From: Candidatus Thorarchaeota archaeon
Lineage (GTDB): Archaea; Asgardarchaeota; Thorarchaeia; Thorarchaeales; Thorarchaeaceae
Length of the DNA stretch: 32,000 bases
Direction of reading: 5' to 3'
NCBI GenBank assembly: GCA_008080745.1
Contig: SHMX01000007.1
Coordinates: 102,794-134,793, forward strand
Shown here: piece after piece, positions 1-32,000 of the stretch
Position numbering within the stretch: the stretch's first letter is position 1
How the letters are laid out: each line of letters opens with the position of its first letter
Notes under the pieces: generated by a model
Told to the model about the DNA's origin: nothing
Database searches by the model: none
What the model saw: only the letters and a program-made list of their open reading frames with translations
Translations under genes and position numbers: made by a program

Positions 1-42
1 TCCTCTGTAATTGCTCATATTCAATGCTGTGAGAGACCTGAT

Positions 43-693
43 ATGAATCCTGAGAAATCTGACCTGCATATTCATTCTGACATGTCTGATGGCAGGATGT
101 CAATTGAGGAGATTGTATCACATGCATCTCAGTTGCATCTGGACACTATTGCAATAACAGATCATTTCGGACCTTGCTATGGATGTATAAAAAGTGACCT
201 TTCAATAATAGAACGACGAAGACAATCTATTCACGATATTTCACAAGAATATCCAAACGTAAGAGTTCTTGATGGAGCTGAACTTGATATCTATATAGAT
301 GGCTGTATGACTGAGATTGCAGGAGGAAAAGAACAATTTGGCTTAGTGATTGGTTCCGTACACTTCATGACAGACTCATCTCGGTGGGTTTCATTATTAT
401 CCAAAGCAACAAAGAAACACCATTTTGATATCTTAGGGCATCCCGATGGATACCTCACGACCTATCTAGAGGATGACGGTGAAAAGGCTGCTCAAATCTT
501 GGCAGATGCTGGCATAGCAGTAGAATTGAGTGGTCGCTATCCTCCAAAATTCAATCATTTTCTTGTTTCTGCTCGCGATGCTGGATGCATGTTCTCACTA
601 GGGAGTGATGCTCATTGGTTAAGTGCTATTGGAAAATTAGGGGATCAACTTGAGCTAGCAAAAATCTTGAATTTACCCCTGGCGAAATTCTAG
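43..693 (+). CDS. PHP-domain metal-dependent phosphoesterase (YcdX/HisPPase-like)
   Basis: Metal-binding motifs HIHSDMSDG, ITDH, GAE, SVHF, GHPDG and GSDAH in the canonical PHP order. Confidence 0.85.
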   Translation: MNPEKSDLHIHSDMSDGRMSIEEIVSHASQLHLDTIAITDHFGPCYGCIKSDLSIIERRRQSIHDISQEYPNVRVLDGAELDIYIDGCMTEIAGGKEQFGLVIGSVHFMTDSSRWVSLLSKATKKHHFDILGHPDGYLTTYLEDDGEKAAQILADAGIAVELSGRYPPKFNHFLVSARDAGCMFSLGSDAHWLSAIGKLGDQLELAKILNLPLAKF

Positions 694-813
694 TGATATG
701 TCATCTGTATCGTTTACACTATTGTCCACATCGATAACGAGCCTGTTTTGTTAGTCAATACATTTTTCATCTAATATTTCCAATGAATCTGTATCTCTGA
801 TTGGAGGTTCGCA

Positions 814-1236
814 TTGATGACAGAGGATAAAAAGGTCTTTCCATCACCAGAATGGATTGAGAAATATGTTGAGCTATTAAATTCAAATCCTGCTTATAAG
901 GAGGCAGCAAAGACTTGGGAAGGAGATTTCATCTTTCAGATTGACCCTGATGGAGTAATTGTGAAGGAACCAATACGCTTCTATCTTGACCTTTGGCATG
1001 GTGATTGTCGAGAGGGTCGAATGGCAACGGAGGACGATGATGCAGAATTTCTCTATCAAGGCACATATGAAAATTGGAAGAAACTCCTCAATGGGGAGAT
1101 TGACCCAATTCGTGGAATCATGTCCCGCAAATTCAAGCTGAAGGGAAGTATGTCCAAGGTGATGCGTGCCACGAAAGCCGCCTCAGAACTTGTTGCCACC
1201 GCAGCTCGGGTTCCCACAAAATTCATTGATGAATAA
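814..1236 (+). CDS. SCP2 sterol/lipid-binding domain protein
   Basis: SCP2 C-terminal pattern (LLNGEIDPIRGIMSRKFKLKGSM) and N-terminal FPSPEW typical of archaeal SCP2 proteins. GGAGG SD precedes TTG814/ATG817. Confidence 0.85.
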   Translation: MMTEDKKVFPSPEWIEKYVELLNSNPAYKEAAKTWEGDFIFQIDPDGVIVKEPIRFYLDLWHGDCREGRMATEDDDAEFLYQGTYENWKKLLNGEIDPIRGIMSRKFKLKGSMSKVMRATKAASELVATAARVPTKFIDE

Positions 1237-1317
1237 TCGCAACTCAAACGAATATTCCTTAATAATGCCCGTGAGAGGATATTATCCCTGCACAAAACAT
1301 ATTGTAGAGGCAGACCT

Positions 1318-3156
1318 TTGACGGGACCGGATAAACCTGACAATATAGCGGATAGTGAGTCCACTATTAGTGAACGTCAGATACATTCGTCAACTCAATC
1401 ATTGGTTTCCCTTTCACACCTTAGCAAAGAGATTCTCTCCTCTATGCCCTTCCCTATTTTCCTACTCGATTCTGAAAAACGGATTTCTTTTGCTAATTCT
1501 GAAGCTCTGAGGATTGTAGAACGGGAGATATTCGATGTAATAGGAATACCCTGTCAAAGCATCTGGATGGAACAAGAAACTGATTGTAGTTCCTGTTTTC
1601 TGGATGACTTAAAGGAGTCCGAATCTAGGTCTTGTATTATTCAGAAATCTGATGGCACGATATGGAAAATGACCAGTTCAATAATCGATATTTCCGAGTC
1701 ACAATCAGGATATATTCTAATAGCACAGGATGTTTCGCGCGAGATTGTGGCAGAGAGTATTCAAAAAGAAACAGATGAGCGCTATAAGTTATTGGCTGAG
1801 TCTAGCTTTGATGGTGTGGTCCTTCATGTAGATCGGGAGATTGTTGAGGCCTCGGATAGTTTTGCTGAACTCTTTGGCTACACACCTGATGAAGTCATTG
1901 GCATGAAAATCTTTGATTTCTTTACACCCGGGTCTGGTGAAGTAATCAAAGAACGAATCGAAACTGAATATGGTCAGTCTTACGAAACTGTGGGTCTGAG
2001 AAAGGATGGTTCTACTGTTCTCTTAGAGGGCTTTGGTCGGACATGTAGATATGAAGGAAGGCCTGCAAGAATTGCCGCTGTTAAGAATATAGAAGCCGAG
2101 AAAGAAGCAGAAGATGCTCTAAAGTCAAGCGAAGAACGTTTCCGAGCAGTATTCGAGCGAGCAGGAATTGGTATGGCCATAACCAGCCTTGAGAATCACT
2201 TCATGCATACTAATCGAGCTTTGCAAGATATGCTTGGTTACACCGAAATGAATCTGGTTAACATGCCACTATCCGATGTAACTCATCCCGAGGACTTTAT
2301 CCTGGATGAAATACTGCTCAGAGAAATTCAACTTGGAAGCAATGACATGTATCAATTAGAGAAACGATTCGTTCGATCCGACTCTGAGATAATGTGGGCC
2401 CGGGTCACAGCCTCTGTAGTACGAGGTAAAGATGGGGATGCTGAGTTTGCAATTCAGATGATTGAGGATATCACCGATTACAAGCGTTCCGAGCGTGAAT
2501 TACGTACTGCTAGTGAGAGATCACGTCTGTTCCTGGATATAATGAGTCACGATATCCGCAATCAGATGCAGATTATTCTGGGGCGTGTATCGTTAGTAAA
2601 CGAGATGGTGGATAATCACGTTTTCGAAGCCATGTTAGAGGAAGCAATGACTTCAGTGGAACTATGTGAGGCAATTATTCGAAAGACCCAATCTACTGAA
2701 TCGTTGTCCGAGATTCCACTGAAACCCCGAGATCTTGTTGAAGCACTACAGAAGAACTATGAAGTCTTCTCAGAAAGATATCCTGATGTAGTATTCTATT
2801 TTGACACCAAACTCAAGAAAGCAACTGTCATGGCGGACAAATATTTAGACCACCTTATAGAAAACCTCGTTGAGAACGCAGTGATACACAATCCGCGTGA
2901 AAATAAAGTTGTGTGGATATCATTAGAAAAATCTGCGATGGGTTACCTCTTTGCAATAGAAGATAATGGTGTTGGCATACCTGAGAGTGCTCGTGTAGGT
3001 CTCTTTGATATGAAATTAAGGATAGGTGGTGTGGGCCTCCACCAATCAAAACAAATTGTTGAGAAATATTCTGGACGAATTGAACCTATGGAACGTGTTC
3101 GAGACCATCCCAGTCGTGGAACCCGATTTGAAGTCTGGCTTCCAAACACTATTTGA
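1318..3156 (+). CDS. Multi-PAS sensor histidine kinase
   Basis: Three PAS/PAC-like segments; H-box MSHDIRNQ, N-box NLVENA, G1 EDNGVGIP, G2 GGVGL, and GTRFEVWLP. No TM segment seen. Start codon uncertain. Confidence 0.9.
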   Translation: MTGPDKPDNIADSESTISERQIHSSTQSLVSLSHLSKEILSSMPFPIFLLDSEKRISFANSEALRIVEREIFDVIGIPCQSIWMEQETDCSSCFLDDLKESESRSCIIQKSDGTIWKMTSSIIDISESQSGYILIAQDVSREIVAESIQKETDERYKLLAESSFDGVVLHVDREIVEASDSFAELFGYTPDEVIGMKIFDFFTPGSGEVIKERIETEYGQSYETVGLRKDGSTVLLEGFGRTCRYEGRPARIAAVKNIEAEKEAEDALKSSEERFRAVFERAGIGMAITSLENHFMHTNRALQDMLGYTEMNLVNMPLSDVTHPEDFILDEILLREIQLGSNDMYQLEKRFVRSDSEIMWARVTASVVRGKDGDAEFAIQMIEDITDYKRSERELRTASERSRLFLDIMSHDIRNQMQIILGRVSLVNEMVDNHVFEAMLEEAMTSVELCEAIIRKTQSTESLSEIPLKPRDLVEALQKNYEVFSERYPDVVFYFDTKLKKATVMADKYLDHLIENLVENAVIHNPRENKVVWISLEKSAMGYLFAIEDNGVGIPESARVGLFDMKLRIGGVGLHQSKQIVEKYSGRIEPMERVRDHPSRGTRFEVWLPNTI

Positions 3157-3238
3157 TGATATTTTTTGAATTTTGAACTTATCACCCGAATGTAGAAATA
3201 CTTGGATACCTACTGTCAGCAGGGATTAATCTGCAAAT

Positions 3239-4426
3239 ATGGAGATAATTACAGTGTGGTGGTTTATAGCTCCAAAGACAATTTTTGGTGAAGATGCGAT
3301 AGAGGAACTGGGCGAGTTTCCAGCTGGAAATGCTTTCGTAGTCACAGATCCTGTCGTATACAAATTGGGACTTACAGAGAAACTGACCCAGATTCTTACA
3401 GCGCGAGGTTGGTCTGTTGCTCTATGGGATTGTGCTGAACCGGATCCGAAGGTGTCAGTAGTGAAAGAAGCTGCAGCTGCAATGGAAAACTTCTGTGCTG
3501 ACTTGATAATTGCCGTGGGTGGAGGTAGTGTTATGGATACAGCCAAAGCAGCTTGGATTCTGTATGAACATCCCGACACTGATCTGGAAGCTGTTAATCC
3601 TCTGGAACCTCTTCATCTGCGTAAGAAGGCACGTCTAGTATGTATTCCCACTACTGCTGGTACTGGTTCAGAGGCTACTCGGGCCATTGTGATTCGTGAT
3701 GATGAAACAGGCAGAAAATTCAGCACAAGCAATGGAGAGTTAGCTCCAGATTGGGCTATTTTAGATCCTGTCTTCGTGAAGGGACTTCCAAAAGATCTCA
3801 CAGCATATACTGGTCTTGACGCCCTATCTCATGCAGTGGAGGGATACTCCTCTGTCTGGAAAAATGACTTTTCTGATGGTTGTTCTCTTCAGGCTGTGAA
3901 ACTCATCTTCGAATGGCTACCTAAATCATATCAGAATCCCGACGATTTGGAGGCCAGGGAGAAGATGCTTATTGCCGCCAATCTAGGTGGCTTATCGTTC
4001 AGCAATTCCCAGGTTGCATTAGCTCATAGCCTCGGTCATAGTATTGGATCCGTTCTAAGACTCCATCATGGAATGTCTGTGGGGATGGTACTTCCGTATG
4101 TAATTGAGTTCAATATCCATGATAATCCGGATGTAGCTCTTCTGTATCAGGAACTGGGACGTCAGATAGGTATATCTGAAGATGATCCAATCAAAGCTGC
4201 TCTTGAATTCGCTAATAGAATCCGTGAACTTCAGAATACAATCGATGCGCCAAAGAGCTTTACGGAGGCTGGTGTATCCAAGAAGGACTTTGATTCTGGT
4301 CTTGTGGAACTGGTTGAATTCACCATGATGGATGCCAGTATAACCATGAATGCTCGGGATATATCAGAAGAAGAAGTTAAGAAGATGTATTCGTATATCT
4401 TCGAAGGTAAATCTGTTGATTTCTAG
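3239..4426 (+). CDS. Iron-containing alcohol dehydrogenase
   Basis: GGGSVMDTAK, PTTAGTGSE, GLDALSHAVE and AHSLGH...HG metal ligands. Confidence 0.95.
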   Translation: MEIITVWWFIAPKTIFGEDAIEELGEFPAGNAFVVTDPVVYKLGLTEKLTQILTARGWSVALWDCAEPDPKVSVVKEAAAAMENFCADLIIAVGGGSVMDTAKAAWILYEHPDTDLEAVNPLEPLHLRKKARLVCIPTTAGTGSEATRAIVIRDDETGRKFSTSNGELAPDWAILDPVFVKGLPKDLTAYTGLDALSHAVEGYSSVWKNDFSDGCSLQAVKLIFEWLPKSYQNPDDLEAREKMLIAANLGGLSFSNSQVALAHSLGHSIGSVLRLHHGMSVGMVLPYVIEFNIHDNPDVALLYQELGRQIGISEDDPIKAALEFANRIRELQNTIDAPKSFTEAGVSKKDFDSGLVELVEFTMMDASITMNARDISEEEVKKMYSYIFEGKSVDF

Positions 4427-6253
4427 GTGACCGACATGTTTGGGTATCGTGGGAAAATTCTTACTGTGGACCTCACTTCTGAGGAGATATCCACAACACC
4501 TCTTGATGAAAAACAGGCAAGAGAATTCATTGGCGGAGCTGGATTGGCTTGTCGAATCCTCTATGATTTGATTGATGAAAACACAGATCCTCTCGGACCT
4601 GATAATCCCTTGTTATTTCTAACAGGACCATTCTGTGGCACCAAGGTTCCAACAGGTAGTAAAGCAAGTCTTTGTTCTCGTTCCCCACAGACTGGACTAT
4701 GGTTACATAGTACCTTTGGTGGGCATCTTGGTGCAGATATCAAGTTCGCTGGCTATGATGGAATTCTAATTCAGGGTGCCAGTAAATCTCCAAAGTACCT
4801 ATTGGTTGAAGATGATGTAGTACGTATCCAAGATGCTTCTCATCTATGGGGTACGGATACAGAGGTAGTCTGGGAGAGCTTGAAGAAGGAAACCGGACAC
4901 AAAGTGGCTGGCATAGCTAGGATTGGTGTGGCTGGTGAAAACTTGGTCAAATTTGCAAGTGTGGTTATTGATCATCACCGTGCGGCTGGACGTGGTGGAC
5001 TTGGTGCAGTCTTCGGCTCAAAAAAACTGAAGGCTATAGTGGTTAAGGGTACTGACAGAAAAGTGCCTGTGGCTGATGAGACTGGTCTGAATGAATATGT
5101 GACTGCTTTGAATGAGCGGAAGCAGGAAGAGGTTTCGTTCAATCTGTATTCCGAGTTAGGCACAGCTGGTTTTGTGGATACTGCTACGATGATGTTTGGA
5201 TCCATGACCGCAGGATACTACCAAGTACCCGACTTTGACGCTTACAATATAAGCGGTGCAAGTGTCAAGGAGAGCATTCTGGTGGGCAAGACTGCTTGTT
5301 ATCGCTGTCCAATAGGATGTGGCCGAGTAATCAAAATCGACGAAGGAAAATATGCCACTGGAAAGTTCTCTGGGCCTGAATTGGAGGTCACTGGTACCAT
5401 GGGTATCCAACTGATGAACGATGATCTACATGCTCTTGCCTATGCAAGCAAACAGTTAGACCTTCTCGGGATGGACTTTATCTCAGCGGGTAATGTCGTT
5501 GCCTTTGCCTATTATCTATACAATGAAGGAATGATTACCAGTGATGATCTGGACGGACTAACTCCCCAATGGGGCGAGACTGATACTGCTCTCAAACTAT
5601 TGGATAAGATTGCTTCCCGTGAAGGTGTCGGAGATATCATGGCGGAGGGCTCTCTGGCATTTGGAGAAAAATTTGGAAAGGTAACATTAGCAGCACAGGT
5701 CAATGGTCTGGATCTTCCCCAACACGACCCTCGTGGTTTTTCGGGCATGGCAATAGGTTACATGACTTCCCCTAGGGGAGCATGTCATATGACTGCGGAT
5801 ATGTATAACGTTCAGATGGGTGTTTCAGACGAGTCCTGGGGTGTCGTCAGTGAGGATCGGTTTGAGAATGCTGCCGTGATAACCGCAAGACAACAAGATT
5901 TTCGTGCTATCACTAATTCTGCACTCATTTGTAATTTTTATCCAATCTTGGGTGATGAGCTAGCAGAATTGTTCAAGATGGTTGTTGGCTGGGACATCCC
6001 TTTGGATGAATTGAAACTCACTGGTGAGAGAATCTTCACACTAATGCGACTGTTCAATCTCCGGTTTGGATATGACACCTCCAATGAGTTTCTACCAGAT
6101 ATAGTCATGAGACCTCTTGAGGGACAAACAGAAGGTTTTGTTCCAGACACAGATGCTCAACTAGATGCTTGGTATGATTATCGGAATTGGGACCGTACGA
6201 CCGGCAAACCATCAGACGAGAAGCTGAGAAAACTGGGCCTTCACTCTTTATGA
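4427..6253 (+). CDS. aor: Aldehyde:ferredoxin oxidoreductase (W/Mo-pterin AOR family)
   Basis: N-terminal GKILTVDLT, GGHLGADIKFAGYDG, GRGGLGAVFGSKKLKAI, Fe-S ligands CYRCPIGC and RGACH, LDLLGMD. GTG start directly abuts the ADH stop codon. Confidence 0.93.
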   Translation: MTDMFGYRGKILTVDLTSEEISTTPLDEKQAREFIGGAGLACRILYDLIDENTDPLGPDNPLLFLTGPFCGTKVPTGSKASLCSRSPQTGLWLHSTFGGHLGADIKFAGYDGILIQGASKSPKYLLVEDDVVRIQDASHLWGTDTEVVWESLKKETGHKVAGIARIGVAGENLVKFASVVIDHHRAAGRGGLGAVFGSKKLKAIVVKGTDRKVPVADETGLNEYVTALNERKQEEVSFNLYSELGTAGFVDTATMMFGSMTAGYYQVPDFDAYNISGASVKESILVGKTACYRCPIGCGRVIKIDEGKYATGKFSGPELEVTGTMGIQLMNDDLHALAYASKQLDLLGMDFISAGNVVAFAYYLYNEGMITSDDLDGLTPQWGETDTALKLLDKIASREGVGDIMAEGSLAFGEKFGKVTLAAQVNGLDLPQHDPRGFSGMAIGYMTSPRGACHMTADMYNVQMGVSDESWGVVSEDRFENAAVITARQQDFRAITNSALICNFYPILGDELAELFKMVVGWDIPLDELKLTGERIFTLMRLFNLRFGYDTSNEFLPDIVMRPLEGQTEGFVPDTDAQLDAWYDYRNWDRTTGKPSDEKLRKLGLHSL

Positions 6254-6303
6254 GAAGGGACAAGCTTTTCATTAGGATTTACCCATGATTCCCTGGAGAG
6301 AAT

Positions 6304-7182
6304 ATGATGTTCTTTGATCCCAATTTCACTTTGGTTCTCCGAGAACTAATGCCGTGGGCTGGACTCTTCTTCCGAGCAATCACAGAGCTAGGTTCTGAAA
6401 TTTTCTATGTCGTTTTGATTCTAACTTCCTTCTGGGCCTTCAAGAAACGAGGGTCCATAATCCTTGTATTTGTATTGCTGTTCTCTATCCTTTCAAACTA
6501 TTGGCTGAAGGTTGCTATTCAAAATCCCCGACCAGATGAAATTTATCATTACGAAGGAGTTGACCCATACAATTACAGCACACCGAGTGGACACGCGCAG
6601 AACTCAGCCACACTATTTGGTTGGATTGCTGTGAAGGTACGAACCTGGTGGATGCTCCTTATATCCACTATACTCACAATTCTAATTGGAATCTCTCGTA
6701 TCTATCTGGGTGTACATTTCCTAGGTGATGTTCTTCTTGGATGGTTTGTTGGGTTTTTGATAGTGGTCCTACTGCTCTATCTTGAGGAACCATTCAAAGA
6801 ATTTGTATCAAAACATAACTACCTACACCTTTACCTTCTTCTCTTTATCTTTGGGCTTGTTGCTACAATATTCAGTACGTATGTCCTTCCTCAACCTCCT
6901 GAGGACAACTTTGGAGCACTTGGTGGATTGATTATGGGTATTGCCATTGGTTTACCTCTTGAGAGAAGATACGTCAATTTCTCAACTGAGGCACCTAACG
7001 GTCAGAAATGGCGGTTGATATTAAGAGTGATAATTGGTCTTCTTGCTGTCGTAACAATCATGGTTGGATTGGGTGCTATTCTTCCAACAGCTGAGGTCTG
7101 GTTACGAACGATACGATATGCTTTGGCAACTATCGTGGGGCTCTTCATTTGGCCCCTTATCTTCACACGGATTAGTCTATAG
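6304..7182 (+). CDS. PAP2-family membrane phosphatase
   Basis: Motifs KVAIQNPRP, PSGH and SRIYLGVHFLGD, plus multiple TM helices. Confidence 0.9.
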   Translation: MMFFDPNFTLVLRELMPWAGLFFRAITELGSEIFYVVLILTSFWAFKKRGSIILVFVLLFSILSNYWLKVAIQNPRPDEIYHYEGVDPYNYSTPSGHAQNSATLFGWIAVKVRTWWMLLISTILTILIGISRIYLGVHFLGDVLLGWFVGFLIVVLLLYLEEPFKEFVSKHNYLHLYLLLFIFGLVATIFSTYVLPQPPEDNFGALGGLIMGIAIGLPLERRYVNFSTEAPNGQKWRLILRVIIGLLAVVTIMVGLGAILPTAEVWLRTIRYALATIVGLFIWPLIFTRISL

Positions 7183-7184
7183 TA

Positions 7185-7979
7185 TCAGTTGTCTAAAAAT
7201 TTAAGGTGCCCACTCTCTACGAGCTTGGACGTGAGAAATACTGTCACACTAGGCTCGTAGGGAACAGCTTCTTTTACCTCTCGAAATGTTTTCACTCCAT
7301 CAAAGGACTTGATGAGGTCTGGAGCTTCTATACTGATGTCTCCCCGCTTTTGAAGTATAAGGATGTCATCATCTCTGATGAGTCTTCTGAATTTGACCCA
7401 GCCATACCTGTGTAGAATGGAGAATATACCGAGTACCTCATTCTCCGGGATTGGTATTGAATCTAATATTTGTCTGACTGAACGTTTTCCATCAGCAAAT
7501 TTCAACAACCTCTCAATCTTCTCATCTAAGACACCGACTCTCCAATTGAATTCCCTCCCTCGTGTTGCAACTGGCGAGTAATCCAAATCTATGTCACCCA
7601 TGGGAAATTGTCTTAAGATAAAAAGAGCGTCTTCTTTGAATGGACGCATATCTCCCATGGTAAGGGTCTTTCGAGAATGCTTCTTTTCAAAATCATCTAG
7701 TATTATTTTCAGTTTGTCTTGATAGTTGGTAACATCATCTACTTTTCCGAGACCTGCTACAACAATAGAGAACTCTCCTCCCTCGAATATGTATCGTTTA
7801 TTTTGCCAGGCAATCTGCCGGAGTCCTTGACCCAAGAAATCCATAACCGCTCTAAAGAGAGCTGAAATAAGCGCTGGGTCGGTAATCATCTCTTGATATG
7901 GTAAGTTGAGAAGTGGTTCCCCTCCCTCTTTGTTCATAATCAAAATATGTCTAATCGTTGTTAGGTCGATTTGACTCAA
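7185..7979 (-). CDS. Longin-like domain + two winged-helix-like repeats (NPRL2-like architecture)
   Basis: N-terminal ~100 aa fits the longin pattern (HILIMNKEGGEPLL..DPALISALFRAVMDF..KRYIFE..SIVVAG). Two repeats FADGKRSVRQI...LHRYGWVKF and FDGVKTFREV...LVESGHLKF follow. GGAGG SD before TTG. Confidence 0.6.
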   Translation of the reverse strand: MSQIDLTTIRHILIMNKEGGEPLLNLPYQEMITDPALISALFRAVMDFLGQGLRQIAWQNKRYIFEGGEFSIVVAGLGKVDDVTNYQDKLKIILDDFEKKHSRKTLTMGDMRPFKEDALFILRQFPMGDIDLDYSPVATRGREFNWRVGVLDEKIERLLKFADGKRSVRQILDSIPIPENEVLGIFSILHRYGWVKFRRLIRDDDILILQKRGDISIEAPDLIKSFDGVKTFREVKEAVPYEPSVTVFLTSKLVESGHLKFLDN

Positions 7980-7991
7980 TCACATTCCTCC

Positions 7992-8255
7992 CTATTTACT
8001 CCTATTTTTCCTATTTAAAAAACATTCTTTCAAAAAACGAGCCAATTCTTCTATTGTTTCTTCTGGACTACCATCAGAAGTCCATACAATCCTAGATAGC
8101 TTGAATCCATAGAATTCTCGTAGAGCTACGATAAATGAAAGAATCAGAGATGGATCTATTACATCCTTTCTGTAAGCAGTTGATAGAATTTCCTCACTTG
8201 ATCTTTTACCTATAATTACTTGTCTTATTGGATCGGGAGAAGATATCTCATCCAA
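7992..8255 (-). CDS. Short longin-like paralogue (87 aa, internally deleted)
   Basis: Aligns by eye with both neighbours (IRQVII..Y..VIDPSLILSFIVALREFYG..L.RIVW) but lacks the following two strands. SD-like GGGGA upstream. Confidence 0.5.
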   Translation of the reverse strand: MDEISSPDPIRQVIIGKRSSEEILSTAYRKDVIDPSLILSFIVALREFYGFKLSRIVWTSDGSPEETIEELARFLKECFLNRKNRSK

Positions 8256-8323
8256 GCGAATCCCCTTTTACGTATACTGAAGGAAGAATAAGATAAATCT
8301 GCTGTACTTGAAGCATTTATTAC

Positions 8324-8728
8324 CTATGCAGAGAAATCACGAGTCATGCAGTCAGAGATATATCTTCTGATCATATCTTCCATCTCTTGTAGCATCGGAG
8401 CTTTTCCTGAAACTCTTACTCTCTCATAGTACGTAAACTCAAATTCGATCAGAATTCTTCCGAGTACATCTCGACAGTGTTGAATATTCTCCAAATCTTC
8501 AACTCCTGCAGCAATAATTGCTCGTTTTCCCAACTCGAAAACATATTGCTTCTCTTCAAGCGTGATTTGATAAAGCTGAGTTCCTATGAAGCCTGTCAGT
8601 GCTGTATAGAGGTCTGCAATGTCATCTGGGTCTGTCACACTCTCTTCATAAGGTACACTGATAATTGGCCCTTCTGTCTTATCCATAATTACTATATGCC
8701 ATATTTTCTTCGAGTCTAATTTATCCAT
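8324..8728 (-). CDS. Longin-like domain protein
   Basis: IWHIVIMDKTEGPII..DPDDIADLYTALTGF..KQYVFE..AIIAAG, paralogous to 7185-7979. Start placed at ATG8728 (MDKLD) by alignment to the paralogues; the ORF track extends to 8812. Confidence 0.6.
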   Translation of the reverse strand: MDKLDSKKIWHIVIMDKTEGPIISVPYEESVTDPDDIADLYTALTGFIGTQLYQITLEEKQYVFELGKRAIIAAGVEDLENIQHCRDVLGRILIEFEFTYYERVRVSGKAPMLQEMEDMIRRYISDCMTRDFSA

Positions 8729-8808
8729 GCTAACTAACCTGGGCCTATTCATAACTATTCTTCGGGCACTAATAAGATTGGGGATACCTATTAGGATATG
8801 TTGACCTA

Positions 8809-9983
8809 TCACTCAAGCAATCTATATTGTGATGTGACTAGTTTCCAGAGAAGGTCAGGATTGTCACTCGAGATGTTGGTCCCCTTGTTTGCAAGATAGC
8901 TCCATCCGAATAATGAGTCCACTCCTGTATTTTCATACTCTGGTATCAATGTAGCAACCTCCTCCTCTTTTCCTCTTGGTAGTCGAAACATCTGCAACCA
9001 GAGCTGATTCTTCTTCCCGTGCGTTCTTGCAATCGAAATAGTTCTCTGTGCAATATCCAATGCCCAATCTCGTGTCTTTCCAAAAACATGGTAATATGGA
9101 TCCGTGCTGAACATGTCTACTGTGGGCATAGCAGCTATTCTGTTCCAGTCTATGGTACAAAGGTTGGCCCCTCAATAGGTAGAACACAAACAGCAACCTC
9201 TGTTGACGTACTGGCAGACTTTATGGCTCTACAGGTATCGTTTAGGAACCGGAGCATGCTCTCTTCTCGAAATTTTTCAATCCGTTTAGAATAGTCAAAG
9301 GACATTGGTTCGGAGTATAATCTCTCATATTCAACTTGACATTCTTCACAGACGCATGTGAACTCGGATTCTGCAAGGAGGGGATAATAGTGTGGCTCAT
9401 CGAGAAAGACGCCATCAATCTTGGAATCTGCTACAGTTCTCTCAACAACCTCAAAAAAATATGAGTGAAACTCGCTACTGTTGATACATGCAGCGGGCAC
9501 CGCCTCTCTCGATTCAGCCGTAATCTGTCGGTAGTGGTGATTGTGATGTAGAAATTGAGAATATGTTTCATCACCAAACACACCACCAAATGCCCAGAAA
9601 TTTAATCAGACCTTCAATCCCACATCTCTGGCTCTATCGATGATCTCGAGCATATTGGGGTTGCAAACAGCTGTTGAAAACTTGGACATTGTTGGACAGG
9701 ATCTGATAGCAGCTTATATAGGGTGATACAGGATGAAGGTCTGGTCTACAGACATGGCATCCCTGACCAGGACAGAGTTTCACCCAGTACCGTTGCCTGG
9801 GAGGACACCGCTCTGATGTCCAAGTTTGTCCATAAACAATGAACGGTACCAATAATCCAGATCGTGTTCGGATGCTGCAATCAAAACCGAATTACAGTTG
9901 TGACTGAACATATCTTCAAAATCTGCCTGTGCATGTCTTGGTTGTTTGGAATGATGCCATGCAAATCCACGTTCCAATTCCAA
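8809..9983 (-). pseudogene. Disrupted TIM-barrel glycoside-hydrolase-like gene
   Basis: Three ORF-track fragments (9780-9983, 9150-9581, 8809-9129) join into one protein: ERGFAWHH..SEHDLDYWY|PNMLEII..KV*LNFWAFGGVFG..GVFLDEPHY..CVCEEC..DWNRIAA..FSTDPYY. Lesions are a 186-nt insertion (9660-9845), an in-frame TGA at 9606-9608 and a 1-nt frameshift near 9150-9160. Confidence 0.75.
9662..9844. mobile_element. Putative non-autonomous (MITE-like) 183-bp insertion
   Basis: Flanked by direct repeat GGT (9659-9661, 9845-9847). Perfect 12-bp subterminal inverted repeat AAACTTGGACAT (9678-9689) / ATGTCCAAGTTT (9816-9827). Removing it plus one repeat restores TGG TAC CCC AAT in the host frame. Confidence 0.55.
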
Positions 9984-9987
9984 CCAC

Positions 9988-11724
9988 CTAGAGATATTCT
10001 GAGGCCTCTAATTGCGCAAGTTTCACTCCTGCCTTGAAACTGTAACTTCTGTATAGCCTCAGGGAGATCAGAGCAAAGACTGGTAGTAGCAGATAGAGGG
10101 CAAGAATTCCAACCAGCAATCCGTAGACTGTTGCAATGAATGTCGAACCAAGTACCAATCCAAAGAGTCCCATGTATCCATATGCATTAGGAATCAGCTG
10201 TGCCTTGATAATAGCCAATCCCTTGATTGGTGGTCTCACCGCAGCTCCTCTCTGGCGTGTGAACATTCTCTCAGCCTTGAAGTCCCCATTGCTTGCCCCT
10301 GCATTGGCAGCTATTGCTCCAGCTACAAGGTTCACAAATATACATCCTATTACCATAGCTGGAATCTGGAACCATGTTGCAGGGAGAAAGATCAGATAGA
10401 ATACTCCAACAATTGAGGCGGCAGCGATGGTAAACGGTACTGCACTCAGAACCTTTCCTTTCACATAATCTGACATATTCGCAGCAGCTAGTTGTAGATT
10501 CATGAGGTTCCTACCCTCATAGACGGTCTCGTATCCTGCGAAAGATACACCATATGAAACGGCAAGAGATACCAGAGCGGCAGTCAACATATATGGTAAA
10601 ATAAAGAGTAGTTCGTCACCCCATGCGAAAACGGGGAGTATCAACCATATCAGGTAGCGGAGAGGACCTAATAGATACTGAGTGAAGACCTTTGATTCCC
10701 GCTTTACCGAGGTGAGATTGTACCACATCGATACACTGGTCGTTATGCTCATTTGTAATCTTGGAAATGGATTGGGATTCCAAGGAGGATGCTCCTCAAG
10801 GACCTTTTCTTTGGGAGTACGTTTTGATTCGCTCCTCATCCAGCCGCTGTAATGTGCCAATTCACTCACATATGAATTGAGATACAGCAGGCCTCCTGCA
10901 CTCAGAGGTATCAGTAATGTAGCAAAGAAATGCTGAATCGATAGCGGAGCTCCTACCAGAAGACCTAAGGTCATCACGCTGACGTAATAGCCTGGAGTCA
11001 GGTCTGATGCGAATCCTAGAGCCATGGCGATATCGATTATTTGATTAAACCACCCCGCACCTTCCCCCAGGTAAATGCTGGCATACCAGAGCGAGCCAAC
11101 GACAATTCCTAGAGAGGTCATAATCGCCCAGCCAATCTGTTTCAATCTTCTCCGTCCAGCCAGCACCTTCGCAAATGCCAAGCCAAGGAGGCCTCCTATA
11201 GACGTTCCAATAGTCACCTCTGATAGAACTAATATCACAAATGCGAGAATAGAGAGGTATCCAATTGGATGAGCTGCTAAAATACTGAATCCAATAATGA
11301 TAGGTGTTCCAATAACCAACCAGAAGATGGAACTGTAGATGATAAGCAGGAGATATTTCTCCATGAATATGGTCCGCATCTCAACAGGCATCACCAAGAG
11401 ATACTCCATCCTCTCACTATTACCTACAGTGGTTGCAGCAAACATGATGGAGCCGAGAAACGCAAACAATAGTATTGCATTAAAGATGGTAGAACCCAGT
11501 CCAAGATTCTCAGATACTATTTGGGAGATCACATCCCATCCTATGATAGGTCCAATCCAAAGGACGGCAGCAATAATGATTACCCCAACGACGATACCAC
11601 CTATTGTCCAGAGTATGGGTCTGTTAAGGGTCTTCTTTTCAGTCCGTGCTCCCTTAGCCCCTCTCATCCTGTAGTTCTGGGTGATATCCTGTCGCAGGAG
11701 TGTGATGAGTTCTGATATCGTCAC
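9988..11724 (-). CDS. ABC exporter permease (multi-TM)
   Basis: Many hydrophobic helices and ERMEYLLVMPV, typical of ABC-2-type permeases. GTG start overlaps the ATPase stop. Confidence 0.75.
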   Translation of the reverse strand: MTISELITLLRQDITQNYRMRGAKGARTEKKTLNRPILWTIGGIVVGVIIIAAVLWIGPIIGWDVISQIVSENLGLGSTIFNAILLFAFLGSIMFAATTVGNSERMEYLLVMPVEMRTIFMEKYLLLIIYSSIFWLVIGTPIIIGFSILAAHPIGYLSILAFVILVLSEVTIGTSIGGLLGLAFAKVLAGRRRLKQIGWAIMTSLGIVVGSLWYASIYLGEGAGWFNQIIDIAMALGFASDLTPGYYVSVMTLGLLVGAPLSIQHFFATLLIPLSAGGLLYLNSYVSELAHYSGWMRSESKRTPKEKVLEEHPPWNPNPFPRLQMSITTSVSMWYNLTSVKRESKVFTQYLLGPLRYLIWLILPVFAWGDELLFILPYMLTAALVSLAVSYGVSFAGYETVYEGRNLMNLQLAAANMSDYVKGKVLSAVPFTIAAASIVGVFYLIFLPATWFQIPAMVIGCIFVNLVAGAIAANAGASNGDFKAERMFTRQRGAAVRPPIKGLAIIKAQLIPNAYGYMGLFGLVLGSTFIATVYGLLVGILALYLLLPVFALISLRLYRSYSFKAGVKLAQLEASEYL

Positions 11725-12497
11725 ATCATCTCACCTGATTCCTCACCCAAAAATTGAGCAATGAGTTGCATGTCTGGACCCCCTGTTAAGGTAAGAAATA
11801 TTTCTTCAAGACTACTCTGACCTTGAGCCTGGACCTTTAGTTCATCCATAGCTCCCTCTGCAACCATTTCTCCTTCGTTGATTATACCAATTCGGTCACA
11901 CATCTGTTCTGCAATCTCCAGAACATGGGTGGACATTAGAATGGTTGCACCTCGTGATCGAAGTCCATTGAGTATCTCTTTGATGGTCGCTGCTCCTCGT
12001 GGATCGATTCCAGCTTGTACCTCATCCAAAATCAGCACCTGTGGCTTATGAACCAGTGCTGCTACCAGGCTGATTTTTCGTGACATACCTTTTGAGTAGG
12101 TCTCAATCAAGTCATCACTTGCATCCTTGATATCAAGAAGGGTGAGTAGCTCTTCAATGTCTTCCTCTCGTTCAACTCCTCGTGGAACTTTCCATATGTC
12201 GCTCACATAGTTGACATACTCCCAACCCGTGAGTCGTTCGGGAAGCACAGGCTCTTCTGGAACATATCCCATAACCTTCTTTGCTTTCACAATCTCCTTC
12301 TTTATATCATGTCCATTGACACGAGCAGTTCCTTCAGTGGGCCTAAGAAGTCCAAGAATCATACGCATCGTTGTGGACTTACCACTTCCATTAGGACCCA
12401 AAAGTCCATAGATCTCACCTGGGTTAACGGTAAAGGAGAGTCCCTTAACTGCAGTAAATTCGTTGAAGACTTTTGTCAATGTAAGGACTTCAATCAT
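11721..12497 (-). CDS. ABC transporter ATP-binding protein
   Basis: Walker A GPNGSGKST, signature YSKGM, Walker B LILDE, H-loop STH. Likely start ATG12497 (MIEV); the ORF track extends to 12578. Confidence 0.95.
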   Translation of the reverse strand: MIEVLTLTKVFNEFTAVKGLSFTVNPGEIYGLLGPNGSGKSTTMRMILGLLRPTEGTARVNGHDIKKEIVKAKKVMGYVPEEPVLPERLTGWEYVNYVSDIWKVPRGVEREEDIEELLTLLDIKDASDDLIETYSKGMSRKISLVAALVHKPQVLILDEVQAGIDPRGAATIKEILNGLRSRGATILMSTHVLEIAEQMCDRIGIINEGEMVAEGAMDELKVQAQGQSSLEEIFLTLTGGPDMQLIAQFLGEESGEMM

Positions 12498-12610
12498 CAG
12501 AATCAAGCTTTCAGAGATTCCGAATGGATTTATTCTTTCGGATGAATGTAGTTTAGTACAAAGGCATAACTTATACATGTAGTTCGATATGATGAGTCTG
12601 TGTCATAGCG

Positions 12611-13228
12611 ATGTCTGAAGATCCCTCTGAAGTTGTGGTACTGGGTTTTGGAGATAGTCTGACCGCCGGTACCCCTGGATACGACCCTCATTTTGGTGGC
12701 GACAACAAGTCACAGTATGGTTTCTGGCTCACACTTGCAGCACGAGACATGGGGATCCCAGTACAATTTGATAATAGGGGTGTACCGGGGGATCTTGTCG
12801 CCTCAATGCTTTCTCGTTTACAAAAGACCTTGTTGATGAATCGTTATGACGTCGCTATCATTGTGGGCGGAACTAATGATCTTGGTTGGGGGCAAAGTCC
12901 TACAAAGATACTGGCTCTCTTGGAGAAGTTATGGTTCACGTGTCTAGAATCTGTTCCGCGATTAGTCGTATCTACTATCCCTCCCATCAGGACTCCCTCT
13001 CCTATGTTGGACTCTGCACGCAATGAACTGAATAATATGATACTTGACCGAGTGGGTACTGAACCCAATACCATCGCAGTAGACCTTTTCACCGCTATGT
13101 CTGATGAGTCAGGTCTGCTCCGTGGACCTTTTGATTCTGGAGATGGACTACATTTCAGTGTGAAGGGTTATCAGAGAATGGGTGAAGTACTCTGGGAAGC
13201 GGGTGTCAAACAACTTCTGGGTGCATAA
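12611..13228 (+). CDS. SGNH/GDSL hydrolase (TesA-like esterase/thioesterase)
   Basis: Block I FGDSLT, block II NRGVPG, block III GGTND, block V DGLH. Confidence 0.9.
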   Translation: MSEDPSEVVVLGFGDSLTAGTPGYDPHFGGDNKSQYGFWLTLAARDMGIPVQFDNRGVPGDLVASMLSRLQKTLLMNRYDVAIIVGGTNDLGWGQSPTKILALLEKLWFTCLESVPRLVVSTIPPIRTPSPMLDSARNELNNMILDRVGTEPNTIAVDLFTAMSDESGLLRGPFDSGDGLHFSVKGYQRMGEVLWEAGVKQLLGA

Positions 13229-13262
13229 TTCTTTCAGATTGTTTCTATTATCGTGTTGTTAA

Positions 13263-14441
13263 TTGGAAATTGTAATAAGTACGAATGACTCGCCAAAGCA
13301 CGTGACCGACATGAAGACCAGTAGCAAATCTCCTGTCGAGGAACTCTCTCTTAGCAAAGAATCACCTGCCTATATGCGAACCAGTCTTGCAGCCGCAATG
13401 ACCATGAAGAAGATGTCAGGAAGATTCTATCGTGATACTGAGCTCTATTGTGTGAACTTGCTCTTGACGTATGATGATGGTTGTCATGCAAAGTGTGCTT
13501 ATTGTGGCCTCTCCGGCTCTCGAGAGACTGAAACTGAATGGACCGATAATAGTTTCATTCGAGTTGATTGGCCCATCTATTCTCTCGATGAGATAAAAAC
13601 CGCTCTTGTTGACGGTACGTGTCCTCATGTCGAACGTGTCTGTATCTCTATGATTACTCTAGGAAGGGCAAGAGATGACTGTATCACTGTAGTGGAAGAA
13701 TTGAGGAAAGTCATTCCAAGAATCTCTATTCTAATTACTCCTACAATCATAAATCGAGAATGGCTTCAGAGGGCAAAAGATGCTGGTGCAGATATGGTGG
13801 GGATAGCCGTTGACGCTGCGACACCTGAACTATTCGATGAACTGCGAGGAAATGGTGTTCGTGGCCCTCATAAGTGGGATAAATACTGGAAGACTATTCA
13901 CGAGGCTGTCGAAGTGTTTGGTGAAGAGAATGTAGGTATCCACCTAATTGTTGGTATAGGTGAAACAGAACAAGAGATTCTCAAGACCATTCAACAAGCT
14001 CAGAGTCTGGGAGCTGATACTCATCTCTTTTCATTCTTTCCTGAGGAAGGGTCTGATATGGAGTCCCTGCCTCAACCACCTCTTGGTGGTTACAGAAGGG
14101 TTCAGCTTGGCCGATACATCATAAATTACGGTCATGGATCCTTTTCAGAGATGACGTTCAATGAACAGGGTCAACTGACCGATTTTGGTGTTGAGAGTTC
14201 TCTATATGATCGGCTGGTTGATGCTGGTGATGCGTTCATGACCTCTGGATGTAGGGGTGAAACAATGGAGAATGCCTGTAATCGTCCCTTTGGAAATTGT
14301 ACTCCCTATCAAGCCTCAATTGGACATTGGAGAAATTTTCCCATCCAACCCAATGAAGACGATATCAAAAAGATTCGTGAACAATTAAATGACTACTCTC
14401 TTACCTATGAGGTGGATGACTTCTACATTGAAGACGATTGA
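13263..14441 (+). CDS. lipS2: Radical SAM lipoyl synthase component, LipS2-like
   Basis: CX3CX2C (CHAKCAYC). C-terminal TSGC...CNRP matches the TxGCPxC(N/D)RP motif described for Thermococcus LipS2. Next to lipoate ligases. Probable start ATG13311. Confidence 0.75.
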   Translation: MEIVISTNDSPKHVTDMKTSSKSPVEELSLSKESPAYMRTSLAAAMTMKKMSGRFYRDTELYCVNLLLTYDDGCHAKCAYCGLSGSRETETEWTDNSFIRVDWPIYSLDEIKTALVDGTCPHVERVCISMITLGRARDDCITVVEELRKVIPRISILITPTIINREWLQRAKDAGADMVGIAVDAATPELFDELRGNGVRGPHKWDKYWKTIHEAVEVFGEENVGIHLIVGIGETEQEILKTIQQAQSLGADTHLFSFFPEEGSDMESLPQPPLGGYRRVQLGRYIINYGHGSFSEMTFNEQGQLTDFGVESSLYDRLVDAGDAFMTSGCRGETMENACNRPFGNCTPYQASIGHWRNFPIQPNEDDIKKIREQLNDYSLTYEVDDFYIEDD

Positions 14442-15429
14442 TGATATCATCTCACGATGTTTCTCAGCACCTCTTGGTGAACTCGAATCCCTCTCTGAGG
14501 TAGCCTTTGATGCATCACGAAGACAGTTCAATAACAAGATATTCTTCTATGCTCCAGGCATGGTGCACTATGAGACCGAGTTCCATCGTGCAGCGGACAA
14601 GTACCGCTTTCCTAGTATATCCATTACTGGTGAGGGCTGTGCATTGAACTGTGAGCATTGTAATGGTCAACTCCTCACCACTATGCATGCAGCCACCACT
14701 CCTGACGCCCTCTGGAACTTTGCTCTGGAGATTCACAGACATGAAGGTACGGGGTGTCTTATCAGCGGAGGCTCTACACCTAGTGGTAACACACCACTCA
14801 TCCCCTTTATTCCTATAATTAAAAGAATGAAGGAAGAACTTGACCTGGATATTGTTGTGCATACTGGTCTGGTTCTTCCTGAGATTGCTGAGGCTCTTGG
14901 TACTTGTGGAATTGATGGTGCCATGCTGGATATCATCGGTTCCAACAGCACACTTCGTGAGATCTATCATTTGAATCTATCAATAGAAGTCTTTGATATG
15001 TCCATGCAGCATCTTCAAGACTACAATATTCCATTCATTCCACATATCATCGCAGGTCTTCATCATGGTCGTCTGCTGGGTGAAGACCGAGCAATCAAGA
15101 TGATAGCTAAATATAATCCACATTCAGTTGTGGTGGTTGCGTTCATGCCTTTGGAGAACACCCCCATGTCGGATGTGACTCCAGCAAGTCCGAGTGATAT
15201 CATGCGGGTTATTCTTGCCACCCGTTTTGCTATTCCCGATAGACCATTGGTGTTGGGATGTGCTCGCCCGTTAGGTGAGCACCGCAGAGAACTTGACCAA
15301 CTTGCCATTGACGTTGGAGTAAATGGTATCGCATATCCCACTGAGGAGGGGTACCAATATGCAAATGATAGAGGATTATCTATTCAGTATACTGACCAAT
15401 GTTGTTCACTTATTTATCGAGAATTCTAA
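14389..15429 (+). CDS. lipS1: Radical SAM lipoyl synthase component, LipS1-like
   Basis: CX3CX2C (CALNCEHC), GCAR and terminal CC motifs described for Thermococcus LipS1. True start probably ATG14416 or TTG14428 (GAGGTG SD). Confidence 0.75.
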   Translation: MTTLLPMRWMTSTLKTIDDIISRCFSAPLGELESLSEVAFDASRRQFNNKIFFYAPGMVHYETEFHRAADKYRFPSISITGEGCALNCEHCNGQLLTTMHAATTPDALWNFALEIHRHEGTGCLISGGSTPSGNTPLIPFIPIIKRMKEELDLDIVVHTGLVLPEIAEALGTCGIDGAMLDIIGSNSTLREIYHLNLSIEVFDMSMQHLQDYNIPFIPHIIAGLHHGRLLGEDRAIKMIAKYNPHSVVVVAFMPLENTPMSDVTPASPSDIMRVILATRFAIPDRPLVLGCARPLGEHRRELDQLAIDVGVNGIAYPTEEGYQYANDRGLSIQYTDQCCSLIYREF

Positions 15430-15432
15430 GGA

Positions 15433-17040
15433 GTGAAGGCTATGAGTGATTGGCGATTACTTGACACAGGGGTTCTCAGCGGTGCTGAGAATATGGCTCT
15501 TGATGATGTGATACTTGAATGTCGGTCAGAAAATGAGACCCCTAATACAGTGAGATTTCTTCAGTTCAACCCCTCCACAGTGCTTGTAGGATATCATCAA
15601 TCCATTGAACAGGAGGTTCGATTAGAGTACTGTAATGCACATGACATTGGGATAAATAGACGGATAACTGGTGGAGGTGCGATTCTCTTCACTTCCTCGT
15701 GTCTGGGATGGGAGGTCTTTGCTGACAAATCAGCTCACAAGGTTAAGGAGCTCCGTCATGATCTCGATAAACTAGCCCGAAGAGTCTGTGAAGGGACTAT
15801 TTCTGGTCTGAAACGATTAGGCGTAGATGCTGAATTCAGACCTAAAAACGACATTGAGGTAGAAGGACGAAAAATCTCTGGTACTGGTGGAACTGAACGA
15901 GGGAACTCATTCATGTATCAGGGGACCTTACTCGTAGACTTTGATGTAGAGCTTATGCTTCGTTCTCTTCGTATTCCTGTGGAGAAATTACAGGATAAAG
16001 AAATCGAGAGTGTCAAGGAACGGGTGACCTGTCTAAAGTGGGAGCTTGGTCATGTCCCACCAATTGAAGAAATCAAAGCAGCTATCACAGCTGGATTTGA
16101 AGAGGTATTTGATATCTCCCTTAGACCTCAGGGTCTCCTCCCATGCGAACAAGAAATGTATGAGCAGCGCCTTCCTGAGTTTCAAGATGACGAGTGGATC
16201 TATCTGGTTCAACGACCGAAGAATACGGGTGGGCATGTGAACTCGATGCGCAAAACACCCGGTGGAATCGTCCGAGTGTCTATCAATCTTGACATTCCTG
16301 GTAACTTCATTATTGGGACCTTCATCACGGGGGATTTTCAGGTCTTTCCTCAGCGCGCTATCATGGACTTGGAGGCTCGATTAAAGAATGCCCCTGCTGA
16401 TGAAGACTCCATTAGAACTATCATTACTGGCTTCTTTCAAGAAACGGGAGCAAATGTTGTTGGAGTTGAACCAGAAGATTTCATCCAACTGATTATTGAG
16501 GCTGTGAAAAAGACAGTCTTTACGAAATATGGTATATCAGTCGAACAATCCAACTATCTTATGCCTGTCAACTTTATGCCGGATAGATTGGATGAACAGG
16601 TGTTTGATTATGTTCTTCTTCCATATTGTGCAAAGCTGATTGGATGCGACTATCGTTTTTCAGAAGGATGCGATACTTGTGGTGCTTGTACTATCAGTCC
16701 AGTCTACGAACTGGTTAAGGATCTAGGAGTGGCAGTCAGGACCATTCAGAACTACGAGGACCTCATCGAGACCATTGATGAGTTTCGGAAAAAGGGGGCT
16801 CGTGGATATATCGGCTCCTGCTGTGATGCATTTCGAAGTAAGCATCATTACGACTTTGTGGAGACTGGTGTGCCTGCCCTTCTGATTGATGTTGATGACT
16901 CGACCTGCTATGATCTAGGTGAAGAACAAGATGCGTACGCTGGAGATTTCCAGGGTCAGACAACTCTTAAACTCGATTTGTTGATGCATATCATTCAAGA
17001 GATGTGGAATAGGGGCATCCTTAGAAATGAGGTGCACTGA
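15433..17040 (+). CDS. Lipoate-protein ligase (LplA+LplB domains) fused to a C-terminal Cys-rich DUF116-like domain
   Basis: WRLLDTG..GAENMALD, RRITGGGA, NDIEVEGRKISGTG, accessory domain GDF. Tail LPYCAK..C..CDTCGAC..GSCC. Probable start ATG15442. Confidence 0.85.
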   Translation: MKAMSDWRLLDTGVLSGAENMALDDVILECRSENETPNTVRFLQFNPSTVLVGYHQSIEQEVRLEYCNAHDIGINRRITGGGAILFTSSCLGWEVFADKSAHKVKELRHDLDKLARRVCEGTISGLKRLGVDAEFRPKNDIEVEGRKISGTGGTERGNSFMYQGTLLVDFDVELMLRSLRIPVEKLQDKEIESVKERVTCLKWELGHVPPIEEIKAAITAGFEEVFDISLRPQGLLPCEQEMYEQRLPEFQDDEWIYLVQRPKNTGGHVNSMRKTPGGIVRVSINLDIPGNFIIGTFITGDFQVFPQRAIMDLEARLKNAPADEDSIRTIITGFFQETGANVVGVEPEDFIQLIIEAVKKTVFTKYGISVEQSNYLMPVNFMPDRLDEQVFDYVLLPYCAKLIGCDYRFSEGCDTCGACTISPVYELVKDLGVAVRTIQNYEDLIETIDEFRKKGARGYIGSCCDAFRSKHHYDFVETGVPALLIDVDDSTCYDLGEEQDAYAGDFQGQTTLKLDLLMHIIQEMWNRGILRNEVH

Positions 17041-18097
17041 TGTGAACCATTTTGATGTCGTTGTGGTGGGTGGAGGTCCTGGGGGTTCTTCAAGCTCTAT
17101 ACTCTGTGCAGATGAGGATTTAAACGTCTTACTTCTTGAGAAAGGTGAACGAGACCGACACAAGGCATGTGGTGGCGTGCTTCCAGCAGTTGCACCCGAC
17201 ACCATTGAAGACATTCTTGATGTTGAAATTCCAGAATCAGTGATGCAGAATCCCACTCGTCTGGGTCTCTATTATGTTCCGCCTAGCGGTAGGAAAAACA
17301 GGGCTGTCTTAGATGGCTATCACATCCACAATATCGACCGAGACCGATTTGACCAGTGGCTTCAAGATACTGCTAAGAAACGAGGGGTTGATGTACAGTA
17401 TCATTCCAAGCTAGTTGATTTTGAGCATGACCAGCAATTTCGAATTCAAATAGATACTCCCTCGGGGAAACAGATAGTCACCTCTGATTATCTTATTGGG
17501 GCGGACGGTGCTAGATCGACCACTCGTCAGATTTTGTTTCCTGAGGTCGAAGTTCCTAGGATGTTGGTGGGTCAGGAGGAATGGAGAGCTGGGGGTGACT
17601 TTGGTGATTACTTCTATGGTTTCTTTAGGCACGACATATCGAAAGCCTATGCCTATATCATTCCCAAAGCCAATCGTTTACTTATTGGTCTTGGAGCAGT
17701 ACCTCATACAGAACCAAACGTCAATGAACTGCTTAGCCGTTTCAAGCAATGGCTAACTGAAGAGTTTGGATTCAGAGGACTCGAATTGTTCAATCGAGAG
17801 GTATGGGCTATCCCCTTCGGATATTTCTATCCTGGCGTTGGAAATGCTCTATTGGTTGGAGATGCTGCTGGCCTCTGTAATCCATTGTCTGGTGAAGGAA
17901 TACGGCCCGCAATTGAGAGTGCAGAGGCAGCTGTGTTTGCATTGGTTACTGACGATGAGACTTCGCTGGTTGAACGATACTCACGAAATGTAGCAGGTCT
18001 TCTAGCAATGATTAGAGAACTGAATGAGTTCGTTAGGGGACTCGATGATGATAAAATGGAGGAGTTTGTCAGACAAGAGGCAGAGAGAAGCCTCTAG
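17027..18097 (+). CDS. FAD-dependent oxidoreductase, geranylgeranyl-reductase family (LipT-like by context)
   Basis: Rossmann VVGGGPGG, KACGG, IGADG and VGDAAG..PLSGEGI. Probable start GTG17042. Confidence 0.85.
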   Translation: MRCTDVNHFDVVVVGGGPGGSSSSILCADEDLNVLLLEKGERDRHKACGGVLPAVAPDTIEDILDVEIPESVMQNPTRLGLYYVPPSGRKNRAVLDGYHIHNIDRDRFDQWLQDTAKKRGVDVQYHSKLVDFEHDQQFRIQIDTPSGKQIVTSDYLIGADGARSTTRQILFPEVEVPRMLVGQEEWRAGGDFGDYFYGFFRHDISKAYAYIIPKANRLLIGLGAVPHTEPNVNELLSRFKQWLTEEFGFRGLELFNREVWAIPFGYFYPGVGNALLVGDAAGLCNPLSGEGIRPAIESAEAAVFALVTDDETSLVERYSRNVAGLLAMIRELNEFVRGLDDDKMEEFVRQEAERSL

Positions 18098-18134
18098 GAC
18101 CATAGTTAAGTACAACTTCAGCTAATCATCTACT

Positions 18135-19232
18135 ATGCCCCTTGAGACTTGGAGACTTCTTGATTTGGGTCCTATCGACCCGTTGGACACTCAGATTATC
18201 TATGATATGATCGCTCACGCTATCACTGATGGTAAGGCAGAGAATACCTTAGTTATATGCTGGCCTGCTGAACCGATTGTTAGCCTTGGATATTTCCAAG
18301 AGGTTGACAAGGATATCGATCTTGAGTTTTGTCGGGAAAACGACATCATGATAACTCGTCGTGTCATAGGTGGCGGTGGTGTCTATCTTGATGATGGACA
18401 AATGTTCTATCAACTCATCAGTAGAATAGATAGCCCAGTTGTTCCTAAAGATATCAATGCTTACTATCGAAAATTCTTACAGGCCCCTGTCGAGACCTAC
18501 CGTGATATGGGAATTGAAGCAGACTTCAAACCGGTCAATGATATACAGGCTGATGGGAAGAAGATCTCTGGAAATGGTGCCGGTGATGTTGAGGATGCAC
18601 GAATTCTCACGGGTAATCTGATATTCACTTTCAATTATGATATGATGACAAAGGTACTCAAAGTACCCAGTGAGAAATTTCGGGATAAGATAGCTCAGAG
18701 TCTCCGAGAGCGAATGGGTACAATTGAGGGGCTGGTTGGCTCTTTACCTGATCGTGAAGAGACCAAAAAGAATCTTATCCGTCACTTTCAGGAGACCCTC
18801 GATATCCAGCTGGTCTCAGGCGAGCTATCAGACTATGAACGCAAGAAGATGGGTGAGATGCGCCCCAGGTATCTCTCTGACGAGTGGCTATTCTGGCGAA
18901 GTGGAAGAAAGTTCAAGGACGCTCGAACCGTACGTATCTCCGCAACCACCTTTGTTGGCACTGCTGATTACAAAGCTCCTGGTGGGCTTATCCGTGTGAC
19001 CGTAGAGGATGTTGAGGACAAAATCAAGGATATCGTTCTCTCTGGCGATTTCTTTATGCTTCCACATGACGCCTTGGGAAAGATCGAATCGCTACTGGTT
19101 GGTGTGAAAACATCTGAGAGTGATCTGAGAGAACGTATCGAACGGATATATGCTGAGATTGGTATAGATTCTCCGGGAGTCACTCCTGAAGACATTGCCA
19201 AGACAATCATGCTTGCATTGGAAGAAAAATAG
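18135..19232 (+). CDS. Lipoate-protein ligase A family protein (second paralogue, no DUF116-like tail)
   Basis: WRLLDLG, RRVIGGGGVYLD, NDIQADGKKISGNG, C-terminal KAPGGLIRV..GDFF. Confidence 0.9.
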   Translation: MPLETWRLLDLGPIDPLDTQIIYDMIAHAITDGKAENTLVICWPAEPIVSLGYFQEVDKDIDLEFCRENDIMITRRVIGGGGVYLDDGQMFYQLISRIDSPVVPKDINAYYRKFLQAPVETYRDMGIEADFKPVNDIQADGKKISGNGAGDVEDARILTGNLIFTFNYDMMTKVLKVPSEKFRDKIAQSLRERMGTIEGLVGSLPDREETKKNLIRHFQETLDIQLVSGELSDYERKKMGEMRPRYLSDEWLFWRSGRKFKDARTVRISATTFVGTADYKAPGGLIRVTVEDVEDKIKDIVLSGDFFMLPHDALGKIESLLVGVKTSESDLRERIERIYAEIGIDSPGVTPEDIAKTIMLALEEK

Positions 19233-19353
19233 GTGTCTACTGCTTTTGTACCAAAAATCGGTAGAATCACCAACCTCTAAAATCAGACAAGTTAGGTATG
19301 ATTATTATTTATAATAACAAAAGACTGAAACATGTCTGTAGGAGACTTGTATC

Positions 19354-20439
19354 ATGGCAGAATTTTCTCCTTTTCAAGTTCGAGCTCCTGCTAGGCTGTG
19401 TCTGTTCGGTGAGCATAGCGATTATCTTGGATTGGATGTCATACCCTCGGCAATCTCTCTCGCTATCACAATAGATGCTACTCCTCGCGGTGACAAAGAG
19501 ATCCGAATCAAGTATACCGATTTAGATGAGGTGGACCAGTTCGAACTTGGACATGAGCTTCCATATCGTCATTCTCGTGATTATGTTAGGAGTGCATTCA
19601 ACGTCTGCCTTCGAGAATTCCCTTCTCTTGAATCGGGCTGGGATCTTGTCATCACTGGAGATATTCCACTTGCAGCTGGGTTATCTAGTTCTTCAGCTCT
19701 TAGTGTGGGAATGGTTCTTGCAATCGCTCAGATGTGTGGAGTGCAATTATCTACAGAAAGAGTGGTGGAGTTGGGTTTTGAAGCTGAGGTCACTGAGTTC
19801 GATGAGAGTGGAGGAATGCAGGACCACTATGCAATTGGATATGGTGGCATTATCCACCTTGACCTTGGCAATGACTATCGTGTTACTAGATTACCTGCTC
19901 AGTTGAATGGGCTTGTTATCGGGGATTCTCAGGAGAGCAAAACTGATACTGTTGGAGATATCACCCACATCAAATCTACTGTTGAACAAGAATATTCCGT
20001 AGTTAGTGAAAAGATAGAGTTCGACCGTAGAACTACCTCGGTAAATAGGGTATATGGACTATCAAGAAGCAGACCAAGCCGCAGCCGAACCATGATGGAG
20101 GCCACTCTACGAAACCGTGACATCACAGCTAGAGCATTCGAGCTCCTTCAACAAAGGAATCCTGACCCCGAGAAGGTGGGAGAATTACTAAATGAGGAAC
20201 ATATGCAGCTTCGGGATGGTCTACAGAGGTCCACTCCTAAAATCGAGAATATGATCGAAGCAGCCTTGTCATCTGGTGCCTTAGGTTGTAAGGTCAATGG
20301 AAGTGGAGGTGGTGGAACCATGTTGGCATATGCGCCAGGTCTTGAGGAAGAGGTATCAAAAGCAATTGCTGAGGCTGGTGGAGTTTCTTTTAAAGTGGAT
20401 ATTTCCCAGGGTGCATCTGTTCAAATGAAACCGGAATAG
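19354..20439 (+). CDS. Galactokinase-like GHMP kinase
   Basis: APARLCLFGEHSDY, PLAAGLSSSSA (ATP loop), GCKVNGSGGGG. Confidence 0.85.
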   Translation: MAEFSPFQVRAPARLCLFGEHSDYLGLDVIPSAISLAITIDATPRGDKEIRIKYTDLDEVDQFELGHELPYRHSRDYVRSAFNVCLREFPSLESGWDLVITGDIPLAAGLSSSSALSVGMVLAIAQMCGVQLSTERVVELGFEAEVTEFDESGGMQDHYAIGYGGIIHLDLGNDYRVTRLPAQLNGLVIGDSQESKTDTVGDITHIKSTVEQEYSVVSEKIEFDRRTTSVNRVYGLSRSRPSRSRTMMEATLRNRDITARAFELLQQRNPDPEKVGELLNEEHMQLRDGLQRSTPKIENMIEAALSSGALGCKVNGSGGGGTMLAYAPGLEEEVSKAIAEAGGVSFKVDISQGASVQMKPE

Positions 20440-20453
20440 ATGGTCAATTTGCG

Positions 20454-21320
20454 TTATGGTTTGGTTCCAACAATCTTATCCAGATCTTTTGTAAATCGAT
20501 AATATTCAAGGTCCAGTTCATCTGCCTCTCTCTCTTCTTGTAGACGTCTTACTATCAGTTCATAATTCGATTCTCCAATCTCGACGCCAATACTTGGTCT
20601 ATTCAACTGATTAGCCACCACCAGAGTTGTTCCGGACCCAGCAAATGGATCTAAGACCACATCGCCCGGCATAGTTGATGAGAGGATGATTCGTTGTAGT
20701 AATGCAACTGGAGATTGTTGTTTGTGAGCACGTTCTCCAGACTCATCTCGAAGCGCCTCGTCACCTGCAAAATATCCCGAGGTCATCTCACGGATGTCGT
20801 CCCATACATCAGTGACGTATATTCCATTCTTCCGTGGGGTCTTTTGACCGGGTTTGAGTGGATAATCTATGCGTAACCGATTAAAGACTGCTGGCTTCTT
20901 TCCTTTCGTAGCAAAAGCGATAATCTGGTAGTGTTTACCATACCGATAGCGTTGAGGTACTGCTGATGTCTTTTTCTTCCAGATGATTAGGTTTTGAAAC
21001 GTCCAGCCTGTTGAATGGAGTGTTTCAAAGACCTCTCGTGTCTTCTTTTCTCTATGCATGAAATATATACTGCCCCCATTTTTCGTCAGTCTGTATACAT
21101 GCATACAAATATGTTTCATCCAGGTCCAATATTCTTCTTCACGCATTGAGTCATAATGATTCTCATAGTCCTTTCCCTGATTGAATGGAGGATCTAGGAA
21201 TGTAAGAGCTATTTGTGAATCTTGCAGCTGGAGTAATATCTCTGAGATACCTTGTTTCAATAGATGAATATTATTTCCGTGAAAGATTATCGCACTATCG
21301 TGTCTGAAACTCTCACTCAT
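20454..21320 (-). CDS. Beta-class N4-C/N6-A DNA methyltransferase
   Basis: Motif IV DPPF near the N-terminus and motif I DPFAGSGTT near the C-terminus, plus HKQQSP. Likely start ATG21320; the ORF track extends to 21377. Confidence 0.9.
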   Translation of the reverse strand: MSESFRHDSAIIFHGNNIHLLKQGISEILLQLQDSQIALTFLDPPFNQGKDYENHYDSMREEEYWTWMKHICMHVYRLTKNGGSIYFMHREKKTREVFETLHSTGWTFQNLIIWKKKTSAVPQRYRYGKHYQIIAFATKGKKPAVFNRLRIDYPLKPGQKTPRKNGIYVTDVWDDIREMTSGYFAGDEALRDESGERAHKQQSPVALLQRIILSSTMPGDVVLDPFAGSGTTLVVANQLNRPSIGVEIGESNYELIVRRLQEEREADELDLEYYRFTKDLDKIVGTKP

Positions 21321-21550
21321 AACAAGTATCACATTCCCAATACTCAGAGCCAAAGAGAACACCAAAATAATGACCACCTGAATAGGTCTGATCTTTATTT
21401 ACGGTGATCTTTAGCTCATTCCCACAGACTACACACTTTCGAGTTATTATACTCATAATAGGTCAATTAGTTGGTCCTTTTTTCTTATAAAAATGTAACA
21501 TAAAAAACCTCGGAATTTTAAACTACAAATTATAATCAATAAAGAGCAGG

Positions 21551-21578
21551 TGAGGTCAGATTATTATCTCTGACCTCA
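21551..21578 (-). terminator. 10-bp hairpin downstream of FTCD
   Basis: TGAGGTCAGA-ttattatc-TCTGACCTCA, about 10 nt after the FTCD stop, followed on the minus strand by CTCTTTATT. Confidence 0.5.
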
Positions 21579-21588
21579 TAATCCAAAC

Positions 21589-23151
21589 TTATTCCCCTTC
21601 AGCAAGTTCTTTCATTCGTCGCTCTACAATCTCAAGGACTTCTTCTTTTAGTTTCTGTCCTTCGGTTGTGAGTTTTTCAACCTCTGCAGAGGCCTTCTTA
21701 ACGAAATCTTCGTCCTCAATATTTCCTAAGTTGATTCTAACGTTTAGGGCAGCACCTTCGATGGCAGCCATGAGTGCATGAGCTGCAACACCTGCGTCGG
21801 TAATTGCATTGATGTTACCCTTCTCAGCTGCAACCTTAGCATGCTCTAACGAGGCGAAAGAATGCCGCATGGTCTTGAGGGGCACCTCTGCTGCGTGAAT
21901 TGTTGCCTCTTGAATGAGCTTGTGTTTGGTCTTCTTTTCTTCAGCGGTCTCCTCGGGGAGTTTGAATGCTGTCATAACATGATCAAAGGCATCAGAGTCC
22001 TCCTCGACCAGACCCATCAAGACTCCTCGATCAAACTCAGCAGCGTGACGATGTTCTAACATCTCTTCTTTGATAGCTGCATATTTTCGCCCTGAGAGTG
22101 ATAGTCCAGTGACCATACAGACCAATGCAGAACCGTATGAACCGATTGCTGCGGCAACGCTTCCTCCTCCGGGGGTTGCTCGTGCCCTGCGTACCTTGTT
22201 GCCAAACTCGATAAGGGACATCTCGGAGAATGTCTTCTTGGTAGGGTCTGTACCTCCACCAAGATAATAAAGATCAAGAATCATCTCCTGTGAGAGTTTC
22301 TCTGGTTGGATGTAATATTCGAACGCATCAAGAATTGCAAACAGCGGAATCATTCCCACAATCTCGGTCTCAACCACAGTTGCACCGAATCGTCTTGCCT
22401 CGTTCTTCACTACCTCCATGACCTGATGTATCTTGGTCCTCTTAGGATGAACTAGGTTCAGTGAGACCTGGGTCATGCCTTTCTCAGGAAGGTCCAGACC
22501 GATTCCCTGCACGTAGACAAAACCTCCAGTGGTTGCTCGGACAGCGTTGGCACAAGCTCTTGCCACCTTCACATCAGTGGTATTCAGGTTAAGATTAAAG
22601 GCAATGAGGAAGTTACGGGCTCCTGTAGCAGTAGCACCAGCAGTGGGGTGGATCTTTTTAGGGCCATAGTCAGGATCCTTTGCTGCATCCTCTCCAATGA
22701 CCTCTCTCAATCCCTCAAACTCACCCTCTCGGATGTTTGGAAGGTCCTCTCTCTCTGGTCGGGTTGCAGCCTTTGAATAGAGATAGACTGGAACGTCATG
22801 TTTGCTAGAGAACTCTTCGGCAAACTGCTTGGAGATCTCAATACATTCTCCAATGGTGGTTCCATGCAATGGAATGAAGGGAACAACATCTACAGCCCCC
22901 ATTCTAGGATGAGCACCCTCGTGTTTGGTGAGGTCTATCTTCTCCACTGCAACATCTGCAGCCTTTAGAGCAGCCTGTTTCACTGCCTCCGGCTCACCAA
23001 TAAAGGTGAATACGGAACGGTTATGGTCAGGATCATATTCAACATCTAGTAATTGAACTCCCTCTACGCTCTTTACAGCGTCTGCTAGGGCGTCGATGAC
23101 TTCTTTTCGACGACCCTCTGAGAAGTTCGGAACACATTCGATAATCTTCAA
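21589..23151 (-). CDS. ftcD: Bifunctional glutamate formimidoyltransferase / formiminotetrahydrofolate cyclodeaminase
   Basis: IIECVPNFSEGR, DPDHNRSV and HPRMGAVDVVPF, followed in the same ORF by the cyclodeaminase motif TPGGGSVAA. Confidence 0.93.
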   Translation of the reverse strand: MKIIECVPNFSEGRRKEVIDALADAVKSVEGVQLLDVEYDPDHNRSVFTFIGEPEAVKQAALKAADVAVEKIDLTKHEGAHPRMGAVDVVPFIPLHGTTIGECIEISKQFAEEFSSKHDVPVYLYSKAATRPEREDLPNIREGEFEGLREVIGEDAAKDPDYGPKKIHPTAGATATGARNFLIAFNLNLNTTDVKVARACANAVRATTGGFVYVQGIGLDLPEKGMTQVSLNLVHPKRTKIHQVMEVVKNEARRFGATVVETEIVGMIPLFAILDAFEYYIQPEKLSQEMILDLYYLGGGTDPTKKTFSEMSLIEFGNKVRRARATPGGGSVAAAIGSYGSALVCMVTGLSLSGRKYAAIKEEMLEHRHAAEFDRGVLMGLVEEDSDAFDHVMTAFKLPEETAEEKKTKHKLIQEATIHAAEVPLKTMRHSFASLEHAKVAAEKGNINAITDAGVAAHALMAAIEGAALNVRINLGNIEDEDFVKKASAEVEKLTTEGQKLKEEVLEIVERRMKELAEGE

Positions 23152-23273
23152 GCGAGTACACCAAGGCCGGACTCAACGACCTTACAGAAAAGGGTTTGGG
23201 ATTGTAGCTTTTCCAAAAGGGTTATACTCATTTCTCCACCTGAAACCTCATACAACCTTGTGAATGAGTTATT

Positions 23274-23723
23274 ATGATTTATGATGGTATCAAGGTGTTT
23301 GCCTATATAACACAAGGCACCAAGCTTTTGGTTTTTACCGAACAAGGATTTCCCGAAGGCGGAATTCAAGTTCCAGCAGGTAGTCCTGAGGGGAATGAAA
23401 CACTTGAAGAGGCTGTCTTACGTGAAGCTAGGGAGGAAACTGGTCTGGAGCATTTTGAGGTCAAGAGAAAACTTGGCGAAACTATTTTTGATAACTCGAT
23501 TTACAATGTAGACCGTATTGATAGACGGGTCTTTTTTCATCTTCTCTGCAAACAAGACACGCCAGAAAGATGGACACATGAAGAACAGGACCCGAGTATT
23601 ATTTTAGAGGATACACCGGAACATATTCTCTTTGACTTCTATTGGCATGACCTATCAGATAATACTCTAATTTTACAATTAGGTCATGATGAATACCTTG
23701 ATGTCCTGATGCACAATCTTTGA
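23274..23723 (+). CDS. NUDIX hydrolase
   Basis: Nudix box GSPEGNETLEEAVLREAREETG. Confidence 0.85.
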   Translation: MIYDGIKVFAYITQGTKLLVFTEQGFPEGGIQVPAGSPEGNETLEEAVLREAREETGLEHFEVKRKLGETIFDNSIYNVDRIDRRVFFHLLCKQDTPERWTHEEQDPSIILEDTPEHILFDFYWHDLSDNTLILQLGHDEYLDVLMHNL

Positions 23724-23769
23724 TATCCCGATTCTCCATTATCCTGTGGGATTCCTCTTAGAAAACGAT

Positions 23770-23982
23770 TCATCCCTTTCCTTTGATGTACGGTGAGGTT
23801 TCAGAGTATTGGTATGCGAGATAGAATATGATTAGACCTATCCAAATCGGGAGGGTCTGGAGCAAATGGGCATATCCTACTCCAATGATACAGAGCGCTA
23901 TTATACTTAGCATTCTGACTGATTGACCAAGTGCCACTTTTAATCTCGTTTTTCGTGACCTATAGATGCTCTTTCCTTTCAT
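23770..23982 (-). CDS. Small membrane protein (two TM helices)
   Basis: 70-aa ORF with a basic N-terminus and two hydrophobic segments, filling an otherwise empty gap. Confidence 0.45.
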   Translation of the reverse strand: MKGKSIYRSRKTRLKVALGQSVRMLSIIALCIIGVGYAHLLQTLPIWIGLIIFYLAYQYSETSPYIKGKG

Positions 23983-24055
23983 TGTCGATATACCGCTGAG
24001 AAGTATTTATTGTTCACTCTGGAATTGAAAAGAGATAACTTTGACTGAAGGATGC

Positions 24056-24082
24056 AGCTACAGAAGTGAATATTCTGTAGCT
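24056..24082 (-). terminator. 10-bp hairpin downstream of folD
   Basis: AGCTACAGAA-gtgaata-TTCTGTAGCT, about 12 nt after the folD stop. Confidence 0.5.
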
Positions 24083-24094
24083 TAGGATTATTAT

Positions 24095-25027
24095 CTAACT
24101 TGAATAGGAACCATAATCAATTGCTCCAAGCGTGAGCACATTGGTACGAGCTTGCTGATATGCGTACGCCTCTAAGACATTCTTCAGGAGCATGGTTATG
24201 GTCATAGGACCGACTCCACCTGGGACCGGGGTAATGAAGGATGCTTTCTCTTTGACAGCTTCAAAGTCCACATCGCCGTGTGGTGTTGCCACATCTATGA
24301 CGATCACGTCCTTCTTGACCATATCCGCAGTGATGTAGTATGGGTCTTCGTCATCTTGTCTCCTGCCTATTGCAGTCACAAGAATATCAGCTTGTCTAGT
24401 AAAGGATGCCAGGTCTTCTGTCTTGGAATGGCATACTGTCACGGTGGCATCTCGATTAAGCAATAACATGATCAGAGGTTTTCCCACAATGGTCGAGCGG
24501 TTGATGATTACTGCATGCTTTCCTCGAAGATTCGCACCAATTGCATCAAGCATGGTGACAATTCCTTGAGGTGTAGCTGAGCTCAACATTTCACTACCGT
24601 AGAACAACCGATAGATGTTTCGAGGTGAGAATCCATCAACATCTTTATTCGGATCGATCGTGCTGATGATTTCCTCCTCATTGATATGACGTGGGAGTGG
24701 AAGCTGGACTAGGATTCCATGAACTGAAGAATCCTCATTTAGTCGTTCAATGAGCTCGATAAGTTCGTCCTGTGAAATGCCATCAGGGATATCGTAGTGA
24801 TCCGATTGAATTCCCACTCTCTTACAGGCCCGATGCTTCATCTTGACATACATCTTAGAACCCGGATCCTCTCCTACCAGTATAGTAACCAACTTAGGAG
24901 GAATCCCATGCATATTTGTGAGTCTTTCAACCTCGGACTTGATCTCGCGCTTGATTTTCCTCCCAAGCTTCTTTCCACTTATGATTCCGTCATCAACGAA
25001 ATAGTCCATGTCTGCTTCCAGTTCCAC
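24095..25027 (-). CDS. folD: Methylenetetrahydrofolate dehydrogenase/cyclohydrolase
   Basis: LVGEDPGSKMYVKMK, HGILVQLPLP, KDVDGF, RSTIVGKP, PVPGGVGPMT. Start placed at GTG25027 behind a GGAAGGAG SD after the fhs stop. Confidence 0.95.
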   Translation of the reverse strand: MELEADMDYFVDDGIISGKKLGRKIKREIKSEVERLTNMHGIPPKLVTILVGEDPGSKMYVKMKHRACKRVGIQSDHYDIPDGISQDELIELIERLNEDSSVHGILVQLPLPRHINEEEIISTIDPNKDVDGFSPRNIYRLFYGSEMLSSATPQGIVTMLDAIGANLRGKHAVIINRSTIVGKPLIMLLLNRDATVTVCHSKTEDLASFTRQADILVTAIGRRQDDEDPYYITADMVKKDVIVIDVATPHGDVDFEAVKEKASFITPVPGGVGPMTITMLLKNVLEAYAYQQARTNVLTLGAIDYGSYSS

Positions 25028-25040
25028 TTTATCTCCTTCC

Positions 25041-26636
25041 TTAGAAAACACCTGTAATTGTTCCGTCACTATCTACGTCCATTCCTATTGCGGCAGGTTC
25101 CTTTGGCAGACCGGGCATCAAATTCACATCGCCCATATATACAACAACAAATCCTGCACCGGCGCTCACATCCAGGTCCCTCACAAAGACTTTGAATCCG
25201 CCTGGTCTTCCCTTCAGTCTTGGATTGTCTGAGATACTAAACTGAGTCTTGGCTACACAAATTGGTAATTCACCATAACCTCTTCGTGTAAGGGAGCGAA
25301 TGATTCCCCGTACACCATCCCCATAGATCACACCATCCGCACCATAGACGGACTTGGCAAGTTTCTCTATTTTCGTTGCAAGATCATCTTGCAAATCATA
25401 GGTATACTGAAAGCTCTTCTCTCGCTTTAGAGTTTCAATAACAGCATTTCCAAGGTCCTTACCTCCCTCGCCTCCCTTTGCAAAGACCTCTGAAACCTCC
25501 ATTCTCCAACCTCTATCATCACATAATGCCTTTAGCTTGGCAATCTCCTCATCGGTATCATCAGCAAATCGATTGAGGGCAATGACTGCGGGAACACCAA
25601 ATTTCTGAATATTCTCATAGTGCTTCTCAAGATTTGGAAAGCCTGCCTCAATATCTCCATCACCATGCTCCTGCAGAGCTCGTATTGATGTCAAAATCAC
25701 AACAGTATCCGGTACGAATTTACCAGCCCGAGTGACTATATTGAGGAACTTTTCAGCACCAAGATCTGCTCCAAAGCCCGCCTCAATCACCACATAATCG
25801 AAGAGTCTGAGGGCAATATCTGTTGCAACCACAGAGTTAGTACCGTGAGCAATATTGGCAAAGGGTCCTGTATGAATGATGGCTGGAGTCCCCTCTGATG
25901 TCTGGACAAGATTCGGCCAGAGGGCATCTCTTAGCATGACCCCCATGGCTCCCTCAGCTTTCAGATCTTTTGCGTGGACCTCTTTTAGGCTCATATCCCT
26001 TGATACAAGGATATTCCCAAGACGTTTCTTCAAATCATCATAATCAGTAGCCAGGGCCAATATGGCCATTATCTCGGATGCTGCAGTGATGACAAATCTA
26101 TCATTTCGAAGGAAGCCATTGTGCTTCCCTCCAAGACCCACTACAATCTCTCGTAAGGCACGGTCATTCATATCCATGGCTCGAGGCCAATAGACTCTGC
26201 GAACATCGATTCCTAGTTCATTATCTTGATGCACATGATTATCAATCATAGCTGAGAGAAGATTATGTGCAGAAGTGATTGCAGGAAAATCTGAAGTGAA
26301 CATCAGATTGATTCTATCAGAGGGCAATACCTGCGATTTGCCTCCTCCTGCTGCACCACCCTTAACACCAAACACTGGCCCAAGAGATGGTTCTCGAAGT
26401 GTCACGACAGTCTTGTACCCAAGAGCATTCAGTGCCATGGATAACCCTATTGAATTGGTCGTCTTCCCCTCTCCAGCTGGTGTGGGTGTTGTGGCTGTGA
26501 CAAGAATCAGTTTACCCTTCCGTTCTCCTAACTTCTTTCTTATCGACAAGTCGATCTTTGCCATGTATTTTCCGTAGGGTTCAAGGAACTCTTCGGGAAT
26601 TCCAGCCTGTTCTGCTACCTCTCTGATGTGTTTCAT
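25041..26636 (-). CDS. fhs: Formate--tetrahydrofolate ligase
   Basis: TPAGEGKTT, REPSLGPVFGVKGGAAGGG, HTGPFANIAHG, EAGFGADLG, ICVAKTQFS, MPGLP. Probable start ATG26636. Confidence 0.97.
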   Translation of the reverse strand: MKHIREVAEQAGIPEEFLEPYGKYMAKIDLSIRKKLGERKGKLILVTATTPTPAGEGKTTNSIGLSMALNALGYKTVVTLREPSLGPVFGVKGGAAGGGKSQVLPSDRINLMFTSDFPAITSAHNLLSAMIDNHVHQDNELGIDVRRVYWPRAMDMNDRALREIVVGLGGKHNGFLRNDRFVITAASEIMAILALATDYDDLKKRLGNILVSRDMSLKEVHAKDLKAEGAMGVMLRDALWPNLVQTSEGTPAIIHTGPFANIAHGTNSVVATDIALRLFDYVVIEAGFGADLGAEKFLNIVTRAGKFVPDTVVILTSIRALQEHGDGDIEAGFPNLEKHYENIQKFGVPAVIALNRFADDTDEEIAKLKALCDDRGWRMEVSEVFAKGGEGGKDLGNAVIETLKREKSFQYTYDLQDDLATKIEKLAKSVYGADGVIYGDGVRGIIRSLTRRGYGELPICVAKTQFSISDNPRLKGRPGGFKVFVRDLDVSAGAGFVVVYMGDVNLMPGLPKEPAAIGMDVDSDGTITGVF

Positions 26637-26750
26637 GATTAACACCTAATGACGTACTATCCACGCATTCTTACTAGTCAAGAGCATTAATCACTGATAA
26701 ACAAAGCTCTAGGTGAAATCAGATTGAAAATTGCAGTTCTCCAACACAGC

Positions 26751-27275
26751 TCAATCCTTGATGTCCATTCTTCCAGATGGAATTTTGACGTAATATGATC
26801 CCTCTGTGTGTGACCGTCTCAGTTCCATTAGACTGATTCCAAGTCCGTATACGTGGATTTTCTTATCAGGTACAATTCTGATGAAGACCATATCTTCTGA
26901 ATCGTTGGAGGATTCTTCCAAATTCATCCTGAGAATTCTCGAGTCTTGAAAGGATTTTACTCCAATGGGGTCATCGGAGGGCAAAATTTCTGCGAAACCT
27001 TGGAATGAAACTGCATTAGGTGGGACGAATCTCAGCCAATAATGTGGGTAGGGGATAACAAATGCAACATCTTGATTGCGTTGAATGTTCTTTGTCTTCT
27101 GGTATCTCTTACCTGTCATGACATAGAGACTGAATATCTCGTCTGGTGGCGAGACCCCGTATAGTATCCCTGTGGAGTGGGGTCTTCCATCTTTAGTAAT
27201 AGTGCTGAGAATTCCAAAATTCTTTTTCCTCATCTTTTTCTCAATAAATTCGAATGAAAATCTCTCTTTTACCAT
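26751..27275 (-). CDS. Pyridoxamine 5'-phosphate oxidase-like FMN-binding protein
   Basis: GILSTITKDGRPHS and KTKNIQRNQDVAF split-barrel pattern. Likely start ATG27275; the ORF track extends to 27332. Confidence 0.75.
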   Translation of the reverse strand: MVKERFSFEFIEKKMRKKNFGILSTITKDGRPHSTGILYGVSPPDEIFSLYVMTGKRYQKTKNIQRNQDVAFVIPYPHYWLRFVPPNAVSFQGFAEILPSDDPIGVKSFQDSRILRMNLEESSNDSEDMVFIRIVPDKKIHVYGLGISLMELRRSHTEGSYYVKIPSGRMDIKD

Positions 27276-27455
27276 TCCAATCGCTTCTTGTGTGCCTTGA
27301 TGGAATATAAACAGTGATGCTCCGATACACAAACTAACTTTCTATCAGAGGTTCGAAAAAAGGAAAAGGTACGACAACTGAATACTATTATTCTTACAGA
27401 TTATCAACTAGAACGCTATATGATTAAGTAGTCATAGAATCTACAGATTATTGGA

Positions 27456-30400
27456 GTGTTACTATTGAGAAAAAGCGTCGTCCACCAAACAATTAGCATC
27501 CTAACTGTACTGATGTTAGTCCTTCCTGTTCTATCCTTGAGTATTTCAATCACCATGGATGCTACAGAGAAGCAGACTGGCCCAATAGCTATCCCTGTTG
27601 CTCCTGCGGACCCCAGTATCGTCTATCATGGAGGCACGGACGTTGGTTATGTACCTGAACCACAGCTAGCACCTGTAGGTCCACAGACCCTGCTAGTGAT
27701 TATAGTTGAATTCTCGGATCAGGCTGGTACTGAAACCAATGATACCTTTGATGACCTCATATTTGGAAATGTGAGTGATTACTATCAAAAGGTCTCATAT
27801 GGACAGTCTTCTCTATCTGGGGATGTTACGGACTGGTACAATTTAGGACATATCAAGTCATTCTACGGTGCTGATGGAGCAACCTCTGGTGTCATCGATG
27901 ATACAGATGATGATGGCGACAATGATAGCTGGCAGATGGTCGATGATGCACTGGCCGCTGCAGATCCTGATGTGGATTTCTCCCTCTACGGTCATATTAT
28001 GGTTCTTCACTCTGGCAATGGACAGGAGAGCTCTGGCAATTCGAACGATATATGGTCGGTACGATGGAGCTGGCCTGGACATTTTGTCACTGATGAGAAG
28101 ACCTTTGACTCGTGTTCGATTGTCCCAGAGTATCAAGGTGGGGACGTAGACCGGTCCATTGGCGTGATAGCTCACGAGTTTGGTCATGATATTGGACTTC
28201 CTGACCTTTACCACTATGGCAAATCTGGCGCTGATGATCTAGTTGGAATCTGGGGGTTGATGGCCTCGGGAAGCTGGGGTGGTAGTCCCAGTGGAACAGT
28301 CCCCGTTCATATGACTGCCTATTGCAAGCTGGTACTAGACTGGTATACAGCAGGTGAGGTCTATGAACTATCTTCTGGTTCACATACCAGTCTTCTTACT
28401 GCGTCATCTAATCAGACATCAGGAACCCGAGTAATTCGATATAATGTCACAAGCTCCTACTACTATCTCGTTGAGGCTCGCTATCAATCGGGATACGATG
28501 CGAGTCTTGCAGAAAGCGGTGTACTAGTGACCCGAGTAGATACCAACTATGCAAGCGGTGAGGGAATTGTACAGGTACGATCTGATGAGACCTCTTCGCT
28601 CTCCTATGCGACCTTCGAGGTGGGAACAGAATTCGTTGATGAGGTTGCAGGATTTGCTATGCAGGTTCTCTCCCAAGAGGGAAGTGGATTTGTTGTCCGA
28701 GTGACAGCTGACCCTCTTGACGGTTGGTTATCTGAGCATGAACTGAGTGGTGATGATTACACTCAATTCTCAAATCCCGCAATGACCACCAATAGCGCTG
28801 GCACCATCTATTGTGCTTATTCTGAATTGAATTCAACATCTGGCTATTATCAAGTTCGAGTGAAAAAGAGCACTGATGCTAGTCTGAGTTGGACGCATGC
28901 CTTTGGATTCTATTCAGCCACGGGCAATCTAACGAATACCGACATCGCAATTGATGTCTACAATGATAGAGTCTTTGTTGTATACGAGTATCAATCTGGA
29001 ACGACCTATGAGGTACGGCTTGCACAATATGATTCAACTGACACATTGATAGGCTTCTCGACTATAGCATCTAATGCCCGCGATCCTAGTATATTCATTG
29101 AATATCATGCTGGTTCTGGAAATGATATTATGATTGCATACGAATCGTGGACGGGAACTTCCAGCTCTGAGATCGCTATTGAACGAAGTAATGACCACGG
29201 TTCATCCTTTTTCATCCAAAACACTCTGAGTGCTATGACTTTCAGTGTAGATCCACAGATTGTAGGGTCATATGGGTTCGATGGTACCATGCGATTCTAT
29301 GTGGTATATATTGAGGGTGATGCTATGAACAATCTGCTTCGTGTATCGCTATCTCGGTCAGATGATTATTTCACGTCCTTCGATACCGGTTACGCAAGCT
29401 TCGCTAATACTCTGTCATCACCAACTGTGGCTGCCATACGGGGTGCCCCAACAGTCATTTTCGCCTGTTCTATCAATTCTGGTGGTAGCTATAACAGTGA
29501 CATTATCATATACTACAGTACTGATCATGGTGACAGTTACACCTCAAACACTTTGTTGTACGAAACAACAGATGACGAGAAGTATCCCCTTCTCAAAGCT
29601 GACGGAAATACTGCTGACTCCAACGCAAAGGGTCAGTTCTACCTAAGCTACTATAATGGAAACGATATTGAGGTACGTCGTATCTATTATGATCGCCCAA
29701 GTGTACTCTCATCAGCACATACAGTGAGTTCCGATACATATCCTACAGATTCTGGTATTGCTGGAACTGTGCATTTTGCGCAAAGCGGATACCATCCTAT
29801 CGTGGCTTGGCTTAGCAATGATGCGTATCATTCCGTTGTCAATTCTATGTCTGGCTATGCCTATACGATAGGTGCAAATACCCCTAGTCTTGAAATCGAT
29901 GTGAATGGTCAGACATTTACCTGTCCAGTGGATATTGAGATACCTTTTGGCCACTCGATGACTATAGAGGTGATACAATATCAGGAGTTAGCAAATAGTC
30001 GATACAATTTCTCACATTGGACAAGCAATCCTTTTGGCATCAACTATACTGCAAATGGAACTATAGTAGTGTCTCATTTCGACTCTGGATACAATGGGGT
30101 AGCTGAGAGCCAATTTCAATGGATACTGGAAGTAGTGGGTGATTTCACCTATACTGATTCTGGCTGGGTTGATGGGGGAACTAATCTTACCTTTTCCTCT
30201 AGTGCTCCTGCTGCAAATGCAACAACACGTTTTGTGTTCAGTCACTGGTCTGGAAATGTATCTGGGACCGATGCGTCACTGAGTTCGTGGGTCATAGCAG
30301 ACCAACCCATTTACGCCTATGCACATTGGACGACTCAATACTATCTCACAATCCAGTTTCTCCCGTCAGATCTAACAGGGATGTCATCTCTTACCGACCA

Positions 30401-30743
30401 GGAAGATTGGTTTGATGCGGACTCTGATGTGACAATCAGCGCCCCGTCCATCTCTGGATATACACTAGTCCAATGGGCACTGGACAGTGAGATTCACGAT
30501 GGTGCAACTTATTCTACGGATGTCACAATGGATACCTATCACACTCTGATAGCAATCTATTCTGACGGAACAACCACGCCGACTATACCAACAACCACCA
30601 CTCCAACAGACCAAACTGGTACCACCACGACTTCTCCTACGACGAATACGGGCGATGGACCGACAATAAACTTACCAATATTTCTAAGTCTCATTCTAGT
30701 CCTACTGATAGCAAACTTTGCTCTCCTTCGCAGGAGAAGGTAG
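27456..30743 (+). CDS. Membrane-anchored M6-family (InhA-like) metalloprotease with Asp-box repeats and Thr-rich linker
   Basis: N-terminal signal/TM segment; HEFGHDIGLPDLY and GIWGLMASGSW; Asp-box-like S.D.G.S(W/F/Y) repeats; T/P-rich linker, TM helix and terminal RRRR. Confidence 0.9.
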   Translation: MLLLRKSVVHQTISILTVLMLVLPVLSLSISITMDATEKQTGPIAIPVAPADPSIVYHGGTDVGYVPEPQLAPVGPQTLLVIIVEFSDQAGTETNDTFDDLIFGNVSDYYQKVSYGQSSLSGDVTDWYNLGHIKSFYGADGATSGVIDDTDDDGDNDSWQMVDDALAAADPDVDFSLYGHIMVLHSGNGQESSGNSNDIWSVRWSWPGHFVTDEKTFDSCSIVPEYQGGDVDRSIGVIAHEFGHDIGLPDLYHYGKSGADDLVGIWGLMASGSWGGSPSGTVPVHMTAYCKLVLDWYTAGEVYELSSGSHTSLLTASSNQTSGTRVIRYNVTSSYYYLVEARYQSGYDASLAESGVLVTRVDTNYASGEGIVQVRSDETSSLSYATFEVGTEFVDEVAGFAMQVLSQEGSGFVVRVTADPLDGWLSEHELSGDDYTQFSNPAMTTNSAGTIYCAYSELNSTSGYYQVRVKKSTDASLSWTHAFGFYSATGNLTNTDIAIDVYNDRVFVVYEYQSGTTYEVRLAQYDSTDTLIGFSTIASNARDPSIFIEYHAGSGNDIMIAYESWTGTSSSEIAIERSNDHGSSFFIQNTLSAMTFSVDPQIVGSYGFDGTMRFYVVYIEGDAMNNLLRVSLSRSDDYFTSFDTGYASFANTLSSPTVAAIRGAPTVIFACSINSGGSYNSDIIIYYSTDHGDSYTSNTLLYETTDDEKYPLLKADGNTADSNAKGQFYLSYYNGNDIEVRRIYYDRPSVLSSAHTVSSDTYPTDSGIAGTVHFAQSGYHPIVAWLSNDAYHSVVNSMSGYAYTIGANTPSLEIDVNGQTFTCPVDIEIPFGHSMTIEVIQYQELANSRYNFSHWTSNPFGINYTANGTIVVSHFDSGYNGVAESQFQWILEVVGDFTYTDSGWVDGGTNLTFSSSAPAANATTRFVFSHWSGNVSGTDASLSSWVIADQPIYAYAHWTTQYYLTIQFLPSDLTGMSSLTDQEDWFDADSDVTISAPSISGYTLVQWALDSEIHDGATYSTDVTMDTYHTLIAIYSDGTTTPTIPTTTTPTDQTGTTTTSPTTNTGDGPTINLPIFLSLILVLLIANFALLRRRR

Positions 30744-30751
30744 AATCCTAA

Positions 30752-30792
30752 CCCGGGCATACTCTGTCCGGGCCCGCTCTTTTTCATTTTTT
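30752..30792 (+). terminator. GC-rich hairpin plus T tract after the protease gene
   Basis: CCCGGGCA-tactc-TGTCCGGG followed by ...TCTTTTTCATTTTTT. Confidence 0.6.
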
Positions 30793-30846
30793 CCGAATGA
30801 TGAAAGGTTATTACTAGTCAAGAGTTTCTTCTCTTGAGGTCTGCAA

Positions 30847-31566
30847 ATGTCACAGGACAAGTTCGAGGCCGATTGCATGGTCTGTGGAAAAGTATTAGTT
30901 TATGGCAAAGACCCAAAGCTGCAGAAGTGCCTATATTGCGGTTCAGAAACAGAATCTGGGATCTATTGTCCAGAGGGGCATTTTGTATGTGATGTATGTC
31001 ATGCAGTAGACGGTCTGGACTATCTGAAGAATCTTGCAGAGACCGAGACCAGTACAGACCCGCTGGAGATAGCCAAAAAAGCAATGAATCATCCAAGTTT
31101 TTCCTTTCACGGACCAGAACATCATAGTCTGGTCCCCGCTGCAATCCTCATAGCCTTGAAGAACCGTGAAATCTCTCATCCTGATGGAGAACCTATCTCG
31201 ATAAAGGATATCAAGACAGCTATTGCACGCGGATCACACATCCCTGGTGGATTCTGTGGATATGCTGGAAATTGTGGGGGTTGCGTTGGATCCGGCATTG
31301 CTGTTGCTCAATATCTTGGTTCGACACCCAGAAAAGGAAAAGAACGTACACTTGCACACAAGGCAACACACCGTGCCCTGGAACTTGTTCAGGATGAAAT
31401 GATTCGCTGTTGTAAACGTTCAGTCTATTATGGTCTTGTTGCAGGAATAGATATGTTCCGAGAAGAGTTCGGTATAGACCTAGGTCCAACCCCAGATGCT
31501 GGATTCTGTGAATTCTATGACAAGAATCCTGATTGCGTTGGGCTAGATTGTTTATTCTTTCCATAG
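30847..31566 (+). CDS. DUF5714-like Cys-rich protein with N-terminal zinc-ribbon-like motifs
   Basis: CMVC, CLYC, C..GHFVCDVC, HGPEHH.LVP, GGFCGYAGNCG and RCCKR, the pattern I recall for DUF5714. Confidence 0.7.
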   Translation: MSQDKFEADCMVCGKVLVYGKDPKLQKCLYCGSETESGIYCPEGHFVCDVCHAVDGLDYLKNLAETETSTDPLEIAKKAMNHPSFSFHGPEHHSLVPAAILIALKNREISHPDGEPISIKDIKTAIARGSHIPGGFCGYAGNCGGCVGSGIAVAQYLGSTPRKGKERTLAHKATHRALELVQDEMIRCCKRSVYYGLVAGIDMFREEFGIDLGPTPDAGFCEFYDKNPDCVGLDCLFFP

Positions 31567-32000
31567 ATTTTTGCAACCATCCTCACTCTAATTACAGCTT
31601 TGCGAGTCCTGACATTTTTTCTAGGCTTCTGCAGCTTTGCATAAGAGTGGATTTCTTTTATTCTAACATTTATGGCTCTTTTCTGCCTTATACTCGCTCT
31701 TTTTTTTCCAAAATCACTTATTTGCTCATAAATTCCATTTTGTTGTCTTTTTAGTAGATAATAGTTGTTTTTACTCTTTTCCCATCTCTAATTGGCTTTC
31801 TAGAGGTATTTGATAGTATTATTGGATATTTTAATGCTCTATAGATGCTTTTCCCATTTCGAGGGTCTTTATATGAACCGGTTGAAATATATGATAATCG
31901 ATATCTTTCTAACAACAACAGATCTGGATAAGAGAAACCCTATTTAGAACGGGTTTCCATGCAGCTGCAGAAAATAAGCTCCAAGTAAGGAGATTGAAAG

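Follow-up and report, generated by a model that had tools for sequence, protein, structure and literature searches.

Transposons of the IS607 family have GG at their termini and in their targets, carry no terminal repeats, and generate no target duplication. Their ends contain an imperfect subterminal repeat at unequal distances, with helically phased motifs that are bound by TnpA, and the elements are excised without a scar (PMC6188088). The IS607-type enzyme of Clostridium botulinum prefers the target TGGG and is able to excise a mini-element with 60-bp ends; IStrons of the IS607 family exist as well (10.1101/2023.11.20.567912). In both the IS605 and the IS607 groups, the guide corresponds to the DNA immediately outside the right end of the transposon (10.1101/2023.11.20.567912; 10.1101/2023.03.14.532601; PMC11061315). 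The IS200/IS605 family includes gene-less derivatives (PATEs) that keep both transposon ends and “often encode omega RNAs” for use in trans by TnpB (Meers et al., 10.1101/2023.03.14.532601). Among the RAGATH-18 RNAs, which are of the IS607 type, 36% do not adjoin a TnpB (Ren et al. 2024, PMC11061315).

The window analyzed here is a 32,000-nt stretch of the genome of a Candidatus Thorarchaeota archaeon (contig SHMX01000007.1), in which a gene for a GHL10-like protein is interrupted by a short insert. This insert (window positions 9659-9847) is very likely a protein-less miniature derivative of the IS607 family, which was moved by a serine recombinase made elsewhere and recently broke the gene; its right half is likely a guide-RNA cassette. 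It belongs to an ordinary kind of mobile element and represents neither a new recombinase system nor an archaeal mRNA intron. In the element's own (tnpB-sense) orientation, which is that of the plus strand of the window, its left border is at 9659 and its right border is at 9847; the host gene is read from the minus strand. The locus comprises the following features:

9659..9847, plus strand: very probable miniature IS607-family element, counted with the GGT of each border; the target contributes one of the two GGT, so the net insert is 186 nt (further copies, and ends matching IS607-type parents)

9658..9661, plus strand: left border, the target G plus the GGT core, with the presumed GG crossover dinucleotide inside (24 reconstructed sites)

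9682..9698, plus strand: two TTGGACA motifs of the left end (9682-9688 and 9692-9698) with a spacing of 10 bp, presumably bound by TnpA (motifs also found in the left ends of the parents)

9713..9720, plus strand: TATA-box-like sequence CTTATATA, about 135 nt ahead of the right border (similar box in the mini-elements of other genera)

9741..9847, plus strand: structured RNA-like module of ~105 nt (covariation in 32 sequences)

9741-9746/9765-9770, plus strand: helix P0 (alignment less clean)

9773-9778/9810-9815, plus strand: helix P1 (covariation)

9783-9787/9797-9801, plus strand: helix P2 (covariation)

9803-9806/9828-9831, plus strand: pseudoknot helix (covariation)

9817..9832, plus strand: two TGTCCA motifs of the right end (9817-9822 and 9827-9832) with a spacing of 10 bp, presumably bound by TnpA (kept in 38 of 38 right ends of alignment A1)

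9845..9847, plus strand: right border GGT core (reconstructed sites and right-end alignment)

9848..9867, plus strand: flank that would act as the guide of a TnpB omega/reRNA, should the module be one (from its position only)

9848..9983, minus strand: first 45 codons of the GHL10-like host gene, which remain open (67 to 77% identity to distant orthologues)

8809..9661, minus strand: remainder of the host gene, with a stop in frame (TGA, 9608-9606) and the loss of 1 nt near 9156-9158 (comparison with orthologues)

On the minus strand, the frame of the host gene enters the insert as ..GAT TAT TGG T|ACC GTT.. and leaves it as ..GCA ACC|CC AAT ATG. When 9662-9847 is taken out (186 nt, made up of the 183 nt and one ACC), the frame reads TGG TAC CCC AAT ATG and the host protein is rejoined as ..DLDYW|YPNM... 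Without the insert, the joined sequence of the host gene would read ..TGGTACCCCAAT.., and the join of the empty site would be ..ATTGGGGT|ACCAAT... In the host frame, the insert has two stops, TGA at 9782-9780 and TAA at 9716-9714. It further contains a 12-bp inverted repeat, AAACTTGGACAT at 9678-9689 and its exact reverse complement at 9816-9827, and the reconstructed empty site holds the palindrome TATTGG-TACC-CCAATA. The junction, the two stops, the repeat, and the palindrome had all been described in the initial annotation of this stretch and are all present in the sequence. The exact restoration of the reading frame, stressed in the same annotation, holds for this copy (186 nt) but is without special meaning, because the copies of the family range from 186 to 188 nt and this one merely happens to be 186 nt long.

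The insert is a real insertion and not decayed coding sequence, because the orthologues are continuous through ..YW[YH]PN.. and have no extra segment there; a segment of ~62 aa, which had been named as the sign of decayed coding sequence, is absent from them. Of local misassembly, the other concern raised initially, there is no hint in the contigs of two DNA runs from one marine-sediment study, in which both flanks run into the element at the depth of the organism (about 125x and 45x). None of the contigs from these two runs joins across the empty site, and no circle-junction sequence is seen among them; contigs drop rare variants, and the lack of an empty-site contig is therefore uninformative on excision. 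A joint 9689>9809 at the depth of the organism was considered as a joined form and rejected. It is absent from the assembly and is best read as another copy of the element, the middle of which is too diverged for placement at 90% likeness.

The genome that harbors the insert (3.16 Mb in 19 contigs, 98% complete) has about 16 copies of the ~187-nt protein-less element, which are 78 to 99% identical, and at least 21 more copies are found in G001 (GCA_014728035.1, labelled Lokiarchaeota/Promethearchaeota), which is the one further genome of this genus that the collection contains. The search for further copies with the same ends that was suggested initially is thereby answered in both genomes. 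Near-identical twins are present within genomes; the copy in the window is 98 to 99% identical to its twin at C10/C11. For at least four insertions of G001, the window genome has an empty site at the orthologous position. These differences and the twins indicate that the family has been mobile. The copies have unrelated flanks and sharply conserved ends, ACCGTTCATTG...GCAACC(C) in the gene's orientation, and the last ~65 nt of the element recur in many genera of the same family. The two ends, GGTTGCAAAC.. and ..AATGAACGGT, are unrelated to each other, so that the element is without terminal inverted repeats, as was noted from the single copy.

Across the 24 sites reconstructed in both species, GGT is found at both borders in every case and is preceded by a G in 22, and nothing else is conserved. 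Flanking target duplications are seen in none of the 24, and the target is GGGT; for the copy in the window, the empty site was checked against the orthologues. These observations bear out the proposal that the ACC..ACC of the gene's strand is a shared core and not a duplication from staggered cuts. They also agree with the view that the insert is not a classical DDE-type MITE, as terminal inverted repeats and target-site duplication are both missing; it can be called a “MITE” only if the term is taken loosely, for any miniature element that is non-autonomous. Further inside the ends, the TTGGACA pair begins 20 nt inside the left core and the TGTCCA pair stops 12 nt short of the right core. 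Both motif pairs are spaced by 10 bp, one helical turn, and their distances from the borders are unequal. The 12-bp inverted repeat consists of one motif of each end's pair together with the adjoining bases.

A longer parent with a transposase, predicted in the initial annotation, does exist, and it encodes a serine recombinase with a MerR-type helix-turn-helix (TnpA) together with TnpB. The first 64 nt of the element (in the gene's orientation) are found again at three contig ends. At one of them (C5:1-590), the right-end sequence abuts the 3' end of a tnpB gene (C5:1-555). A complete but decayed relative at C1:~300665-303310 has ends like those of the insert and, between them, an ORF with MerR-HTH and resolvase domains (NF033518, E = 1.5e-20) as well as a gene for a 712-aa TnpB (PF07282, NF040570). 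The MerR-HTH/resolvase ORF (3275-3640 in L030) matches MerR (PF00376) and Resolvase (PF00239), the latter at 23.1 bits, just below the 23.3-bit cutoff. Contig C16 terminates with a left end and a tnpA gene that scores 116.7 bits, above the cutoff. The closer parent is split over contig ends, with its left end and tnpA on C16, the 3' end of tnpB and the right end on C5, and further pieces at the ends of C1 and C11. In G001, an intact 197-aa TnpA is encoded behind the same kind of left end.

In the parents, tnpB sits downstream of tnpA and reads toward the right end, and the same TTGGACA motifs are found in the left ends. The mini-element agrees with them over about 50 nt on the left and about 75 nt on the right, and its middle is unrelated to them. 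The initial conclusion that the insert is a non-autonomous element moved in trans fits these relationships: it is protein-less, and the parents that share both its ends carry tnpA and tnpB. No intact TnpA is assembled in the window genome, where two copies of 150 aa (about 55 C-terminal residues missing) and 121 aa were found. With only these stopped copies assembled, the element may no longer be mobile in this genome; an intact copy may be unassembled, with the parent broken over contig ends.

Judging from the chemistry of the family, TnpA supplied from elsewhere would bind the TTGGACA/TGTCCA motifs and cut the element out as a circle, which would then be inserted by strand exchange at the GG of the target. 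By the same chemistry, ACC..ACC on the gene's strand (GG plus T on the other strand) would be the shared recombination core, and excision would be scarless.

Two other transposon families could in principle account for such an insert. An element of the IS200/IS605 type (a PATE) would be moved in single-stranded form by a Y1 (HUH) TnpA, would insert 3' of a short motif, and would have subterminal hairpins as its signals. The association with TnpB, the lack of terminal repeats and duplication, the short fixed border motif, and the hairpins are all compatible with this mechanism. Against it stands the parent, in which the neighbor of tnpB codes for a MerR-HTH serine recombinase. Moreover, no Y1 transposase (PF01797) was found in the 98%-complete genome in searches that detected the controls, and the phased direct-repeat motifs of the ends and the GG core are IS607-like, so that assignment to the PATEs is very unlikely.

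The initial annotation compared the insert to IS110/IS1111-type elements; a non-autonomous element of this type would be moved by a DEDD recombinase that recognizes a short core and a hairpin target. This comparison agrees with the subterminal repeats, the short shared core, and the palindromic empty site, the last seen at this single copy. However, no IS110 transposase (PF01548, DEDD) was found in the same 98%-complete genome in searches that detected the control genomes, and both ends of the insert are common to elements with a serine recombinase and TnpB, that is, to parents of the IS607 type. The family also shows no enrichment of palindromic targets: at the 24 sites, perfect stems around the core reach a maximal length of 3.1 bp on average, versus 2.9 bp at all 14,921 genomic GGGT sites. 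A stem of at least 6 bp is found at 1 of the 24 sites, that of the window copy, and at 2% of the 14,921 genomic ones. The palindromic target is therefore peculiar to this copy; it is not a property of the family and, for the family, not beyond chance. Insertion into a hairpin loop, regarded at first as a property of the element, does not extend to the other copies, whose palindromes are not above background, and an origin from the IS110/IS1111 group is highly improbable. The IS607-type assignment is accordingly retained in what follows.

The right end of the element carries an RNA-like module, which has the same sense as tnpB and extends up to the transposon border. For more than 10 genomes, right ends were aligned over about 100 to 125 nt (alignments A1 and A2), and the helices were scored on A2. 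In 32 sequences, 90.4% of the cells are paired, versus 81.6% in shuffles. The covariation score of 0.302, versus 0.133 in shuffles, is reached by 0 of 500 shuffles, and slid controls give values from 0.04 to 0.10. Helix P1 is paired in 97% of the cells and shows changes on both sides in 4 of its 6 pairs, with such variants as CAGAGU/ACUCUG, CAAAGC/GCUUUG, CCGAGC/GCUCGG, and GGGAGU/ACUCCC. In P2, C-G alternates with U-A, and in the pseudoknot helix GGAC/GUCC alternates with GUAC/GUAC. Helix P0 is less clean, and two subfamilies fall into different registers of the alignment. In P1, P2, and the pseudoknot taken together, there are 22 G-U pairs versus 9 A-C pairs, an excess that indicates the tnpB-sense strand.

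All genera inspected have a TTTATATA-like box in their mini-elements, ahead of the right border. In its strict pattern, it is located 133 to 137 nt before the border in 13 of 29 loci and 122 to 126 nt before it in 3 more; in the remaining loci, looser variants were seen by eye only. The TATA-like box lies about 23 nt upstream of the base of P0. What the tnpB-bearing parents have of the module is limited to P2, the pseudoknot strand, and its terminal ~50 nt; the part of the module 5' of P2 is without a clear counterpart in them. A scan of the window copy and three parent loci against Rfam (RAGATH-18 included), with E values of up to 5 to 10, returned no credible family. Because the position, strand, structure, and promoter-like box fit a small guide-RNA gene, the module may well be an omega/reRNA guide cassette that is used in trans by the 712-aa TnpB. 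The guide of such an RNA would be the flank at 9848-9867 and the TAM would be GGGT, and this would help a copy of the mini-element to survive excision.

The host gene encodes a protein of ~327 aa that belongs to a family found in Loki-, Thor-, Hod-, and Hermodarchaeotal MAGs; some members of this family carry PF02638 (GHL10, a glycosidase-like TIM barrel). The orthologues run uninterrupted through ..D-x-x-Y-W-Y-P-N.. in 11 aligned homologues and in 12 full-length orthologous loci fetched from genomes, with the codons at the site read in 11 of the latter. Beyond the insert, the gene has suffered a TGG>TGA change at 9608-9606, where all orthologues have W, and a 1-nt deletion near 9156-9158 (..PTF-GT-IDW..). 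It is a recent pseudogene that combines the insert with a later nonsense mutation and a frameshift. The host gene and its orthologue in G001 share 69% amino acid identity and 39% identity at fourfold sites, with a dS of about 2.6 and a dN/dS of 0.08. The two genes are equally distant from the outgroups, with no rate acceleration. The disruption must be recent, given this dN/dS value, the absence of acceleration, and the 67 to 77% identity of the N-terminal piece to distant orthologues.

The initial annotation also allowed for removal of the insert at the RNA level, either as a group I/IStron-like intron or through an archaeal bulge-helix-bulge motif, which would leave the gene functional. Removal is indeed exactly in frame, the flanking exon sequences are able to pair (UAUUGG/CCAAUA), and the IS607 family does include IStrons (10.1101/2023.11.20.567912). 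However, there is no match to an Rfam intron, and a group I core would not fit into 186 nt. The fold of 9630-9880 in the sense of the gene is no better than those of shuffles (z = -0.92), whereas the conserved fold is on the strand opposite to the gene. By inspection, no bulge-helix-bulge of the 3-nt/4-bp/3-nt type yields the exact junction. Furthermore, 9 of 12 other copies have no open frame (at least 20 codons on each side) spanning the empty junction, and the gene in question has a nonsense codon and a frameshift further down. Intron-like removal is, on this evidence, extremely unlikely, and the insert is treated below as a DNA element in a broken gene.

In G001, the orthologue of the host gene likewise carries a member of this family, at exactly the nucleotide that is occupied in the window and with the same orientation (..GCTACC|CCAATATG..). 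The G001 contig with this gene begins inside the element, and the reading frame is open for 302 codons; the N-terminal piece of the gene, its upstream DNA, and the ABC permease were not found in G001 with the queries used. None of the 12 full-length orthologues from other species is interrupted. GGGT is missing in 10 of the 11 orthologues with readable codons, Tyr being encoded by TAT. Occupancy of the same nucleotide in a congener fits poorly with simple low-specificity targeting.

The two copies likely stem from two independent recent insertions, one in the window genome and one in G001, because the copies are young and the neutral sites between the two species are saturated. The window copy and the G001 copy are 80% identical to each other, and they belong to species-specific subfamilies; at least four further copies in G001 match the latter without a difference over 138 nt. 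With about 15,000 GGGT sites, the coincidence of two insertions at one site by chance is of the order of 0.01 to 0.03. Alternatively, a single insertion ancestral to the genus could have persisted in both species, with TnpB-guided restoration, overwriting by newer copies, and a split gene that is useful. One event is more parsimonious than two and would explain the same nucleotide and orientation in both congeners and the 0 of 12 interrupted orthologues elsewhere. In addition, the element supplies an in-frame ATG to the host gene (9689-9687), and the G001 frame remains open. Yet the copies are 80% identical in species that are neutrally saturated (39% fourfold identity, dS about 2.6), and each of them is identical or 98 to 99% identical to copies within its own genome. 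The low dN/dS without acceleration, the well-preserved N-terminal 45 codons, and the four other G001 sites that are empty in the window genome likewise argue against an old insertion. A common origin of the two copies is unlikely on these grounds, and the idea of an “ancestral master copy” was also judged unlikely on the copy identity, the saturation, and the lack of rate acceleration.

The W-Y-P-N codons might conceivably be a preferred landing site, with the IS607 lineage choosing pseudo-recombination sites or DNA shape over “any GG,” or TnpB might keep or drive the guide-RNA-bearing mini-element there. In the site TTGG-GGTA-CCAA, the GG core can be regarded as flanked on both sides by TTGG, a half-motif of the TnpA box, in inverted orientation. 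This explanation, for which a single case is the basis, is a doubtful one.

Identification of the insert helps to avoid a wrong annotation of the split gene. For IS605, mini-elements that lack genes but retain omega RNAs are already known (10.1101/2023.03.14.532601); the element described here, which is from an Asgard archaeon and also devoid of genes, joins ends of the serine-recombinase type to a TATA-like box and a guide-RNA-like scaffold with covariation. Such mini-elements can be useful for defining the omega RNA and a putative GGGT TAM of an unusually long archaeal TnpB. The copy at the same site in the sister species gives a small hint that the choice of targets by IS607 elements may be less random than “GG only.”

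In comparison with known systems, the insert resembles IS110/IS1111 elements in having a short core in common with the target and in being without classical terminal repeats. In contrast to these DEDD-type systems, it depends on a different class of enzyme, its parents are of the IS607 type, and it has no target or donor loops like those of bridge RNAs. Similarly to the PATEs of the IS200/IS605 family, it is a gene-less mini-element with both transposon ends; unlike them (single-strand movement, Y1 transposase, hairpin ends), its ends and its parent are of the serine-recombinase type. The likeness to the reRNAs of IS607-type TnpB proteins, derived from RAGATH-18, lies in a pseudoknotted structure beside the right end that is followed by the guide, a function that is predicted here. 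The scaffold differs from the RAGATH-18 reRNA in its length (about 105 nt versus 187 nt) and has no Rfam match. The closest resemblance is to the IS607 family itself, as represented by the Helicobacter pylori IS607, IS1535, ISC1926, and the Clostridium botulinum element. Common features include parents with a MerR-HTH serine recombinase and TnpB, the lack of terminal inverted repeats and target duplication, an imperfect subterminal repeat at unequal distances, phased motifs, short ends, and GG both at the termini and within a target that resembles (T/G)GGG. What sets the Thorarchaeota element apart from described IS607 elements is that it occurs naturally as a derivative of about 187 nt that encodes no protein and has an internal TATA-like box, that its conserved core has 3 nt (GGT) in a GGGT target, that its partner TnpB is unusually long (712 aa), and that its host is an Asgard archaeon.

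A young copy of the mini-element, the ∼187-nt protein-less IS607-family derivative located at 9659-9847 in the window, lies within the orthologue of the window's broken gene in the congener GCA_014728035.1 (G001), on contig G001:C36 (locus L047, 1-300, and locus L048). Comparison with window 9640-9661 placed it at the identical nucleotide and in the same orientation as the window copy, and at least four other mini-element insertion sites of the congener are unoccupied in the window's own genome (G000). Together, these data point to either recurrent targeting of the shared position or an anciently occupied site. Several mini-element copies in the congener are paired, with partners within 100-900 nt of one another (loci L049, L053, and L061), a hint that copies hop locally or insert beside resident ones.

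In both source runs, a contig at organism depth covers window 9657-9689 and 9809-9847 and skips the stretch between them. This joined form, 9689/9809, is absent from the assembly, and the contig is probably a different copy of the mini-element with a diverged middle.

Downstream of the broken gene, window 7185-8812 (minus strand) encodes three adjacent ORFs of 264, 87, and 162 aa that have a similar N-terminal segment in common (..I.IM.K.EG.P....PY.E..TDP..I..L..A...F.G..L..I) and look like paralogues. The 264-aa ORF appears to have a syntenic counterpart in the congener.

Within G000, the closest parent element is split across four contig ends. Five short contigs of this bin (C14, C15, C17, C18, and C19) have 62-65% G+C, versus 41% for the genome, and are probably contamination with a foreign organism's DNA. 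The assembled genes of IS607-type parents include the following:

G000:C16:9311-9938, tnpA, truncated
G000:C1:302850-303224, tnpA, truncated
G000:C1:300701-302839 (L030 1102-3240), minus strand, TnpB-like ORF, 712 aa

These two tnpA copies are the only ones assembled in G000: the C16 product is ∼55 C-terminal residues shorter than the intact TnpA of the congener, and the C1 product ends at 121 aa. The decayed IS607 element that carries the TnpB-like ORF is flanked by pieces of a TldD/PmbA-like gene. The N-terminal ∼470 aa of this ORF had no match to any Pfam family, and its total length is approximately twice that usual for TnpB.
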